Shown piece by piece: positions 1-64,000 of a DNA stretch of 64,000 bases. Position numbers and translations under genes: made by a program. The number at the start of each line of letters is the position of its first letter. The stretch's first letter is position 1. Source of the DNA: Dehalococcoidia bacterium (GTDB lineage: Bacteria > Chloroflexota > Dehalococcoidia > DSTF01 > JACRBR01); contig JBGQBE010000005.1 of the NCBI GenBank assembly GCA_041494685.1, forward strand, positions 1-64,000, written 5' to 3'. Below the pieces are notes generated by a model. That model was not told the DNA's origin. It ran no database searches and was given only the letters and a program-made list of their open reading frames with translations.

Positions 1-1
1 A

Positions 2-77
2 TGGTGGAGCCGAGGGGGCTCGAACCCCTGACCTCAACACTGCCAGTGTTGCGCTCTCCCAATTGAGCTACGGCCCC
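2..77 (-). tRNA. tRNA-Ala (GGC)
   Basis: Reverse complement GGGGCCGTAGCTCAATTGGGAGAGCGCAACACTGGCAGTGTTGAGGTCAGGGGTTCGAGCCCCCTCGGCTCCACCA: cloverleaf, anticodon GGC, G3:U70 pair, encoded CCA. Confidence 0.97.
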
Positions 78-188
78 ACGCGGCGCGGCTTTGGAGTGCG
101 CTGCATGCTAACAAGCGGCCCCGCGCCCGGCAACTTGGGGAACCCCCCTGCCCGCGCCTTGAACGAGCCCATGCTAGGCTGATCGTTC

Positions 189-1523
189 ATGGCGACGACT
201 ACCACTACCGCGCCCGCCGCTCCGCGCTTCCGCTTTCGCCTGCCCGAGTCCGTCTCGGTGCTGCGCGAGCGGGACTTCCGCGTCGTCTGGATCGGCCAGG
301 CCATCTCGATGGTCGGCACCTGGATGCAGATGGTGGCGCAGGGCATCCTGGTCCTCCAGCTCTGGAACTCCACCTTCGCCCTCGGCGCGCTGAACTTCGC
401 CAACGCCATCCCGAGCCTGATCGTCATGCTCTTCGGCGGCGTGCTGGCGGACCGCATGGAGAAGCGCCGGATCCTGGTGGTCACGCAAGCGGTGATGATG
501 GTCACGGCGCTGGCCATCGGCGTGATGGTGCTGACCGACTCGGTCGAGTACTGGATGCTGATCGCCGCGACGATCGTGCTGGGCATCGCGTTCGGCTACG
601 ACATGCCGGCCTACGGCGCGCTGATGCCGGAGCTGGTGCCGCCGGAGAAGATCGGCCAAGCCGTGGCGCTCAACTCCTCGACGTTCCACGGCACCCGTAT
701 GGTGGGGCCGGCGGTGGCCGCGGCGGCGGTGGCGGTCTTCGGCCTCGCGGCCGCGTACTTCCTGAACGCCGCGAGCTTCGTCGCCGTAATCCTGAGCCTG
801 CTGATCATCAAGCACCGCCCCCGCCCGAACGCGGGGATGCAACACATGTCCGCCATCGACGGGCTGAAGGCGGGACTGGCGCACGTGCGCGGCCGCCCGA
901 ACGTGCGCGCCATGCTGCTGCTGACGGGGCTGAACACGACCTTCCTGTTTCCCATCTCGGCCGTGCTGACGCCGTTCTACGTGAAGAACGTGCTGCACCA
1001 GGGCCCGGGCGTGCTGGGCCTCGCGTGGGCCGGCTCCGGGCTGGGGTCGCTGCTGGGGGCGCTGGTGTTGATCTGGTGGAACCAGGAGTACCGCGTCCTT
1101 CGCATCTGCCTCGGCGCGGCCGTGGGCCCGGTCGCGCTGCTGATCCTGGCGATCACGCGGGAGCCGCTGGTGGCGATCGCCACACTTCCGTTCCTCTCGT
1201 TTGCCTTCTCGTCGCAGCTGGGCATCTACCAGACGATGATCCAGGAATCGACGCCGGCCGAGTACCGCGGGCGGGTGATGTCGCTGAACGGCATCACGTT
1301 CAACGGCACCATGCCGATCGCGGCGCTGGTGGCATCGGGCGCGGCCGCGTATGCCGGCCTGCCGGCGGTAATCGTGGCGTGCGCGGTGCTGTTCGCGCTG
1401 ACCTCAGTAGCGGTGCTGCGCTTCGCGGGCGGCGGCATCGGGCGCGTGGTGGCGGAGTCGCACGAGGAGTTCCGCGCGCTCTCGGCGGAGACGATCGCGT
1501 ACGGCGGGCACCCTCAGCGCTAG
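189..1523 (+). CDS. MFS transporter (EntS/MefA-like, 12 TM)
   Basis: Motif A GGVLADRMEKRR, ~12 hydrophobic segments, C-terminal PAEYRGRV. Confidence 0.9.
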   Translation: MATTTTTAPAAPRFRFRLPESVSVLRERDFRVVWIGQAISMVGTWMQMVAQGILVLQLWNSTFALGALNFANAIPSLIVMLFGGVLADRMEKRRILVVTQAVMMVTALAIGVMVLTDSVEYWMLIAATIVLGIAFGYDMPAYGALMPELVPPEKIGQAVALNSSTFHGTRMVGPAVAAAAVAVFGLAAAYFLNAASFVAVILSLLIIKHRPRPNAGMQHMSAIDGLKAGLAHVRGRPNVRAMLLLTGLNTTFLFPISAVLTPFYVKNVLHQGPGVLGLAWAGSGLGSLLGALVLIWWNQEYRVLRICLGAAVGPVALLILAITREPLVAIATLPFLSFAFSSQLGIYQTMIQESTPAEYRGRVMSLNGITFNGTMPIAALVASGAAAYAGLPAVIVACAVLFALTSVAVLRFAGGGIGRVVAESHEEFRALSAETIAYGGHPQR

Positions 1524-1545
1524 AGATCAGATCCCGGTCCGGCGG

Positions 1546-2022
1546 CTACCCGCCCGCGAGCAGCTCCGTCACGACATCGTTGATCGCGCGGCCGTCCGCG
1601 CGGCCCTTGAGCCGGGCGATCGCCTTCGGCATGACCTTCGCCTTGTCCCCGGGCCCGCTCGCGCCGGTCTCGGCGATCACGGCGCGCACCTCCGCGACGA
1701 TCTCATCACGGCTCGCCTGGGCGGGCAGGTACGCCACCAGGATCGCCAGTTCGGCCTCCTCGCGGCTCGCCAGGTCCTCCCGCTTCCCTTTGCGGTACTC
1801 CCCGATGCTCTCGCGCCGCTGCTTGGCCTGCTTTTGTATCACGTCCAGCACGTCGCCATCGGCGAGATCCTGGCGCGTCGCGGATGCGTCCTTCACGTTG
1901 ACGCGGTCGATCTCGGTCCGGCTCACGGCCGTGAGCAGACCGCGGATGGTGTCACGCCGTACCGCATCGCCGGCACGCATGGCGTCCTTCAGGTCACTGG
2001 AAAGCTGTTCCTTGAGTCCCAT
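1546..2022 (-). CDS. GatB/YqeY domain-containing protein
   Basis: MGLKEQLSSDLKDAMRAGD...KQAKQRRESI...E(L)AIL..YLP...GRADG; start re-picked at ATG 2022. Confidence 0.9.
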   Translation of the reverse strand: MGLKEQLSSDLKDAMRAGDAVRRDTIRGLLTAVSRTEIDRVNVKDASATRQDLADGDVLDVIQKQAKQRRESIGEYRKGKREDLASREEAELAILVAYLPAQASRDEIVAEVRAVIAETGASGPGDKAKVMPKAIARLKGRADGRAINDVVTELLAGG

Positions 2023-2272
2023 GGCACCGCCCCTGCCGGGCGCCTCCCTCCCGCTACCCGCCTCAGCGGCGCTGATCCCGGGCATGGTACCGCGCCCGGC
2101 CCGGCTCCGGAGCGAAGGCCGCCAGCCCGCGCTCAGGCGCTCCAATCCTCGAATCCGAGCGGTCGCAGGGGACTCGGCCCGCCCGAATGTGTTGCCCGGA
2201 ACGCTGCGGATGTGCGGGGCACGTGCCGAACATGCTTCTATAGAACGCGATTCCCGGATCGAGGAGACGGTC

Positions 2273-2752
2273 ATGTTCAAGCGTATGCTTGTCCCCATCG
2301 ATGGCAGCCATTCGTCGGCTGCGGTCGTCCCGCTGGCTTCAGAGCTGGCCCGCCGGCTGCAGTGCAGCGTGGACATCGTCCTCGTGGAGCCCGTGACGGG
2401 CGCCAAGCTCCCGCACCCGGAGCACCACCGCCCGCAGCCAAAGAAAGTCTCAGGCGAAGCCGGATCGCTGGTCCTCGGCTCGTCCACGCCGCGACACGTG
2501 CGCGAGGCGAACGAGCGCTACGTCCAGCGCCACGTCGAGGAGTTCGAGGCGGCTGGAGTCAATGCCAGCGGCCAGGTCGTCTGCGGCAACGCTGCCGACG
2601 AGATCCTGCGGGCGGCGTTGGATCTGCGGTCGGATGTGATCGCCATGACCACGCGGAAGCTCAGCAACTTCGCCCGGCGCGAGACCGGCAGCATCGCGGA
2701 AGAGGTGCTGTGGCGGTCCAAGCTGCCGGTGCTGCTCATCGCCCAGGGCTAA
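2273..2752 (+). CDS. Universal stress protein (UspA family)
   Basis: MFKRMLVPIDGS N-terminus, GSIAEEVL..SKLPVLLI C-terminus; GAGGAG SD upstream. Confidence 0.9.
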   Translation: MFKRMLVPIDGSHSSAAVVPLASELARRLQCSVDIVLVEPVTGAKLPHPEHHRPQPKKVSGEAGSLVLGSSTPRHVREANERYVQRHVEEFEAAGVNASGQVVCGNAADEILRAALDLRSDVIAMTTRKLSNFARRETGSIAEEVLWRSKLPVLLIAQG

Positions 2753-3152
2753 CGCCGGACGGACACCGTACACGCAACCGAAGCGCCCGCGACGCGGGCG
2801 TTTCCCGTTGTGGAGGCCGACGATCGCGCGTGCCTGGAACTTCCGTTGGCTACCCGTCGTCTACCTGACGGCGAAGCGTCCGGTTCGGAGCTCTTCGCTG
2901 CCGCACGATGCGGCTGTCCTGATCGCCGCGGCGCGCAGTCGGCCCGGGCGGACAGGACGCAGCGATGGCGGAGCGCCCCCCGGCCGGCGCCCAGGCGGTT
3001 GTTCGAGTCCCTTGCCCTGCTGTCTGCCGCCTGCCAGTTGCGTCCGGAATGGTGACCGTCCGGGACGCTCCGCCATCGCTCGTAGCGCCGCCTCCTTGTC
3101 GCGGGGGGCGCCGGAGCCACGTGATACCATGCCGCATGCGGTGGGGTGGCGG

Positions 3153-4319
3153 ATGAAACGGGGCATGATATCGCCGGCGGCCGGCGCCCTGCTGGCATGC
3201 GCCGCACTTGCGGCCGCGGTGATGAACGGCGCATGCGCCAGCTCCGCCAGGCCGGCAGCGCCTGCGCCATCCTCGGCGCCTCACACGGCCGCCCCGGGCG
3301 TCACCGTCGAGGCGCTCGGCCCCACACCCACATCGCCGGCGCCGTCGCTCGTGCGGCCCGACCCGCCCGGCTTGCTCCAGGGCGCCTTGGTCGCCGGGAC
3401 GGCCGAGCCAGGACGTTGCCCCGAACCCTACGTCACGCCGATCGGCCCCCCGCCGACGCCCGCGGCCGACGATGGCACGCCCGTGCCGGAGCGCATCGCC
3501 CATGCGGAGGCGACGGACGTGCCGCAGCCCACCACCACGCCGGCGCTGCCGCCGTCACGGCCGGACGCCACGCTGGAAGAGCGGATCCGCGCGCGGCTGG
3601 GCGACGCGGCCGGCCACTACGCCATCGTAATCAAGGACCTGCGCGACGGGCGCAGCGTCGAGATCGATCCGAACCGCGTCTTCTACGCTGCCAGCCTGTT
3701 CAAGCTGGAGGTGATGTACGAGATCTTTCACCAGCGCCAGGCCGGCCTGCTGGATTTCGGCGAGCGGTACGTCGCCAGCGACTACTACTCCGGCTTCGAC
3801 CTCGGCCCCCACCTCGTCGGCCAGTGCGCGACCGTGAGCATCGCCGACCTGCTGGGCGCCATGATGTCGGTCAGCGACAACGTCGCCGCGGTCATGCTGC
3901 AGGACCGCGCGGGCGCGGGCAACGTCAACAACGCCATGGCGGCGCTGGGGCTGGAGCAGACGAGGCTCACCGAAGACGGCTCGCTGCCGGCCACCGCCGG
4001 CGACCTGGCGCGCCTCCTGGAGCTGATCGCCCGCGGGATGGCGGTGGACCGCGACGCCAGCAAGGGAATGGCGGACCTGATGGCCACGGAGAAGATCGAC
4101 GACCGCATCCCGCAGGGCCTGCCGGCCGGCACGCTGGTCGCGCACAAGACGGGCAACTGGGACAACGCCACGCACGACGCGGGCATCGTCTACGGCGACA
4201 AGTCCGCGTACGTCATCGTGCTGATGTCCGACATCGGCCTGGAAGGCGATGCCGGCGCCGCCGCGGCGATGGAAGCGGACATCACGAAGATCGCGTTCGA
4301 CTACTTCGAGGGGCCGTAG
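3153..4319 (+). CDS. Serine hydrolase of the class A beta-lactamase/PBP superfamily with Pro-rich N-terminal extension
   Basis: SxxK (ASLFK), SDN and HKTG motifs; signal-like N-terminus; start uncertain. Confidence 0.85.
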   Translation: MKRGMISPAAGALLACAALAAAVMNGACASSARPAAPAPSSAPHTAAPGVTVEALGPTPTSPAPSLVRPDPPGLLQGALVAGTAEPGRCPEPYVTPIGPPPTPAADDGTPVPERIAHAEATDVPQPTTTPALPPSRPDATLEERIRARLGDAAGHYAIVIKDLRDGRSVEIDPNRVFYAASLFKLEVMYEIFHQRQAGLLDFGERYVASDYYSGFDLGPHLVGQCATVSIADLLGAMMSVSDNVAAVMLQDRAGAGNVNNAMAALGLEQTRLTEDGSLPATAGDLARLLELIARGMAVDRDASKGMADLMATEKIDDRIPQGLPAGTLVAHKTGNWDNATHDAGIVYGDKSAYVIVLMSDIGLEGDAGAAAAMEADITKIAFDYFEGP

Positions 4320-4324
4320 CGCCG

Positions 4325-5515
4325 TTAGCGCGCGGCGAGCAGGTCGACGACGCGGTCGAGGATGCGCTGCGCCACGTCGTACTTCGGGAGTAGCGGCAAC
4401 TCCTGCACGGTACCCTCCGCGTCGATCAGCATCACGAGGTTCGTGTCCGCCGCGAAGCCCGCGTTCGGCGCGGTGACGTCGTTCGCGACGATCAGATCCA
4501 ACCCCTTCTTCGCGATCTTCGCCTCGGCGTTCTCGCGCACGTGCTGCGTCTCCGCCGCGAAGCCGACCTTCACGAAGCGGCCCTTCAGCCCGGCGAGAAT
4601 GTCAGCGTTCGGGACCAGCTCCACGGCGATGGCTTCACCGCTGCGTTTGATCTTCTGATCGGCGGGGCGCGACGGGCGGAAATCGGCCGGTGCGGCGGCC
4701 ATGATCAGCACGTCGCAGCCGCGCGACGCCGCCGTCATGGCCTCCGCCATTTCGGCGGTCGTGTTCACGTCGACTCGGTCCACGCCGTACGGCGTCGGCA
4801 GCGCCACCGGACCGCTCACCAGCGTCACGGCCGCGCCGCGGTCACGGGCGGCCTCGGCAATTGCGAAGCCCATCTTGCCGGAGGAGCGGTTGCCCACGAA
4901 GCGGACGGGGTCGATCGGTTCGTGGGTCCCGCCCGCGCTTACGACGACGCGCCTGCCCGCCAGGTCGCCGCGCGCGCCGAGCACGCCACGTATGGCGCCG
5001 ATGATCGTCGCGGTCTCCGCAAGCCGGCCGAGGCCCATGTGGCCGCTCGCCAGCCGCCCTTCCTCCGGGCCGACGAAGATGACGCCGCGCTGGCGCAGCG
5101 TCGCAACGTTCGCGGCGGTGGCGGCGTGTTCCCACATCTGGCCGTCCATCGCCGGCGCAATCAGCACAGGTGCGGTCGTGGCCAGCGCCGTAAGCGCAAC
5201 CATGTTGTCGGCCAGCCCGTACGCCAGGCGGGCCAGCGTCGTCGCGCTCGCCGGCGCGATCACGACAGCGTCCGCGCCGCGGGCGAGCTCCACGTGCTCC
5301 TCGGCGATGGGTGACTGCGGGTCGAACATATCGGTGTAGACGGGACGCGCCGTGAGCGCGCGAAACGTCAGCGGCGTGACGAACTTCTGTGCGGCGTCGG
5401 TGAGCACCACATCGACGGCCGCGCCGGCCTGCGTGAGCTTGCTGGCGAGGTCCACCGCCTTGTAGCTGGCGATACTCCCGCAAACACCGAGGATGATCCG
5501 CTTGCCTTGTAGCAT
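4325..5515 (-). CDS. coaBC: Bifunctional phosphopantothenoylcysteine decarboxylase/ligase
   Basis: GVCGSIASYKA, PAMDGQMW, TxEPIDPVRF.GNRSSGKMG, VGFAAET. Confidence 0.96.
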   Translation of the reverse strand: MLQGKRIILGVCGSIASYKAVDLASKLTQAGAAVDVVLTDAAQKFVTPLTFRALTARPVYTDMFDPQSPIAEEHVELARGADAVVIAPASATTLARLAYGLADNMVALTALATTAPVLIAPAMDGQMWEHAATAANVATLRQRGVIFVGPEEGRLASGHMGLGRLAETATIIGAIRGVLGARGDLAGRRVVVSAGGTHEPIDPVRFVGNRSSGKMGFAIAEAARDRGAAVTLVSGPVALPTPYGVDRVDVNTTAEMAEAMTAASRGCDVLIMAAAPADFRPSRPADQKIKRSGEAIAVELVPNADILAGLKGRFVKVGFAAETQHVRENAEAKIAKKGLDLIVANDVTAPNAGFAADTNLVMLIDAEGTVQELPLLPKYDVAQRILDRVVDLLAAR

Positions 5516-5516
5516 G

Positions 5517-6293
5517 TCAGTCCCGCCGCGCATTCATCTCGTGCAGCAGGCGCAGGCCCGTCAGCGTGAGGTTCTCGTCGACCGCATCGAAAACGTGGGT
5601 TTCCTTCGCCAGCCGCTCGGCCCAGCCGCCCGTGGCGATGACGCGGGCGTGCCCGCCCAGCTCCTTCTTGAAACGGACCACCATGCCCTCGATCAGGCCC
5701 ACGTAGCCGAACAGCGTGCCCGACTGGATCGCCGCCACGGTGTTCTTGCCGATGGCGTTCTTCGGCCGCTCCAACTCGACGCGGTACAGCTTCGCCGCCC
5801 GCTCGAACAGCGCCTCCGACGCGATGCCGATGCCGGGGGCGATGGCGCCGCCCAGGTAGTCGCCATCGGCCGAAACCGCATCGAACACGGTGGCGGTGCC
5901 GAAGTCCACGATGATCAGCGGCGGCGGCCCGTACAGTTGTAGAGCGGCGACGACGTCCACGATGCGGTCCGCGCCCACCTCGCGCGGGTTGTCGTAGACG
6001 ATGCGGATGCCGGTGCGGGTGCCGGTGCCCACCACCAGCGGGTCGATGCCGAAGTAGCGGCGGCAGAGGTGCTCGAAGATCGGCGCCAGGTCCGGCACCA
6101 CGCTCGCCATCACGGCCTGGTCGATGGACTTGGGGCTGATATCGGCGGTGCCGAGCAGTCCCAGCACCGTGACGGCGTACTCATCCGTCAGCCGCTCGAT
6201 GTCGGTGGCGATGCGCCAGGTCGCCCGGACCTCGTCGCCCTCGAAGACGCCGATGGTGACGTTCGTGTTTCCCACGTCGAAGGCGATGAGCAA
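5517..6293 (-). CDS. coaX: Type III pantothenate kinase
   Basis: DVGNTN, GADR, DFGTAT, GGAIAPG; TTG start with GGAGG SD. Confidence 0.96.
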   Translation of the reverse strand: MLIAFDVGNTNVTIGVFEGDEVRATWRIATDIERLTDEYAVTVLGLLGTADISPKSIDQAVMASVVPDLAPIFEHLCRRYFGIDPLVVGTGTRTGIRIVYDNPREVGADRIVDVVAALQLYGPPPLIIVDFGTATVFDAVSADGDYLGGAIAPGIGIASEALFERAAKLYRVELERPKNAIGKNTVAAIQSGTLFGYVGLIEGMVVRFKKELGGHARVIATGGWAERLAKETHVFDAVDENLTLTGLRLLHEMNARRD

Positions 6294-6392
6294 CGCAACC
6301 TCCGGTTCCAGCAGCGAAAGTATATCAGCGGCTGTCCGGCGGCCTTCCGGAACGTCAAGCGCTCGGTCCGGGACGGGGAGAGGCAAGCGCCT

Positions 6393-7286
6393 TCAGCTCA
6401 CCGCGAATGCCGCGGCCCACGCCGGCGCGGTGTTGGTGGTGACGCGGTCGATCGCCGCGTCGAGCAGGCGGCGCAGCCATGCGGCATCGTCTGGCGCCCG
6501 GTAGTCCGCCGTCCAGACGTTCGCGCCGATGCCGCGCCCGTGCAGCCACGCCGCGGCGTCAAAGCCGTCGTCGAGCATTTGCAGCACCAGGCGGTAATCG
6601 AGAAAGAACTCACGCGAGCCAGGCGCCTGGGCCAGCAACGCCTCCATGCGCGCTGCCAGGTACACCGGCGCGGGGTCGCCGCGCCTCAGCGCCAGCGGAT
6701 GATCGTCGCGGTAGCCGTACGCCCCTGCGTTACGCGGCAGCGGACCCGGCCGCTCAGGCGCCAGGTAGTACCCCGGATCGAAGCCGGTCGCCGGCGCGCC
6801 CGGCGTGTCGCGCAGCAGGCGCAGGTTCCAGTCCTGGGGACAGGACACGATGACGCGCTCGCGCACCGGCGCTACGGCGTCGACGAGCGCACCGATGCGC
6901 TGCGGAGACATCAGCCGCAGATCCTTCCAGTCGAGCTGCATCTCCGTGTCGCAGCCGCGCGCCATCTCGACCACTTCGCTGAGCAGCGCCGGCCGGTCGT
7001 CCGGGAACTCTGTGTAGCGCAGGGCGCGGATCGCGTCCGGCGTCGCCGCGCCGATGGAGCCGCTGCCGGTCGTGTCGCCCTCAAGGCGCCGATCGTGGTA
7101 GACGGCGTAGTCGTCTCCGTCCAGCGAGTGGATGTCGATCTCGATGCGCCCGACGTTCAGGTCGAAGCACTCGCGGATCGCCGCAAGAGAGTTGCGGCGA
7201 TGGCGACCCGACAGCACGGCCATGTGGCACACCAGCAGCGGCGCACCGGGCACAGGCTGGACCGTGGGGACCGGCGATAGGCTCAT
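6393..7286 (-). CDS. Glycerophosphodiester phosphodiesterase-family protein (divergent)
   Basis: NSLAAI, IEIDIH, YHD, VWTAD, VTTN pattern of the GDPD TIM barrel; canonical HRG reads HMA. Confidence 0.7.
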   Translation of the reverse strand: MSLSPVPTVQPVPGAPLLVCHMAVLSGRHRRNSLAAIRECFDLNVGRIEIDIHSLDGDDYAVYHDRRLEGDTTGSGSIGAATPDAIRALRYTEFPDDRPALLSEVVEMARGCDTEMQLDWKDLRLMSPQRIGALVDAVAPVRERVIVSCPQDWNLRLLRDTPGAPATGFDPGYYLAPERPGPLPRNAGAYGYRDDHPLALRRGDPAPVYLAARMEALLAQAPGSREFFLDYRLVLQMLDDGFDAAAWLHGRGIGANVWTADYRAPDDAAWLRRLLDAAIDRVTTNTAPAWAAAFAVS

Positions 7287-7289
7287 GCT

Positions 7290-7544
7290 TCACACGTACG
7301 CCAGCGCGGCGACGAGCGCCTCGCGCAACGTCTCCGGGTCGATGGGCGCCTGCGCAACGATCCGCTCGCCGACCGCAACGGCCGGGATCACGTCGTTGTA
7401 GCGCGCGCGCAACGCGTCGTCGTCGTCTACGTCACGCTCGATGAGCGTGAAGCCGAGGTCGTCGCGCAGCCGGCGGAGTTCGATGGCGGTGTCGTCGCAG
7501 ATGCCACACAGGCGGCGTGTGTACAGGACGACGTCGCGGCTCAC
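7290..7544 (-). CDS. Glutaredoxin-like protein (DUF836 type)
   Basis: LYTRRLCGICDD CxxC, ERDVDDD...Y..IP; GTG start overlaps the lgt stop. Confidence 0.85.
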   Translation of the reverse strand: MSRDVVLYTRRLCGICDDTAIELRRLRDDLGFTLIERDVDDDDALRARYNDVIPAVAVGERIVAQAPIDPETLREALVAALAYV

Positions 7545-8470
7545 GCGCGGGACCGTGCCGACGAGCTCGACGGCGGGCGCTGGCCGGGCGACGGTGCGGG
7601 CGATGGTGCATCCTGCGGCTTGCGCCGCACCATCCAGATCAACCCGGCGAGGCCGACGAAGAACGTGCACATCGAGACGACCTGCGGGAACGTCTCCCAG
7701 TTCCTGATGATGTATGACGGGCACTGGTCTCCCCCGGCCGGGCAGGAGTCGATGCGCAGGTAGCTCACGCCGAAACGCATCGCGGAATACAGCACGACGC
7801 CCGCGAAGAACGTGATGCCGGGACGGTGTTGCCACAGCTTCACGAAGAGGTACGCCATGATGCCGATGATCAACAGGTCGCCGATCATCTCGTACGTCGT
7901 CGCCGGATGGCGCGCGATGTGCTGGCCCGTCGACGTGACCGAATACGGATAGCCCGGGCTGCTGGGGTTGGTGTACGCAACCGCCCACGGCAGGCTTGAC
8001 GGCTTCGCGATGTGCTCGCCATTGATGAAGTCGCCGATGCGGCCGATCGCCATGCCGAGCAGCAGTCCGATGCCTGCGACGTCGAGGCCGCGGGTGATCG
8101 GCATGCGCCGGATCCAGCCGTACGCCACCGCGCCCAGGATGCCGCCGATCGCCGCGCCGTAGATCGTGATGCCGCCCTCGTTGATCTTCAGCACGTCCAG
8201 CCACTGGCCCTCGAAGCGGATGTGGTTCTCCAGCACGAACATCGCGCGCGCGCCGACGATGCCCGCCGGCACGCCGACGAGGGCGATGCTGTAGGCGTCG
8301 TCCTCGGTGAAGCCCTCGCGCTTGCCCAGCCATCCGCACAGGTACACACCCGCGGCGATACCAACGGCGGTGAACACGCCGTGCCAGGAGAGCGTGAACG
8401 GCCCGAACTCGAAGATGTTGGGATCCCACGAGATCGTGATCGTGAGCAGGTGCAGCAGCAGACCCGGCAC
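7541..8470 (-). CDS. lgt: Prolipoprotein diacylglyceryl transferase
   Basis: GGITIYG, AIGRIGDFINGE, RHPATTYE motifs. Confidence 0.93.
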   Translation of the reverse strand: MPGLLLHLLTITISWDPNIFEFGPFTLSWHGVFTAVGIAAGVYLCGWLGKREGFTEDDAYSIALVGVPAGIVGARAMFVLENHIRFEGQWLDVLKINEGGITIYGAAIGGILGAVAYGWIRRMPITRGLDVAGIGLLLGMAIGRIGDFINGEHIAKPSSLPWAVAYTNPSSPGYPYSVTSTGQHIARHPATTYEMIGDLLIIGIMAYLFVKLWQHRPGITFFAGVVLYSAMRFGVSYLRIDSCPAGGDQCPSYIIRNWETFPQVVSMCTFFVGLAGLIWMVRRKPQDAPSPAPSPGQRPPSSSSARSRA

Positions 8471-10137
8471 TAGCGTTCCTCCTGTAGTTCCGGCGGGATG
8501 GCGACGCCCATGCGTGCCGCCAGTGTGCGCATGTCCTTCTCGAACCCACCGCTCTTCTCTGCGAGCGAGGCAATGTGGGTGCCGCGCTGGTCGAGCCGGA
8601 GCCAGAGCCGGCGGCGTGGCAGGTAGAAGGTTAGCGCAAGACCGAAGAGCAGCATAGCGGTGGCCACCCAGATGAACCACGAGCCGTAATCCCGCTTGAC
8701 GGCGATGCCCGCGAACGCGCGCTGGCCGACGAAGGTGTATTCGTACGGCCCCGCGATCGTCGCCTGCCCCGGGGCGAGCGAGATCGCGGGCCGCCCGTTC
8801 GACACGAGCATCAGCGATGACGTGCCATCCGGCTGCGTGTTCAGCTGCGCCAGCGTGTTCGCGCTGCCGCCGGGGAGGCCGACGCCGACCGCGGACGGCA
8901 GCGACGCTACGCGATCGAAGCGCAGCGTCAGTCCGCTCAGCGTGCCCGAGGCGCCCTGATCGATGCGCACCTGCTGGTCCTGACCGCCGCCCTTCGGGTC
9001 GAAGGCCACCAGCTGCCACGCCTGGTCGCCCCGCGCCGTGATGCCGATCCACACCACGCGGTCCGTGCCGGGGACCGAGACCAGCGCACCGCTGGCGGCG
9101 GAAAGGAAGTCCGTCGGGGCGATGGTATCGGTCAGCAGCGTGTGCCCCGCGGCATCGCTGATCGTGACGGCGGGCGCGGCCGTCGACTCTTCGAGCGAGA
9201 ACGTCTCGTGGAAGACGGTGTTGCCGGTCGCGACCTCGCGGATCTTCAACTCGGCGCCCCACGGGAAGAAGGCGATCTGGTGGAAGCGGTAGCCGCCGTA
9301 CTTGAACGGGTCGTTGACCGTCGTCGTGCCTTGCGCCACCTGCTGGCCGTTCTTGAAGATCGTCAGCCGCGTGCGGAAGTCCAGCGGGTTGCCCTGCGCG
9401 CCGAACTTGCCGATCGCATCATCGACGCGAACCTGCAGCTGGTTCGGGTTGCTCACGGCGAATACCGGCGTCGTCGTGCCGGCGCCGGCGAAGATCTCGG
9501 TGCTGAAGCCGGTGAACCAGGTGACGAGACCGCCGGAGATGAAGAGGATGAGCGCCAGGTGGCTGATGAAGGTCGCCAGCTGCGTCCACGGATAGCGGTC
9601 GGCGAACACGTAGGTCGCGCCGTCGCGCTCCTCCGCCTGGATCCGGAACCGCATGCGCTTCAGCGCGCGTACCAGCACGCTGGGCGCGACACCATCGAGC
9701 GTGGCGCGGTTGTGCGCGCGGTCGAAGAACGACTCCGGGACGCGGTGATTCGGGTGGAAGACGTTGCGGAACGTCGGCGCCCAACGGTTGAAAGTGCAGA
9801 CGCTGACGTTCACGACGAGAAAGCCCAGCGCGGCGAGGAACCACTTGGCGTGGAAGACCTCGAAGAACCCGAGCCGGTACATCGGATCCGTCAGCGGCCC
9901 AAACGTGCCGCGCTCCGAGTCAAGCCACACCGTGATCGCGGCGCGGTTGCCGCGCATCGCCTCCGGCACCTGCGGCACGAGCACGCCGATCAGCGCAAAC
10001 GTCGCGAGCGTGGCGATGAAGAACACCGCGAAGCGCACCGACGTCAGCGTCCGCCAGACGGGCTGGAACGGATCGAACGCCGCGCGGCGGGAAGGCGTCG
10101 CGGCCTTCGCGGCGGGCGTCGCACCATCCGCCGTCAT
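8470..10137 (-). CDS. resB: Cytochrome c biogenesis protein ResB/CcsB
   Basis: LTSVRFA...IGVLVPQ, CTFNR, TM His (SHLALILF), VNDPFKYGG, C-terminal TM then RRRLW; next to a ResA-like gene. Confidence 0.85.
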   Translation of the reverse strand: MTADGATPAAKAATPSRRAAFDPFQPVWRTLTSVRFAVFFIATLATFALIGVLVPQVPEAMRGNRAAITVWLDSERGTFGPLTDPMYRLGFFEVFHAKWFLAALGFLVVNVSVCTFNRWAPTFRNVFHPNHRVPESFFDRAHNRATLDGVAPSVLVRALKRMRFRIQAEERDGATYVFADRYPWTQLATFISHLALILFISGGLVTWFTGFSTEIFAGAGTTTPVFAVSNPNQLQVRVDDAIGKFGAQGNPLDFRTRLTIFKNGQQVAQGTTTVNDPFKYGGYRFHQIAFFPWGAELKIREVATGNTVFHETFSLEESTAAPAVTISDAAGHTLLTDTIAPTDFLSAASGALVSVPGTDRVVWIGITARGDQAWQLVAFDPKGGGQDQQVRIDQGASGTLSGLTLRFDRVASLPSAVGVGLPGGSANTLAQLNTQPDGTSSLMLVSNGRPAISLAPGQATIAGPYEYTFVGQRAFAGIAVKRDYGSWFIWVATAMLLFGLALTFYLPRRRLWLRLDQRGTHIASLAEKSGGFEKDMRTLAARMGVAIPPELQEER

Positions 10138-10802
10138 TGGACGCCCACCAACGCCAGGTCGCGCGCGATCGTCTCCGCCGTCATCGGCCCGTATTCGCGC
10201 GCCTGCACGATGCCCTTCGCATCGACGAAGTACGATGACGGGATGCCCTGGATCGGGCCGCCGATCCGCCACGCGTCGGCGACGGCGCCGGTCGTATCCG
10301 TAACGATCGGGAACGTCATGCCGAACTCGGACGCAAACTGGCGCACCTGCTCGGTGTTCTCCTGCAGGTCCACGGCGAGCACGGTGAGAGCGCCCGCGTG
10401 CGCGCCGTACGCCCGCACGATCTCAGGCATCTCCTCGCGGCAGGGGGCGCACCATGACGCCCAGAAGTTCACCAGCACCGGCCTGCCGCGCAGATCGCTC
10501 AGGCGCACGCGCGAGCCGTCCAGCGACGCCAGCACGAAGTCGGGCGCGGCGCGCCCCGGGTTCGTCGAGACGCCGCGGCCCGTCGTGTTCAGCGCCGCTG
10601 GCAGCTCCACCACGCCAAGGCCGTCGGCCGGGTGACTGCCGCCGCCGCGCCGCTGCGCGTACCACACCGCGCCCACGATCACCGCGACGATCAGCACCGG
10701 CAGCACCAGGCTGCGCAGCGGCCCGCCCCACTCGCGGCGGTTCTGGGGCCGCTCCTCCACACCGGAGACATCGTCGACGGGCAGATCGTCGTTCATGCTC
10801 AT
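10134..10802 (-). CDS. resA: TlpA/ResA-family thiol-disulfide reductase
   Basis: APDF..., VNFWASWCAPCREEMP, N-terminal TM anchor. Confidence 0.9.
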   Translation of the reverse strand: MSMNDDLPVDDVSGVEERPQNRREWGGPLRSLVLPVLIVAVIVGAVWYAQRRGGGSHPADGLGVVELPAALNTTGRGVSTNPGRAAPDFVLASLDGSRVRLSDLRGRPVLVNFWASWCAPCREEMPEIVRAYGAHAGALTVLAVDLQENTEQVRQFASEFGMTFPIVTDTTGAVADAWRIGGPIQGIPSSYFVDAKGIVQAREYGPMTAETIARDLALVGVQ

Positions 10803-11566
10803 GGCAGCGGCTCGAACAGCTGTGTGTAGATCGTGCGCACGTCCGTATGCGGCAGGCCCTTGCCGAGAAACGCGTCGGCCGCCCGCACTTCGAAGTGCAG
10901 GTGCTCTTCGGTGTCCGGGCGGCTGAGCGACTCAGGCGTGCCGGAGTCGCCGACGAAGGCGATCGTCTGGCCCTGCACAACCTTCGTGCCGACCTGCACG
11001 TTCGCGGCGATGTCCGCCAGGTGCGCATAGCGCGTGATGATGCCGTGCCCGTGATCGATCCACACCTGGCGCCCGCGGAACAGGTCCAGCACATCGGCGT
11101 CGTTGGCATGGCCCGCGGCGATCTTCGCGTTCGCGGCATCAAGCTCCGCCTGCGTCAGCGGATGATAGTCGTGGTCCGCGCGCAGGACGACGCCGTCCTT
11201 CGCGGCGAGGACGGCCGTGCCCTTCACGATGGTCGTGCAATTGTCGTAGCCATAGAAGTCGACGCCCTCGTGCACACCGCTCCGATACTCGCGGGGCGCG
11301 TTCGGCATCAACTGGTCACCGGACGGCAGGCAGGCGCCCTTGATCGGGTAGATGAAGTTGCGGAACACGGTGAGGTCCGCCGGCTCCGACGTCGGCGTGG
11401 TTGCGGGCGCGGGCGGAGTCGACGTGGGCGCGGGCGCGGCGGCACCGCCGTTGCATGCGGCCAGCGTCAACGCGAGTGGGATCGCGAGCAGAGGTGCAGG
11501 GATGAAGCGCCGCAGTGGACGACCAGCCTTCCGACCCGGACCGTGGCAGGGGGCCGCAGTCAGCAT
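10799..11566 (-). CDS. M23 family metallopeptidase, probable lipoprotein
   Basis: HEGVD, YAHL, HLHFEVR; lipobox LAAC; start uncertain. Confidence 0.9.
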   Translation of the reverse strand: MLTAAPCHGPGRKAGRPLRRFIPAPLLAIPLALTLAACNGGAAAPAPTSTPPAPATTPTSEPADLTVFRNFIYPIKGACLPSGDQLMPNAPREYRSGVHEGVDFYGYDNCTTIVKGTAVLAAKDGVVLRADHDYHPLTQAELDAANAKIAAGHANDADVLDLFRGRQVWIDHGHGIITRYAHLADIAANVQVGTKVVQGQTIAFVGDSGTPESLSRPDTEEHLHFEVRAADAFLGKGLPHTDVRTIYTQLFEPLP

Positions 11567-11661
11567 AGCGGACTGGCGCGGCGCGGGTTAGCGCGGGGTG
11601 CCCGGACGGGTGGCTTGCTCAGGGCCGGGGGTCGCCTACAATCGGAGCGGGGGTTCTCCAT

Positions 11662-12162
11662 ATGTATCAGGCGATCGTCCTCTGGATTCACATCCTGTCT
11701 GCCGTCATCTTCATCGGCCCGCAGATCTTCCTCGTGGTCGGCGTGGGGCCGGCCATGCGCACGCTCGAAGACGTGAAGCAGCGCGCGCAAGCGATGCGCA
11801 TCATGACCATGCGGTTCGGCATCTGGGGCGGCGGGGCGCTGCTGCTCTTGCTGATCACTGGCGTGATCAATTACATGCACGCCAACGACGAGCACGAGTT
11901 GGACCTCAAGCGGTATTTCATCGTCATGCAGGTAAAGCTGACGCTGGTGGGGCTGGTCGTCGCGATGACGATACTGCACGGGGCGGTCTTCGGCCGGCGG
12001 CTGCAGAGCCTGCAGGAGAGCGGCGCCGGCGAGGCCGAGATCGCCCGCGTGCGCCAGTGGTCAATGCTGCTCTCGATGGCCACGCTGGTGGCATCGGTCG
12101 CGATCCTGCTCTGCGCCGCGCTGCTGGGCTCCGACTGGTCCAAGGCCGGCGGACTTCGTTGA
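11662..12162 (+). CDS. 4-TM membrane protein (CopD/DUF4149-like)
   Basis: WIHILSAVIFIG, LLITG, KLTLV..., four hydrophobic helices. Confidence 0.65.
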   Translation: MYQAIVLWIHILSAVIFIGPQIFLVVGVGPAMRTLEDVKQRAQAMRIMTMRFGIWGGGALLLLLITGVINYMHANDEHELDLKRYFIVMQVKLTLVGLVVAMTILHGAVFGRRLQSLQESGAGEAEIARVRQWSMLLSMATLVASVAILLCAALLGSDWSKAGGLR

Positions 12163-12207
12163 CGCGACTGACCCGCCCACGGGTCGGCGAGCTAAGGACG
12201 TGGTGAG

Positions 12208-12858
12208 ATGGTCTTTCGGCGCGCGGGCGACGACCGGCGGGACGACGTGGTAGAGGAAGATGAGGACGGCCTGAACATTCGCAGCGAAGACGACGACGGC
12301 GAGGACGAAGAGGCGGAGCCGCTGTTCAAGGACGGCGACATCTGCTGGGCCTGCCAGGACGAGCCGGGCCGCGTCGGACTCGACCCGTCGTGCGGCGGCG
12401 AGTACCCGGGCCTGGATCCGGTGCTGCTGGGCGAGCGCTGCCTGCCCGCCGCGTTGAAGGAGGCGTACGCCACGACCGAGGGCATCGGCGCGATCGTCGA
12501 GCCGTTCGGCACGTACGGCCAGCACCTGTACTACCGCCTCGACGAGATGCCCGCGTACGGCTTCACGCGCGACGACGTCGAGGGCGTGTCGTGGCTGATG
12601 CTGACGATCGGCGACGCGTGCGCGCGCTGCGGCGAGCAGAGCCACTTCACCTGGCTGACGAAGGACTTCGTGGACCCGAACTTGCCCGAAGAAGAAGACG
12701 AGCCGGTGTTCCGCAACCTCGACCGCGAGGCAGAGCGCCTCTGCCGCTCGTGCGCGGCCGACGCGTTGGCGCGCGGTTACGCGGCCCTGAAGCCGCGGCT
12801 GGTGACGGTGGAGCTGCCGCGCGGTGCAATGGGCGTCATGATCCCGGCGAGAGCGTAA
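12208..12858 (+). CDS. Hypothetical acidic Cys-rich protein
   Basis: GC3-rich codon usage, three CxxC pairs; TAATG overlap with the next gene. Confidence 0.7.
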   Translation: MVFRRAGDDRRDDVVEEDEDGLNIRSEDDDGEDEEAEPLFKDGDICWACQDEPGRVGLDPSCGGEYPGLDPVLLGERCLPAALKEAYATTEGIGAIVEPFGTYGQHLYYRLDEMPAYGFTRDDVEGVSWLMLTIGDACARCGEQSHFTWLTKDFVDPNLPEEEDEPVFRNLDREAERLCRSCAADALARGYAALKPRLVTVELPRGAMGVMIPARA

Positions 12859-13262
12859 TGGCGCTGCTCCTCGAGAAACACTACATCGACGAGATGATCG
12901 CCCACGCGAAGGAAGACGCGCCGGACGAGTGCTGCGGCATCGTCGCCGGCGCAGACGGCCGCGCGACCAAGCTCTACCGCGCGATCAACGCCGAGCACAG
13001 CCCGTACCGCTATAGCGTCGACTCGAAAGACCTGCTGCGCATCCACCGCGACGCGGACAGCCACGACTGGGAGTTCCTGGTGATCTACCACTCCCACACG
13101 CACACCGAGGCGTACCCGTCGCCGACGGACGTGCGCCTGGCCGCATGGAGCGACGCCTACTACGTGCTCGTGTCGCTGATGGACGAGTCCGCGCCGGTGC
13201 TCCGGGCGTTCCGCATCGTCGACGGCGTGGTGACGGAAGAGCCGATCGAGATCGTCAAGTAG
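12858..13262 (+). CDS. M67/JAB (Mov34) metallopeptidase, Mec-like
   Basis: PDECCG, YHSHTHTEAYPSPTD JAMM motif. Confidence 0.92.
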   Translation: MALLLEKHYIDEMIAHAKEDAPDECCGIVAGADGRATKLYRAINAEHSPYRYSVDSKDLLRIHRDADSHDWEFLVIYHSHTHTEAYPSPTDVRLAAWSDAYYVLVSLMDESAPVLRAFRIVDGVVTEEPIEIVK

Positions 13263-13301
13263 GTGCTGGCCGCGGGGGAATCGTAACGCCTTGCGTGGAT
13301 G

Positions 13302-13331
13302 CGGGGGACGGGGCTGAAGACCCGTCCCCCG
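13302..13331. terminator. GC-rich hairpin between convergent genes
   Basis: cgggggacggg / cccgtcccccg 11-bp inverted repeat; no U-tract. Confidence 0.5.
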
Positions 13332-13406
13332 GTCTCGCCGTTCGCGTGCCAGGCGCAGAGACGCGCGCCCTGGGGCGCGCGTCTCACTGTGAACTACCCG
13401 CTCCCG

Positions 13407-14651
13407 CTAGACTTCCGTCTTCGACAGCGTCGCCAGGAACTCGGCGTTGCTCCCCGTGCGCGAGAGGCGCTCCAGCAGGCGCTCCGTCGCCTCCGACGGG
13501 TTGCTGGCGTTCGACGAGATCATCGACATCATGCGGCGCATCAGCCACACCTGGCGCAGCGTCGCCTCGTCGAACAGCAGCTCCTCGCGGCGCGTGCTGC
13601 TGCCGGCGATGTCGATCGCCGGGAAGACGCGGCGCTCGGCCAGGCGGCGGTCGAGCCGCAACTCCTGGTTACCGGTGCCCTTGAACTCTTCGAAGATCAC
13701 CTCGTCCATGCGGCTGCCGGTGTCCACCAGGCAGGTCGCGATGACGGTGAGGCTGCCGCCCTCCTCGCAGTTGCGGGCGGCGCCGAAGAAGCGCTTGGGC
13801 GGGTAGAGCGCCACCGGGTCCATACCGCCGGTGAGCGTGCGGCCGCTGGGCGGCATCGCCAGGTTGTAGGCGCGGGTGAGGCGGGTGATGCTGTCGAGCA
13901 GGATCACGACGTCCTTGCCGCCCTCGACCAGGCGCTTCGCGCGCTCCAGCGCCATCTCGGCGACGCGCGTGTGGTCCTCGACAGGCTCGTCGAAGGTCGA
14001 GGCGACGACTTCTCCCTTGACGGAGCGCTTCATGTCCGTCACTTCCTCCGGACGCTCACCGATGAGCGCGACAATGAGGTGGATGTCGGGATAGTTCGCC
14101 GCGATGCCCGCCGCGATCGCCTTCAGCAGGAAGGTCTTGCCGGCCTTCGGCGGCGAGACGATCAGACCGCGCTGCCCGCGGCCGATCGGCGAGATCAGGT
14201 TGATCAGCCGCCCGGAGAGGTCCGGCGACGGCGTCTCCAGGTCGATCATCTGGTTCGGGAAGATCGCGGTGAAGTTCTCGAAGTGGGGGCGGCTCTTCGC
14301 CGCGTCGGGATCGAGTCCGTTGATGTTCTCGACGCGGAGGAGACCGTAGTACTTCTCGCTGTCCTTGGGCGGGCGCACCTGGCCGGTGACGTAGTCGCCC
14401 GTGCGCAGGCCGAAGCGCCGTATCTGCGACTGGCTGACGTAGACGTCGTTCTGGCCCGGCAGCAGGCTTTCGCCGCGCAGGAAGCCGTAGCCGTCGTCCA
14501 CGACCTCCAGGATGCCGCCGGTCGTGAGCGCTGAGTCGCGCTCGGCCTGTGTCATCGGCTGCTCGCCGGCATCCTCTTGCGGTGGCACCGGGGTGCGCCC
14601 GCCGCCACCACCGCCACCGGAAGACCGTCTGCGTTCTCGTACTGCGCCCAT
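13407..14651 (-). CDS. rho: Transcription termination factor Rho
   Basis: [53 protein letters not shown]. Confidence 0.97.
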
Positions 14652-14830
14652 GTGTAGCCCTCTATCAGGTGAATGGCCGTGAAACCGGCCCGGGTGTCCC
14701 TCGGGATGTGTGCGCTCCCCATGCGGGCACGGCCAAGAACGCCTTCGGCGAGCCGAACCTGTGCCGGATCAGGGGGAATACCGCGGCGCCGGGAGAAGAA
14801 GCGCCGTGAGCAGGCGGGTGAACCGTTCCT

Positions 14831-14860
14831 TTGGTACAGCAAATGCCGGATATCTGTCAA
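14831..14860 (-). promoter_or_regulatory. Putative sigma70 promoter of rho
   Basis: TTGACA-N18-TACCAA on the minus strand, ~180 nt upstream of the ATG. Confidence 0.45.
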
Positions 14861-15114
14861 GAGGCGTGCCCGCGCCGGACGCCGCCGTGATCCCGATGCA
14901 TGAGCCTGGGGAGTCGCGCCGTCCGGCGGCTTCTCAACCGCGGCGCGCGTCACACACACATGCTATCGGATCCGCCGCCGGCGTGCGCATCCGCAAACTC
15001 CCCTATTTTCGTCAGCTCGGCTCACAGATCGCATACAGAACAGCGTTGCCCGGTACGCATCACCGGAGGATACTGCGCATGCCGGCGCGAAGCCGGCGCC
15101 ACACCGGAGGCCAC

Positions 15115-16014
15115 ATGGACCTGCTGCGATCGCTGCTCTTCGTCCCCGGCAACCGCGAGCACATGCTCGAAAAGGCGCTGGCGACGCCGGCCGACGCGAT
15201 CATCATCGACCTGGAAGACGCCGTGCCACCCACGGAGAAGAAGGCCGCGCGCCGTCTCGCGCGGACCTGGGTGCCGCGGCTGGCGCGCGCCGGGCAGCGC
15301 GTCTACGCGCGCGTCAACGCGATCGACAGCGGCCAGACGCGCGACGACGTGCAGGCCGTGGTGCGGAAGGGGCTTGCCGGCGTCGTCCTGCCGAAGGCGC
15401 AGACGGCGCAGGACCTGCGCAGCCTGGACGTGCTGCTGCGGGAGGCCGAGATGGGCGCGAAGATCCGCCCGGGCGACGTGCGCACCATCCCGATCATCGA
15501 GAGCGCGCGCGGCGTCCTGCGCTGCGAGGAGATCGCCCGCGCGTCCGACCGGGTCGCCGCGCTGGCGCTCGGCGGCGAGGACTACACCGCCGAGCTGGGC
15601 GTGCCCCGCGACGCGGGCGGGGCAGCGCTGGCGTATCCGCGCGGCGTGCTCGTCACCGTGGCCACGGCGTACGGCCTGCCGGCGATCGACGCGCCCTATG
15701 CCGGCGTCCGCGATGCGAAGGGGCTCGCGGCGGAGACGGCGCTCGTGCGGTCGATCGGCTTCAAGGGGAAGTTCGCGATCCATCCCGGGCAGGTGGCGGC
15801 ATTGAACCGCGCCTTCGCGCCTTCGCGCGACGAGATCGATGCCGCGCGCGCCATTGTGCGCGCGGCGGAAGCGGCGGCCGCCGAGGGCATCGGCGCGATC
15901 AGCGTCGATGGGCGGATGGTGGACGCGCCGGTGGTCGAGCGTGCGCGCCGCCTGCTCGCCGCGGGCGAGGCGATACGCGCGCGCCGCCGGGCGCCGCGTG
16001 ATGCCGCGGAATAA
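15115..16014 (+). CDS. CitE-like CoA ester lyase (HpcH/HpaI aldolase/citrate lyase family)
   Basis: RSLLFVPGN, DLEDAV, RVN, LPK, IESARG, GGED, GKFAIHPGQ. Confidence 0.92.
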   Translation: MDLLRSLLFVPGNREHMLEKALATPADAIIIDLEDAVPPTEKKAARRLARTWVPRLARAGQRVYARVNAIDSGQTRDDVQAVVRKGLAGVVLPKAQTAQDLRSLDVLLREAEMGAKIRPGDVRTIPIIESARGVLRCEEIARASDRVAALALGGEDYTAELGVPRDAGGAALAYPRGVLVTVATAYGLPAIDAPYAGVRDAKGLAAETALVRSIGFKGKFAIHPGQVAALNRAFAPSRDEIDAARAIVRAAEAAAAEGIGAISVDGRMVDAPVVERARRLLAAGEAIRARRRAPRDAAE

Positions 16015-16016
16015 CG

Positions 16017-16045
16017 AAGAAGCCCCGCGGTGCGCGGGGCTTCTT
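16017..16045. terminator. Bidirectional intrinsic terminator
   Basis: aagaagccccgcg-gtg-cgcggggcttctt perfect 13-bp stem between convergent genes. Confidence 0.8.
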
Positions 16046-16067
16046 GCTGGCTGCGATCAGCCGGGCC

Positions 16068-16598
16068 TCAGGACTTCCAGATGTCGTACTGCTGCGCCCG
16101 ACGGAGCTTGAAGTCCGTCTCCGGCAGCTTGAAGCCAAGTCCGCGGACCTTCTTGAGGATCGTCTCGACCTGCCGCTTCTCCGCGGCGCTCAGCACCGAG
16201 CCGAACATGTCGTCGTAGAGTTCCATCGAGATCTTCATGATCTCTTCGGTGATCTCCCGTCCCTTGTCCGTCAGCTCCAGGCCGACGGCCCGGCGGTCGT
16301 TCGGGTCAGGCAGCCGGCGCACCCAGCCGCGCGACTCGATGCGGTGGAGGATGCCCGTGATGCTCTGCGTCTCCTGGAAGAGCAGCGTCGCGATCAGGCT
16401 CGGCTTGATCGGCCCCTTGGCGAAGTGCAGCACCGCCAGCACGCGCGCCTGCGAAGCCGAGACGCCCAGGTGATAGAACCTGCGCTCCAGGAGCTTGTAG
16501 GACATCCAGTAGATTTCGGTGATGAGCACCCAGGGCATCATCGCCGCGGTGATCGCCGACTCGGTGAGTTGCTTCGCGGACTTCGTGGATCCTGCCAT
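16068..16598 (-). CDS. MarR family transcriptional regulator
   Basis: GVSASQARVL, ITGILHRIESRGWVRR.PDPNDRR..LTDKG. Confidence 0.9.
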   Translation of the reverse strand: MAGSTKSAKQLTESAITAAMMPWVLITEIYWMSYKLLERRFYHLGVSASQARVLAVLHFAKGPIKPSLIATLLFQETQSITGILHRIESRGWVRRLPDPNDRRAVGLELTDKGREITEEIMKISMELYDDMFGSVLSAAEKRQVETILKKVRGLGFKLPETDFKLRRAQQYDIWKS

Positions 16599-16852
16599 AT
16601 ACCTCGCCTGCCTCGTTAGAGTGGTGCCGATCGCTCGGCGTTGCGGAGTCACTGCCCTCTGCCTGTGAACGAGTCTAGCATCGGTTTCGAGGACGGGCAA
16701 CGAATCGTCGCCGTCGACGCACACTCGTTCCCCGACCGACTGAATGGTATTTGCACAGGAGCGCAGTATCTCACGATGCGGCCACGTCGCTGGATCACGC
16801 AAGGGGCCGGTGCTACGCTTGGCCTCGCTGCGAGTCCGAAGGAGCAACGATT

Positions 16853-17653
16853 ATGGCATTCAACTTCGAGAAGGTCATCTACGAGAAGCGCGGACACATC
16901 GGCGTCGTCACGATCAACCGCCCGGACCGCATGAACGCGATCGATCCGCAGACGTCGGCGGAGTTGCACGAAGCGTGGTGCGACTTCCGCGATGACGACA
17001 ACCTCTGGGTCGGCATCTTCACGGGCGCCGGCGAGCGCGCGTTCTCCGCGGGCAATGACCTGGTCGCGATGTCACAGATGCAGCAGGCCGGCCGCAACGA
17101 AATCAGCGCGGTGTACTCGCGCGCGCCGTTCGGCGGCATCACGCGCGATTTCGAATGCTGGAAGCCGATGATCGCGGCCGTCAACGGCTACTGCCTCGCC
17201 GGCGGGCTGGAGATGGCGCTCGCCTGCGACGTCCGCATCGCGGCGGAGCACGCGGTCTTCGGGCTGCCGGAAGTGACGCGCGCGATCATCGCCGGCGCCG
17301 GCGGCACGCAGCGCCTGCCGCGGCTCATCCCGTTTGGCGCGGCGCTCGAGTTGATTCTCACGGGCGGCCGTTTCGACGCGCAGTGGGCGCTGCGCTACGG
17401 GCTCGTCAACGCGGTCGTGCCGGCGGACCAGGTGATGCCGCGCGCCATCGCGATGGCGGAAGCGATCTGCGAGAACGGCCCGCTCGCCGTGCGGCTGGCG
17501 AAGGAGGCCGCCTACCGCGGCTGCAGCATGACGATCGAAGATGGCCTGCGCTTCGAGATCGAGCAGTCGCGCAAGGTGCTGGCATCGGAGGACGCCCGCG
17601 AGGGCCCGCTGGCCTTCGCGCAGAAGCGCAAGCCGGAGTACAAGGGCCGCTGA
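16853..17653 (+). CDS. Enoyl-CoA hydratase/isomerase family protein
   Basis: NRPDRMNA, FSAGNDL, KPMIAAVNGYCLAGGLE, FGLPE. Confidence 0.93.
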   Translation: MAFNFEKVIYEKRGHIGVVTINRPDRMNAIDPQTSAELHEAWCDFRDDDNLWVGIFTGAGERAFSAGNDLVAMSQMQQAGRNEISAVYSRAPFGGITRDFECWKPMIAAVNGYCLAGGLEMALACDVRIAAEHAVFGLPEVTRAIIAGAGGTQRLPRLIPFGAALELILTGGRFDAQWALRYGLVNAVVPADQVMPRAIAMAEAICENGPLAVRLAKEAAYRGCSMTIEDGLRFEIEQSRKVLASEDAREGPLAFAQKRKPEYKGR

Positions 17654-17681
17654 GGCGCGTCACCAGCGCGGCGCGCCGCCA

Positions 17682-18266
17682 TCAGTACCAATGCGGATTG
17701 CCCTCCGCGCTCCCGTAGACGGCCAGGAACAGGTCAAGCTGGATCATCAAGAGCTTGTTCCATGCCGCCACCGTGGCGACCATCTCGGCGCGATCCTCGA
17801 TCGCTTCGTTGAGCAGTCCCAGCAGCGCGCTCTGAACGAAGCTGATGGTGAGTACCATATAGCGGCCCTTCACCCACGACTCGGCGCCCGCACCCCGCCG
17901 CGTGTGCGCGCGCCCCACGCCCGCCAGGTAGCCGGCCGCCTGCTCGTCGAGCGGTGATTCGATCGCGGCGATCAGCCACTCCTTGAGCGTGTGCGAACGC
18001 GCCGCAATGATCCCCTCGTCCGGAGTTCCATCGGCCCGCGTGAATTGCTGCGCCGTCTCGGCGTGCGCGAGCAGGTGGCCGTACACGGCATCGGCGATCG
18101 CGTCGGCGTGAGGCAGAAGCAGCGAGCGCGTCGCGAACACACGGGCACGATCGTCATCCGTGTACCGCACAAAGGCGCTGCTCGCCTCCAGCCGCCGCAG
18201 AAATTTCTGACGGCTGCGGCTCTCGCCCAGTGTTTCGCTGCTGCCGCTGTCGGCCATGTGGGCCAT
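17682..18266 (-). CDS. Stand-alone protoglobin/globin-sensor domain protein
   Basis: FVRYTDDD, VYGHL, LKEWL, YL..VG.AH (proximal His), AWNKLL.IQLDLF. Confidence 0.8.
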   Translation of the reverse strand: MAHMADSGSSETLGESRSRQKFLRRLEASSAFVRYTDDDRARVFATRSLLLPHADAIADAVYGHLLAHAETAQQFTRADGTPDEGIIAARSHTLKEWLIAAIESPLDEQAAGYLAGVGRAHTRRGAGAESWVKGRYMVLTISFVQSALLGLLNEAIEDRAEMVATVAAWNKLLMIQLDLFLAVYGSAEGNPHWY

Positions 18267-18430
18267 GGTTCCGCCTCTCTCGATCGCCGGACAGTCGCCG
18301 TGCGCACGCGTTCCGGATGCACGTCGCTATTCGCGGGAAGCAGCGGAGGCGGCCCAGCGCCAGGGGAGGAGAGGGCCGCCTTCCGCTATAGCACGCGCGC
18401 CGAAGCGCCCGGTACCACCACGCGGCTCCG

Positions 18431-18769
18431 CTAGATCGCGGCTTCTCCACGCTCGCCGGTGCGCACGCGCATCACCTGGTCGATCGTCGAGACGAACACC
18501 TTGCCATCGCCAACCGCGCCGGTGCGCGCCGACTCCTGAATAGCTTGAAGCACGGGCTCGAGCAGCTCATCGGCGATGATCACCTTCAACTCGACTTTGG
18601 GCAAGAGATCGACCTTGTAGATGTTGCCCTTCCACTGTTGTGTGACGCCGCGCTGTGCGCCGTGCCCCATGACCTGCGTGATTGTCACACCCTTGACCCC
18701 GAGCTCTTCCAGCGACTTCCGGACGACGGCCAGCATCTCCGGCCGGACGATCGCTTCCACCTTCTTCAT
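18431..18769 (-). CDS. glnK: P-II nitrogen regulatory protein (GlnK/GlnB)
   Basis: MKKVEAIVRP, T-loop with Tyr51 retained, TGAVGDGKVFV, RVRTGERG; linked to amtB. Confidence 0.95.
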   Translation of the reverse strand: MKKVEAIVRPEMLAVVRKSLEELGVKGVTITQVMGHGAQRGVTQQWKGNIYKVDLLPKVELKVIIADELLEPVLQAIQESARTGAVGDGKVFVSTIDQVMRVRTGERGEAAI

Positions 18770-18842
18770 CACTATTCTCCCTCTCTCACGTCCCGTACGC
18801 CGCTGCGCACCAGGGACGCGCGATCCATATCCCGCCGCGTAC

Positions 18843-20408
18843 TCAGTCCATGAACCCCGTCTTCGGCCCAGGGGTGGCCGTCGGCGCCGCACCCGGCCCG
18901 AACGCCGCTGAAGGCATGGTCGCCGCGTGCGGCGCAAACTCCGGGTACGCCGGCATGCCGCGATTCACGACGAACTCCGGGTACCCGCTGGTGCCGTGCT
19001 CGTGCAAGTCGAGGCCCTGTCGCTCCCCGTCTGCGGAGACGCGCAACGTGCCCGTGAGCTTGACGGCGTACATCAGCACCATCGCGACGGCGAACACGGC
19101 CGCCGCCACGCTCAGCGTGCCATACGTCTGCACCCAGAGCAGGTGCGTGCCGCCGCCGTAGAACAGCCCGTCGACCGTGCTGCTCGCGTCGGCGCCCGTC
19201 GAGGTTGCGGCGCCGTACTTCGCCGCCGCGAACAGGCCGAGCGACATCGTGCCGGCGATGCCCGCAAACATGTGAACCGGCACCGCGCCGATCGGGTCGT
19301 CGATGCGCAGGTACTCCAGTACTTCGAGTCCGACGATCGCCGCGCCTGCGCCGATGATGCCGATGAAGAACGCGCCGATCGGATCCACCCAGTAACACGG
19401 GCAGGTAATCGCGACGAGTCCGGCCAGGAAGCCGTTCACGGTGAGCCCCAGGTCCCACTTGCCGCTGCGCGCGTAGGAGTAGAAGAGCGCCGTCAGACCC
19501 GCCGAGCACGCGGCGAGCGTGGTGTTGAACGAGACGCGGCCGATGCCCTGCGCGTCGAGTGCGGAGAGCGTGCTGCCGGGGTTGAACCCGTACCAGCCGA
19601 ACCAGAGGATCAGGCCGCCGACAGCGCCGAGGATGATGTTGTGCGGCGGCATCGGGCCGCCGCCGTCGCGCCTGAAGACGCGGCCCAGGCGCGGCCCGAG
19701 CGCGATGGCGCCAGCCAGCGAGATGGTGCCGCCGATCGTGTGGACGACGGTGGATCCGGCGAAGTCGTGGAAGCCCTTGACCACCAGCCAGCCGTCCGGG
19801 CCCCAGGCCCAGTGCCCGATGATCGGGTAGATGAACCCGGTGACGCCGATGCTGTAGAGGATGTCGCCGATGAAGCCGCAGCGGCCGACCATGGCGCCCG
19901 ACGTGATCGTGGACGCGGTGTCGGCGAAGGCGAACTGGAACACCCAGAACGCCAGCAGCGGCACGCCCGTCGAGCCGTAGGTGTCCGGCAGACCCTGCAG
20001 GAAGAATCCGTGCGTGCCGATGAACTTGTTGCCGTCCTCGAACATGAACGCGAAGCCGATCGCCCAGAACAGCACACCGCAGATGCACGTGTCGGCGATG
20101 CCTTCCACGAGGATGTTCACCGACTCGCGCTCACGCGCGAACCCCGCTTCGAGCATCACGAACCCGACCTGCATCCCGAAGACCAGGAACGCGGCGATCA
20201 GCGTCCACGACGTGTTGATCGCGTTGATCGAAGCCACCGGATCCGGCGAACTCGCGTCTTGCGCGTGCGCAACCGACGGCATCAGCGAGTGGATCAGGAA
20301 CAGCACGATCGCCAGGCCGATGAGCTTGCCCGCCATCAGCCACGCGATGTTGTGCCGCCTGACGGGGTCGCGGAAGTTTGTGCGGAGTCTGTCGAACGTG
20401 GATTCCAT
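18843..20408 (-). CDS. amtB: Ammonium transporter
   Basis: FQFAFA, DFAGSTVVH, LWFGWYGFNPGS, DDPIGAVPVH, GLD..EHG. Confidence 0.97.
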   Translation of the reverse strand: MESTFDRLRTNFRDPVRRHNIAWLMAGKLIGLAIVLFLIHSLMPSVAHAQDASSPDPVASINAINTSWTLIAAFLVFGMQVGFVMLEAGFARERESVNILVEGIADTCICGVLFWAIGFAFMFEDGNKFIGTHGFFLQGLPDTYGSTGVPLLAFWVFQFAFADTASTITSGAMVGRCGFIGDILYSIGVTGFIYPIIGHWAWGPDGWLVVKGFHDFAGSTVVHTIGGTISLAGAIALGPRLGRVFRRDGGGPMPPHNIILGAVGGLILWFGWYGFNPGSTLSALDAQGIGRVSFNTTLAACSAGLTALFYSYARSGKWDLGLTVNGFLAGLVAITCPCYWVDPIGAFFIGIIGAGAAIVGLEVLEYLRIDDPIGAVPVHMFAGIAGTMSLGLFAAAKYGAATSTGADASSTVDGLFYGGGTHLLWVQTYGTLSVAAAVFAVAMVLMYAVKLTGTLRVSADGERQGLDLHEHGTSGYPEFVVNRGMPAYPEFAPHAATMPSAAFGPGAAPTATPGPKTGFMD

Positions 20409-20496
20409 ATCGCCTCCTCATGCTCCAGTACGGCCGTCGACCGCGATTGAGGTATCACCCCCTTACGCGGTCGATGCCGCATCTTCGCGGAGGCGC

Positions 20497-20556
20497 GTTT
20501 CCTGCAGGTGTCCGGGACGTGAACAGCCCGTGTCGCGGAGGTTTCGGGGATGTTTC
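20497..20556 (-). promoter_or_regulatory. Six phased 11-bp direct repeats (GlnR/OmpR-type boxes) upstream of amtB
   Basis: Minus strand GAAAC-n6-GAAAC-n6-GACAC-n6-TTCAC-n6-GACAC-n6-GAAAC; pentamers start at + coordinates 20497, 20508, 20519, 20530, 20541, 20552. Confidence 0.75.
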
Positions 20557-20608
20557 GTGACGCGGCCGGGGAAGCCGTCCGGAGTCGAGTCTCAGGACCG
20601 AAGGCGTA

Positions 20609-21166
20609 CTACGCGCGGACGGCGTCCGCGAACTCGCGCAGGGATCGCACGAGCGTGAGGTTCGGCGGCAGCGGCGCGTCGCCGTGCGCGCCGGCATGGT
20701 CGTAGAGGTAGACGCTCGTGACGCCGGTCCGCGCCAGATGGTAGGCCGTGCGCGGGTCGTCGTCGATGTGCGCGTCGATGCCGAGCAGCCGCGCCGTCGC
20801 CAGCTTGTGCTGCGCCGGGCGCAGGCCCGCCGGCGCCATGCGGATGCCGGCAACGCGGCCGTCCAGCCCGTGGCGGCGCAGCCAGCGCCGCAGCAGCGGC
20901 TCGCCCGCGACGCTGCGCCCGGTGACGATGTAGATCTCGTTTCCCGCGGCGACGGCGCGCACGGTCTCGGCGGCGTCGGGCGCCATGCGCCGCCAGCCGA
21001 AGCGCGCGTACTCCACGAGGAGGCGCAGGGGGCTGGGCTGCCGCGGCGCGTCGTAGAGAGCCGCGTAGTCCGGCGGCAGATCGGGCACGGGTTTCGGCGC
21101 GTGGACGGCCAGCCGGCCGAACGGCGTCTCGCAGAGCACACCGTCGAAGTCGAATCCGATGCGCAT
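20609..21166 (-). CDS. HAD-superfamily (5'-nucleotidase-like) protein
   Basis: IGFDFDGVL, IVTGRS, K, HIDD motifs. Confidence 0.75.
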   Translation of the reverse strand: MRIGFDFDGVLCETPFGRLAVHAPKPVPDLPPDYAALYDAPRQPSPLRLLVEYARFGWRRMAPDAAETVRAVAAGNEIYIVTGRSVAGEPLLRRWLRRHGLDGRVAGIRMAPAGLRPAQHKLATARLLGIDAHIDDDPRTAYHLARTGVTSVYLYDHAGAHGDAPLPPNLTLVRSLREFADAVRA

Positions 21167-21690
21167 CAGCCGCCCATCGCGCGCGCCAACGCCATCGCGT
21201 TCGCGGCGACCAGGCGGACGCGCGCCGAGAGCGCCTCATCCGGCGCGCCGTCCGTGAACTGCGCGTCGGTCGCGTAGACGCCGGCGATCGGCACGCCCTC
21301 GAGGCTCGTGAAGAGCGGGCGCATGCCGTACTCGATGGCGAGGAAGTGCGCCGGCGAGGCGCCGGTCTGCACGGGCACGCAGATCTTGCCCGCCAGGTGC
21401 GCGGGCGGCATCAGGTCGAAGAACGCCTTCATGACGCCGGTGTAGAGCGCGCGGTACGTCGGAGAAGCCGCGATCACGATGTGCGCCGCGCCCACCGCCG
21501 CGACCGCCGCGTCCAGTTCGGGCGCGGACGCGCGGGCGACCAGCGCCTCGGCCGGCAGATCCGCCACGTCCACCATCTGGACCGCGTAGCCGGCGCGCTC
21601 CAGGTCGGCGAGCATCATCGCCGCGAGCGATTTCGACTTCGACGGCGAGCGGGGGCTGCCGGACACGGCGACGGCGCGCAGATCAGCCAT
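21166..21690 (-). CDS. NAD(P)H-dependent FMN reductase (SsuE/MsuE-like)
   Basis: SGSPRSPSKS, ASPTYRALYTGVMKAFFD. Confidence 0.9.
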   Translation of the reverse strand: MADLRAVAVSGSPRSPSKSKSLAAMMLADLERAGYAVQMVDVADLPAEALVARASAPELDAAVAAVGAAHIVIAASPTYRALYTGVMKAFFDLMPPAHLAGKICVPVQTGASPAHFLAIEYGMRPLFTSLEGVPIAGVYATDAQFTDGAPDEALSARVRLVAANAMALARAMGG

Positions 21691-21691
21691 G

Positions 21692-22780
21692 TTACGCGCG
21701 CGCCAGTTCGCGCGGCGCAGCGGGCACGCTGGCCACACCACGGAAGTGCGGCATCACGTACTGGCCGAAGCGCTGCGCCTCCTCCAGGTGCGGATAGCCG
21801 GAAAAGATGAACGTGTCGATGCCCTCGGCCATATACTCGCGGAGCCGGGCCGCCACGCTGTCGCCGGAGCCGACGAGCGCCGTGCCGACGCCGAGCCGCG
21901 CGCGGCCGATGCCGGCCCAGAGGTTCGGGCCCAGCCACTCGTCGGGCTGCGACGCGAGTTGGCGCTGGCGGCGCTCGCCCTCCGAGTCGGTGCCAGCGAG
22001 GTGCTTCTGCATCATCTTCTCGAAGTCCTGCGGGATCGCCGCGATCAGCCCTTCCGCGGCGGCGTGCGCCTCGTCGTCGGTCTCGCGCACGCAGACCATG
22101 ATGCGCATGCCGAAGCGGAGGGTACGGCCCAGCTCCGCCGCGCGCCGCCGCATGTCGGCGATGCGCTCGCGCACCATGGGGACGGTCTCGCCCCAGAGCA
22201 GGTATACGTCGGACTCTTCCGCGCCAACCTTCTGCGCCGCCTCCGACGCGCCGCCGAAATAGAACGGCGGGTGCGGCTGCTGGTACGGTCGCGGGAACAC
22301 GTTCCCGTTCTCCACGCGGTAGTATCGGCCCTCGTGGCTCCATCGCCGCGGCTCCGTCCAGGCGCGCCGCACGACCTGCATGAACTCCTGCGTGCGCACG
22401 TAGCGCTCGTCGTGCTCCGTGAAGTCGCCGTCGGCCGCGAGCTCGGCCGGGAAGCCGCCCGTGACGATGTTGATCAGCACGCGGCCGCGTGTCAGCTGGT
22501 CGAGCGTATTCGACATCTTCGCGGCGACGGTAGGCGCGACAAAACCGGGACGCATCGCGACGAGGAACTTCAGCTTCTCGGTGCGCGCCGCGACCACGGC
22601 CGAGGCCAGCCACGCATCCTCACAGGTGGTGCCGACAGGCACGAGCGCGAACACGAAGCCCGCATCCTCGGCGGCGCGCGCCACGCTGACGAGGTAGTCG
22701 GCACTCGCCTCACGCGTGGGCGGCCCGATGACCTCCGTATCGCCCATCGTGGGCAGGAACCAGCCGAAATCGATGCTCAT
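21692..22780 (-). CDS. LLM-class flavin-dependent monooxygenase (SsuD/MsuD-like)
   Basis: WFLPTMGD, CEDAW, FLVAMRPG, FGGAS, TALVGS, SGYPHLEEA. Confidence 0.9.
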   Translation of the reverse strand: MSIDFGWFLPTMGDTEVIGPPTREASADYLVSVARAAEDAGFVFALVPVGTTCEDAWLASAVVAARTEKLKFLVAMRPGFVAPTVAAKMSNTLDQLTRGRVLINIVTGGFPAELAADGDFTEHDERYVRTQEFMQVVRRAWTEPRRWSHEGRYYRVENGNVFPRPYQQPHPPFYFGGASEAAQKVGAEESDVYLLWGETVPMVRERIADMRRRAAELGRTLRFGMRIMVCVRETDDEAHAAAEGLIAAIPQDFEKMMQKHLAGTDSEGERRQRQLASQPDEWLGPNLWAGIGRARLGVGTALVGSGDSVAARLREYMAEGIDTFIFSGYPHLEEAQRFGQYVMPHFRGVASVPAAPRELARA

Positions 22781-23012
22781 GGCGACGCTCCGTCACTGGC
22801 CGGGACAGCGAGGTATGCCCGTGGAGTATAGGCGGGCCGGAGTGGCGGTTCAATTCGCCTGGCGGGCATCCCGGACGGCGCGGAGCTTGCGCGCGAGGTC
22901 GCCGGGCGCAGCGTCCCCTGCGTGTGGTCGCCCCTGCCGTCCTTGACACACGCCCGCACCGTCGCGACGCGTCATCTGGCCGTAATCTGAGCGCGCTATA
23001 CTTCCGTGATTC

Positions 23013-23699
23013 GTGAGGGAAGCGAGCTTGATCTTGAGCACCGTCCTGATCGTCGATGCCTCGGAGGAGATGCGGCCGCTGGCGGCCGCGCTGGAGGAGT
23101 CCGGCCTCGCCGTCACGTACGCGCCGATGGCGCGCGTGCTGGACGATGCGCGAGACGCGACGCCTGCCGTCTTCATGTTCAACCTGCTGGCCCGCCCGGA
23201 CACCCATGCGATCCGCAACCTGCTGCGCTCCGCCGACATGCCGCACGGCGTCGCGGCGCTCGCGGTGATCCGCAGCGACCAGCTCCCGTCCCTCGACTTC
23301 ACGATCGGCTTCGACGATTTCATCGTCTACCCGGCGCTCACCGAAGAAGTGGCGGCGCGGGTGCGCCGCGCGATCTGGCTCAAGTCCGGCGTCGAGAGCG
23401 ACAACACGCTGCGCGCCGGCGACCTGCACATTGACCTCGCAAACTACAAGGCCTTCGTCGCGGGCCGTCCCATCGACCTGACGTACAAGGAGTACGAGCT
23501 GCTCCGCTTCCTGGCGACGAACCGCGACAAGGTCTTCACGCGCGAGGCGCTGCTGAACCGCGTCTGGGGCTACGACTTCTACGGCGGCGCGCGCACGGTG
23601 GACGTCCACGTGCGGCGCCTCCGGAGCAAGATCGAAGACCGCACCCACACGTTCATCGAAACGGTGCGCAACGTCGGCTACCGCTTCCACCTGGCGTAG
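23013..23699 (+). CDS. OmpR-family regulator, GlnR-like, atypical receiver
   Basis: wHTH LTYKEYELL...VWGYDFYGGARTVDVHVRRLR resembles actinobacterial GlnR; no adjacent kinase; start may be a TTG ~15-21 nt downstream. Confidence 0.85.
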   Translation: MREASLILSTVLIVDASEEMRPLAAALEESGLAVTYAPMARVLDDARDATPAVFMFNLLARPDTHAIRNLLRSADMPHGVAALAVIRSDQLPSLDFTIGFDDFIVYPALTEEVAARVRRAIWLKSGVESDNTLRAGDLHIDLANYKAFVAGRPIDLTYKEYELLRFLATNRDKVFTREALLNRVWGYDFYGGARTVDVHVRRLRSKIEDRTHTFIETVRNVGYRFHLA

Positions 23700-23770
23700 C
23701 AACGTCTCCGTCGTTCCTTCTCGCGAAAGGGTCCGCTCTGCCACGGGCGGGCATCCGCTATCGTTTGTGC

Positions 23771-24463
23771 GTGAGCCAGCCGACTGACGAGCAACGGGTG
23801 TCGCGACGCCTGCGCCTCCAGCGCCGCATCGAGCGCTTCCTCGACGCGTACATGGAAGACGATCTTGCCGCGACGGCCGACGTAGTGGTCGCGTCCGAAC
23901 ACCAGCGCCTCGCGCTCCTGGGCATCGCGGCGGCCGTCGTCGGCATGACAGCGGCGCTGGTAATCGCCTACACCGTCGGCGGCGTGCGGCTGGTGAAGAG
24001 CCTCGGCTACTTCGGCGTCTTCCTCTCCGCGATCATCGGTTCCGCGTCGATGTTCGTGCCGGTGCCCGGCGCGCTGGCGGGCATCACGTTCGGCCTGTTC
24101 CTCACGCCCATCCCGTACATCCCCCAGCCGATCACCATCGCCGTGGTGGTGGCGGCCGGTTCGGCGATCGGCGAACTGACCGGCTATTCCACGGGCGTCG
24201 GCGGCCGCGCGGTCATCGGCAACAGCCGCATCGGTCGGCTGCTCGTGACGCTGATGCGCCGCCACGGGACGTTGACGGTCTTCTGCGTGGCGGCCGTGCC
24301 GAATCCGCTGATCGACGTCGGCGGCATCGCCGCGGGCGTCGCCGGCATGTCGATGCGCCGCTTCATGACGGTGATGTTCCTCGGCAAGTGCGTGAACTAC
24401 GTCGCCGTCGCGTACCTCGTCAGCAGCGGCATCGAGAGCCTGCAACAGTTCGCCGGCGCCTGA
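23771..24463 (+). CDS. VTT/DedA (SNARE-associated) membrane protein
   Basis: FVPVPG, GSAIGELTGY..G.GG, VPNPLIDVGGIAAG, FLGK. Confidence 0.85.
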   Translation: MSQPTDEQRVSRRLRLQRRIERFLDAYMEDDLAATADVVVASEHQRLALLGIAAAVVGMTAALVIAYTVGGVRLVKSLGYFGVFLSAIIGSASMFVPVPGALAGITFGLFLTPIPYIPQPITIAVVVAAGSAIGELTGYSTGVGGRAVIGNSRIGRLLVTLMRRHGTLTVFCVAAVPNPLIDVGGIAAGVAGMSMRRFMTVMFLGKCVNYVAVAYLVSSGIESLQQFAGA

Positions 24464-24466
24464 CCG

Positions 24467-26059
24467 CTACGGCGCCGTCGCGCTCCGGCGCGCGCTCATG
24501 CGGTCCATGATGTTCTTCGTGACGCGGCGCAGACGGTCGTCGGCGAAGGCGCCGCGCTCTTCATGCCCGAAGTCATCCAACCCCCATGCCCATGCGACGG
24601 TCCCCGCCGCGAACACCTCCGCGCCCGACGGCGCGGTGTACAGCGCCGAGGCAGCCGTGTCGCTGCCGAGGAATCCGTTGACCGGCGAGCTGCCGACCAC
24701 CACAAGCCCCGGCGGGCGCTCGGCGGGCGCCGCGATATGGTCGTACTCGTATCCGACGATGCCCGGGAACGACTGTCCGTCCACGATGCCGCTGCCCGCG
24801 AAGATCCAGGTGTCGAGGTTGGCGGGGCGCCACGCCATGTAGTCCGGCTGCGTGTTCGAACCGTACGCCAGGCCGGAGAGCTGGCTCTGCGGGCGGCTGA
24901 CCGGCGGATCGGCGAACAGCACCGTCGCTTCCTTCGGGTTGCTGCGCGCGAGCGGGTCGAGTGCGGCGTCCTTGTACTCCGTCAGGATGCGGCCCGGCGT
25001 GCCGGCCGGCGAGGCATCGAGCCGCGCCTGCCAGTACGCCTCGTTGCCGCCGAAGAAGGCAATGTTCGTGCCCGCGTCGCGCGCCGCCTCGAAGGCGTCG
25101 CGTTGCTGCTTGGTCCAGTACTCGTCATGGCCCAGCGAGATCACCATACGGTGCCGCTGCAACGTGTCGCCGCGCAGCGAGACGTCGACGCTCGTGGTGT
25201 ACGTCATGTCGTAGCCCTGCGACTCCGCCCACCGGACGAAGTTGTACTCCCACGAGAAGAACTCGCCCGCGCCGTCGTTCCGTTCGTCACGCATCATCGG
25301 GTCGTACGGCCGGTCATACGACACGCGGTAGGCGCGCCGCGTCTTGGCGACGTACTTGCGGTTCGCGCCAAACGAGCCGTAGAAGCTCGCGTCGCCCCAC
25401 GTGTTGTAGGCCTGCCACGTGTTGGTGGACGCCTGCACCACGATCGCCGCGTGCGACGCGTCGTCGCGGACGATGAAGATGACGTAGGTCGCCGTATCGG
25501 TCTTCCGCTCGTGCAATCTGACCAGGTAGTAGCCACTTGCCCAGTCGGAGGGGATCTTGACCTGCAGGCTGCGCTTCCAGTTCGCCTGGACCAGCAGCGT
25601 CGCGGGGTCCACCTTGCAGGTCTTGCAGTCCTGGAGGCCGTGCAACGGGTCCCACCGGCCCTGGTCGTCGCCGTCGACGTTCTTGATCGAGCGGACGTTA
25701 CGCGCGCCGGCGCCGCCGTACCAGCCCATGCGGTAGACGTCGGCGTCGAACTTCGCGCCAGCGGCCTTCGTGCTGACATAAACGTCCAGCGTCTCGCCCG
25801 GCTGCACGCTGACCTGCCCGGCGTACGCCTCGATCTCACCGTTCAGTGACGGCCGGTCGATCCGCCAGTCCGCGTCGCCCGGTTTCGCGTTCTCGTCCGC
25901 GATGGCGTGCGCATTCCGCGCGATGGCTGTCGCCGTGGCCGCCGCGCCGGGGCCGCCGCTACCACCGACCTCAGCGCGCCCAATCAACACGGCGATGACG
26001 CCGATCAGCACGGCGATCGTTGCGATCCCGATGACCTTAGGGCGCGAAGGTTTCGTCAC
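24467..26059 (-). CDS. N,N-dimethylformamidase beta-subunit-like (DUF6605-type) exported protein
   Basis: ENAKPG, YRMGWYGG.GAR, TWQAYNTWG, VSYDRPY, GHDEYW, VGYEYD, VFAAGT..W; N-terminal TM; GTG start after AGGAAGGAG. Confidence 0.8.
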   Translation of the reverse strand: MTKPSRPKVIGIATIAVLIGVIAVLIGRAEVGGSGGPGAAATATAIARNAHAIADENAKPGDADWRIDRPSLNGEIEAYAGQVSVQPGETLDVYVSTKAAGAKFDADVYRMGWYGGAGARNVRSIKNVDGDDQGRWDPLHGLQDCKTCKVDPATLLVQANWKRSLQVKIPSDWASGYYLVRLHERKTDTATYVIFIVRDDASHAAIVVQASTNTWQAYNTWGDASFYGSFGANRKYVAKTRRAYRVSYDRPYDPMMRDERNDGAGEFFSWEYNFVRWAESQGYDMTYTTSVDVSLRGDTLQRHRMVISLGHDEYWTKQQRDAFEAARDAGTNIAFFGGNEAYWQARLDASPAGTPGRILTEYKDAALDPLARSNPKEATVLFADPPVSRPQSQLSGLAYGSNTQPDYMAWRPANLDTWIFAGSGIVDGQSFPGIVGYEYDHIAAPAERPPGLVVVGSSPVNGFLGSDTAASALYTAPSGAEVFAAGTVAWAWGLDDFGHEERGAFADDRLRRVTKNIMDRMSARRSATAP

Positions 26060-26325
26060 GCGAGGCGGGGCTCCTTCCTGCGGTGGGTACGTCGCCGCCG
26101 TTGTAGCAGATGGCGCGCGCCGCGGCGAACGCGCCCGGCCGCGGGGCAACGGCGCATCCACCCGGGAGCCAGCCCAAATCACCCGATCCGGCATCGCGAT
26201 CGGGCCCGGATCCGGCGCTTCGAAGGGCCGTCCGGAAGGCCGTATTGTGCTACAATTAGCCGTAATGCGGGAGCAGCCGAGACCGACGTTTTCGACGCAT
26301 GAGCACGAGCCCCTTCGATCTTTGA

Positions 26326-28317
<1,992 letters not shown>

Positions 28318-28441
28318 CGGCTGGCTGTCCGCTTCCGACTCCCCCAGGTCTCCATCGCGAACCCTCGCGCGGCCTGCGGCCCGACAAACGACGCCCGCGC
28401 GATGATCGCGCGGGCGTCCCGCATGAAGGCGATCCGATCTG

Positions 28442-28897
28442 TCAGGCCGGACGCGGCCGTTCCGGCTGGCGCGGTCCGGCGTCCCGGAGATCGGCGGTGT
28501 TGCCCTCGCCGTGGCCGTCGCTCATCAGGATCAGCGCCACGACGGCGGCCGCGAGCAGCATGCTTACGAGCGCGCCGCCAGGGTGCATGCCAAAGCGCAG
28601 CGACGCCCCCAGCACGGACAGTACCTCGAACGCCAGCGCCCCGGCGCGCGCCCACGTCCAGCCGCGGATGACGCCGACCGCCAGCACAACGACGACGGCC
28701 GCGACCAGTACGACGAACAGGCCCGCACCCGCACGATGCCTCGCCGCGAGGTGCGCCACCGTCCAGTGGTGGACGCGTAGCCGGTGCGCGGAGGCGAACA
28801 GCAGGAGCGCGACGAGCGCCCCGATCGCCGCCTGGAACCCCAGCAAGATCCCGGCGGCGATCGCCAGCGTGCGGTTCGACGTTCGATTCAGGTTCAT
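28442..28897 (-). CDS. Hypothetical 4-TM membrane protein
   Basis: Four hydrophobic segments, G.TWAR motif; AGGAGAG SD. Confidence 0.6.
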   Translation of the reverse strand: MNLNRTSNRTLAIAAGILLGFQAAIGALVALLLFASAHRLRVHHWTVAHLAARHRAGAGLFVVLVAAVVVVLAVGVIRGWTWARAGALAFEVLSVLGASLRFGMHPGGALVSMLLAAAVVALILMSDGHGEGNTADLRDAGPRQPERPRPA

Positions 28898-29049
28898 GGC
28901 GCATCTCTCCTGTCGCTACATCCAAGTAAACGCCAGGCCGGGGTACAAATGTGTTACGGCTCTGCAAACTCTGCGACAATTTCGCCGCGCACGCCCGCGT
29001 TCGCTAGACTGCACACCACACACCCGTGCCGCCACGAGGATCCGCCCCC

Positions 29050-30411
29050 ATGACACCGTCCCCACGTCTCTGTGCGCTGCTCGCCGCGGCCCTGCTGCTC
29101 GGCGCCGCGTGCAGCGGCGGCAAGGGCGGTGCCAAGTCCGGCGCAGGGGCCGCCGCCACGCAGACCGACGTAACGGCTGCGCGCGACTGGGCGACGCCCG
29201 TCACGCTGCCCGTCACGCCCGCTACGCCAGCGTGGCACACCGTGAATCCGCAACTCGACGCGCTCCCGGGCGCGCACTCCATCGTCGGCACCTACAGCGG
29301 CGGCGCCTACGAGATCGAGGTACCGGACGCCTGGGACGGCGACGTCGTCTACTTCGCCCACGGATTCCGCGGCGGGGTGCTCGACCTCACGGTCAGCCAG
29401 CCGCCGCTTCGCCAGTACCTCATCGACCACGGCTACGCGTGGGCGGCGTCCAGCTACAGCGCCAACGGCTACGCGCCGGGCGTCGGCGCGGCCGATACGT
29501 ACGCGCTGCGCGATGTCTTCACACAGAAGGTGGGCGCGCCGAAGCACAGCTACCTCTACGGACAGTCGATGGGCGGCAACGTCGCCACCGTGTCACTGGA
29601 GCGCTACCCGACGGCATACGACGGCGCGCTGACGGAATGCGGCTCCCTGAGCGGCCAGGGCATCGTCGACTACTTCCTGAGCTGGGGGGCGCTCGCGGGC
29701 TACTTCAGCGACACGGAGATCGCCGGCGTCACGTCGGACGCGGGCGCGCTGGGACAGGTGCTACGCAACAAGGTCGGGCCGGTGCTCGGCACGCCGAAGA
29801 ACCTGACGGACAAAGGAAAGGCCTTCGCAAGCGCGATCGAAAACATGACCGGCGGCCCGCGCCCGTTCTTCAACGAGGGCTTCGGCGCGAACTACATCCT
29901 GAACTTCCTGATACTCGTGCAGGCCGTCGCGGCGCCCGGCGCGGCCAACGCCGTGGCGCAGAACGCTGACACGCAATACGCCGTCGCGCCCGGCCTCGGT
30001 ATCGACAACGCCGCGCTGAACGGCAAGGTCGAGCGCGTGCGGGCGAACCCCGTCTATCAGGACCAGACGAAGTACCCCGAGTTCGGCGCACCGACGGGCA
30101 AAATCCAGCGGCCGATACTGACGCTGCACGGCACGGGCGACCTCTTCGTGCCGATGAGCATGGAGCAGATCTACCGCCGCGCCGTCGATGCTGCCGGCGC
30201 GGGCGACCTGCTGGTGCAGCGCGCGATCCGCCGTCCCGGCCACTGCGCCTTCACGAACGAGGAGCGCGTCAGCGCGTTCGAAGATCTTGTCGCGTGGGTG
30301 ACGCAGGGCAAGAAGCCCGCGGGCGAGGACATCACCGGCGACCTGACGGACGCCGGCCGCGCGTTCACGAACCCCCTGCTCGCCGACGATCCCGGCGGCG
30401 TCGCGCCGTAA
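29050..30411 (+). CDS. Alpha/beta-hydrolase lipoprotein (tannase/feruloyl esterase-like)
   Basis: Lipobox GAAC, nucleophile GQSMGG, HGTGDLFV, GHC. Confidence 0.82.
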   Translation: MTPSPRLCALLAAALLLGAACSGGKGGAKSGAGAAATQTDVTAARDWATPVTLPVTPATPAWHTVNPQLDALPGAHSIVGTYSGGAYEIEVPDAWDGDVVYFAHGFRGGVLDLTVSQPPLRQYLIDHGYAWAASSYSANGYAPGVGAADTYALRDVFTQKVGAPKHSYLYGQSMGGNVATVSLERYPTAYDGALTECGSLSGQGIVDYFLSWGALAGYFSDTEIAGVTSDAGALGQVLRNKVGPVLGTPKNLTDKGKAFASAIENMTGGPRPFFNEGFGANYILNFLILVQAVAAPGAANAVAQNADTQYAVAPGLGIDNAALNGKVERVRANPVYQDQTKYPEFGAPTGKIQRPILTLHGTGDLFVPMSMEQIYRRAVDAAGAGDLLVQRAIRRPGHCAFTNEERVSAFEDLVAWVTQGKKPAGEDITGDLTDAGRAFTNPLLADDPGGVAP

Positions 30412-30510
30412 CGCTTGCGAACCTGGCCCGCGAATCGCGAAGCGCGTGGCACAGACGTCCTCGCCTGTGCGTCGGGCGCAGGTAGACCGCCGCGATCCAG
30501 AAGGACTCTG

Positions 30511-31575
30511 CTAGCCGATCATGTCCGCGTACAGCTGCTCCATGAGCGCGGCGTTGTCCTGCCAGCGGTAGTGCCGCCGCACGAACTCGCGGCCCGCCGC
30601 GCCCATCGCACGGCGCAAGGCGGCGTCGCGCGCGAAGCGCTCGATGGCCGCGGCCAGGGCGGACTCGTCCGCGGGCGGCACCAGGATCCCGGTGCGCCCG
30701 TCATCGACGACGTCCGGGATGCCGTGGATGTCCGATGCCACGGCCGGCAGCTCCATCGCGCTGGCCTCCAGCGCCGAGACGCCGAAGCCCTCCCACGTCG
30801 ACGGCATCGCGAAGACGTCGAGTCGCTGCAGCACTTCGGGCACGCCGTCGTGCGGCACTTCGCCCGTGAACTCCACGTGAGCGCGAAGGCGCAACTCGTC
30901 CGTCAACCGCTCCAGCGCGACACGCGACGGGCCGTCGCCGGCGAGCAGCACCCGCACCGGCACGCCGCGCGCGCGGAGCGCCGCCACGGCGCGGAGCAGC
31001 ACGTCGAACCCCTTCTCGGGCGACAGCCGTGACGCCGCGCCCACCACGACTTCGTCGCGCTCCACGCGCGGCACGGGCGCGAAGCGGTCGAGGTCGACGC
31101 CGTAGGGGATGACCGTCACCGGCTTGCCGGCCGGCGTGTGCGGCAACGTCGCCTCGGCCAGGCGCAGGCCCGTGGCGGTGATCGCGCCGGCCCTGCGAAG
31201 AGCCTGGCGCGTGATCCAGCGGTGCAGCGGCGTCAGCGACGGCGCTTCCAGGACGTCGGTGCCCCACACCGACACGATCGACGGCTGGAAGCCCGACAGT
31301 CCGGCCAGGAAGCCATAGCTCGTCAGGTGCAACGCGTGCACCAGGTCCGGGCGCAGGTCGCGGATCATCGAGCGGACGCGGCGCGCGTGCACCAGGTAGC
31401 GCGCCTTGCCGATCGCCTCGAAGCCGCCGGCGTAGTGCACCGTCGCACCCTCGATCTCCGCCGGGCGGAACGAGATGACGTGCGCGTCCCAGCCGCGCTG
31501 CGCGAAGTGCTGCACCCACCGCCGCGTGTGGATGTACGGGGCGTCGGCCAGGTAGACGACGCGCCGCTCAGCCAC
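30511..31575 (-). CDS. Glycosyltransferase family 4
   Basis: SVWGTDV, RLSPEKG, EGFGVSALEA (E-X7-E). Confidence 0.92.
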   Translation of the reverse strand: MAERRVVYLADAPYIHTRRWVQHFAQRGWDAHVISFRPAEIEGATVHYAGGFEAIGKARYLVHARRVRSMIRDLRPDLVHALHLTSYGFLAGLSGFQPSIVSVWGTDVLEAPSLTPLHRWITRQALRRAGAITATGLRLAEATLPHTPAGKPVTVIPYGVDLDRFAPVPRVERDEVVVGAASRLSPEKGFDVLLRAVAALRARGVPVRVLLAGDGPSRVALERLTDELRLRAHVEFTGEVPHDGVPEVLQRLDVFAMPSTWEGFGVSALEASAMELPAVASDIHGIPDVVDDGRTGILVPPADESALAAAIERFARDAALRRAMGAAGREFVRRHYRWQDNAALMEQLYADMIG

Positions 31576-33037
31576 GCGGCATCTCCCCATCGCCCGGCGC
31601 GTCAGCCCGCGCGATCGCGTCGATGGCGACGACGATGCCGGCGGCGAACCACAGATACGGGTCCTCCAGGAAGCGGCCTTCCGTCTGCGAGCCGAGGAAG
31701 ATGATCGCGCTGATCATCACCATGCCGATCGCCGCGGCTTTCAGATCGCCGGGGGCGCGGCGCAGGATGCCTCGCGCGTACCCCGCCCAGCGCAGCGCGA
31801 GGAACGCCAGCGCCGCGAGGCCGATCAGCCCGAGTTCGGCCATGATCGTCACGAGCGACGTGTGCGAGATCGTCACGTTGGCCTTGATCTTCGGGTCCTT
31901 GTAGTCGTAGTAGTCGTCCTGGAACGCCTGCTGGTAGCCGCCGGCGCCGACGCCTGTCACCGGGTGGTCGGTGAACATGTTCAGCCCAGCCTCTACGAGG
32001 TACGGACGGGCGCCCGCCGCCTCGAACCCGAACGTGAAGGTATTGATGCGCTTCGCGAAGTAGGGGTTGAACGCCGCCACGGCCAGCGCCGCCAGCACCA
32101 GCAGCGCGCCGCCCATCCCGAGCATCCGCAGCCGCAGCATGCGATCGATCGGCAGCGCCAGCACGGCGACGGGCAGCGTCGCCAGTCCGACGACCCACGC
32201 GCCGCGCGAGCCAGTGAACACCAGCGTCAGCACCGACAGCGCCATCGCCGGCAGCAGGAACGCGAACTTGGCGCGCCGGCCCACGTAGAACCAGAGCATC
32301 ATCGCCACGACGACGGCCTCCAGCAGGAAGCGCGCGAAGTGATTGGGGTCGGCGAACGTGGTGTTGATGCGGCGCTCGCCGTACAGCCCCAGGCCCGGAT
32401 TCCAGAAAAAGTGCCCGGTCGCCTGCTGGTAGATGCCGCAGGCAGCCAGCACCGCGGCGCTCGCGACGAACGCGTACAACGTCCACCGCAGCGCCGCCCG
32501 GTCGCGCACGAAGAAGGGCACCAGCGCGAACGTGCCGAGCGAGAACAGCAGCCGCAGCGACTCCGTGCGCGCGGACGAAGCGTCGTACGCGTAGAGCGTC
32601 GAAAGCGCGTACACCGCGAACAGCAGCGCCAGCGGCGCCGTCAGCGGCGTATCGGGCAACACGTCGAGCCGCCGCCGGCCCGGACGGACCAGCCACAACA
32701 CGAACGCCAGCGCGACGACGAGCCGGCCCGCATCCACGATCGACGTCGCACCGAGGCCGCCGCCCAGCTCGCTGCGGGTCTCCAGGAACGGAAACGCCAG
32801 CTTCGATATCTCCAGCGGCAGCGCCAGCACCAGCAACGGCCCCAGCGCGCGCGGCTCGTAGAACGCCACGCCCGCCGCCAGCGAGCCGGCCGCAAGCGCC
32901 GCGAAGAGCGCCGCGTGTCCGAACAGCGCCGCGCAGCCGAACACGGCCGCAGCCAGCACCCCGGCCACCAGCCACGCCTCAGTTGGCGGGGCGCTCAGCT
33001 GACGCGGAAACGTGAACGGTGGACGGACAACAGCCAT
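31568..33037 (-). CDS. O-antigen ligase/Wzy-like polytopic membrane protein
   Basis: TFADPN, TGSRGAW, HPVTGVG.G.Y, SHTS..ELG. Confidence 0.88.
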   Translation of the reverse strand: MAVVRPPFTFPRQLSAPPTEAWLVAGVLAAAVFGCAALFGHAALFAALAAGSLAAGVAFYEPRALGPLLVLALPLEISKLAFPFLETRSELGGGLGATSIVDAGRLVVALAFVLWLVRPGRRRLDVLPDTPLTAPLALLFAVYALSTLYAYDASSARTESLRLLFSLGTFALVPFFVRDRAALRWTLYAFVASAAVLAACGIYQQATGHFFWNPGLGLYGERRINTTFADPNHFARFLLEAVVVAMMLWFYVGRRAKFAFLLPAMALSVLTLVFTGSRGAWVVGLATLPVAVLALPIDRMLRLRMLGMGGALLVLAALAVAAFNPYFAKRINTFTFGFEAAGARPYLVEAGLNMFTDHPVTGVGAGGYQQAFQDDYYDYKDPKIKANVTISHTSLVTIMAELGLIGLAALAFLALRWAGYARGILRRAPGDLKAAAIGMVMISAIIFLGSQTEGRFLEDPYLWFAAGIVVAIDAIARADAPGDGEMPRG

Positions 33038-33089
33038 CGCGGCTATTGTATCCCGCGCCTGCGCGGCGGCTGTGCGGCGGGTCTGTGAC

Positions 33090-34715
33090 TTACGGCAGCG
33101 GTATCCCGTTGTAGGTCATGTCGCCGTCGCCGGGAAAGACGTCGGTATAGGCGTTCGCGAGCGCGACGATCGGCCGATCGGATTCCAGGATCGCCGTGCC
33201 GGCGAAGCCGTTAGGCAGCATCGTCTCGTTGAACTGGAACACCGTGAACTCCCGGAAGGCCTGCACCGTGTACGCCTGCTGTCCGCCCGGCAGGTCCAGC
33301 CCCAGGTACCGAATCGTCACGTTCGCGCTGCCGCCGTCGGCAACCAGCACGCGGAACCACGAGTTCCAGCCGGCCTTGCCGTTCGACGGCCCGTAGTTCT
33401 TGTTCAGCACCGGCAACAGCACGCGACGCGCACCGTCGTCCGGCCGGAAGCCGCGGTAGTTCGTGAACGTCTCTCCGAAGCGCGTGCCGCGGTCGACGAT
33501 GACGCCGATCGGCTGCGTGCTGGTCAGCCGCGCCGTGCCGACGAAGTTGTGCGGCAGCGCGTCCCCCGGGGCGAGGCAATTCGCGTAGTCGTCGCGGTCC
33601 TGGAAGCAGAGGCGCGCGCCGTTCACGGTCAGCGTGTTCTGCTTCGCGACGAAGGCGTTGCCGTTGTCCAGGTCAAAGCCCTCGAACCGGAGCGTCACCT
33701 GCGCCGCCTTCGCGGGATCCTTGTTCTCGATCTGGAAGCGCGTGCTGAATCCGTTCTGCGGCCCTACCTCGCGGTCCACCAGGGGCAACAGCACCGTCGT
33801 GCTCATCTCCGCCTGATCGAACGCGCGGTACGACGCGAAGATGTTGAAGATGCTGTTCCACGCGTCCGCCGTCGCCGTCAGCACCTGCTGCTCGGGAGGG
33901 ACGTTCTGCTGGTTCTTGTAGGTCTCGATCCGCGCGCTGCCCGTGAAGTTCGGAGGCACGCCGAAGGTGTCCGGATCGCGGAAGAGCGTGGCGCGTGGCG
34001 CCAGCGGGCGTCCGCCGTTCGGGCAGCCGGCCAGCTTCGTCGCACCCTTGGTGCCGGGCTTGTACGGATCCCAGGCGATCTCGCCGTCGGTGGCGTTGCT
34101 CAGGTAGGTGATGCCGACGCACGCCGTCACCGTGTCGCTGAGGTTCTCGATCGCGAAGCGGCCCATCGAGTCATTCTGTGCGCCGTCGCGGTTCGCGATG
34201 AGCGGGAGGTACATCTTCGACGAACCCGACGCGATCGACGTGGTGTTGCCGTCGATCATGAACTCGCCGTTGCGGCGGATGTCCTTCGCCTGCAACGCCA
34301 CGATAGGCTGGTCGCTCTCGACAAGCGCCGAGCCCTTGTAACCGGCGGGTAGTTGCGGGTTGTCGGTCTGGAAGAACGTCCAGCCCTGGCCGGGACCGAT
34401 GGCCGCACAACCGGCCGACGGGCAGGCGTCCTGCGCGATCTGCGCGCCCGCCTCGTTGAAGTACGACACCGTCACGTTCGCGTCAACGCTGCCGATGTTC
34501 TGCACCCGAATCCACGAGTTCTCGACGCCGAAGGTGAACGACGCGGACTGGAAGGCGCCCACGGGGGTCGGCGCCTGCCGCAGCACCGGCACGCGGCTCG
34601 TTGCGACGACGGATACGAAGAGGACTGCCAGCGCCAGGATCGGAATCCGCAGCTGCCGCAGCCCTCTGAACACAGACACTGGAATGGTTCGCACAACCGG
34701 ATCCTTCCGCCCCAC
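33090..34715 (-). CDS. Secreted protein with four internal ~120-aa beta-rich repeats
   Basis: Signal peptide; repeated LLP...IQN/IEN...LP.GF.G(S/T)A..ESD.PI units; start uncertain. Confidence 0.75.
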   Translation of the reverse strand: MGRKDPVVRTIPVSVFRGLRQLRIPILALAVLFVSVVATSRVPVLRQAPTPVGAFQSASFTFGVENSWIRVQNIGSVDANVTVSYFNEAGAQIAQDACPSAGCAAIGPGQGWTFFQTDNPQLPAGYKGSALVESDQPIVALQAKDIRRNGEFMIDGNTTSIASGSSKMYLPLIANRDGAQNDSMGRFAIENLSDTVTACVGITYLSNATDGEIAWDPYKPGTKGATKLAGCPNGGRPLAPRATLFRDPDTFGVPPNFTGSARIETYKNQQNVPPEQQVLTATADAWNSIFNIFASYRAFDQAEMSTTVLLPLVDREVGPQNGFSTRFQIENKDPAKAAQVTLRFEGFDLDNGNAFVAKQNTLTVNGARLCFQDRDDYANCLAPGDALPHNFVGTARLTSTQPIGVIVDRGTRFGETFTNYRGFRPDDGARRVLLPVLNKNYGPSNGKAGWNSWFRVLVADGGSANVTIRYLGLDLPGGQQAYTVQAFREFTVFQFNETMLPNGFAGTAILESDRPIVALANAYTDVFPGDGDMTYNGIPLP

Positions 34716-34863
34716 CCCGCCGCATTCTATGGACGGCGCCCTACGAGGTCAATCAGCGCACCCCTGATCTTGGGCACGGTAACACAACGCCCGATCCCGG
34801 CGCGCAGGACAACAGCGAGTCAGAGGTTCACTCCACACGCACGCACGATCGGCGCGCGAGCCA

Positions 34864-35481
34864 TTACATGATCGCGTCGACCGCTTCGGCAGCCCGCGCG
34901 GCGACTGCGTCGAACGGCTGCATCGCATCGATCACACGCCACGTATCGCCGGCGTCGCGGGCCTGCTGCAGGAAGCCGGCGCGCACGCGCTCGTGGAACG
35001 CGACGGCTTCGCGATCGAAGTGATTGCTCTGGCCGTCACCCGCGCGGCGCGCGAGCCCCACCTCGACCGGAAGGTCGAGCAGCAGCGTCAGATCCGGCGC
35101 CAGGCCACCGGTGGCGATCGCGTTCAGGCGCTCGACGAGCTCGCGCGCCAGTCCGCGACCGAACGCCTGGTACGCCACCGACGACGCCGCGAAGCGATCA
35201 CAGATCACGACCGCGCCGCGCTCAAGCGCCGGACGCGCGACGGTAGCGACCAGGTGCGCGCGTGCAGCCTCGAAGAGCAGCAGTTCGGCCAGCGGATCGT
35301 CGAGCGCCCGCTGGGCAAGGACGAGCGTGCGCACCTGCTCGCCGAGCGGCGTGCCGCCGGGCTCGCGCGTCTGCACGACGTCACGTCCGCTCGCCTGGAC
35401 GTGCGCGGACAACGCGGCTTGCAGGCGCGACTTTCCCGCGCCGTCGCCCCCTTCGATCACGATGAATCGACCGCGTGTCAT
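34864..35481 (-). CDS. tmk: Thymidylate kinase
   Basis: IEGGDGAGKS, TREPGGT, CDRF..SS.AYQ, PDLTLLLD. Confidence 0.96.
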   Translation of the reverse strand: MTRGRFIVIEGGDGAGKSRLQAALSAHVQASGRDVVQTREPGGTPLGEQVRTLVLAQRALDDPLAELLLFEAARAHLVATVARPALERGAVVICDRFAASSVAYQAFGRGLARELVERLNAIATGGLAPDLTLLLDLPVEVGLARRAGDGQSNHFDREAVAFHERVRAGFLQQARDAGDTWRVIDAMQPFDAVAARAAEAVDAIM

Positions 35482-35504
35482 CCGCCGCTCCCGGGCGCGT
35501 ACCG

Positions 35505-36413
35505 CTACTTCACGGTCAGCGTCGCGCCCGTGCACGGCACCACCGTGCCGTTACCGGGGCTGTCGCCGCAGTACGCGTACAACTGGCCGATCGCATCGCT
35601 GACGTCCGCACTGGCGATGCCGAGATTGAGCGTGCCCGACGCCACCGCGATGAACTCGATGGTGGCCAGCACGCTGGTGCCCGACGCCGTGTTCGGGCTG
35701 GGCGTGAAGCACGAGAGAAATGCCTGCCCGGTGTCCGGCTTACCATCGCCGTTGGTCCCGCCGGGATCGTCCAGATCTCCCTCGGGCGCGGGCAGGCAGA
35801 GCCAACCCGCGGTGGCGCCGCCGAGGTCGTCTGCGTTCAGCCGGGGATTGCGATCGGTCGGCGGGCCGCCGGCGATAGTCGGCGCGACGACCTTCGTCCT
35901 GTCGTAGTCCACCTCAAAGTCGAGGGCATCGATGCCGCCGAGCCCGTTCTGGTACGGCGGCGCGTTCGTCACGACCACCGCGACGCGGAACGTATCGCCG
36001 ACGTTCACGGAGCGCGTCGCCTGGATGCCCGGCGTGCTGGCATCAAGATCGAGCAGCATCGAGACGCCGCCCGCGTCCACGTTCGGGGGCGCTACCGCCA
36101 TCGAATCGACGACCGGCGTGCCCTTCGACTTCACGGCAGGAATGGTGCTGATCACAGCGGGTGCGGCGTTGGGATCGCCTCCGGCCAGGCCAGGGTCGAC
36201 ACCCGCCGTGAGCGTAGCCTGCTGCCCGGTCAGGGTCGGCACGCCGGGCGTGGCGCTCGTGCCGCTGGCGGCCGTGCTTCCCCCGGCACGGCTGGTGGCC
36301 GTCGCGGTCTCATTGCCGACCGGCGTGGCCGGCGTCTTGCTGGCGCCGCCACACGCAGCCAGCGCGGCCGCGAGCGGGACCGACGCGGCGGCTGCGACGA
36401 TCCTTCGGTTCAA
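35505..36413 (-). CDS. Lipoprotein with Thr/Pro linker and cohesin-like beta-sandwich
   Basis: Lipobox LAACG; VGDTFRVAV...FEVDYD...VLATIEF.A. Confidence 0.65.
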   Translation of the reverse strand: MNRRIVAAAASVPLAAALAACGGASKTPATPVGNETATATSRAGGSTAASGTSATPGVPTLTGQQATLTAGVDPGLAGGDPNAAPAVISTIPAVKSKGTPVVDSMAVAPPNVDAGGVSMLLDLDASTPGIQATRSVNVGDTFRVAVVVTNAPPYQNGLGGIDALDFEVDYDRTKVVAPTIAGGPPTDRNPRLNADDLGGATAGWLCLPAPEGDLDDPGGTNGDGKPDTGQAFLSCFTPSPNTASGTSVLATIEFIAVASGTLNLGIASADVSDAIGQLYAYCGDSPGNGTVVPCTGATLTVK

Positions 36414-36477
36414 CGTCCCACCTCAAGCTGTGTCCCCCGCACCGCAAGCCGCCGCGCCGGGCGCCCGGCACTTCCGT

Positions 36478-37023
36478 TCACGGCACGCGGCGGAGGCCGG
36501 CGATGCGGCCCGTATGATACTCGATCCGCGAGCCACCTAGCTCAATTGCGATACGGTAGCCCGAAGTCACGATCTGGGCGCATACCTCGCCATCGCGGGG
36601 CGCGCCCAGACACGTATCGTTCCAGTCCACCGCCTCGACCGAGACGACGCTCGCGCCCGCCCCCGCGTTAGCCAGCGCGTCCAGCACGGACTTCGGCTGC
36701 CAGACCAACCAGCCGTCCGCCGCGGACGAAACGTACTCCCACGCGGCTACCCCGCCCGCCGAGGCGCGGGCGACGCTGACCTGACCGCCGTCGGCTGCGT
36801 CGGCAGTGCCGGCTGCCTCCAGCTTCTCCGCCGAGAGCGAGGCCGGCGGCAGGGTCCTGACGGCGACCAGCGTCTCGCCCGCAAGGATCACGACGTCGCC
36901 GACGGTACCCGCCTCGCTAGGTACGGTCGGCGATGCGCCGGGCGTCCGCACTCCTGACGACATCCCGCCTCCGCATGCTGAAGCGACGGTAGCGACCACG
37001 GCGAGCCACAGGCCAGCTTTCAT
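36478..37023 (-). CDS. Hypothetical lipoprotein
   Basis: ASACG lipobox-like; C-terminal WNDTCLG.P..GEVCAQ.VT.GYRI motif. Confidence 0.7.
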   Translation of the reverse strand: MKAGLWLAVVATVASACGGGMSSGVRTPGASPTVPSEAGTVGDVVILAGETLVAVRTLPPASLSAEKLEAAGTADAADGGQVSVARASAGGVAAWEYVSSAADGWLVWQPKSVLDALANAGAGASVVSVEAVDWNDTCLGAPRDGEVCAQIVTSGYRIAIELGGSRIEYHTGRIAGLRRVP

Positions 37024-37102
37024 TCCGCCACTGAACCACAGCGCCGCGCCTGCCACCAGCCATGACGCGCCGGCGACCCCGGACGTCCCACGCCGTAGAC
37101 GC

Positions 37103-37135
37103 AAAACAGCCCCCGGCCAATCCGGGGGCTCCTTT
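37103..37135 (-). terminator. Intrinsic terminator
   Basis: agcccccgg/ccgggggct stem followed by GTTTT on the minus strand. Confidence 0.7.
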
Positions 37136-37159
37136 GCGTGTATCTGCGTGCGGGTTCGT

Positions 37160-37366
37160 CTACGCGGCGATCTTGCGCGCGGCGCGACGCGGCGCGGCCT
37201 CGCCGAAGACACGGGCGCGGATGCGGTCAACAGCTTCGGCACTGGGGCCGGCTGCCACATCGGCGCGGGCGGGAGCGAGGGTCTTCGCCAGCCAGCGGGC
37301 CGCCGTGGCGTCCTCTATGGTGGTGACATTCGCTGCGGTTTCGGTGGGCATCTTCGTCGCTTTCAC
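37160..37366 (-). CDS. Small hypothetical protein (~63-68 aa)
   Basis: GC3-typical codons, directly followed by a terminator. Confidence 0.55.
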   Translation of the reverse strand: MKATKMPTETAANVTTIEDATAARWLAKTLAPARADVAAGPSAEAVDRIRARVFGEAAPRRAARKIAA

Positions 37367-37556
37367 AGTCTCAGCATCGGCGGCAATTCCGAGATCTTTG
37401 ACAGTGTCTGCACCCAGTTTGTCATCCTCCGGAGTCTTGACAGGGTCCCGGGTGCGACCGCCACTACCTGAAACGTCGAAGGGGCGGAAACGTTACAGTC
37501 CGGCCGGTCTGAATTCACCCCGGCCGCCCTCGTGGCGAGCCGGTGGCCGGGCGCAG

Positions 37557-37583
37557 CGAAGCCCGCCGAAGAGGCGGGCTTCG
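37557..37583 (-). terminator. Hairpin downstream of the SWIM-finger gene
   Basis: cgaagcccgcc-gaaga-ggcgggcttcg 11-bp stem; weak U-tract. Confidence 0.55.
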
Positions 37584-37609
37584 AGGAGGCTGCGAGAGAC
37601 TCCCGCCGG

Positions 37610-37873
37610 TCAGGCGGTTGCCAGCTGGAGCGTCGACAGGGCCGAGGTCGGGATCATGCCGTCCAGGATGCGCTCGAGCGCCATCGTGTGGGCGCAGGAG
37701 CCCCAACCCGCGAAGAAATCGCATGTGCAGCGCCAGTCGTCCCCTTCGAGCCCGACCTTGTGCGTGTCGTTCTCGCCCTGGAAGTCGACCTGCAGGCTGC
37801 TGACGTGCATACGACTTCGCTCGTGTGCGTACTTCTTCGCCTTGTCGACCTTACCGATGAGCCCTGAGTTCAT
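37610..37873 (-). CDS. Small SWIM-type zinc-finger protein
   Basis: CTC...C.H (CTCDFFAGWGSCAH); purine-rich SD upstream. Confidence 0.8.
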   Translation of the reverse strand: MNSGLIGKVDKAKKYAHERSRMHVSSLQVDFQGENDTHKVGLEGDDWRCTCDFFAGWGSCAHTMALERILDGMIPTSALSTLQLATA

Positions 37874-38131
37874 GGCGCGGGTTCCCCTTTCCCTCCGGAT
37901 GCCCAGACAACAAAAACACCGCGCGCGATCGCGTGCGGTGTGTGGTCACACGGTACGAATCCAGCGGAGCAAAACGTCCAAGGTGGCGGCCTCCTTCGAC
38001 AGATCCACGATAGTACGGGCGCTTCCAGCCTGTCAACCATCCTCCTGCGTTCACGTCCGATTTTGTGACATCGCCATCGTTGACAGACCCATCTCTCGCC
38101 CCGCGGGCGCCCCTCGCCTACACTGGATCCG

Positions 38132-39424
<1,293 letters not shown>

Positions 39425-39519
39425 CCCCCTCCTCCCCAGCTACCGCCGCCATCACTTCCTGCACGCCCGTCAAGTATGAGCGGCGGACGTAGCTGGGCCG
39501 CATATGTCACCATGCATGC

Positions 39520-41364
39520 ATGATCGGCGGCGGCATGGGCGGCATGGGTATGGGCATGGGCGGTGGCGGCGCCGGTGCCGCGGTGCTGCGCGAGCGGGCG
39601 AAGCCGCGCCGCAGCGCCCGCGAACTCCTGGGGCGGATCGCCGTCCTGTTCCGCCCGTATGGCTGGTCGATCGCGCTGCTGATCGTCACGGTGACCGCCG
39701 CCGCGCTGGTCGGGCTGGCGCCGCCGCTCCTGTTCGCCCGCATCATCGATAACGTCAACGGCAAGAAGGACGTGCGCGCCGTCGATATCGACGCGGCGCT
39801 GATCTTCGCCGCCGTGCTGGGCGGCGCGCTGCTGAGCGTGCTCCAGTCCTTCCTCAACAACCGCGTCGGCCAGGGCGTGATGTACGACCTGCGCAACGCC
39901 ACCTACCGCCACCTGCAGAAGATGTCGCTTCGCTTCTTCACCTCCACCCGCAGCGGCGAGATGCTCTCTCGCCTCAACAACGACGTCAGCGGCATCCAGG
40001 ACGCCGTCACCAACAGCTTCACCACTCTCTACTCGAACCTGATCACCGTCATCACGACCGTCGTGCTCATGGCGGCGCTCGACTGGCGGCTCACACTACT
40101 GTCGCTGTCCGCGCTGCCGGTCTTCCTCATCCCGACCCGCATGGTCGGCTCGATCCAGCGGCGATTGCTGGCGCAGACACAGCAGCGCCTGGGCGACATG
40201 AACGCGCAGATGCAAGAGACGCTCTCGGTGAACGGCGCGATGCTGACGAAGATCTTCGGCCGCCAGGCGTACGAGTACGGGCGCTTCGACGCCACCAACC
40301 GCGACGTGCGCGATCTGACGTTCCGGCGGTTGATGACGGGGCGCTGGTTCTTCATGCTGCTCGGCCTCTTCGGCGGCGTCGCGCCTGCGCTCGTCTACTG
40401 GTACGGCGGGCGGCAGGTCGTCTCAGGCGGGCTGAAGGTCGGCGAGGTCGTGGCGTTCGCCGCGCTCGTCACGCGCATCTTCTCGCCCGTCACGCAACTG
40501 CTCTCCGTCTGGATCACGTTGCAGAGCTCCCTCGCCCTGTTCGAGCGGGTCTTCGAGTACGGCGAGCTGCCGGTAGAGATCGATGAGAAGCCCGGCGCCA
40601 CTGACATCCCGCGCGTCGAGGGCCGCGTCCGCTACGATCACGTCGGCTTCCGCTACGGCAAGACGGCGCAGGCGGTCGAGGACGTGTCGCTGGAGATCTT
40701 GCCGGGCCAGGTGGCGGCGCTTGTCGGGCCGTCCGGCGCCGGAAAGACGACGCTCACCTACTTGCTGCCGCGCCTCTACGACGCCACCGAAGGCCGCGTG
40801 ATGATCGACGGCCACGACGTGCGCGACCTGACGTTCGACACGCTCAACCGCGCCATCGGCGTCGTGACGCAGGAGCCGTACCTCTTTCACGCGACGATCA
40901 AGGAGAACATCCAGTACGCGCGGCCGGACGCCACCGACGAGCAGATCCAGGCGGCCGCGCGCGCGGCGTACATCGACGAATTTGTGACGGGGCTGCCGCA
41001 CGGCTACGACACGATCGTTGGAGAGCGCGGCTACCGCCTCTCGGGCGGCGAGAAGCAGCGCGTGGCGATCGCCCGCGCCGTCCTGAAAGACCCGCCGATC
41101 CTGATCCTCGACGAGGCGACGTCGTCACTCGACTCCCACTCCGAGCGGATCATCCAGCGCGCGCTCGACGAGCTGTCACGCGGCCGCACGACACTGGTGA
41201 TCGCGCACCGCCTGAGCACGGTGTTGCACGCCGACACGATCGTCGTGCTGGACCGCGGGCGGGTGGTGGAGCGCGGCACGCACACGGAGCTCATCGCGCA
41301 CGAGGGGCTCTATGCCTCGCTGTACACGCAGCAGTTCGCCGCGGTGCCGGCAGCCGGCGGGTAG
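39520..41364 (+). CDS. ABC exporter, fused permease/ATP-binding (MsbA-like)
   Basis: TM domain plus GPSGAGKT, LSGGEKQR, ILDEAT, IAHRL. Confidence 0.94.
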   Translation: MIGGGMGGMGMGMGGGGAGAAVLRERAKPRRSARELLGRIAVLFRPYGWSIALLIVTVTAAALVGLAPPLLFARIIDNVNGKKDVRAVDIDAALIFAAVLGGALLSVLQSFLNNRVGQGVMYDLRNATYRHLQKMSLRFFTSTRSGEMLSRLNNDVSGIQDAVTNSFTTLYSNLITVITTVVLMAALDWRLTLLSLSALPVFLIPTRMVGSIQRRLLAQTQQRLGDMNAQMQETLSVNGAMLTKIFGRQAYEYGRFDATNRDVRDLTFRRLMTGRWFFMLLGLFGGVAPALVYWYGGRQVVSGGLKVGEVVAFAALVTRIFSPVTQLLSVWITLQSSLALFERVFEYGELPVEIDEKPGATDIPRVEGRVRYDHVGFRYGKTAQAVEDVSLEILPGQVAALVGPSGAGKTTLTYLLPRLYDATEGRVMIDGHDVRDLTFDTLNRAIGVVTQEPYLFHATIKENIQYARPDATDEQIQAAARAAYIDEFVTGLPHGYDTIVGERGYRLSGGEKQRVAIARAVLKDPPILILDEATSSLDSHSERIIQRALDELSRGRTTLVIAHRLSTVLHADTIVVLDRGRVVERGTHTELIAHEGLYASLYTQQFAAVPAAGG

Positions 41365-41458
41365 ACGGAAGCGATCACCCGGATGATCGCCGGCGCGCGC
41401 ACCAGGTCGATGCTGAACGGTCTCCGGTCCGCGCCCGCGCCCACCCCCTGCACGAACT

Positions 41459-41528
41459 GATCCCCGTGCCCTGTTCCTGCTCCGGCGATACGGGATCGTG
41501 CCAGATGCGGTCACAGGGCACGGGGATC
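41459..41528. repeat. 16-bp perfect inverted repeat (REP-like or terminator)
   Basis: gatccccgtgccctgt (41459-41474) / acagggcacggggatc (41513-41528). Confidence 0.7.
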
Positions 41529-41604
41529 GTGCGTCACGTCGCGGCCGCGGCCGTCGACATCGCGCGATCGGGACCAACGTCACGCGCTATGCCTGGACCG
41601 CGGC

Positions 41605-42195
41605 CTACGCCGCCAACCGCCGTATCTTGCTCGCCGTCTTCACCACCTCGCGCCTGCGCGCCTCGTCGCGCTGCCTCATGGCGTAGTCGACACGGTAGAC
41701 CAGCAGCACCAGCAGGATCAGGGACGTTGAGAAGTACATCGCGCCGGCCCAGAGCTGGCTCGTGTCGGTGCCGGCGGCGATGCCGTGCGCCGTCGCGCCC
41801 GCGTACAGCACGAACGAGAGGACGTGGATCATCCGCCAAGCGCGGAAGCCCATGTGCTGACGCATCCAGAAGCTCGCGACCACCAGCACCAGCGCGTACG
41901 TCGAAAGCACACCGATCGCCACGGCGACGCCACGGTACGGCGAGAGAAACGGAAGCGAGAGCTGCCAGACGTTGAAGTTCAGGTACTGGTCTCCCAGCAG
42001 CACATAGGTGTGGAAGCCGGTCGCCAGCAGCGCCAGCACCGACACGAAGCGGTGCATGTCGAAGACCAGGTTCTGCCGCCGGCCGCCCGTGCCGACACGG
42101 GCCGTGATCATCATGCCCAGCGCCATGGAAGCGAAGAGGAGCAGGTAAGCGGTGAAGCCGGCTGCGCGAGACAGGTACCAGAACTCGTGATTCAT
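41605..42195 (-). CDS. Ferric reductase-like (MsrQ-like) heme b membrane protein
   Basis: WYLSRAAG; four TM His (MHR, FHT, IHV, AHG); GTD. Confidence 0.85.
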   Translation of the reverse strand: MNHEFWYLSRAAGFTAYLLLFASMALGMMITARVGTGGRRQNLVFDMHRFVSVLALLATGFHTYVLLGDQYLNFNVWQLSLPFLSPYRGVAVAIGVLSTYALVLVVASFWMRQHMGFRAWRMIHVLSFVLYAGATAHGIAAGTDTSQLWAGAMYFSTSLILLVLLVYRVDYAMRQRDEARRREVVKTASKIRRLAA

Positions 42196-42238
42196 GTCGG
42201 GCGTGACTCCGGCTCAACGCGCCAACGTGGCGCGGGGC

Positions 42239-42484
42239 TTATGAGACGTGGGTGCGCGTGGTGGTGCGGGTAGTCGCCTGGACGCTCTTCGTCTGCGCCG
42301 CCGCCTTCGTCGGCGTCGCGTACGGCTGCGATGCGCCGGCCGACGGCGCTGTCTGCGCCAGTACGTCCGCGGATGCCGTAGCAGCCGCACCGCGCTGCAC
42401 CAGTCCGAGCGCTACCGCCATGGTGGCGATGCTGGCGATGAGCGCCGTGATCTTGGCCCCGGTGTTCTTCTTCATCTGCAACAT
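42239..42484 (-). CDS. Small exported Ala/Thr-rich protein
   Basis: Signal/TM segment, low-complexity linker, TTRTTTRTHVS C-terminus; GGAGG SD. Confidence 0.65.
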   Translation of the reverse strand: MLQMKKNTGAKITALIASIATMAVALGLVQRGAAATASADVLAQTAPSAGASQPYATPTKAAAQTKSVQATTRTTTRTHVS

Positions 42485-42610
42485 GGGTGAGCCTCCGTTC
42501 TGGCTGCATTGTCGCCGCCAGGGATGCCGGAGGTTATTGCGAGGAGGTTCGGAAGATATGTGGAACGTGTTACAGAGGAAGGGCAGGCGCCGAACGCGCG
42601 CTGTCCGGGG

Positions 42611-43421
42611 CTACTTCGCGCCGTACGCCTTCAGGCGTTCCAGCGCGGTCCACGTCGCGGCGTCCAGCGGGATCCAGTCGTTGAACGACAGGCCGTCGGG
42701 CTCGCTCGCCGGGTTCACCATGCCGCGAAACCGCAACGGTCCGACATCGGGGTCCTCCCACACCACCGGATATTCCCAACGGATCTTCGGCGTTCTCGGT
42801 ATGGCGGTCTGCCACGCGTGCAGGAAGGGTTGGATGACGTTCGGATCTCCGGCGAAGAAGCGCTCCATGATCGCGGCAAAGTACGGGCTGGGGTCCTCCA
42901 TGGATTCGGCGCCGCGATGGTGGCCCTTGAACGTGGCCGCCATCACCGCCAGCACCTCCGGCAGATTGGTGCAGCGCGCCGCGAAACGGGGGTTGCTGGC
43001 CACGCCCAGAAGGTTGCGCTCGATGGGATCGAGGAACTCGGTATTCAGGTCGACGGACCACAACCGCTGCGCGGCGGCGTTGGCTGCGGAGACTTCCATC
43101 ATCTCGTTGAGGACGAACGCCGGCCACGGATAGTCCTCGATGAACCTGGCCGCCTCCTCGGGCGTGAACATGAACCGGCTGGCCGGCCACGGACTGAGTT
43201 CGTACGCATCAGACGCGTAGCCCGCCGCGGCGAGGATCGTGTTGCGCTCGGAACGATCCAGCTTCAGTGCGTCGAGGATCGCGAAAAGGTGCTCGCGCGA
43301 CGGACTGCGGCGCGCGTTCTCGTAGCTCCGCACCGCTTCGACCGAGAGCCGCGACAGCTCAGCGAGACGGCCCTGGCTCAACTTGCGCCGCTGGCGCGCT
43401 CGACCGCCAGTCAGTTCCCAT
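42611..43421 (-). CDS. XRE HTH regulator with MmyB-like ligand-binding domain; possible 5' frameshift
   Basis: RARQRRKLSQ..LAE...SYE..RRSP HTH; WPAFVLN...AAN..A; the likely ATG (43421) is out of frame with the body, whose first in-frame start is TTG 43381. Confidence 0.75.
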
Positions 43422-43488
43422 GCCGCGATCCTATCGGGTTTTCGCCGGGCGCACTATACGCTCAATTTCACCGAGCCAACCCCGGCCG

Positions 43489-44880
43489 CTACGCCGCGCG
43501 GCGCAACCGCTCTTGCTGGCGCGCGAGGAGCGCATCCACCACGCGCGGATCGAACTGTGTGCCGGCGTGCCGCGCGATCTCGTCGTACGCTTCGGCGCTC
43601 GTCCGCGCCGCCTTGTACGGTCGCGCCGCCATAATCGCGTCGTAGGCATCCGCCACGGCAAAGATCCGGGCGGCCAGCGGGATCTGCTCGCCGCGAAGGC
43701 CGCGTGGATAGCCGCTGCCGTCGAAGTGCTCGTGGTGGCAGAGCACCAGCTCGGCCGCGGTGGCCAGGAAGCGCACGCCGGCGAGCATGCGATATCCCTG
43801 CATGGAGTGGGATCGGATGATCTCCCACTCCTCCGCGTCGAGCGGTCCCGGCTTGCGCAGCACGGCGTCCGGCACGCCGATCTTGCCGATGTCGTGCAGC
43901 ATCGCGCCGTGCTTCAGGTCGAGCCATTCGCGCGTGTCGGGCTTGACGCCCAGCGTCAGGCCGAGTTCCAGCGAAAGCTCCGCCACGCGCGTGGAGTGTC
44001 CGTGCGTCTCGATGTCGCGCGTGTCGAGCGCGGAGACAAATGCCGCGAGTGTCTCGTTGTACGCGTCCGCCAGTTCGTGGCTGAGCGTCTCTACCTCGGT
44101 GTTCTTCTCGCGCAGCTCCCGCACGGTGTGCTCCGTACGATCCACGTACTGCTTCATGGTGAACCGCGTCATGACCACGGGGAGCGTCAGGCCGAGCACA
44201 CCGTATGCCGCAAGTTCGTCGTACGCCATGACCAGCATGAACGCCAGGAAGCCCATCACGACGAAATGCGGCACGAGCCACGCGAACGTCTCGCTCCACA
44301 CGCGCCGCAGCGACGCGCCGCTCGTGCACCCGATGATCGACGCCACCAGCGCGCTGCTGACAGCGAAGTGCGCCAGAGACGCGGTAATGATGGCGGCAGC
44401 CTGCACCGGCCGCCCGCCGTACGGCGTCGCGTGGGCCATCAGGCGATAGGCGCCGAAGGCAGCAAGCGCGGCGAGTACAAACACGCTCGCGTTGAAGATC
44501 AGCTTGTACAGCGGCCGGCCGCGCCCCACATGAGCGGCCAGCGCCACCGCCGGGCACACCAGCAGCACCGCCACGGGGCCGAACAGCACAGCGGCCGTCA
44601 CCATGAACAGGACGCTTACCGACACGCGGCCGTCGCCGTAGACGTGGATGTCCAGCCGCTCGGACGCCATACCCAGCGCCGCGATCAGCGCCAGTGTCAG
44701 CCAGGCGCTCCCTGGCAGGCTGAGTTCGGTGTAGGCAAGGGCGATGGCGCCCGCCAGGACGCCGGCGCACGCGGCCACGGCGATCAGGAGCCGCGCCCCG
44801 GCGGGCAGGCGCTCATCCGGCGGCGCGGGACCCGCGACGGACGGCGGCGCCACCCGCAGGCGCGCGTCTGACTTCTCCAA
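43489..44880 (-). CDS. HD-GYP phosphodiesterase with N-terminal multi-TM sensor domain
   Basis: T.GHS.RV, LHDIGKIG, HHEHFDGSGYPRGL, VADAYDA; ~7 TM plus coiled-coil linker; TTG start with AGAGGAG SD. Confidence 0.93.
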   Translation of the reverse strand: MEKSDARLRVAPPSVAGPAPPDERLPAGARLLIAVAACAGVLAGAIALAYTELSLPGSAWLTLALIAALGMASERLDIHVYGDGRVSVSVLFMVTAAVLFGPVAVLLVCPAVALAAHVGRGRPLYKLIFNASVFVLAALAAFGAYRLMAHATPYGGRPVQAAAIITASLAHFAVSSALVASIIGCTSGASLRRVWSETFAWLVPHFVVMGFLAFMLVMAYDELAAYGVLGLTLPVVMTRFTMKQYVDRTEHTVRELREKNTEVETLSHELADAYNETLAAFVSALDTRDIETHGHSTRVAELSLELGLTLGVKPDTREWLDLKHGAMLHDIGKIGVPDAVLRKPGPLDAEEWEIIRSHSMQGYRMLAGVRFLATAAELVLCHHEHFDGSGYPRGLRGEQIPLAARIFAVADAYDAIMAARPYKAARTSAEAYDEIARHAGTQFDPRVVDALLARQQERLRRAA

Positions 44881-45034
44881 TCCGCTACTCCTCTGCGAGA
44901 TTGTCGTCGCGTGCGGGACGAATATGCAGGCGATTTCCCCGAAATATCCCGCTCCGGGCCATCAGATGCTCGAAACGCCGCCGATTGATGTGAGTGGCGG
45001 ACGCGACTGAAGCGTCCCCGACAACCGAATACAC

Positions 45035-45123
45035 CTCCGATAAAGGCAAACCCGTCGAAAGGCGGGGGCGCAAAGCCACGGGCCTACACCCCATACGGGG
45101 CACGGCAGCCGGGCTGCCGGTTT
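45035..45123 (+). ncRNA. c-di-GMP-I (GEMM) riboswitch
   Basis: AAAGGCAAACCCGTC-GAAA-GGCGGGGGCGCAAAGCCACGGGCCTA...GGCAGCCGGGCTGCCG matches the GEMM-I core; G at the position-20 equivalent. Confidence 0.92.
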
Positions 45124-45134
45124 CATTCGGAGCC

Positions 45135-45179
45135 AACCCCCGCTATCCCACGGGCTGAGGTAGCGGGTTCTCTTTCTTT
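45135..45179 (+). terminator. Intrinsic terminator (riboswitch expression platform)
   Basis: cccgctat...gtagcggg stem followed by ttctctttcttt, just before the GGAGG SD. Confidence 0.7.
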
Positions 45180-45192
45180 GGCGGAGGTGCGT

Positions 45193-46689
45193 ATGTTCCA
45201 GTCCAGACCCTGGTTCCATGTCCCTATCCTGGGAGGGCTGCTCCTGCTGGTAGCCCTCATCTCGGCGGGCATCACGCCTGCCACCCGCACGTCGCACGCG
45301 CAGGGCGCCGTCTGGGCGTACGGCGACGCCCATCCCGGCCAGCCCATCCCGGTGATCGTCCAGACGGACGGCGGTGCGGATGCGGCACAGTTGGTCCGCG
45401 CGAGCGGCGCGGCCGTCCGCGTGGACCTCGGGTTCATGCACGCGGCCGCGGCCGACATCCCGGCCGACCGGCTGCACGAACTCGCTGCCGCGGACCACGT
45501 CGCTAACATCAGCCTCGACGGCACGGTGTCGTCCGCCGACGACGGCAAGAACAGCCCGATCGGCACCGACGGCGCGCCGACCAGCGTGTATCCCCGCGAG
45601 ATCAAAGCCGGCGATCTCTGGAACGACGGCTTCTCCGGGCAAGGCGTCGGCGTCGCGATCGTCGACACGGGCATCGTGCCCAGCAAGGACTTTGGCTCCC
45701 GCGTCATCGCCACCTTCGCGACGCAGGCCGGGACGTCGCCGGACGGCTACGGCCACGGCTCACACGTCGCCGGTCTCGCGGGCGGCAACGGCGCGAACTC
45801 CGCCAACCAGTACCGAGGCGTGGCGCCGAAGGTCAACCTGATCAACGTCAAAACGGGCGATGACCAGGGCCTGGCGCATGTCAGCGACATCATCGCGGGC
45901 CTGGCTTGGGTGCTCGACAACAAGGACGCGTACAACATCCGCGTCGTCAACCTGTCGCTGCGCTCCGACACGGCACAGAGCTACACGACCGATCCGCTGG
46001 ACGCCGCGGTCGAGCTGCTGACGTTCCGCGGCATCCTCGTCGTCGTCGCGGCCGGCAACACCGGCACCGTCGCCGACGCCGTATCCTACGCGCCGGCCAA
46101 CGACCCGTTCGTCCTCACCGTAGGCGCGGTGGACGACCTCGGCACATCGGACTACAAGGATGACCTCGTCGCGCCCTGGTCCAGCCGTGGCGCAACGCAG
46201 GACGGCTTCGCCAAGCCGGACGTGTACGTGCCCGGCCGCCACCTCATCTCGGTGCAGAGTCCGGGCAGCGTACTCACGGCGCTGTTCCCCAACAACCTCG
46301 TCGGCTCGTACTACTTCACCCTCAGTGGCACGTCGATGGCCGCGGGCGTGGCGAGCGGCGGCGCCGCGCTGCTGTTCCAGGCGCATCCCGACTGGACGCC
46401 GGGCCAGGCGAAGCTCGCGCTGATGCAAGGCTCCAGGGCGGTGTCCGCCGACGCTACGGTCAACGTGGCCCAGCTGGACCGCTCGGTCGAACTGTCGCCC
46501 GTCGACACGACGACCAGCATCAAGCCAAACTACCTGCTGCTGCAGGCCGCCGGCATCGCTGACCCGCAGAGCATCAGCTGGGGCAGCGTCTCGTGGGGCT
46601 CCATCTCGTGGGGCAGCATCAGCTGGGGCAGCATCTCGTGGGGCTCGGTGTCCTGGGGCAGCGTGTCCTGGGGCGAGGCGGGGGAGTAA
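45193..46689 (+). CDS. Secreted S8 (subtilisin-like) peptidase with C-terminal SxSWG repeats
   Basis: Signal peptide, short prodomain, triad IVDTG / HGSHVAG / SGTSMA, oxyanion AAGN; 7x S[IV]SWG tail. Confidence 0.93.
   Translation: MFQSRPWFHVPILGGLLLLVALISAGITPATRTSHAQGAVWAYGDAHPGQPIPVIVQTDGGADAAQLVRASGAAVRVDLGFMHAAAADIPADRLHELAAADHVANISLDGTVSSADDGKNSPIGTDGAPTSVYPREIKAGDLWNDGFSGQGVGVAIVDTGIVPSKDFGSRVIATFATQAGTSPDGYGHGSHVAGLAGGNGANSANQYRGVAPKVNLINVKTGDDQGLAHVSDIIAGLAWVLDNKDAYNIRVVNLSLRSDTAQSYTTDPLDAAVELLTFRGILVVVAAGNTGTVADAVSYAPANDPFVLTVGAVDDLGTSDYKDDLVAPWSSRGATQDGFAKPDVYVPGRHLISVQSPGSVLTALFPNNLVGSYYFTLSGTSMAAGVASGGAALLFQAHPDWTPGQAKLALMQGSRAVSADATVNVAQLDRSVELSPVDTTTSIKPNYLLLQAAGIADPQSISWGSVSWGSISWGSISWGSISWGSVSWGSVSWGEAGE
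46570..46674 (+). repeat. Seven 15-bp coding repeats (SISWG x4, SVSWG x3)
   Basis: AGCATCAGCTGGGGC-type units; Ser codons alternate AGC/TCG/TCC. Confidence 0.95.
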
Positions 46690-46691
46690 CG

Positions 46692-47522
46692 ATGGCAATC
46701 GCGAATACCCGATCGCCCATGCACTCCTCGGTCTTTGAACTCCCGACGGGGCGCGCGCTCATCGCCTTCGTCGTGAGCGTCACCGCCGCGGGCGCCGCTG
46801 CCATCACCCTCGCCGGCTTCTTTGGCAGCGGCTCCGGCAACCTCACGCTCATCGCCGGCCTCGTGATCGCCGGCGCGGTCTCAGAGCGCTTCAAGGTCGG
46901 CCTCTTCGGCGACGCGCACGTATCGCTCGCCGCGGTCGCGATGATGGCGGCCGGTCTCATCGGCGGCGCGCGCGACGTCGTCATCGTCGCGCCACTGATC
47001 GCCATCGCCGTGAACGTTGGCGGCGTGGTGCCGTTCTACAAGACGGCCTTCAACGTCGCGGCGTACACCCTGGCGTCGCTGGCGTTCCTGGGCACCGTTC
47101 GGCTCGCCGGCGCGACGCCGCTCACCGCAGCGTGGCCGCAGAGCGTAGTCGCTGCCACGGTCGGCACCGCCGTCTACTTCGCGCTGAACACGGCGTTGAT
47201 CGCCACGGCCGTCAGCATTGCCTCGGGCAACCGGTTCGCGGACGTGATCCGCGGACGCTACCTGTGGCTGCTGCCGCACTACCTGCCGCTGGGCGCGCTC
47301 GCCGCCTCCCTGGCGCACGCCTACGACCCGACGGGCGCGTGGTCCATCGCCATCTTCGCCGCTCCGGTGGCCGCCGTGCAGTTCGCGCTGTACCAGTACG
47401 CCAGCCTCCGGCGGACGAACGCCGCGAGCCTGCGCGAGATCGAGGAACGGATGCGCCTCGTCGAAGCCGAGCTGACGCTCGCGCGGACCCTGGACGGCGC
47501 GCCGGACCGCAACGTCGCGTAA
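46692..47522 (+). CDS. Stand-alone multi-TM protein paralogous to the HD-GYP sensor domain
   Basis: Shares SER....GD..VS, P.YK..FN, WL.PH, AYD, P....F...QY with 43489..44880; ends after a coiled coil; starts 2 nt after the S8 stop. Confidence 0.85.
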   Translation: MAIANTRSPMHSSVFELPTGRALIAFVVSVTAAGAAAITLAGFFGSGSGNLTLIAGLVIAGAVSERFKVGLFGDAHVSLAAVAMMAAGLIGGARDVVIVAPLIAIAVNVGGVVPFYKTAFNVAAYTLASLAFLGTVRLAGATPLTAAWPQSVVAATVGTAVYFALNTALIATAVSIASGNRFADVIRGRYLWLLPHYLPLGALAASLAHAYDPTGAWSIAIFAAPVAAVQFALYQYASLRRTNAASLREIEERMRLVEAELTLARTLDGAPDRNVA

Positions 47523-47582
47523 CGCGGTGCGCCGGCCGTGACACTACGGCACGCGATATGTATGGTGCGGCGGGCGTTGCCC

Positions 47583-47680
47583 GAGAACCAAGAACTCAGA
47601 ACCTGGAACCTCGGTCTGTGAACGACCCGCTCCCAGGTTCGAAGTTCTAGGTTCTAGGTCTAGGTTCTTAGTTCTGGGTT
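47583..47680. repeat. Inverted arrays of heptamer repeats (AGAACCT / TAGGTTC)
   Basis: agaacca agaactc agaacct ggaacct ... caggttc gaagttc taggttc taggtc taggttc ttagttc. Confidence 0.85.
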
Positions 47681-47691
47681 GGGGTCGCCGT

Positions 47692-48465
47692 ATGAGCCAG
47701 CTGTTCTCGATCGAGGGGAAGACCGCCGTCGTCACCGGCGGCTCGCGCGGCATCGGCTTGATGATCGCGCGGGGCATGGTGGAGGCCGGTGCGAAGGTCT
47801 ACATCTCCGCGCGCAAGGCCGACGCCTGCAACGCCGCGGCGCAGCAGCTCTCAGCGATCGGCCAGTGCATCGCCATCCCGGCCGACGTCGGCACGGAAGA
47901 CGGCTGCCGCTTCCTCGCCGATGAGGTCGGCAAGCGCGAGGAGCGGCTGCACATCCTGGTCAACAACGCCGGCGCCAACTGGGGCGCGCCCATGGACCAG
48001 TATCCCGACTCAGCGTTCGACAAGGTGTTCGCCGTGAACGTGAAGGGTGTCTTCAACCTCACGCGCTTCATGGTGCCGCTGCTGGAGTGCGCGGCGAGCG
48101 ACGACGATCCCGCGCGCGTGATCAACATCGGCTCGATCGACGGCCTGCAGGCGCCGATGCTCGACACGTTCGCCTACTCGTCGAGCAAGGCCGCCGTGCA
48201 CCACCTGACGCGCGTGCTCGCGCACAAGCTGGCGTCGAAGCGGATCACCGTGAACGCGATCGCGCCCGGACCGTTCGAGAGCAAGATGATGGCGGAGACG
48301 CTGGAGCGCTTCGGCGACTCGATCCGCGCGTCATGCCCGCTGGGCCGCATCGGCCGCCCCGACGACATGGCCGGCACAGCGATCTTCCTGTCGTCCCGCG
48401 CCGGCGCCTACCTGACCGGCACGATCATCCCCGTCGACGGCGGCATCTCCACCCGCCACGGGTAG
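47692..48465 (+). CDS. SDR family oxidoreductase
   Basis: TGGSRGIG, NNAG, YSSSK. Confidence 0.93.
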   Translation: MSQLFSIEGKTAVVTGGSRGIGLMIARGMVEAGAKVYISARKADACNAAAQQLSAIGQCIAIPADVGTEDGCRFLADEVGKREERLHILVNNAGANWGAPMDQYPDSAFDKVFAVNVKGVFNLTRFMVPLLECAASDDDPARVINIGSIDGLQAPMLDTFAYSSSKAAVHHLTRVLAHKLASKRITVNAIAPGPFESKMMAETLERFGDSIRASCPLGRIGRPDDMAGTAIFLSSRAGAYLTGTIIPVDGGISTRHG

Positions 48466-48608
48466 CCCGCACTCCATGGTGATCAAGGTCGGCTGACCCC
48501 GCCGCGATCAGCGCAGTGATCCCCATCGGCTACGTGTCCGCAAGGTGGCCACGGGCCAGAGGATCGGGTCGCCCGGCGACACAGCGTGAACTACCACTGG
48601 GGCGTTCA

Positions 48609-48636
48609 TGGCACCCCTGGCAGGATTCGAACCTGC
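48609..48636 (-). mobile_element. Duplicated tRNA-Arg 3' end (attR-like)
   Basis: Reverse complement GCAGGTTCGAATCCTGCCAGGGGTGCCA, 26/28 identical to the 3' end of the tRNA at 49470. Confidence 0.8.
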
Positions 48637-48654
48637 CAAAGCGCAGGTAACAGC

Positions 48655-49431
48655 TTAGGAAGATCGCAGGCTGAGTGGGTGCCGGTGATGGCCCTGCTCA
48701 GGCTTCGCTTTGGCGAGGCTCCAAGTCCAGCCGATCGGGCGCAGCCCAAGGCGAGCAGCAACTCGCTGAGACGAGAGATTTTGAGCGTCTGTGCTATAGA
48801 ACATGTGGCGACCGCTGGGACGCAGGATGTCTGCCCAGGTCGCGGTTACCTCAACGGCGTAACCCCGCCGCCGGTAATCGGGGTGAGTCCATACACCGCA
48901 TTCCGCAGCCCGCTCGGTCGTCCGCCGCGGCGTGTGGCAGATCGAGACGACCTTCCCGTCAACAACGGCCATCGCCCACGGCCCGAGAGTCCCGTCCAGT
49001 AACTCATCCCACTCCCCGGCACCCCAATTGCCAGGGTTGAAGGGCCGCAACCGTTCGCCGAGGCGTGTATCCGAGCGCGCGATGTAGGCCCGCGGCTCGA
49101 TGCGGACATCATCCTCGATCAGAAAGTACGGACCTGCATCGAGAGAAAGCGGTGCGCAGGAAGATTCCAGAATCTCTCGGCAAACTACCAGCGCCAGGGG
49201 TTCTATATCGGGGGCGGGCGCCCTGGGCGACGTGTCGACTGCGTCGACTAATGCAGGCACAAGAGTCTCCGGGATTTCACTGCCGACGAAGAGGACTTGC
49301 CCATCACTTGTCGAAGCGATCGTGACGCCACAGGCCCCGCGGAGACGGCGGCTGTCGTCCATCCACATCTCGGCTACGAGTTCGAAGAGCTCAAGACAGG
49401 TGGGTGAGTGCGAGGCTTGAGGTGGATCCAT
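48655..49431 (-). CDS. GNAT family N-acetyltransferase
   Basis: ECGVWTHPDYRRRGYA, N.SSQRVAARLG; more AT-rich than the flanking genes. Confidence 0.85.
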   Translation of the reverse strand: MDPPQASHSPTCLELFELVAEMWMDDSRRLRGACGVTIASTSDGQVLFVGSEIPETLVPALVDAVDTSPRAPAPDIEPLALVVCREILESSCAPLSLDAGPYFLIEDDVRIEPRAYIARSDTRLGERLRPFNPGNWGAGEWDELLDGTLGPWAMAVVDGKVVSICHTPRRTTERAAECGVWTHPDYRRRGYAVEVTATWADILRPSGRHMFYSTDAQNLSSQRVAARLGLRPIGWTWSLAKAKPEQGHHRHPLSLRSS

Positions 49432-49469
49432 CTCTAGCTCACTTTCGAAGTGGGTACCGCGAGGAGGTC

Positions 49470-49546
49470 TGGTACCCCCGGCAGGATTCGAACCTGCGAC
49501 CATCGGATTAGAAGTCCGGCGCTCTGATCCACTGAGCTACGGGGGC
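49470..49546 (-). tRNA. tRNA-Arg (TCT)
   Basis: Reverse complement GCCCCCGTAGCTCAGTGGATCAGAGCGCCGGACTTCTAATCCGATGGTCGCAGGTTCGAATCCTGCCGGGGGTACCA. Confidence 0.96.
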
Positions 49547-49664
49547 ACGCGGTCCGGAAGGCGCCGCGCCGGCTCGATGCCTCCAGCGTCGGCGCGCATG
49601 GTACGGCGCAGCGCGGTCCGCCGCGGCCGCGCGCTACCTGCGTGTGCGCGCGACGGGCGGGACG

Positions 49665-50162
49665 CTACGCCGCGGGTCTTCGCGTGGTCTGCACCTTGTG
49701 GAAGCGGGCGCCGCCGCGGCCGCCCTGCTTGATGCCGATGATCTCGGTGTCGGCCATGTCGGGGCTGGTCGTCAGGTAGCGCTGGACGATGCGCCCGACG
49801 GGCTGCGCCGCCAGCACCGCCAGCATCGACGCCAGGATCACGTTCGGCAGCTTTTCGCCGCGCCGGCCGCTGCCCATCGTCATGACGGAGGCGATGCCCG
49901 CCATCGCGCCGGCGACGGCCAGGTTCGTCCCGCAGAACGGCGAGACGGCCAGGTAGCCCTCGCCCTGCTGCATGCGGCGCAGCGCCTCGTGGGTCGATTC
50001 TTCGAGCAGCTCGGTCGGCACGTCGGCGTACAGGTAGTAGCCATCGCCGGTGGCGCGGCCCACCATGCGCACGTCGTGGCCGATCCGGCGCAGCAGCACC
50101 GCGATCGTCGCGTGCTCCAGCGCGTGGTTGCGTCGCACCGTGCCGATGAGATTGCCGATCAT
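49665..50162 (-). CDS. DUF6391-like protein
   Basis: RRNHALEHATI, AL.RM..GE..LAVSP.CGTN, QRYLTT. Confidence 0.7.
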   Translation of the reverse strand: MIGNLIGTVRRNHALEHATIAVLLRRIGHDVRMVGRATGDGYYLYADVPTELLEESTHEALRRMQQGEGYLAVSPFCGTNLAVAGAMAGIASVMTMGSGRRGEKLPNVILASMLAVLAAQPVGRIVQRYLTTSPDMADTEIIGIKQGGRGGARFHKVQTTRRPAA

Positions 50163-50252
50163 CGCGTCCTCCGGGCCGGCCGCGCGGCACCGGGCGCCGC
50201 GCCTGCCTTCAGCTTCGGCCAGTATACCCGCCCGCCGTAGCCCCTGGACGTG

Positions 50253-50840
50253 TCAGTCGCCCGCGCCGCAGGTCCGCTTCTCGTACGGCGCCTGGCCGAT
50301 CACGCCCTTGCTGCGCGTGCACGTGCGGCTATCGGTCTCGATGATCACGTCGCCGCCGCCGTCCACGTGCACCGCGTAGCGGTCCAGGTCGCCGTAACCG
50401 GTGCCGAACGCGAAGGCGCCGTCGGCGCGCCACACCGCGCGGTTCCCGTCGCACGCCTCGACGAAGCCGCCCTGCAGCCCCGGCAGCGTGTCCAGCGTGC
50501 CGATGCCTGCGGTCTGGTCGTACACGACGCGGCAACTGCCCTGCATCTCCTGCTGCTTCGGCGACCGGTCGTAGATCGCCGTGAACGAGCCATCGGGCAG
50601 GCGCACGAGGAAGAGGTGCTCCGCCTCGAACGCCGTCACGGACGGCGACTGGTACGCGCTCGCCGGACCCGCGCCGAACCCGTGCTGCGGCTGCTCGGCG
50701 CTGTCGCCCTGGTCGAACGCATAGCCGATGCCGATCACCACGACGATGAGCACGACGATGGCGAGCAGCAGCTTCGTGACGCAGCCGAGCGGGCGGCGCG
50801 CCGGCGAGGATGGCGCCGCGGGAGGTCCGGCCTCGCTCAT
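50253..50840 (-). CDS. Membrane-anchored Rieske-like protein lacking Fe-S ligands
   Basis: FLVR..DG.F.AIY.R[SPK]...GSCRV...F.[EACD]G...W..DG....G....LDRY.V pattern. Confidence 0.6.
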   Translation of the reverse strand: MSEAGPPAAPSSPARRPLGCVTKLLLAIVVLIVVVIGIGYAFDQGDSAEQPQHGFGAGPASAYQSPSVTAFEAEHLFLVRLPDGSFTAIYDRSPKQQEMQGSCRVVYDQTAGIGTLDTLPGLQGGFVEACDGNRAVWRADGAFAFGTGYGDLDRYAVHVDGGGDVIIETDSRTCTRSKGVIGQAPYEKRTCGAGD

Positions 50841-51574
50841 GCGCCCTCGGCCGCGCCACGCACGCGCGCGGCGATCAGCGCCTCAAGACGAAGCGCGTCC
50901 TCCAGCGGCAGGTCCGCGCCGCGAAGCATCGCTTCCTTCACCGCACGCACCGAATCGGGCGGCAGCGCCGCGAGCTTTGCCGCCATCGCGGCCGCCTCGT
51001 CGTGCAGGCGCGCGCGCCGCACAACGCGATTCACCAGGCCGATCGCGAGCGCGCGCCGCGCGTCGATCGTGTCGCCAGTGAGGATCAGCTCGCGCGCGAT
51101 GCCGGGCGGGATCGTGCGCGGCAGCGTCTGCGTGCCGCCGGCCGAGGGGATGTAGCCCAGCGTCACCTCCGGCAGCGCGAACCGCGCGTCGTCCGCGGCG
51201 ATGCGGATGTCGCAGAGCAGCGGCAGCTCGCACCCCGCCCCGTACGCGAAGCCGTGCATCGCGGCGATCAGCGGCTTCGTGATCTCCAGCATCAGCGCCC
51301 AGACGTCGCGGTCGCGGCGTGCCCGCCGCGACTCCACGTACGACGGCGCGGTGCCGAACTCGCTGATATCGGCGCCTGCCGAGAATGCGCGGTCGCCCGC
51401 GCCCTGGAACACCGCGACTCTGATCTCCGGGTCGTCGCGCACGGCCTGCAGCAGCGACCAGAGGTCGTCGCGGACGGCCATGTTCATGGCGTTCAGAACG
51501 TCCGGCCGGTTCAGCGTCAGCCACGCGACGCCGTCATCGGACTTCTCGAACAGCAGCGGAGGTTCAGCGCTCAC
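50837..51574 (-). CDS. Enoyl-CoA hydratase/isomerase family protein
   Basis: LNRPDVLNA, FSAGADI, KPLIAAMHGFAYGAGCE, ALPE. Confidence 0.92.
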   Translation of the reverse strand: MSAEPPLLFEKSDDGVAWLTLNRPDVLNAMNMAVRDDLWSLLQAVRDDPEIRVAVFQGAGDRAFSAGADISEFGTAPSYVESRRARRDRDVWALMLEITKPLIAAMHGFAYGAGCELPLLCDIRIAADDARFALPEVTLGYIPSAGGTQTLPRTIPPGIARELILTGDTIDARRALAIGLVNRVVRRARLHDEAAAMAAKLAALPPDSVRAVKEAMLRGADLPLEDALRLEALIAARVRGAAEGA

Positions 51575-51603
51575 GGTTCAGGCTACCACGGAGGCTGGTG
51601 CCG

Positions 51604-52740
51604 CTACAGCAGCACCAGGTTGCTGCGATGCACGACCTCCGCGCCGTACTGGTAGCCCAGCACCTCGGCGATGCGATCGGATCGCAGGCCGCGGATCGCG
51701 GCGACGTCATCGTTGCCGTAGTTCGTGATGCCACAGGCGATGGCCTGCCCGTCCGGCAGGCAAATATTCACGGTATCGCCGCGCTTGAAGGCGCCCTGGA
51801 CATCGCTCACACCCGCGGGCAGCAGGCTCTTGCTCCGCTCCAGCAGCGCCCTGGCGGCGCCCGCGTCAACGACGATGGCGCCGCGGGTCGCCAGGCCCGA
51901 GAGCATCCAGCGCTTGCGGCTCTCCATGCGCGTGCTCCGCGCCGGCAGCATCGTGCCGACGTGCTCACCGCGCGAGAGGCGGAGCAACACATCGCGCTCG
52001 GTGCCCTGCGCGATGAACACGTCGGAGCCGCCGCCAGTCGCGAGCTTCGCCGCCTGCAGCTTGGTGGTCATGCCGCCGGTGCCGCGAACGCTCTCGCTGC
52101 CGCCAGCGATCTCCTCGATCTCTCTTGTGATGCGGTCGACGCGCTCGATCAGCGTCGCCGACCTGTGCGTGCGCGGGTCGGCTGTGAAGAGCCCGCCCGT
52201 GTCGGTGAGCAGCGCGAGCAGGTCGGCATCGATGAGGTTGGCGACGAGCGCGGACAGATTGTCGTTGTCGCCGATACGCGCGCCGGCGATCTCGTCGATG
52301 GCGACGGCATCGTTCTCGTTGATGATCGGGACGACGCCGGCCTCGAGCATGCCGAGCAGCGTGTTGCGCGCGTTCAGGTATCCCACGCGGTCCGAGAGAT
52401 CGCGCTTACTGAGCAGCGTCTGGCCGACCACGCGGCCGTGCTTCGCGAAGAGCGCGTCGTACGCCTGCATCAGGTGCGGCTGTCCGACGGAGGCCAGCAC
52501 CTGCCGGTACGCGGTATCGCGGCGCCGCGGCGCGCCGGCCAGCCGCTGCCGCCCTGCGGCGATGGCGCCGCTGGTGACGATCAGCACCTCGCGGCCCTCG
52601 TCCATCAGCCGCACCGTCTGCTCCACCAGCACCGCCATCACCGCCGGGTCCAGGCGGTCGGTGCCGGCGGTGAGCAGATTCGTGCCGAACTTGGCGACGA
52701 TGCGCTCGTAGCCGCCACGGGCGGGCCGTTGCTTGGTCAT
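51604..52740 (-). CDS. proB: Glutamate 5-kinase
   Basis: VAKFGT, VTSGAIAAG, INENDAV, GDNDNLS, GTGGMTTK, PUA domain. Confidence 0.97.
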   Translation of the reverse strand: MTKQRPARGGYERIVAKFGTNLLTAGTDRLDPAVMAVLVEQTVRLMDEGREVLIVTSGAIAAGRQRLAGAPRRRDTAYRQVLASVGQPHLMQAYDALFAKHGRVVGQTLLSKRDLSDRVGYLNARNTLLGMLEAGVVPIINENDAVAIDEIAGARIGDNDNLSALVANLIDADLLALLTDTGGLFTADPRTHRSATLIERVDRITREIEEIAGGSESVRGTGGMTTKLQAAKLATGGGSDVFIAQGTERDVLLRLSRGEHVGTMLPARSTRMESRKRWMLSGLATRGAIVVDAGAARALLERSKSLLPAGVSDVQGAFKRGDTVNICLPDGQAIACGITNYGNDDVAAIRGLRSDRIAEVLGYQYGAEVVHRSNLVLL

Positions 52741-52850
52741 GCGCGCGAGCCGTTCATGCGTACTCCGTCCGGATTCGCGCCGATTATAGCAGCGGCTACG
52801 CCGGCCGCCGCGGCGCGCGGCAGCGCCTTCGTCCACGTACAATGGAGCAG

Positions 52851-53777
52851 ATGTTCAGACGGGGTTGGGTGCTGGCCAAGCACACGTACTTGAGCTTCAC
52901 ACGCCACGACTGCTTGCAGCTCGCGGCGGCTATCTCCTATTACGTGCTGTTCTCCATCCTCCCTCTGGCGATCTTCACCGTCTCCATCTTCGGTTTCGTC
53001 CTCAACAGCACAAGCGTCCGCGACGAAGTGGTCAACCGCGTCCTGGACATCGTCCCGCTCACGCAGACCGACGGGCGCGACGCGATCGTGTCCGCGCTGG
53101 ACAACGTCAAGCGGGTCAGCGGCCCGGTCGCGGTGCTCGGCCTCCTCGGCACGCTCTGGACCGCGTCCGCGGTCTTCGCGTCGATCCGCAAGTCGCTGAA
53201 CCGCATCTGGGGCGTCGATGAGCACCGCCCCTTTGCGCAGCAGAAGCTCGTCGACTTCTCGCAGGTCGGCCTGCTCGGCTTCATCTTGCTCGCGTCGATG
53301 GTGCTCACGGGCGTGCTGCGGGCGATCCGCGCGATGAACCCGGTGACGGCGGGGCCGCTGGCCGGGCACAGTCCGCTCTGGGAGTTGCCCGCAGTGCTGC
53401 TTCCCGCCGTGCTGTCGCTCGCGACGTTTCTGCTGCTCTATCGCTGGGTGCCCGCGGCGCGGCCTCGCTGGCGCGACGTCCTGCCGGGCGCGCTGGTAGC
53501 GACGCTGCTGTTCGAAGTGCTGAAGAACTCGTTCGCCTTCTACGTGGCGAACTTCAACAACTTCGACGTGGTGTACGGCTCGCTCGGCGGCGCGCTGCTC
53601 TTCCTGTTCTACACGTACCTGTCGTCGAACATCCTGCTCATCGGCGCCGAGTTGTCGCGGACGCTGCAGCGCTATCACAGCGGCGAGTTCAGCGCCGAGA
53701 TCGATCCCGCCGAGCCGGCGCTGCCGGTCGCAGAGTGGGCGTTCCGGGCGCTGAAGGGACTCTTCGTGCGGCAGTAG
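52851..53777 (+). CDS. YihY/virulence factor BrkB family membrane protein
   Basis: LAAAISYY.LFSI.P, LNRIW, VYGSLG, LLIGAE. Confidence 0.92.
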   Translation: MFRRGWVLAKHTYLSFTRHDCLQLAAAISYYVLFSILPLAIFTVSIFGFVLNSTSVRDEVVNRVLDIVPLTQTDGRDAIVSALDNVKRVSGPVAVLGLLGTLWTASAVFASIRKSLNRIWGVDEHRPFAQQKLVDFSQVGLLGFILLASMVLTGVLRAIRAMNPVTAGPLAGHSPLWELPAVLLPAVLSLATFLLLYRWVPAARPRWRDVLPGALVATLLFEVLKNSFAFYVANFNNFDVVYGSLGGALLFLFYTYLSSNILLIGAELSRTLQRYHSGEFSAEIDPAEPALPVAEWAFRALKGLFVRQ

Positions 53778-53787
53778 CGCCGGCTGC

Positions 53788-54495
53788 CTACTGCTCTTCG
53801 ATCACGATCGTGTTGATCGTCGTGCCGGGCGTCGTCGCGCGCTGCGGGTCACGGGGCGCGATCTTGTCCAGCACGTCGCGTCCCTCGATGAGCTGGCCGA
53901 AGGTCGTGTAGCCACCGTCCAGGCTCGGCTGCGGCGCGTAGTCGATGAACCACTGGCTGCCGGCGGAGTTCGGCGCGGCCGTCTTCGCCATGCCGATCGT
54001 GCCGTCCAGGAACTTCGCGGAGTTGACCTCGTCCTTGATCGTATAGCCGGGACCGCCGCTGCCGGTGCCGGTAGGATCGCCCGCCTGTGCGACGAACCCC
54101 GGGATCACGCGGTGGAACGTCACGCCGTCGTAGTAGTGGTCGCGCGCCAGGAAGACGAAGTTGTTCACCGTCACCGGCGCGTTCTTCGGGTACAGCTCCA
54201 GCTTGATATCGCCGATGTCCATCTTGATGGTGGCGAAATAGCGCTTGTTCGGGTCGATGGTCATGGGTGGGGCTGCGGAATACGTCTTGTGGCCTCCGTT
54301 CTGGGCCGGCTGCGTGCCGGGGGTGCTGGCCGCCGCCGGGGCGGTCGCAGGTGCAGTGGTCGTGCCCGCCGCGGCGGGCGGCTTCGTCGCCGCGGGCGAT
54401 GCCGCGCTGGTGCTGCTGCTCTTCGTGCCGCTGCCGCTGCCGCACGCCGCGAACAACAGCGAGCCGGCGAGGGCGATCCCGATCATCAGTCTCAT
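53788..54495 (-). CDS. Cyclophilin-type peptidylprolyl isomerase, lipoprotein
   Basis: Lipobox FAAC; APVTVNNF, FHRVIPGF..Q.GDP, GSQWFI. Confidence 0.94.
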   Translation of the reverse strand: MRLMIGIALAGSLLFAACGSGSGTKSSSTSAASPAATKPPAAAGTTTAPATAPAAASTPGTQPAQNGGHKTYSAAPPMTIDPNKRYFATIKMDIGDIKLELYPKNAPVTVNNFVFLARDHYYDGVTFHRVIPGFVAQAGDPTGTGSGGPGYTIKDEVNSAKFLDGTIGMAKTAAPNSAGSQWFIDYAPQPSLDGGYTTFGQLIEGRDVLDKIAPRDPQRATTPGTTINTIVIEEQ

Positions 54496-54530
54496 GTAGC
54501 GATACTCCTCCGTCCTCGTATCACAGGCGC

Positions 54531-55442
54531 TTATTCGAAAATGCTGCTCACGACCTCTTCGATGCTGCGCTGCACGTCAGCGTCGTCGGTGAGCGCCCAC
54601 ACCACGCCGACCTGGCAGGCGCGACGCGGTGAGATGCCCTGATGGATCAGCTTGCCCGTGTACACCAGCAGGCGCGTGCTCACGCCCTCGCTGAGGCCGT
54701 GCTCGCGCAGGTTACGCACCTTCTCGCCCAGCTTCGCCAGGTCCTGCGCGATCTCCTCCGAGACGCCGCTCTCGTGCGCGATGATCTTCGACTCCAGCTC
54801 CTTGCGCGGGTGCGTGAACTCGATCGAGATGAAGCGCTGGCGCGTGCTGTGCTTCAGATCCTTCAGCGCGCTCTGGTATCCCGGGTTGTACGAGATGACC
54901 AGCAGAAAGCCTTCCTTCGCCTCGACGATCTGGCCGCGCTTCTCGATGGGCAGCACGCGCCGGTGGTCGGTCAGCGGGTGGATCAGCACCGTGGTGTCCT
55001 TGCGCGCCTCGACCACCTCGTCGAGATAGCAGATCGCGCCCGCCTTCACGGCGCGCGTTAGCGGGCCGTCGATCCAGCGCGTGCTGTCCCCTTCGAGCAG
55101 GTAGCGGCCGACCAGGTCGCTGGCCGTGAGGTCCTCATGGCAGGCGACGGTGACAAGCGGCAGCGCCTCCGTCAGCACGGGCGCGCCCTTGTCCTTCGTG
55201 CCGCCCTGATCCTTCACGATCGTGATCGGCCGGCCGAGCCGCCACGCCATGTACTCGACAAAGCGCGTCTTGCCGCAACCCGTCGGGCCCTTGAGCAGCA
55301 CGGGGATGCGCGACGCAAAGGCCGCCTCGAACAGCTCCACCTCATCGCCCGTCGGCACGTAGTACGGCTCGACGTGCGGGTGGTACTCCTCGATAGCGTA
55401 CTGGCGGTATCCCTGCTCTCCCGTCTCTGTCTCGGTGGTCAT
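54531..55442 (-). CDS. CbbQ/NirQ/NorQ family AAA+ ATPase
   Basis: [55 protein letters not shown]. Confidence 0.93.
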
Positions 55443-55481
55443 CTGGTCCTCCCGTATATGTGTACGTGGCCGCCGGGCGCG

Positions 55482-56093
55482 TTAGCGCGCGCCGTTGGCC
55501 GCGATGAGCTTCTTCCACTGCTCGGCGACGCGCTGTTCAAGCTCCTTCAGCGTGCCGCCGTTATCGATGATCACCTGCGCGTGGCGCGCCCGCTCCTCGT
55601 TCGTGAGCTGGGCCGCGATGCGCGCGTCCGCCTGCTCGGCCGTGAGGCCGTTGCGGGCGATCAGCCGCTCCCGCGCCACCGCCGGCGCGACGGTCACCAG
55701 CCAGACCTGGTCCACGATCGGGATCCAGTCCGCCTCGATCAGCACCGCCGCTTCCAGCACGACGACGGGCACGCCCTGCGCCCGCAGCGCACCCAGGCGC
55801 TGGTCCATCGTCGTCCGCATCCACGGCCAGACGATGCCCTCGAGCTTCTTGCGCTGCGCCGGGTCGCCGAAGACCTTGCCGCCCAGCGCCTTCCGGTCGA
55901 TCTCGCCGTCGTCCCCGACGACCTCCGGGCCGAAGGCCTGCACGACGGCGCTGTAGCAGCCGCTGCCGCGCTGATACGCCTCGTGGCCGACCTTGTCGGC
56001 GTCGATGACGACGGCGCCCTTCGCGCCCAGCATGGCGCTGACGGCGGACTTGCCGCTGGCGATGCCTCCGGTGAGGCCAATCACTACCGTCAC
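55482..56093 (-). CDS. coaE: Dephospho-CoA kinase
   Basis: GLTGGIASGKS, IDAD, IDRKALG..VF, RIAAQ, IDN.G. Confidence 0.96.
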   Translation of the reverse strand: MTVVIGLTGGIASGKSAVSAMLGAKGAVVIDADKVGHEAYQRGSGCYSAVVQAFGPEVVGDDGEIDRKALGGKVFGDPAQRKKLEGIVWPWMRTTMDQRLGALRAQGVPVVVLEAAVLIEADWIPIVDQVWLVTVAPAVARERLIARNGLTAEQADARIAAQLTNEERARHAQVIIDNGGTLKELEQRVAEQWKKLIAANGAR

Positions 56094-56411
56094 GGTGCCT
56101 GCTCCGACGGGGAGACGAACGCGCTGGATGGCCCGGCGCCTGCATAAAGTATGGAAGACGGCCGGAAGACGGACAAGTTTGGCTGTAGTATGGGCAGTGG
56201 CGCGCGATCCAGTGAGGACCCGCGGCGTAGCGTCCCTCCGGGCGAGCGCTCCTGCGTCACGCGCGCGACTGCCTGTTCGCTAGGCTCGCCGTCAAGATTC
56301 CCACGGCTCACATGAAACTGGCACCAGATGTACCCCAAATTCCCTTGACGCAGCCCAACGCGCGAACGCAGAATCGAACAGAATCGAAGTTCGGCCAATA
56401 CGAGGGACCGG

Positions 56412-56666
56412 ATGCCACCACGCTTGCGCCGGCACTCCGCGCGTCATTTTCGAGGCGGACCCGTGGCAGCGCTGCTGCACTGGCCGTTCGCGCTGTTGGT
56501 GGCGGTCGTTCTGTTGGCGCTCCCGGCCAGCGCCAACGTCGAGCCTGCGGTGGCAGCCCCCAACGCCTGGTCCCCTGCAGGCAGCATGGCGACCCCACGC
56601 GCGAGGCACGCGGTGCCGCCGGAGCCGCCCGGTCGTGCAGCGCCATCGAGCCGCGCGCCGGAATGA
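56412..56666 (+). pseudogene. Truncated Kelch-repeat secreted protein
   Basis: Signal peptide then NAWSPAGSMATPRARH (start of one Kelch blade); similarity ends ~56612. Confidence 0.55.
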
Positions 56667-57110
56667 GGAGAAGCAGGAAGGGACGACCGACACCGGGAGT
56701 CCCGCAGACCCTGCCACTCAGGACCTACCGGCTACCACCATCTCGGGCCGGCTGCCCCGTCCCTGAGTCAGCCACCTGCGGCTCCAGATGCGGCGGCGCG
56801 CCGCTGGCTGGGCGGGCGAAGAGGCGGGATCGCATCGAGAACCGGTCATGGGTTGACCGGTATCCCGCCGGAACCAGCCGCGGGTCCGCCAGGCTTCCGG
56901 AGGTCGGGATCACGCAAGGGCGGGCGATGGGCGGTGGACGTACCGGGGGCTGCCCTCGACGGCTGCCGACAGTGCGTACCCACGTCCTGGCGATGACAAT
57001 GGTGCATTCGTACCCCCCTTTACGCTGATCCGATCAGCTAGCATCTCCAGGGCAGCGACGCCAGGCCACGTGCGCGGCGTGGGGATGGTGACAGCCAGGG
57101 AGGCAGCGAC

Positions 57111-57857
57111 ATGTCCAGCACGCAGTTGTATGACACCATCGGAGCCACTTACACCGTGACGCGGCGCACCGAGCCGCGGATCGCCGCAAGGATCTGGGCT
57201 GCGCTTGGCGATGCGCGGACGGTATTGAATGTTGGGGCTGGCACCGGCTCCTACGAGCCCCCCGGCCGTGACGTAACCGCGGTGGAACCGTCGGCGCTCA
57301 TGCGTGCGCAGCGTCCCGCAGGCGCGGCGCCGTGCGTGGCTGCTGTCGCGGAGAGCCTTCCGTTCGAGGACCAGTCCTTCGACGCCGCGATGGCTTTTAG
57401 CACCGTTCATCACTGGCAGGACCCGATCGCGGGCCTGCGCGAGATGCGGCGCGTGGCTCGCCGCGTGGTGGTCTTCACGTGCGACTCCAGTGACACCGGA
57501 TGGCGTCGTCGGTTCTGGCTTACTCGCGACTACCTGCCTGAGGTCGCTGACTTCCGCGTCGGCCGGCCCTCGCTGACGGAGCAGGCCCGCGCGATCGGAG
57601 CCCGCATGGAGCCGGTGCTCATTCCGTGGGACTGCGCTGACGGCTTCTTCGAGGCCCACTGGCGCAGGCCCGAGGCATACCTGGACGATCATGTACGTCG
57701 CGGAGTATCGGTGTGGGCCAGAGTCGGGCCGGAGGCCGAGCAGCGGGCAGTGCGCAGCCTCCGTAATGACCTTGTCTCAGGCCGGTGGGCCGAACGCAAC
57801 CGCGACCTCGTCGCTCTCGATGCAGCGGAGCTGGGCCTTCGCCTGCTCGTAACCTGA
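57111..57857 (+). CDS. Class I SAM-dependent methyltransferase
   Basis: VLNVGAGTGSYE, AVEPS, AESLPF.D.SFDAA, VHHW; AGGGAGG SD; more A/T at third positions than host genes. Confidence 0.9.
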   Translation: MSSTQLYDTIGATYTVTRRTEPRIAARIWAALGDARTVLNVGAGTGSYEPPGRDVTAVEPSALMRAQRPAGAAPCVAAVAESLPFEDQSFDAAMAFSTVHHWQDPIAGLREMRRVARRVVVFTCDSSDTGWRRRFWLTRDYLPEVADFRVGRPSLTEQARAIGARMEPVLIPWDCADGFFEAHWRRPEAYLDDHVRRGVSVWARVGPEAEQRAVRSLRNDLVSGRWAERNRDLVALDAAELGLRLLVT

Positions 57858-58142
57858 ACCCCGCAGCAGACTGGGTACAAGTTGACATTGCAGCCGAACG
57901 CGACGAGGAGCAGCAACGTCTTGGCCGATGCTCTACCGGGGCGACGGAGAGGTCGGGTGCCGCCGTAGCCGGCGTGGCAGATCCCTCGGATCCCTCGTCA
58001 GGGCTGGCCATGATAGGGCTGGATCTGCGGCTGCTGGAGCGCGGCCTTCATTGCGTCACCAGCCTGGCTGATCGCGTCAGCCTCCATCGCATCGAGCACG
58101 CTACTGGCCCACGGCCGCCTGCCCGTCCCAGCAGGACCAAAT

Positions 58143-58250
58143 GGTGCCCGCGCGGTGCCGCACCCGGTGTGCCCGTGGGTGCCCCGGTGTCCCCCGACGG
58201 GGCCGTACCGGCCCCACGACGGTGCCCGTGGGTGACCCCAGGTGACCCGG
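58143..58250 (+). repeat. Phased GGTG(A/T)CCC-type direct repeats
   Basis: Units at 58143, 58154, 58166, 58178, 58186, and an exact 10-bp phase at 58221, 58231, 58241. Confidence 0.7.
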
Positions 58251-58265
58251 CGTCGGGACGCAGGA

Positions 58266-58314
58266 CGGACTTCTAATCCGATGGCCGCAGGTTCGAATCC
58301 TGCAGGGGGTGCCA
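58266..58314 (+). mobile_element. 3' half of tRNA-Arg(TCT) (att-like remnant)
   Basis: CGGACTTCTAATCCGATGGCCGCAGGTTCGAATCCTGCAGGGGGTGCCA, 46/49 identical to the tRNA at 49470..49546; no 5' acceptor strand or D-arm. Confidence 0.85.
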
Positions 58315-58511
58315 TCAACCCTGGCTACGGCATCAGCCGTTCGGGCATCATGCTCATGCCGCCGGCGACTCTCACGCAGCCAACGATATAGCCGGCCACC
58401 ACAGTTGAGGCCGGCTCTCGCCACCAGCTCATCGCCCCGCTTCCCTCACCCCGCCGCGCGTGGCAGACTCGACTCGCACGACACAGGCACCGTAGCGAGG
58501 AGCGCAGGACG

Positions 58512-59246
58512 ATGGGCGACCGTCTCGAAGGCAAGGTGGCGCTGGTGACCGGCGGCGGCATGGGCATCGGCCGGGCGATGGCGCTGCGCTTCGCGGCGGA
58601 GGGCGCGCACGTCGTCGTCTCCGACATCAACGAGGCGGCCGCGCGCTCCGTCGCCACCGAGATCGGCGAGACGTCGATCGTCAACAAGTGCGACACGTCC
58701 GACGAGGCCCAGGTGCAGGCGGCGATCGAGCAGGCCGTGAAGGCGTTCGGCGGCATCGACGTCATCTGCAACAACGCCGGCGTCAGTCCGGCCACCACGC
58801 CCGACTGGGACCGCATGATCGCGATCAACCTCAGCGGCGTCATGTACGGCCTCAAGCACGGCTGCGAGGCGATGGCCGCGCGCGGCGGCGGCTCGATCGT
58901 CAACACGTCCTCGATGCTGGGGCTGATCAGCGTGCCCTTCCCCTCGCTCGAGGGATATACGGCCAGCAAGCACGGCGTCGTCGGGCTCACGAAGCACTAC
59001 GCGACGCTGTACGGCCCGCGCGGCGTGCGCGTCAACTGCATCAACCCCGGCTGGATCGAGACGGCGATGACGGACCCGATCGCGGCGACCGAGCAGGGGC
59101 GCTCGTTCATGGAGCAGAATTCGGCGCTGGGGCGGCTCGGCAAGCCGGAGGAGGTCGCCGCGGTCGCGCTCTTCCTGGCGTCGCAGGAGGCGTCCTTCGT
59201 CACCGGCGCGTCGTTCGTCGTGGACGGCGGCTGGACCGCGCGTTAG
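58512..59246 (+). CDS. SDR family oxidoreductase
   Basis: TGGGMGIG, NNAG, YTASK, VDGG. Confidence 0.93.
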   Translation: MGDRLEGKVALVTGGGMGIGRAMALRFAAEGAHVVVSDINEAAARSVATEIGETSIVNKCDTSDEAQVQAAIEQAVKAFGGIDVICNNAGVSPATTPDWDRMIAINLSGVMYGLKHGCEAMAARGGGSIVNTSSMLGLISVPFPSLEGYTASKHGVVGLTKHYATLYGPRGVRVNCINPGWIETAMTDPIAATEQGRSFMEQNSALGRLGKPEEVAAVALFLASQEASFVTGASFVVDGGWTAR

Positions 59247-59319
59247 CAGGCTGCGGGAGGCTGCCGCCGGGTATGACCGCGAGACTCGGCTCGCCGCGCT
59301 CGACGCGCCGCCCGACTAG

Positions 59320-60188
59320 TTAGCCGCGGATGCGCTTGACGATGCCGTCGAGCTCGTCTTCGCTGTGGAAGCGGATGACGATGCGGCCGCCCTTGCCGCT
59401 CTTCGAGACGGCCACCGGCGCGCCGAGTGCGTGACGCAGGTCGTCCTCGAGCGCGCGCACGTGCGGGTCGGTCTTGCGCACGCCGCGCGACGTCTTGCGC
59501 GGCGCCACGCCCGACACCGCCCGCAGCGCCTTCGCGATCTCCTCCGCCTCGCGCACCGACAGATCGTCCGAGATGATGCGGCGCCAGGCGTCCATGCGGA
59601 CGCGCGCGTCGCCGATGCCGAGCAGCGCCCGCGCATGGCCCTCGCTGATCTGCCCCGATGCGAGGCTCGCGCGGATCTCCTCCGGAAGCGACAGCAGCCG
59701 CAGCGTGTTGGCCACCGCGGCGCGACTGCGGCCGACGCGCTTCGCAATCTGCTCCTGCGTCAGGAAGAACTCGTCGGCGAGGCGGCGAAAGGCCGTCGCT
59801 TCCTCAAGCGGGTTCAGGTCCTCGCGCTGCAGGTTCTCGACGAGTGCCAGCTCCAGCAGTACGCCGTCCGCGGCCTCGCGGATCACCACGGGCATGCGCT
59901 CCAGCCCGGCTATGCGCGCCGCCTGCAGCCGCCGCTCGCCGGCGATGAGCTGGTACGTCGTCGGTCCCAGGTCCGAGCGCACCTGCGTCACCACGACCGG
60001 CTGCAGCACGCCGTGCTCGCGGATGCTGTCGGCCAGCTCGCCCAGCGTCGCCGCGTCGAAACGCAGCCGCGGCTGGTGCGGGTTCGGCACGATCAGGTCG
60101 ATGTCGACCGTCTCGACGCCGGCGCCCGACGCCGTGTTCGGGATCAGCGACGACAGGCCGCGGCCGAGCGCGGGGCGCTGGGTGGACG

Positions 60189-60192
<4 letters not shown>
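59320..60192 (-). CDS. parB: Chromosome partitioning protein ParB/Spo0J
   Basis: LGRGLSSLI, PNPHQPR, GERRL, ENLQREDLNPLEEA, SRAAVANTLRLL. Confidence 0.96.
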
Positions 60193-60955
<763 letters not shown>

Positions 60956-60959
<4 letters not shown>

Positions 60960-61804
60960 CGGAGCGCTACCTCCGGGTACCGCCGCAGCCGCTCTTCCAC
61001 CTCTGCGCGCGTGGGCATCGCCGCCACGCCGATGCCGCCCACCGACAGGCTCGCCGCCGCCGCTCCGAATCGTGCGGCCTCGGCCGGGTCGCCGGTTTGC
61101 TGCAACTGTATCAGGAATCCCGTCGCGAAGGTGTCGCCCGCGCCGGTCGGATCGACCTCCTCCTCGGGGAACGCCTCCATGCGCCGCCAGGCGCCGCCGG
61201 CGTAGACGCGCGCGCCGCGCCACGACTCCGTCATCGCCACGATCGGCACGCCGGCCGTCCAGCGATCCAGCTGCTCGCGGCCGTCCGCAAGGTCCTCGTC
61301 GGAGACGAACAAGACGTCGCAGCCGCGCCAGAACGGCTCGCCGTCCCAGGGCGTGTGGCGCACCAGGCCGTCGGCGTCCGACGAACGCAGCCATCCCTGC
61401 GCCGACACGCCGACGAGCGACTCGGCGTCGAACGCCGCCGCGAAGTCGGGCGCGAGCTCGCTCCACACGGGGCCGAGCAGGACGATGCTGGTGGAGCGCC
61501 ATTCGTCCGGCACGTCGGAGAGATCGATCGGGCCGGCGTGGGCGCGGATGTGCTGGCTGCGGCTGCCGTGGTGGTAGACGTTCTCGAAGGTGGTGGTGAC
61601 GTCGGCCGAGAGCTGCACGACGCGCGCGAAGGGCAGCTCCGCCTGTACGTCGATGTCGGACGCGGCGCGGGTCACGACGCCGACGCTCAGGCCGAGGCGG
61701 TGCGCCTGCACGGCCGCGAAGGTAACGGTGCCCCCCATGCGCGAGCCGCCGGGCACGAGGTCGCGCGTGGCGTGTCCGACGACGACGAAATCAGGGGCGG
61801 GCAT
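60956..61804 (-). CDS. PfkB family carbohydrate kinase
   Basis: GGTVTF, VDPTGAGDTFA signature. Confidence 0.9.
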
Positions 61805-61815
61805 GCCGTGAGCGA

Positions 61816-62520
61816 TCAGCGGCGCGGCGAGATCGAGACCTTGCGGTCCTCGCCTTCGCCCACGCTGGAAGTCTCCACCTTCGAGTCCTCGGCCAGCGCC
61901 AGGTGCACGATGCGGCGCTCGTTCGGCGGCATCGGCTCCATGATGGCGGGGCGACCGGTGCGCTTCACCTGGTCCGCCAGGCGGCGCGCCATGCTGTTGA
62001 TCTGGCGCTCGCGTCGGCGGCGATAGCCCTCGACGTCGACGGTGAAGGAGATGTGCTGGCCGAGCTGGCGGCTGGCCATGAGGTTGAGCAGGTACTGGAG
62101 CGAGGCGAGCGTCTCGCCGCGGCGGCCGATGAGCAGCCCCAGGTCGTCGCCCTCGATGTCGAGCACAGCCTTCGCCATGCCGAGGCCGTCGCCGGGCGTC
62201 TCGGCGTCGCGGATCGAGACGTCGGCGGCGACGCCCATGAGTTCGAGCAGGTGGTCCAGCATCTGCGCGGCGAACTCCGCCTCGTCCTCGATGAACTCGG
62301 TCTCCTCGATCTGCGTGGTGCCGGCATCCTCGCCATCGCGGTCATCGTCGCTAAGCAGGCGGACGCGCACGCGCGCCTCCGTGCCGCCGACGCCGAGCAC
62401 GCCGCTGCGGCCCTCGCTCAGCACCTCGACTTCGACGGCATCGCGCGCGACGCCGAGCTCCGCCAGCGCGTTCTCGACGGCTTCTTCAACAGACTTGCCG
62501 CTTGCTTCCACGCCTGCCAT
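61816..62520 (-). CDS. jag: RNA-binding protein Jag/EloR (KhpB)
   Basis: GKSVEEAV Jag_N, KH LIGRRGETL, R3H ERRIVH. Confidence 0.95.
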   Translation of the reverse strand: MAGVEASGKSVEEAVENALAELGVARDAVEVEVLSEGRSGVLGVGGTEARVRVRLLSDDDRDGEDAGTTQIEETEFIEDEAEFAAQMLDHLLELMGVAADVSIRDAETPGDGLGMAKAVLDIEGDDLGLLIGRRGETLASLQYLLNLMASRQLGQHISFTVDVEGYRRRRERQINSMARRLADQVKRTGRPAIMEPMPPNERRIVHLALAEDSKVETSSVGEGEDRKVSISPRR

Positions 62521-62586
62521 GGCTGCACCCCTTGCGCTTCGCAACGGCGCCCGCCGGGGCGCCAACGCCTGATCTCGAAGATTACC

Positions 62587-63498
62587 CTAGCGCCGCTTCT
62601 TGCCGCCGCGCTTCGGGCGGCCGCCGCCGTCGCCGGTCTGCTCCGTACTCTCGCCCGCTGGGCGGTCCAGACGCGCGGGGCGGGCTTCTGCGCGGGCCTT
62701 GCCCGACTGCACCGCGGTCGCCGGCGGGGCGGGGCTCAGCGACAGCATGTACTTCCAGTCGAACGTGCGGCCCATGAACAGGTACTGCAGGACCACACCG
62801 CTGATGTTGGACACGGCCCAGTAGAGCGCCAGGCCGGCGGGCACGTTGAGACTGATGAAGCCGAACATCAACGGCATCATCCACGACATCATCTGGGTGG
62901 TCTGCTGCTGCTGCTGCGCTTGCGGCGTGATCGCCGCCACTGTCGGGCGCGGCGTCATCATCTTCTGCTGCACGTACATGCTCGCCATGACGACGAACAC
63001 CAGCATGTACGACGAATCGGGCTGGCCCAGGTTCCAGAACAGCAACTGGTTGCTGAGCGGGACGGCGCTGTGCACGAAGGGGATCGGATACAGGCGCTGC
63101 GACAGCGTGATCAGACCCTCCGGCGCGTCGCCGAGCGTCAGGCGGATCGACTGGTAGAGGGCGATCCAGATGGGCATCTGGGCGACCATCGGGAAGATGC
63201 AGCCGAGCGGGTTGACGCCGGCTTCCTTGTAGAGCGCCATCTGCTCCGTCTGGAGCTTCTTGGGGTCCTTGCCCTTGTACTTCTTCTGGATCTCCTGCAT
63301 GCGGGGCTGGATCGCCTGCATGGCGCGGCTCTGGCGATACTGGCTCATCGTCAGCGGCCAGGTGATCACCTTCATGAGGAGCGTGAAGGCGATGATCGCG
63401 AGGCCGTAGTTGCCGCCCAGGATGCGGGCGAGCATGACGAGCAGGTTCGTCGTGGGGTCCACGAAGACGAGGTGGAAGATGAAGCTGACGTAGTCCAT
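62587..63498 (-). CDS. yidC: Membrane protein insertase YidC/Oxa1
   Basis: YGLAII.FT, IQKKYK, LYKEAGVNP.GC..Q.PI, PAGLALYW. Confidence 0.95.
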   Translation of the reverse strand: MDYVSFIFHLVFVDPTTNLLVMLARILGGNYGLAIIAFTLLMKVITWPLTMSQYRQSRAMQAIQPRMQEIQKKYKGKDPKKLQTEQMALYKEAGVNPLGCIFPMVAQMPIWIALYQSIRLTLGDAPEGLITLSQRLYPIPFVHSAVPLSNQLLFWNLGQPDSSYMLVFVVMASMYVQQKMMTPRPTVAAITPQAQQQQQTTQMMSWMMPLMFGFISLNVPAGLALYWAVSNISGVVLQYLFMGRTFDWKYMLSLSPAPPATAVQSGKARAEARPARLDRPAGESTEQTGDGGGRPKRGGKKRR

Positions 63499-63510
63499 CA
63501 GACGATCCTG

Positions 63511-64000
63511 CTATTGGGGAAGCGGCGTGCTGCCGGGTGTGCCCAGCTTGCCCGTCGCGTCGATTTCATAGAGCGTCGCGGTCGACGGGACGACGTACAC
63601 TGACTCCCCCGTCGCCGTCTTCACCAGGTCCGCCAGCACCTCGACGCCGGGCAGCACCAGGGTGCCGCCATCATCGGACGTGCCGGACGCCAGGTCCAGT
63701 TTGAATATATGGCCGTTGCGGCCCGCTACGAGCAACCCGCCGCCCGCGATCACGGGACCGGAGCGGATGGCCGAGCCGACCGTGAACGGGTGCGCCCATT
63801 TCGACGTCCCCGTCCTGGCGTCAACAGCGTACACCTTGCCGTCCAGGTTCGCAGCGTACAGCACGCTGTCCTGAAAGACCGGCGTCGCCCAGAACCAGTT
63901 ACCGCCCTTCAGCGACCACTTCTCCGTGCCGTCCGCGGTGCTGACCGCGTAGAGCTTGTTGTCGAAGGCGCCGATGTAGACGAAGTCGCCGGCGACCACC
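63511..64000 (-). CDS. PQQ-like beta-propeller repeat protein (5' end outside window)
   Basis: Repeats VYIG..D..LYAV...DG..KW / G.VYAVDA.TG..KW. Confidence 0.85.
   Translation of the reverse strand, partial: VVAGDFVYIGAFDNKLYAVSTADGTEKWSLKGGNWFWATPVFQDSVLYAANLDGKVYAVDARTGTSKWAHPFTVGSAIRSGPVIAGGGLLVAGRNGHIFKLDLASGTSDDGGTLVLPGVEVLADLVKTATGESVYVVPSTATLYEIDATGKLGTPGSTPLPQ

Follow-up and report, generated by a model that had tools for sequence, protein, structure and literature searches.

A repeat-tailed subtilase paired with MASE9 membrane proteins at a c-di-GMP riboswitch locus in Chloroflexota

Exported S8 subtilases with C-terminal tryptophan repeats of period five are paired with MASE9 membrane proteins across families and classes of Chloroflexota, an arrangement for which we found no description in print. 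The recurrence of this pairing in the phylum makes the protease, or the tail of the protease, a concrete candidate for the input of MASE9, an orphan sensor domain. We put at about an even chance that the locus described here is an input module in which MASE9 is coupled to the protease and which lies within a feedback loop of c-di-GMP. Gene adjacency is a sign of shared function or shared regulation, not of contact.

The window, the whole 64,000-nucleotide stretch of DNA that was analysed, belongs to the 3.29-Mb metagenome-assembled genome (G000) of an uncultured sediment Chloroflexota bacterium of the class Dehalococcoidia. A gene for a MASE9-HD-GYP protein is transcribed divergently from a c-di-GMP-I riboswitch, which is followed by the tailed S8 gene and a gene for a stand-alone MASE9. 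A preliminary description had listed these four elements, and each was located where it had placed them; the gene set and riboswitch are conserved as a unit, recurring in an identical divergent layout in three further genera (G002, G013, G005). The MASE9-HD-GYP gene (43489..44880, minus strand) encodes 463 residues, of which the N-terminal ~260 are polytopic. Its eight-helix membrane domain (residues ~30-250) is connected by a linker helix to a c-di-GMP phosphodiesterase domain, matched by Pfam HD_5 (E 2.6e-40; residues 284-447) and HD (E 1.5e-20), and the motifs LHDIGK and GSGYPRGL are present in the translation. The membrane part matches a custom MASE9 profile, of whose seed it is itself a member, at E 1.5e-85.

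The stand-alone MASE9 (46692..47522, plus strand; 276 aa) has a C-terminal cytoplasmic helix and lacks an output domain. Its proposed paralogy to the sensor domain of the HD-GYP protein is borne out by 34% identity over 233 residues (E 3e-30). A Pfam search with the stand-alone protein returned nothing at E <= 1; MASE9 is annotated in 18-24% of the members of its top Atlas clusters. The membrane domain in the window is a divergent MASE9 (Pfam PF20972). The ATG at 46692 lies 2 nt past the S8 stop codon with GGGGGAG ahead of it, a spacing that indicates translational coupling of the two genes.

The S8 gene (45193..46689, plus strand) encodes an exported subtilase of 498 residues (Peptidase_S8, E 1.7e-43). 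The open reading frame opens at TTG 45178 and stops at 46687-46689; the likely start is ATG 45193, with the Shine-Dalgarno (SD) sequence GGAGG (45183-45187) 5 nt before it. A hydrophobic N-terminal helix (residues 9-25) precedes a propeptide-like beta-alpha-beta region (~52-114), the catalytic domain and a short helical linker, with a mean pLDDT of 84.1 in the AlphaFold2 model. An alignment of 56 homologues shows no variation at D158, H188, N289 or S381, and the catalytic triad (D158, H188, S381) is intact, as had been claimed. The seven terminal S[IV]SWG pentapeptides (46570..46674, plus strand) were likewise found, as four SISWG and three SVSWG, followed by EAGE and the stop codon. Residues 468-498 have pLDDT <50, which predicts a tail without fixed structure.

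Of the 71 homologues that were retrieved with their C-terminal region, all 71 have Trp repeats of period five. Among 90 proteins with 671 units, the Trp is invariant and the variable positions are 86-92% uniform within each protein; in the window, successive units change between AGC and TCN as codons for Ser. The tail sequences indicate selection at the amino-acid level. Tail indels were sought in contigs of four metagenome runs and none were found.

One explanation for such a tail is that the protease cuts it into diffusing Trp pentapeptides sensed by MASE9, a quorum-sensing-like system with precursor and enzyme in one polypeptide. The units are near-identical within a protein despite synonymous codon divergence, as multiple copies of a signal would be, the protease has its triad, and a tail that is unstructured would be accessible to it. 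However, the unit number is tightly held (exactly seven in 37 of 90 proteins, six to eight in 69 of 90), pointing to an element with a set length, and many tails mix units, such as KISWS/KISWG/SISWS or AIKWD/AITWS, or finish in a distinct conserved cap, SDYWG. Taken with the evidence on MASE9 given below, release of a diffusing signal appears to us distinctly improbable.

The tail could instead be a mere retention device, holding the protease at the membrane interface or in an envelope that has no outer membrane. The protease would then be an output of the c-di-GMP regulon, MASE9 would sense something different, and the genes would be neighbours through co-regulation; matrix or surface remodelling would be a role for such a protease. 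On the Wimley-White scale, a regularly spaced series of Ile or Val and Trp with small polar residues between them would partition into the membrane interface, and the composition of the tail would favour that location. A generic anchor, however, need not hold the variable positions uniform within each protein.

Loci were ascertained by their tails alone. A first tail-only DNA pattern matched 10 of 401 class genomes (1 of 401 for a reversed-pattern control) and a second, whose control matched none, was present in 7 of the 201 genomes from the phylum. The neighbourhood enrichment check, set beforehand in the preliminary description, was positive: at 16 of 18 tail-ascertained S8 loci in 16 Chloroflexota genomes, a MASE9 gene is next downstream on the same strand, although in one of these, G047, the full gene lies 1.7 kb off, behind a MASE9 fragment. 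Of the remaining two, one (G294, with IPWQD units) has neither MASE9 nor HD-GYP nearby and the other is at a contig end. Three more loci reached via MASE9 or the riboswitch (G013, G038, G019) agree with the pairing. Most tailed-S8 loci have two MASE9 genes, and the output domains on the S8-neighbour MASE9 are HD-GYP, GGDEF, HD-GYP-PAS-GGDEF or none. Co-regulation of a retained protease would leave unexplained why MASE9 adjoins at this frequency, in several classes, with any output and with or without a riboswitch. Both G000 and G002 have a paralogous S8 pair with distinct units, SISWG and SIRWG, and each protease keeps its own MASE9 partner, which would also suit distinct peptide signals.

MASE9 is present in 40 of 41 relatives. 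Within the source's family it occurs in 24 of 24 genomes, compared with 2 of 12 sampled genomes, besides G000, for the tail pattern, and a stand-alone MASE9 of the type at the second G000 locus (C35) is found in G016 without an adjoining S8. This abundance of MASE9 without tailed S8 speaks against peptide signalling and is consistent with a tail that serves retention. It is also counted against the protease-coupled module.

The AlphaFold2 model of the stand-alone MASE9 (pLDDT 86.4) has eight helices. Over residues ~46-216, its 15 best structural matches are all S components of ECF transporters (Z 14.9-9.2; rmsd 2.9-4.1 A over 152-191 residues), compared with Z <= 6.9 for unrelated folds; a MASE9 profile run against the PDB gave no sequence similarity to S components (best E 1.8). 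The model thus has an ECF S-component-like fold, probably in inverted orientation, as judged from the positive-inside rule and from the output domain being cytoplasmic. The S-component-like pocket would thus face inwards. The conserved polar residues E65, S78, K117, N121, W192 and Y197 are predicted on the cytoplasmic side, and the outer loops have 2-10 poorly conserved residues, which leaves little obvious binding surface for an extracellular tail. For a diffusing pentapeptide, the resemblance to small-ligand-binding S components is encouraging, but the conserved pocket probably opens towards the cytoplasm, and little of the protein is exposed in the very short outer loops. With almost no extracytoplasmic loops, MASE9 would need an accessory partner, comparable to intramembrane-sensing kinases.

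The stand-alone MASE9 copies adjoining S8 form one clade (support 96/92) that includes one HD-GYP-fused member, and they are therefore derived sensors that have lost their output. This history, and the matched stoichiometry implied by translational coupling, would also fit a MASE9 that is the substrate or handler of the protease, either as a stand-alone docking, maturation or immunity factor or by being cleaved in regulated proteolysis to switch the enzyme. We consider this very doubtful, as the outer loops offer an extracellular protease very little substrate and MASE9 is joined to GGDEF, HD-GYP and histidine kinase outputs, as an input domain would be. Among the best 150 MASE9 representatives, 69 are 701-1200 aa long; 13 of the 16 checked, drawn from several length classes, are fusions of the MASE9-GGDEF-MASE9-HD-GYP/kinase type or truncated versions.

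The c-di-GMP-I (GEMM-I) aptamer (45036..45122, plus strand) matches RF01051 (canonical c-di-GMP-I; 87.6 bits, gathering score 35) and RF03167 (c-di-GMP-I-GGC; 76.7 bits, gathering score 59) at the same place. The two consensuses differ at one site (CGCAAAG and CGCGAAG, respectively), where the window reads CGCAAAG and is thus canonical; the Rfam label "GGC variant", which arose from an E-value tie, was rejected. The 5' strand of aptamer P1 with four bases upstream, CACCUCCG (45032..45039, plus strand), is complementary to the SD stretch CGGAGGUG (45182-45189, plus strand) and is a candidate anti-SD. When eight S8-type leaders were folded without constraint, a stretch of the CACCUCCG type paired with the SD in six (probability unpaired ~0), and enforcing the aptamer raises SD accessibility to 0.10-0.74 in the same six. 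In these models the leaders of the source's family lean to an ON switch in which the ribosome-binding site would be freed; the remaining two of eight behave oppositely in the folding test.

UCGGAG (45127..45132, plus strand), complementary to CUCCGA at the aptamer 5' end, may extend P1 and mimic the SD; by sequence reading it is common to the leaders of G000 C5, G002 C11, G013, G005, G038 and G047. Between aptamer and SD, single-sequence folds predict a stable hairpin with a pyrimidine/U-rich tract (45137..45179, plus strand), and 4 of 4 orthologous leaders fold into a hairpin of 9-14 bp followed by a U-rich tract, with differing arm sequences. The hairpin is missing from the RNAalifold consensus of a MAFFT alignment, in which the U-rich tract pairs with the SD instead; nor did a simple terminator scan list it. 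The terminator proposed earlier is thus seen in single-sequence folds but not formally supported by covariation. The hairpin is a candidate for a terminator-like or an SD-sequestering element.

G000 has exactly four c-di-GMP-I aptamers and, by tblastn, four MASE9 copies, all confined to three of the four riboswitch loci. At C35, a riboswitch precedes an S8 gene with TIDWS and six SIRWG units and then a stand-alone MASE9. Period-5 Trp repeats occur in only two open reading frames of the 3.29 Mb, both of them S8 genes behind c-di-GMP-I riboswitches, an association that exceeds chance. In favour of feedback, 33 of 40 relatives have a c-di-GMP-I aptamer at 1.0-1.9 kb upstream from a MASE9(-HD-GYP) gene, by a manual comparison that takes in the unpublished genome G021. 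Elsewhere in the source's order, c-di-GMP-I riboswitches govern a FliA/WhiG-like sigma factor together with MASE9-HD-GYP and no protease, which is consistent with a retained protease as one regulon output among others, as is the precedent of a riboswitch-controlled secreted protease in Clostridioides difficile; on balance we hold that explanation to be somewhat unlikely. A riboswitch accompanies only 8 of 20 tailed-S8 loci, a further point against peptide signalling, and a closed loop would accordingly be a lineage-specific addition.

In the protease-coupled module that we favour, c-di-GMP binding to the leader would set the amount of protease and stand-alone MASE9. The protease would be exported, with its flexible Trp/Ile-rich tail kept at the external face of the cell membrane, attached or self-clipped, and protease or tail would act there on both members of the MASE9 pair. 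The enzyme-linked MASE9 probably has the stand-alone copy as its partner, and MASE9-HD-GYP would alter its own rate of c-di-GMP hydrolysis. The altered c-di-GMP would feed back on the riboswitch, being homeostatic if the phosphodiesterase is activated and autoinducing if it is inhibited. The earlier claim of such feedback is reasonable given an aptamer before the operon and a phosphodiesterase beside it; the riboswitch does not head the divergent HD-GYP gene itself.

In C. difficile, c-di-GMP riboswitches control a secreted protease and its substrates. In the window, too, the gene for an exported protease has a c-di-GMP riboswitch in its 5' leader, but the locus also encodes a c-di-GMP-degrading enzyme and the sensor domain of that enzyme, so that signal, sensor and output would form one loop. 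The intramembrane-sensing kinases BceS (with BceAB) and LiaS (with LiaF) have minimal extracytoplasmic loops and are encoded beside a protein thought to deliver their input. The MASE9 proteins share the minimal outer loops and a neighbouring gene for a putative input deliverer, here an exported, repeat-tailed protease; their outputs are mostly c-di-GMP enzymes. Bacillus Phr peptides and yeast alpha-factor, which is cut by Kex2, exemplify peptide pheromones with multi-copy precursors or subtilisin-type cutting. The tandem short units with Trp or hydrophobic residues and the S8-family protease are alike, whereas in the window a single polypeptide would be both precursor and protease, with a conserved number of units.

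The c-di-GMP receptor LapD has a periplasmic domain of some size and signals inside-out, and LapG is not a subtilase. In contrast, the window has as membrane partner either an enzyme or a bare MASE9, with hardly any external loops. The general pairing of a membrane protein of the c-di-GMP network with an extracytoplasmic protease is nevertheless common to the window and to LapD-LapG of Pseudomonas fluorescens, as far as described in the part of that report compared here (PMC3032545).

The MASE9 model shares the fold of ECF S components (NikM2 4m5c, RibU 5kbw, FolT 5d0y and others) over residues ~46-216 but carries two helices more, one ahead of the core and one at the C-terminal end, and its predicted orientation is inverted. 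Galperin and Chou proposed that MASE9 binds inside the membrane, and MASE9-HD-GYP phosphodiesterases include the Thermotoga maritima TM1467 type and HdgA/HdgB of Streptomyces venezuelae (bioRxiv 10.1101/2021.11.05.467447). The window copies resemble the MASE9 proteins in the sections of that work compared here in their eight-helix domain, short helical hairpin, intramembrane polar residues and HD-GYP/GGDEF outputs. Unlike the described MASE9-HD-GYP proteins, they are too divergent for the Pfam threshold and one has no output; they are also tied to a tailed S8 and a c-di-GMP-I riboswitch, links that do not appear in the compared sections of the MASE9 papers. The S. venezuelae genes hdgA and hdgB, an adjacent pair encoding one active and one degenerate protein in the part of the study compared (PMC6205966), parallel the paired MASE9 genes of the window.

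The locus comprises a MASE9-HD-GYP gene on the reverse strand and, divergent from it on the forward strand, a riboswitch followed by the genes of a tailed S8 subtilase and a stand-alone MASE9 membrane domain. The product of the MASE9-HD-GYP gene (43489-44880, -) is 463 aa long and combines a polytopic N-terminal half with an HD-GYP domain. A covariance-model match places a c-di-GMP-I-type aptamer at about 45036-45122 (+), and a foldable hairpin with a U-rich tract and then a GGAGG sequence lie between it and the start of the subtilase gene (ATG at 45193, end at 46689, +). The subtilase carries a C-terminal tail of four SISWG and three SVSWG units (46570-46674, +). Two bases past its stop codon, behind the sequence GGGGGAG, begins the gene of the 276-aa stand-alone MASE9 protein (ATG at 46692, +), which shows 34% identity to the polytopic half of the MASE9-HD-GYP protein (E 3e-30). 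All elements claimed in the preliminary description, namely the HD-GYP gene, the divergent riboswitch, the tailed S8 and the paralogous membrane protein downstream, were found. Our reading, which we hold at about even odds, is that the locus is a protease-coupled MASE9 input module within a c-di-GMP feedback loop. A bolder reading, which we consider less likely than not, is that the tail units, attached or clipped, are the ligand of a large MASE9 subfamily and set its c-di-GMP or kinase output, with the riboswitch closing the loop at this locus.

Contig C5, from which the window is taken, belongs to a 3.29-Mb genome (G000) that is 97.6% complete; the sources of close protein homologues put it in Chloroflexota, with MAGs of the class Dehalococcoidia. 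DNA of the locus occurs in sediment metagenomes, no RNA run being among the data sets that carry it, and the contigs covering it from four sediment-metagenome sets show no indels in the tail. Neighbouring genes in the window encode an ABC exporter whose N-terminus is rich in Gly and Met (39520-41364, +), a ferric-reductase-like membrane protein (41605-42195, -), a small exported protein just upstream of the latter (42239-42484, -) and an MmyB-like HTH regulator (42611-43381, -); no connection of these four genes to the S8/MASE9 module was seen.

The catalytic parts of both enzymes are intact. The subtilase matches Pfam PF00082 (Peptidase_S8) with E 1.7e-43, and D158, H188, the oxyanion residue N289 and S381 are unchanged across 56 aligned sequences. 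In an AlphaFold2 model, the propeptide-like and catalytic parts are well folded (mean pLDDT 84.1). Assignment as a type VII secretion mycosin (TIGR03921) was rejected at 107.4 bits versus a curated cut-off of 278.75. The HD-GYP protein matches Pfam HD_5 (E 2.6e-40) and contains the LHDIGK and GSGYPRGL motifs in translation; having the features of its family, the domain is a predicted phosphodiesterase.

The window aptamer scores 87.6 bits with the RF01051 (c-di-GMP-I) covariance model (45035-45121), versus a gathering score of 35, and the same bases score 76.7 bits with RF03167 (c-di-GMP-I-GGC), versus a gathering score of 59; the RF03168 score is under that model's cut-off. Within a clan, cmscan retains the family with the lower E-value, and so names RF03167, not RF01051. 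The consensus lines of these two models differ at one junction site, which reads CGCAAAG in RF01051 versus CGCGAAG in RF03167. Sequence comparison gives CGCAAA at this junction in the window aptamer and in 10-11 related aptamers. The GGC variant was rejected, as the window reads A at this site like the RF01051 consensus and lacks the G. Judged by this junction, which from the consensus lines of both models we take to be the naming site, the riboswitch is a canonical c-di-GMP-I element, as had been claimed for the leader of the subtilase gene. The aptamer core (45037-45086) has a summed contig depth of 57-128x versus about 3-15x for its flanks in the four sediment metagenomes, and near-identical c-di-GMP-I cores are present in many other organisms of those samples.

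The 5' strand of P1 together with four upstream bases (CACCUCCG) is the complement of the SD (CGGAGGUG). Unconstrained folds of six leaders from the family of the window leave the SD fully paired, and in the folding model enforcing the aptamer raises its accessibility to 0.10-0.74 in these leaders; two leaders from other families show the opposite behaviour. The folds of the six same-family leaders thus lean towards an ON switch. The hairpin and U tract could, in the predicted folds, act as an attenuator. RNAalifold did not recover this hairpin from four leaders because MAFFT misplaced the indels. An antiterminator, in which aptamer bases GGCGGGGG would pair to the hairpin's 5' arm, was rejected: it fits G000 and the related genome G002 and fails in two others (G013, G005).

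Period-5 Trp repeats occur in only two ORFs of the whole G000 genome, both of them S8 genes. A search with the C-terminal 104 residues retrieved 71 proteins, all of which carry such repeats, with units of the types SISWG, SVSWG, SASWG, SVSWN, SVSWD and KISWS, and often SDYWG as the last. Across 671 units of 90 proteins the Trp is invariant; 84 of the 90 have Ile or Val at position 2, and the remaining positions are 86-92% uniform within each protein. Most tails have 6-8 units (69/90) and place the last unit at most 7 residues from the C-terminus (75/90). Ser codons swap between AGC and TCN along the tail and third positions vary, and unit identity is therefore maintained at the protein level. 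The AGC/TCN alternation of the first Ser gives a 30-nt DNA period beneath the 5-residue protein period (46570-46674, and in the extracted loci L017, L021 and L024), which may reflect anti-slippage selection or an ancestral two-unit repeat. No pentapeptide-repeat family of Pfam matches the window protein; PF01469 is annotated (precomputed) in 3 of the 71 tail homologues.

Residues 468-498 of the tail have pLDDT below 50 in the AlphaFold2 model. From this and the conserved repeats, the tail would most likely be flexible and exposed, being read one unit at a time or becoming ordered only on a partner or membrane surface. Co-folding the stand-alone MASE9 with S8 residues 436-498 gave a score of 0.00 and an uncertain fold for the partner itself, which counts for neither side. 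The preliminary description had proposed that the protease releases the units as Trp-containing pentapeptides, or displays the tail; we consider diffusible pentapeptides unlikely. The uniformity of the units and the disorder predicted for the tail fit this proposal.

G000 contains exactly four c-di-GMP-I aptamers and four MASE9 copies. A second operon of the window type, on contig C35, has a riboswitch followed by an S8 gene, whose tail is TIDWS plus six SIRWG units, and a stand-alone MASE9 gene. On contig C52, a riboswitch precedes genes for a FliA/WhiG-like sigma factor (182.5 bits versus a cut-off of 189.6 for that model) and a MASE9-HD-GYP protein. This operon lies at C52:9035-11439 (L025 2036-4440, -) and also in G013 (C29; L022 3148-4946), and a comparison of places finds its layout in 33 of 40 relatives; this riboswitch-driven operon probably serves c-di-GMP homeostasis in connection with a sigma factor for development or motility. 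The fourth aptamer (C36:12528-12616; L026 3529-3616, -; 74.3 bits) is followed by about 650 nt with no convincing ORF, the next clear gene encoding an SRPBCC-like protein; it may act on a small unannotated gene, or otherwise.

The locus is conserved as a unit. The entire divergent arrangement is also present in G002, G013 and G005, and the C35-type locus in G002. We searched for further cases with the tail only, avoiding ascertainment via MASE9. The pattern (ATH NNN TGG NNN NNN)x4 occurs in 10 of the 401 genomes searched within the class (reversed control, 1/401), and W-[GNDS]-x-[IVM]-x in 7 of the 201 searched within the phylum (control, 0); every match of both patterns is the C-terminal tail of an S8 protein. 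Six TGG codons at 15-nt spacing, searched phylum-wide, gave 82 of 301 genomes (the unpublished G640 included) with many control matches, and this pattern was discarded as non-specific. At 16 of the 18 tail-found loci (16 genomes) the next downstream gene on the same strand encodes MASE9, which bears out the neighbourhood enrichment expected from the preliminary description. The exceptions are G294, which has no MASE9 there, and G462, whose contig ends 682 nt past the S8 gene. The MASE9 neighbours are MASE9-HD-GYP, stand-alone MASE9 followed by MASE9-GGDEF, MASE9-HD-GYP-PAS-GGDEF, or stand-alone MASE9, and eight families, from at least two classes, are represented.

Several loci depart from the common form. 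G038, of another family, has a copy with GIRWR units that is decayed or mis-assembled. Its tailed S8 (L020, C133, 1400-3112) is split across frames, as is that of G019 (L127, C11, 1603-3735), and the G038 copy also has an in-frame stop; MASE9 downstream is intact in both, and the split genes are either decaying or assembly errors. In G047, an NITWD-tailed S8 and a full MASE9-HD-GYP gene are separated by a 145-aa fragment (L057, C180, 6383-6817) that weakly resembles MASE9 and HD-GYP and looks like the remnant of a second MASE9 gene. In G294, L063 (C6, 3895-6006) encodes a different, partly N-masked S8-like protein with D-I-[PA]-W-Q repeats, and neither MASE9 nor HD-GYP is nearby; period-5 Trp tails therefore extend beyond the MASE9-linked clade.

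A c-di-GMP-I aptamer precedes the S8 gene at 8 of 20 tabulated loci, and additionally in G019; at the other 12 it is absent at the gathering score, and a search of five of these for weak GEMM-like elements found none at E <= 0.05. By hand comparison, 33 of 40 relatives (the unpublished G021 included) have an aptamer 1.0-1.9 kb upstream of a MASE9 or MASE9-HD-GYP gene. In this order, then, MASE9 phosphodiesterases are as a rule controlled by a riboswitch, and the operons with a tailed S8 add further members to that regulon. A further explanation is that the tail is purely an anchor and that S8 and MASE9 are neighbours through co-regulation. We regard it as doubtful; the 16 of 18 loci at which MASE9 comes next speak against it.

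The membrane domain is most probably a divergent MASE9, as judged from its relatives. PF20972 has no match to the stand-alone copy of the window at E <= 1 and none to either full-length protein at E <= 0.01; among 15 aligned relatives, 8 match it at E <= 1, the strongest with 4.6e-6. The homologue P0082, at 56% identity, is annotated PF20972 (precomputed), and MASE9 is found in 18-24% of members of the nearest ESM-Atlas clusters. The domain description by Galperin and Chou (bioRxiv 10.1101/2021.11.05.467447) gives eight membrane segments, a short hairpin and a ligand probably bound within the membrane. Our AlphaFold2 model from 30 sequences (pLDDT 86.4) has eight helices (21-44, 51-66, 80-91, 93-108, 115-139, 150-178, 182-214 and 217-269), and the short hairpin, polar membrane residues and fusions to HD-GYP and GGDEF also agree with that description. 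The loop at about 179-190 is basic, the loops presumed to face outwards have a neutral or acidic character, and the HD-GYP domain is necessarily cytoplasmic; we therefore infer an N-in/C-in topology. This would put the conserved residues E65, S78, K117, N121, W192 and Y197 on the cytoplasmic side, and the conserved face is thus probably cytoplasmic. The charge of the tail shows no simple relation to that of the MASE9 outer loops.

MASE9 proteins tend to occur in twos. Most tailed-S8 loci have two MASE9 genes, and the stand-alone copies form one clade in the tree. With our 30-sequence profile, 6247 representative clusters match at E <= 1e-3, of which 2142 also pass E <= 1e-10. Among the 150 best representatives, 69 are 701-1200 aa long and none is an S8-MASE9 fusion. 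Of 16 checked in several length classes, 13 have GGDEF and then HD-GYP or kinase domains, or are truncations of such proteins, most of them with two MASE9 stretches by profile. Many representatives of 900-1100 aa are two-module chains, MASE9-GGDEF-MASE9-HD-GYP or MASE9-GGDEF-MASE9-histidine kinase (for example P0089, P0098, P0101, P0103 and P0105), in which the cyclase has one MASE9 and the phosphodiesterase or kinase another.

In the mechanism that we favour, c-di-GMP would govern how much protease and stand-alone MASE9 is made; once exported, the protease would act through its tail on the MASE9 pair at the outer membrane face, and MASE9-HD-GYP would then alter c-di-GMP, closing the loop. A third alternative makes MASE9 a handler or substrate of the protease; we consider it very unlikely. 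Genome surveys show MASE9 to be much commoner than tailed S8, with one stand-alone MASE9 lacking an adjacent S8 and one tailed S8 lacking MASE9. This excess, the unpaired genes of both kinds and the probable cytoplasmic face keep the anchor, the diffusible pentapeptides and the handler or substrate all in consideration.

Were the bolder reading of the tail as a MASE9 ligand true, exported subtilases would carry their own multi-copy peptide signal, read by paired MASE9 modules, and constitute an undescribed class of cell-surface signalling. MASE9 is widespread as an input domain joined to HD-GYP, GGDEF and histidine-kinase outputs, and the description by Galperin and Chou (bioRxiv 10.1101/2021.11.05.467447) names no signal for it and a single studied member, HdgA of S. 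venezuelae. According to PMC6205966, HdgA shares its operon with a degenerate paralogue, and its study gave no phenotype. A linked partner, an exported protease whose Trp-repeat tail is under selection, makes the MASE9 input experimentally approachable with three genes and one RNA. The loop at this locus would be unusually complete, with a sensor RNA, the genes it controls and a messenger-destroying enzyme, the HD-GYP protein, governed by a membrane domain paralogous to the co-expressed one. Among the papers listed in a literature search, none described the tail motifs as a protein feature or linked subtilases to MASE9 or to c-di-GMP riboswitches in Chloroflexota. Our analysis contributes the loop-closing riboswitch, the mapping of all MASE9 copies of one genome to riboswitch loci, and an S-component-like MASE9 fold in a probably inverted orientation.

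The likeness of fold comes from a structure search with VIA-align, which is independent of Foldseek. The 15 best matches of the MASE9 model are all ECF S components (Z 14.9-9.2), including NikM2 (14.9), RibU (13.8), FolT (13.5) and, in fifteenth place, BtuM (9.2); MreD follows at Z 8.0, and unrelated folds reach at most 6.9. Foldseek agrees weakly (E 0.013, probability 1.0). A MASE9 profile search of PDB sequences returned nothing (best E 1.8). The S-component-like fold suggests a way in which MASE9 could accommodate a small ligand, and prompts one to ask on which membrane side the domain reads. MASE9 thus has the six-helix fold of the ECF S components in common with them, a likeness of fold only; it differs from them in having no sequence-family match to them and in its predicted orientation in the membrane, which is probably inverted relative to theirs.

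Follow-up and report, generated by a model that had tools for sequence, protein, structure and literature searches.

Introduction

The S-components of ECF transporters are canonically oriented with the N-terminus of helix 1 inside and loops L1, L3 and L5 outside, and their groove grips the EcfT coupling helices. A secreted protease under c-di-GMP riboswitch control, Zmp1/PPEP-1, is known from Clostridioides difficile. Concerning membrane input domains of signalling proteins, the accessible part of the work of Galperin and Chou (bioRxiv 10.1101/2021.11.05.467447) describes MASE9 as having eight predicted membrane helices, of which two are not long enough to cross the membrane, with a family figure that displays conserved aromatic (five) and Asn/Ser (three) positions and with no known ligand; in that part fusions alone are described and a stand-alone MASE9 is not mentioned. 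The 5TMR-LYT sensor kinases (BtsS/YpdA) are presented as receptors with the S-component fold in the accessible part of Partipilo and Slotboom (Commun Biol 2024, PMC11109136), with seven helices, an N-terminus that lies outside and an H6 that continues directly into the cytoplasm. The main text of the latter article contains neither 'MASE' nor 'HD-GYP', and the accessible parts of both sources do not mention the S-component fold for MASE9.

The locus described here lies in a 64,000-nucleotide stretch of contig JBGQBE010000005.1 of a Dehalococcoidia bacterium (the window), where the frame at 46692-47522 is a functional gene for a conserved, non-catalytic MASE9-type membrane protein, the short form. 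It belongs to a conserved three-gene cassette made up of a protease, a MASE9-HD-GYP phosphodiesterase (the long form) and the MASE9-only protein, and together the three genes have the appearance of a single, as yet uncharacterised signalling unit. New in this analysis are the output-less partner, the riboswitch loop and the fold. The features needed to follow the argument are:

43489..44880, minus strand: long-form paralogue, with MASE9-like membrane domain, linker helix and HD-GYP phosphodiesterase, 463 aa
45036..45122, plus strand: c-di-GMP-I-GGC riboswitch aptamer (Rfam RF03167), heading the protease/short-form operon
45123..45192, plus strand: expression platform, with the hairpin CCCGCUA...UAGCGGG, then a U-rich run, then the ribosome-binding site GGAGGUG
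45178..46689, plus strand: secreted subtilisin-type (S8) protease (Pfam Peptidase_S8, 149.5 bits, residues 154-420)
46570..46674, plus strand: C-terminal protease tail made of seven S-[IV]-S-W-G pentapeptide repeats, which places Trp at every fifth residue
46692..47522, plus strand: stand-alone MASE9-like membrane protein, 276 aa (from translation, HD-GYP paralogy, orthologues and AF2 model)
from 47692: short-chain dehydrogenase, the next gene after the short form

The short-form gene and its paralogue

The short form is an open frame of 276 aa on the plus strand, which starts with the ATG at 46692 and ends in -VA. The protease stop TAA (46687-46689) is followed by two bases, CG, and then by this ATG, so the 2-nt spacing given in the earlier note is indeed seen in the sequence; a Shine-Dalgarno-like GGGGGAG for the short form sits within the final protease codons. 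One BLASTP alignment relates short-form residues 16-276 to residues 24-279 of the 463-aa HD-GYP protein, with 90/266 identities (34%), 50% positives and an E value of 1e-31. This similarity to the N-terminal half of the HD-GYP protein is far above chance, and the alignment holds, in register, all the peptide pairs from which the earlier note had proposed an output-less paralogue of the HD-GYP membrane domain, each present in both translations; the proposal is borne out. The alignment extends across the helix after the last membrane segment, and there the short form stops.

No Pfam or NCBIfam match at E<=1 was obtained for the short form, the HD-GYP catalytic domain (Pfam HD_5/HD) is absent, and by Pfam, NCBIfam and translation no signalling output domain follows the membrane part, residue 276 being the end of the protein. 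The long form carries Pfam HD_5 at residues 284-447 with 138.4 bits, HD with 74 bits, and the HHEHFDGSGYPRG motif. When the HD-GYP catalytic half was used as a tblastn query, nothing was found in 45207-49010 at E<=1e-4.

The short form is not a truncated pseudogene, since its orthologues share one end and the genome holds a second copy elsewhere, on contig C35. BLASTP yields 15 orthologues of 235-280 aa and 44-85% identity to the short form, and all 16 sequences end at the same alignment column, with 56 invariant columns; truncation, which had been raised previously together with the position of orthologue ends as the way to judge it, finds no place in these data. Moreover, contigs from other sediment runs (DNA runs X3, records 23 and 24, and X4, record 32) bridge both the protease-stop/short-start junction and the short-gene stop with 0-1 differences and no indels.

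A riboswitch-headed operon

The riboswitch that the earlier note had invoked corresponds to a match to Rfam RF03167 with 76.7 bits, against a gathering score of 59 (E 2e-17). In the expression platform, GGAGGUG has its complement in a CACCUCC at the aptamer's 5' edge, and in the fold of lowest energy 45032-45046 is base-paired to the ribosome-binding region (z -3.0). Leaders of related cassettes, once aligned, retain both CACCTCCGA and CGGAGGTG. Because of the 2-nt gap and since the plus strand has no terminator-like site between the two genes, transcription of the short form together with the protease, behind the riboswitch, is almost certain, in agreement with the shared control already suggested. 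Protease and short form constitute a riboswitch-headed bicistron, with the short form as its last gene, from which the long form diverges; the same divergent layout is found in G308, G136, L012, L060 and L062.

A member of the c-di-GMP-I clan (RF01051/RF03167) lies ahead of all eight cassettes of this type with upstream flank, and in the source genome three of the four RF03167-type matches precede operons holding a MASE9-like gene. The f60/f62 cassettes, of which 0/4 show a riboswitch at E<=0.01, indicate that the riboswitch loop is not a general feature. A Twister-sister match of 30.1 bits (gathering score 34) falls within the coding sequence of the HD-GYP gene and was taken as chance. The arrangement resembles that of C. 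difficile Zmp1/PPEP-1 in having a c-di-GMP-sensing leader ahead of a secreted protease gene, but the protease here is of another family, and Zmp1/PPEP-1 has neither a co-transcribed membrane sensor module nor an adjacent paralogous phosphodiesterase.

The protease and its tryptophan tail

As listed, the protease frame starts with TTG at 45178, although the ATG at 45193, preceded by GGCGGAGGTG, is the likelier start; the translation shows a hydrophobic, signal-like segment at the N-terminus. Its most distinctive part is the tail. A six-frame scan of the whole genome found a run of Trp at every fifth residue in only two ORFs, this protease and its C35 paralogue, and both of these Trp-tailed proteases have a MASE9 neighbour, an association obtained from the tail first and hence free of the bias of searching with the short form. 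Tails of this kind occur on 10/10 cassette proteases of related genomes and at five of the six metagenome loci. Peptidase_S8 was found on none of the 60 long MASE9 relatives scanned, i.e. there is no protease-MASE9 fusion among them. A DNA pattern with a Trp codon every 15 bases matched 149 of 401 class genomes, a figure unsuited for counts since the reversed control pattern matched often too; the same pattern search located a Trp tail about 1.8 kb upstream of a MASE9-HD-GYP gene in G007:C180.

Conservation of the cassette

Among the fetched loci of the class, which were collected by searching with the short form itself, there are ten short forms, six of them directly after a Trp-tailed S8 protease, three after such a protease with a long HD-GYP form between, and one with neither arrangement. 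The last, G101:C105, shows no protease, HD-GYP or riboswitch within 12 kb. A long form lies within about 2.5 kb of 7/10 short forms, and in 4/10 cassettes the gene directly behind the protease is a full MASE9-HD-GYP enzyme. At the metagenome loci the protease is directly upstream of the short form in six of six, and the order HD-GYP (minus strand), riboswitch, protease, short form is observed in the two loci whose flanks are long enough. No HD-GYP gene was found in the 9-10 kb fetched for the C35 cassette of the source genome or for the C14 cassette of G308, and therefore a phosphodiesterase partner would there act in trans. The Trp-tailed S8 protease, rather than the phosphodiesterase, is the partner to which the short form is most tightly and most conservedly linked.

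The short forms represent an old lineage of paralogues. All ten cluster together in the tree, where the lineage takes in two or more families of the class, f1 types A and B come out monophyletic (support 97/93), and the HD-GYP-bearing gene that occupies the same operon position in G123 is sister to the f60 short forms (support 100/98). The protease tree and the short-form tree are the same in shape, and therefore inheritance and duplication have affected the cassette as one unit. In a phylum-level sample the domain occurs in 22 of 401 genomes, outside the source genome always in frames of 463-1276 aa, with no further short form among these 22. A scan of genome contigs returned three loci, two of which are identical with contigs G308:C11 and G136:C2.

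Relationship to MASE9

The earlier note had labelled the membrane domain as MASE9-like. Measured against Pfam PF20972, whose gathering cut-off is 24.3 bits, the short form itself falls short (10.7 bits, E 0.6, in a six-frame search; no Pfam match at E<=1), and the HD-GYP long form on C5 gives no match in the same search; the source-genome paralogues reach 24.3 bits for the C52 long form, which also carries HD-GYP, and 19.5 bits for the C35 short form. The label stands through homology to proteins that do pass the cut-off. Seven of the 16 sequences of the orthologue set match MASE9 at E<=10 (best 1.7e-5), and P0018 (909 aa, MASE9+HD_5+GGDEF) is found as a homologue at E 2e-15. A short-form profile retrieves 1192 proteins at E<=1e-3: MASE9 is present at E<=1e-3 in 29 of the 60 long matches scanned, 17 of which reach 24.3 bits, and at E<=0.01 in 16 of the 32 short ones, with nine at the cut-off, though 32 is not a count of genuine stand-alone proteins since at least two of them, P0038 and P0120, break off within the linker motif of the long type and are perhaps fragments of genes. 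Of the members of the nearest ESM Atlas clusters, 18-24% carry MASE9. The membrane part of the short form is homologous to MASE9, though under the Pfam cut-off.

Among the profile matches, relatives carry the same domain as input of HD-GYP, GGDEF, GGDEF-EAL and histidine-kinase proteins. Proteins with the arrangement MASE9-GGDEF-MASE9-HD-GYP, of about 900-1050 aa, are common among them, which implies that two MASE9 domains can work in one protein. The resemblance to the described family thus includes the N-terminal position ahead of HD-GYP, GGDEF-EAL and related enzymes in the relatives, as well as, in the AF2 model, a total of eight helices with two (79-91 and 93-106) of only 13 and 14 residues. 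Unlike the MASE9 fusions, the short form is without any output domain, whereas its paralogues, the long form and the C52 protein, carry HD-GYP.

Predicted fold and topology

The AF2 model of the short form (pLDDT 79.3, pTM 0.73) displays eight helices, at residues 21-44, 51-72, 79-91, 93-106, 115-139, 150-178, 182-214 and 217-268, the last of which continues into a cytoplasmic helix of about 30 residues. When compared with known structures by VIA-align, the model has ECF S-components or BtuM at all ranks from 1 to 15 (Z 16.4-10.1), rank 16 being unrelated (Z 8.1). The S-component matches align 151-183 residues with rmsd 3.0-3.8 and 8-15% identity, and comprise NikM (4m5c), CbiM (5x3x), FolT (5d0y), RibU (5kbw), BioY (4dve), ThiT (3rlb) and BtuM (8ovv). 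Foldseek against the PDB also places S-components on top, with probability 0.92-0.99 but E about 0.1, and gives no match at E<=0.001; by sequence, the PDB yields one chance coiled-coil match (E 1.3). As modelled, the short form has the six-helix S-component fold. No S-component sequence family (e.g. PF12822, TIGR04518) matches it, while the long form scores 14.6 bits with TIGR04518 (cut-off 60) and the relative P0054 scores 20.4 bits with PF12822 (cut-off 30.7).

Orientation was approached through charge. Mean Lys+Arg counts at the N-terminus, L1, L3 and L5 are 2.8, 2.0, 1.3 and 2.8 in short forms and 3.0, 1.6, 2.8 and 2.7 in long forms, and are near zero (0.0-0.3) in L0, L4 and L6. Since these counts put the N-terminus inside, and given the eighth helix, the S-component core is probably inserted upside-down with respect to ECF transporters. 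The HD-GYP domain of the long-form paralogue must be cytoplasmic; a caveat on the topology prediction is that the long-form model draws helix 191-288 unbroken. Compared with ECF S-components, the short form shares the predicted fold but differs in its predicted orientation, which is opposite, and in an extra helix at each end. With the 5TMR-LYT kinases, as far as these are described in the accessible part of the source, it shares the use of a six-helix S-component core plus an extra N-terminal helix H0 as membrane input of signalling proteins, but differs in its predicted inside N-terminus, eight helices and inverted core. No PF07694 (5TMR-LYT) match was found in the short form, the long form or the 16 sequences of the orthologue set.

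Conserved residues of the core and the linker

Comparison of ten short forms with 33 long forms shows that G34, S78, G92, K117, F120, N121, W192, L193, P195, Y197, G201 and P225 are common to both. Twelve positions between 188 and 267 are conserved in long forms only, and M228, R230, Q235, Y236, T240, V244, L247 and other residues of TM8 and the linker are kept in the 33 long forms and not across the ten short ones, whose linker helix is not conserved between types A, B and C. Judging from these alignments, the short form keeps the family membrane core and has lost the constraint on the signal-transmitting linker, which speaks against a conserved pairing through coiled coils with the long-form linker, itself strongly conserved.

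Functional interpretation

We tentatively favour, at somewhat under even odds, a role of the short form as a receptor subunit which is itself non-catalytic and tunes the phosphodiesterase coupled to the protease. In this model protease and short form would be made together whenever the riboswitch permits expression; the membrane short form would engage the same input as its phosphodiesterase paralogue, this input being the protease tail or something released by the protease; and it would either join the phosphodiesterase in a mixed oligomer or compete with it, thereby setting the strength of the c-di-GMP hydrolysis response. As c-di-GMP would in turn control the riboswitch, a feedback loop would be closed. 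With the -[V/A]-A conserved at its C-terminus the short form may turn over rapidly, in which case its level would follow its synthesis rate.

The principal rival, doubtful in our estimate, dispenses with the phosphodiesterase: the short form would have the protease as its only partner and would dock it at the membrane, help it to mature or retain it. No other neighbour is as constant as the protease (9/10 class short forms and 6/6 metagenome loci), the two genes are 2 nt apart with the ribosome-binding site inside the protease gene, their trees co-diverge, the tail occurs on just these two proteases of the genome, and protease-plus-short cassettes exist with no nearby HD-GYP (C35 of the source genome and C14 of G308). 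Against these observations must be set the use of the same domain as sensor input of HD-GYP, GGDEF, GGDEF-EAL and histidine-kinase proteins, the full MASE9-HD-GYP enzyme directly behind the protease in 4/10 cassettes, and the retained cytoplasmic helix, which a mere dock does not need.

It is improbable that the short form acts purely as a sink, which binds the MASE9 ligand without touching the phosphodiesterase and raises the signal threshold. Intact family-wide core residues next to a relaxed transmitter region are what such a protein may show, and it is co-expressed with the presumed signal source; however, being on the same transcript as that source, it would blunt every signal equally, and no sequence feature separates this option from a mixed oligomer.

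A solitary transporter is less probable still. As an S-component-fold protein the short form could import by itself a small molecule, e.g. a protease product, in the manner of BioY/BtuM, as the 15 top structural matches (Z 10.1-16.4, the next, unrelated one at Z 8.1) and the weak, sub-threshold profile matches of relatives to ECF S-component families would allow; its sequence relatives, however, are sensor domains of signalling enzymes, it matches no transporter family, and the charge counts place the loops that form the pocket towards the cytoplasm, the reverse of what importers show. A decaying remnant of a duplicated HD-GYP gene, to which the retention of HD-GYP by one lineage member in this operon position (gene two of G123) could point, is rejected as very improbable by the common end residue (16/16) and 56 invariant columns, the spread over at least two families of the class, the lack of any HD-GYP remains downstream (tblastn, 45207-49010) and the indel-free contigs of other samples.

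Returning to the tuning subunit, a fuller version to which we grant only a small chance is that MASE9 is an upside-down S-component whose outward groove docks the Trp tail. The blank subunit and the phosphodiesterase MASE9 subunit would then form a mixed receptor sensing the cell's own secreted protease, whether bound, released or cut, and would translate it into c-di-GMP hydrolysis, with the riboswitch closing the loop.

For the family, a cassette that links MASE9 to one peculiar secreted protease provides a concrete candidate input for this domain. The naturally output-less copy shows that the membrane module is functional in its own right, and the short form is a handy minimal construct on which binding, topology and structure can be studied. 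The S-component fold predicted here would extend the transporter-receptor link from the 5TMR kinases to c-di-GMP enzymes, and raises the unusual possibility of inverted insertion. For these uncultured sediment Chloroflexota, the layout of riboswitch, protease and phosphodiesterase offers a compact and testable second-messenger feedback circuit.

The short form is an output-less paralogue of the HD-GYP sensor

The host genome (3.29 Mb, 87 contigs, about 69% G+C) belongs to the class Dehalococcoidia of the Chloroflexota. The relevant features of the window, located on its contig C5, are:

43489–44880, − strand: long form, 463 residues, HD-GYP domain at residues 284–447 (Pfam HD_5, 138 bits)
45036–45122, + strand: c-di-GMP-I-GGC riboswitch aptamer (RF03167), 76.7 bits
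45178–46689, + strand: S8 protease with a Trp-containing tail
46692–47522, + strand: short form, 276 residues, stop-free translation
47692: start of the next gene

The ATG of the short form lies 2 bases past the TAA of the protease gene, with a GGGGGAG run 5′ of it, inside the final protease codons. BLASTP aligns the short form with the divergent long one at 34% identity over 266 residues (E 1e-31), in a single collinear block that begins at the first membrane helix and extends to the helix after the last membrane one, where all peptide pairs quoted in the earlier note are found in register. At E≤1 neither Pfam nor NCBIfam matches the short protein. The observation of a paralogue of the HD-GYP N-terminus lacking an output domain is confirmed. 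A search of 5.8 billion proteins yielded 15 relatives of 235–280 aa with 44–85% identity. The earlier note had also asked whether orthologues end at the same position; they do, and the pseudogene reading is rejected, since all 16 aligned short forms stop at one column, with the sequence -[V/A]-A, 56 columns are invariant, no HD-GYP remnant is found 3′ of the gene, and both gene ends are spanned, with 0–1 differences and no indels, by contigs from further sediment metagenome runs.

The -[V/A]-A end (window positions 47514–47522), Ala-terminal in 9 of the 10 short forms of the class, presumably resembles ssrA-like C-terminal degradation signals. Directly 3′ of the gene, positions 47568–47689 form a long imperfect hairpin (169-nt stretch, −78.2 kcal/mol, z −4.0), and a ~28-nt motif of it is found again on nine further contigs of the host genome, which points to a dispersed palindromic repeat.

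Relationship to MASE9

The label "MASE9-like", tentatively given in the earlier note, stands as far as homology is concerned, since a 909-aa MASE9+HD-GYP+GGDEF protein matches the short form at E 2e-15, but not by the Pfam threshold (PF20972, cut-off 24.3 bits): in a six-frame search of the host genome the short form scores 10.7 bits, a second short form on contig C35 19.5 and a long copy on contig C52 exactly 24.3. Because of the matches to MASE9 proteins, and with its own score too low, we call it a MASE9 homologue under the Pfam threshold. Weak MASE9 matches occur in 7 of the 16 orthologues (best E 1.7e-5). The short-form profile retrieves 1192 cluster representatives at E≤1e-3. Among 60 long ones scanned, carrying HD-GYP, GGDEF, GGDEF-EAL or histidine kinase outputs, MASE9 is found in 29 at E≤1e-3, with 17 reaching the cut-off. 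A frequent form of ~900–1050 aa, MASE9-GGDEF-MASE9-HD-GYP (proteins P0043, P0047, P0052, P0058, P0061 and others), has two MASE9 per chain, which points to two such domains functioning next to each other. Output domains are absent from all 32 short representatives (232–293 aa), of which 9 score at or above the cut-off for MASE9 and at least 2 look like fragments of long forms. The accessible part of the MASE9 preprint (bioRxiv 10.1101/2021.11.05.467447) gives eight predicted helices, two of them short, puts forward that ligands bind inside the membrane and describes the domain only in fusion with output domains. The accessible parts of the literature on MASE9 and stand-alone MASE sensors yielded no description of the present cassette.

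Copies in the host genome

The membrane domain is present in four copies and RF03167 (gathering score 59) matches in four places. Besides the copies and the aptamer on C5, these are:

C35: short form, 245 aa, behind a second S8 protease with SIRWG repeats; RF03167 before the protease, 79.8 bits
C52: long HD-GYP form, 500 aa, behind a sigma-factor gene; RF03167 before the pair (8942–11438; loci L004, L006), 55.3 bits, under the gathering score
C36, 12528–12615, − strand: RF03167 (locus L009), 66.3 bits

A six-frame scan of the whole genome finds W-x4 repeats only in the C5 and C35 proteases. On C52 the sub-threshold element is followed by the sigma-factor gene (~252 aa) and then by the MASE9-like HD-GYP gene; this phosphodiesterase and sigma factor may also be under c-di-GMP control. 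Downstream of the C36 match, the nearest ORF of at least 120 aa begins ~650 nt away (156-aa protein). A sub-threshold Twister-sister ribozyme match within the HD-GYP coding region of the window (43807–43893, − strand; 30.1 bits vs 34) is most likely due to chance.

Conservation of the cassette

At E≤1e-5 the domain occurs in 57 of 401 sampled genomes of the class, the open frames being mostly ~500 aa long. The best 30 loci were fetched, with wider stretches around short candidates, and domains were cut out with the profile, giving 43 distinct ones: 10 short, with nothing past the domain, and 33 long. One long row, L034, from an unpublished genome (G230), shows nothing unusual, and no claim depends on it.

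Gene orders around the short forms (genome and contig; G000 is the host genome)
HD-GYP (−), riboswitch, protease (+), short (+): G000 C5, G308 C11, G136 C2, locus L012
Riboswitch, protease, short, HD-GYP absent within 9–10 kb: G000 C35, G308 C14
Protease, long HD-GYP, short, on a single strand (family f60): G260, G359, G383
Lone short form, no protease, HD-GYP or riboswitch within 12 kb: G101 C105

Genome G123 carries a version of the f60-type operon with protease, long and long. Pentapeptide repeats with Trp at every fifth residue (SISWG, SIRWG, KISWS or AIKWD) end all 10 cassette proteases. A metagenome scan added six loci, every one with an S8 protease directly upstream and five with the Trp tail; the full arrangement including RF03167 is repeated at both loci with sufficient flank. 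Elsewhere in the class most long forms lack a protease inside their 1.5-kb flanks, and a phylum-wide sample shows the domain in 22 of 401 genomes, all matches outside the host genome lying in long frames.

Riboswitch and expression

All eight f1-type cassettes with upstream flank have a c-di-GMP-I clan riboswitch 5′ of the protease; in the f60 and f62 cassettes it was found in 0 of 4 at E≤0.01. The leader of G136 C2, at the orthologous pre-protease position (L045 5615–5701; L013 3273–3359), is matched best by canonical c-di-GMP-I (RF01051, 82.5 bits) and its relatives by the GGC variant, a pattern hinting that the two aptamer types are interchangeable at this site and may sense the same ligand here. 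3′ of the aptamer, the window leader contains a hairpin plus U-rich run, then the ribosome-binding site, to which a CACCUCC at the 5′ edge of the aptamer is complementary, both being kept in related leaders. This layout would be compatible with a switch in which the ligand, by closing P1, releases the ribosome-binding site. No terminator-like site was found between the protease and short genes on the + strand.

At window positions 44994–45087, over the aptamer, summed contig depth reaches 5–20x that of the flanks in 4 of 4 sediment runs, and loose ends are numerous to either side; therefore, many other organisms of these sediments carry near-identical aptamer cores.

Phylogeny and conserved positions

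When the 43 membrane domains are placed in a maximum-likelihood tree, all 10 short forms fall in one group of 12 (support 94/92, under the star threshold), which also contains an outlier on a long branch and G123's second long gene. The latter is sister to the short forms of f60 (100/98). Types A and B of the f1 short forms are monophyletic (97/93), and the tree requires the "short" label to change twice; HD-GYP is still carried, or was regained, by at least one member in the same operon position (G123). The cassette-linked f1 HD-GYP forms make up their own clade (100/100), separate from the 11 f1 long forms away from a protease, C52 copy included. Short-form and protease trees have the same shape; hence, duplication of the protease-plus-short unit predates the divergence of these genera, and the short lineage is an old one.

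Column conservation shows G34, S78, G92, K117, F120, N121, V170, W192, L193, P195, Y197, G201 and P225 kept in short and long forms, whereas E188, G218, M228, R230, Q235, Y236, T240, V244, L247, L254, L263 and Y267 are conserved in long forms only. Of the latter, E188 is located where helix 6 begins and the others in the last membrane helix or the linker. In the short forms, therefore, the sensor core has been retained but the transmitter is no longer constrained.

Fold and topology

The AF2 model of the short form, from a 16-sequence alignment, has eight helices (pLDDT 79.3, pTM 0.73). Among 48,161 PDB representatives, S-components of ECF transporters and BtuM take ranks 1–15: NikM (Z 16.4, 183 residues aligned), FolT (14.2), RibU (13.7), CbiM (13.2) and, lowest of the 15, BtuM (10.1); the next match is unrelated (Z 8.1). 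Foldseek agreement with this fold is weak, and a sequence search of the PDB gave no match to the short form. The S-component fold has been found in 5TMR-LYT sensor kinases and MreD (PMC11109136), in a survey whose main text contains neither "MASE" nor "HD-GYP".

Lys and Arg are plentiful at the N-terminus, in inter-helix loops L1, L3 and L5 and past the eighth helix, and nearly absent from L0, L4 and L6, in two separate alignments alike. The HD-GYP domain must be cytoplasmic, and together with these charge counts this would argue for an N-terminus inside and eight helices. The predicted six-helix core would then be inverted compared with the S-components of ECF transporters and with 5TMR sensors, most invariant polar residues lying in loops that would face the cytoplasm. 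In the long-form model (pLDDT 85, pTM 0.56) helix 191–288 is unbroken, so no hairpin is seen.

Role of the short form

The data support a unit of three parts: a secreted protease with a Trp tail, a MASE9-phosphodiesterase and a MASE9 module lacking an output. Ranked first, if tentatively, is a short form acting as a modulating receptor subunit, through a mixed oligomer or competition. That it is a partner of the protease only ranks second, at a slightly lower probability.
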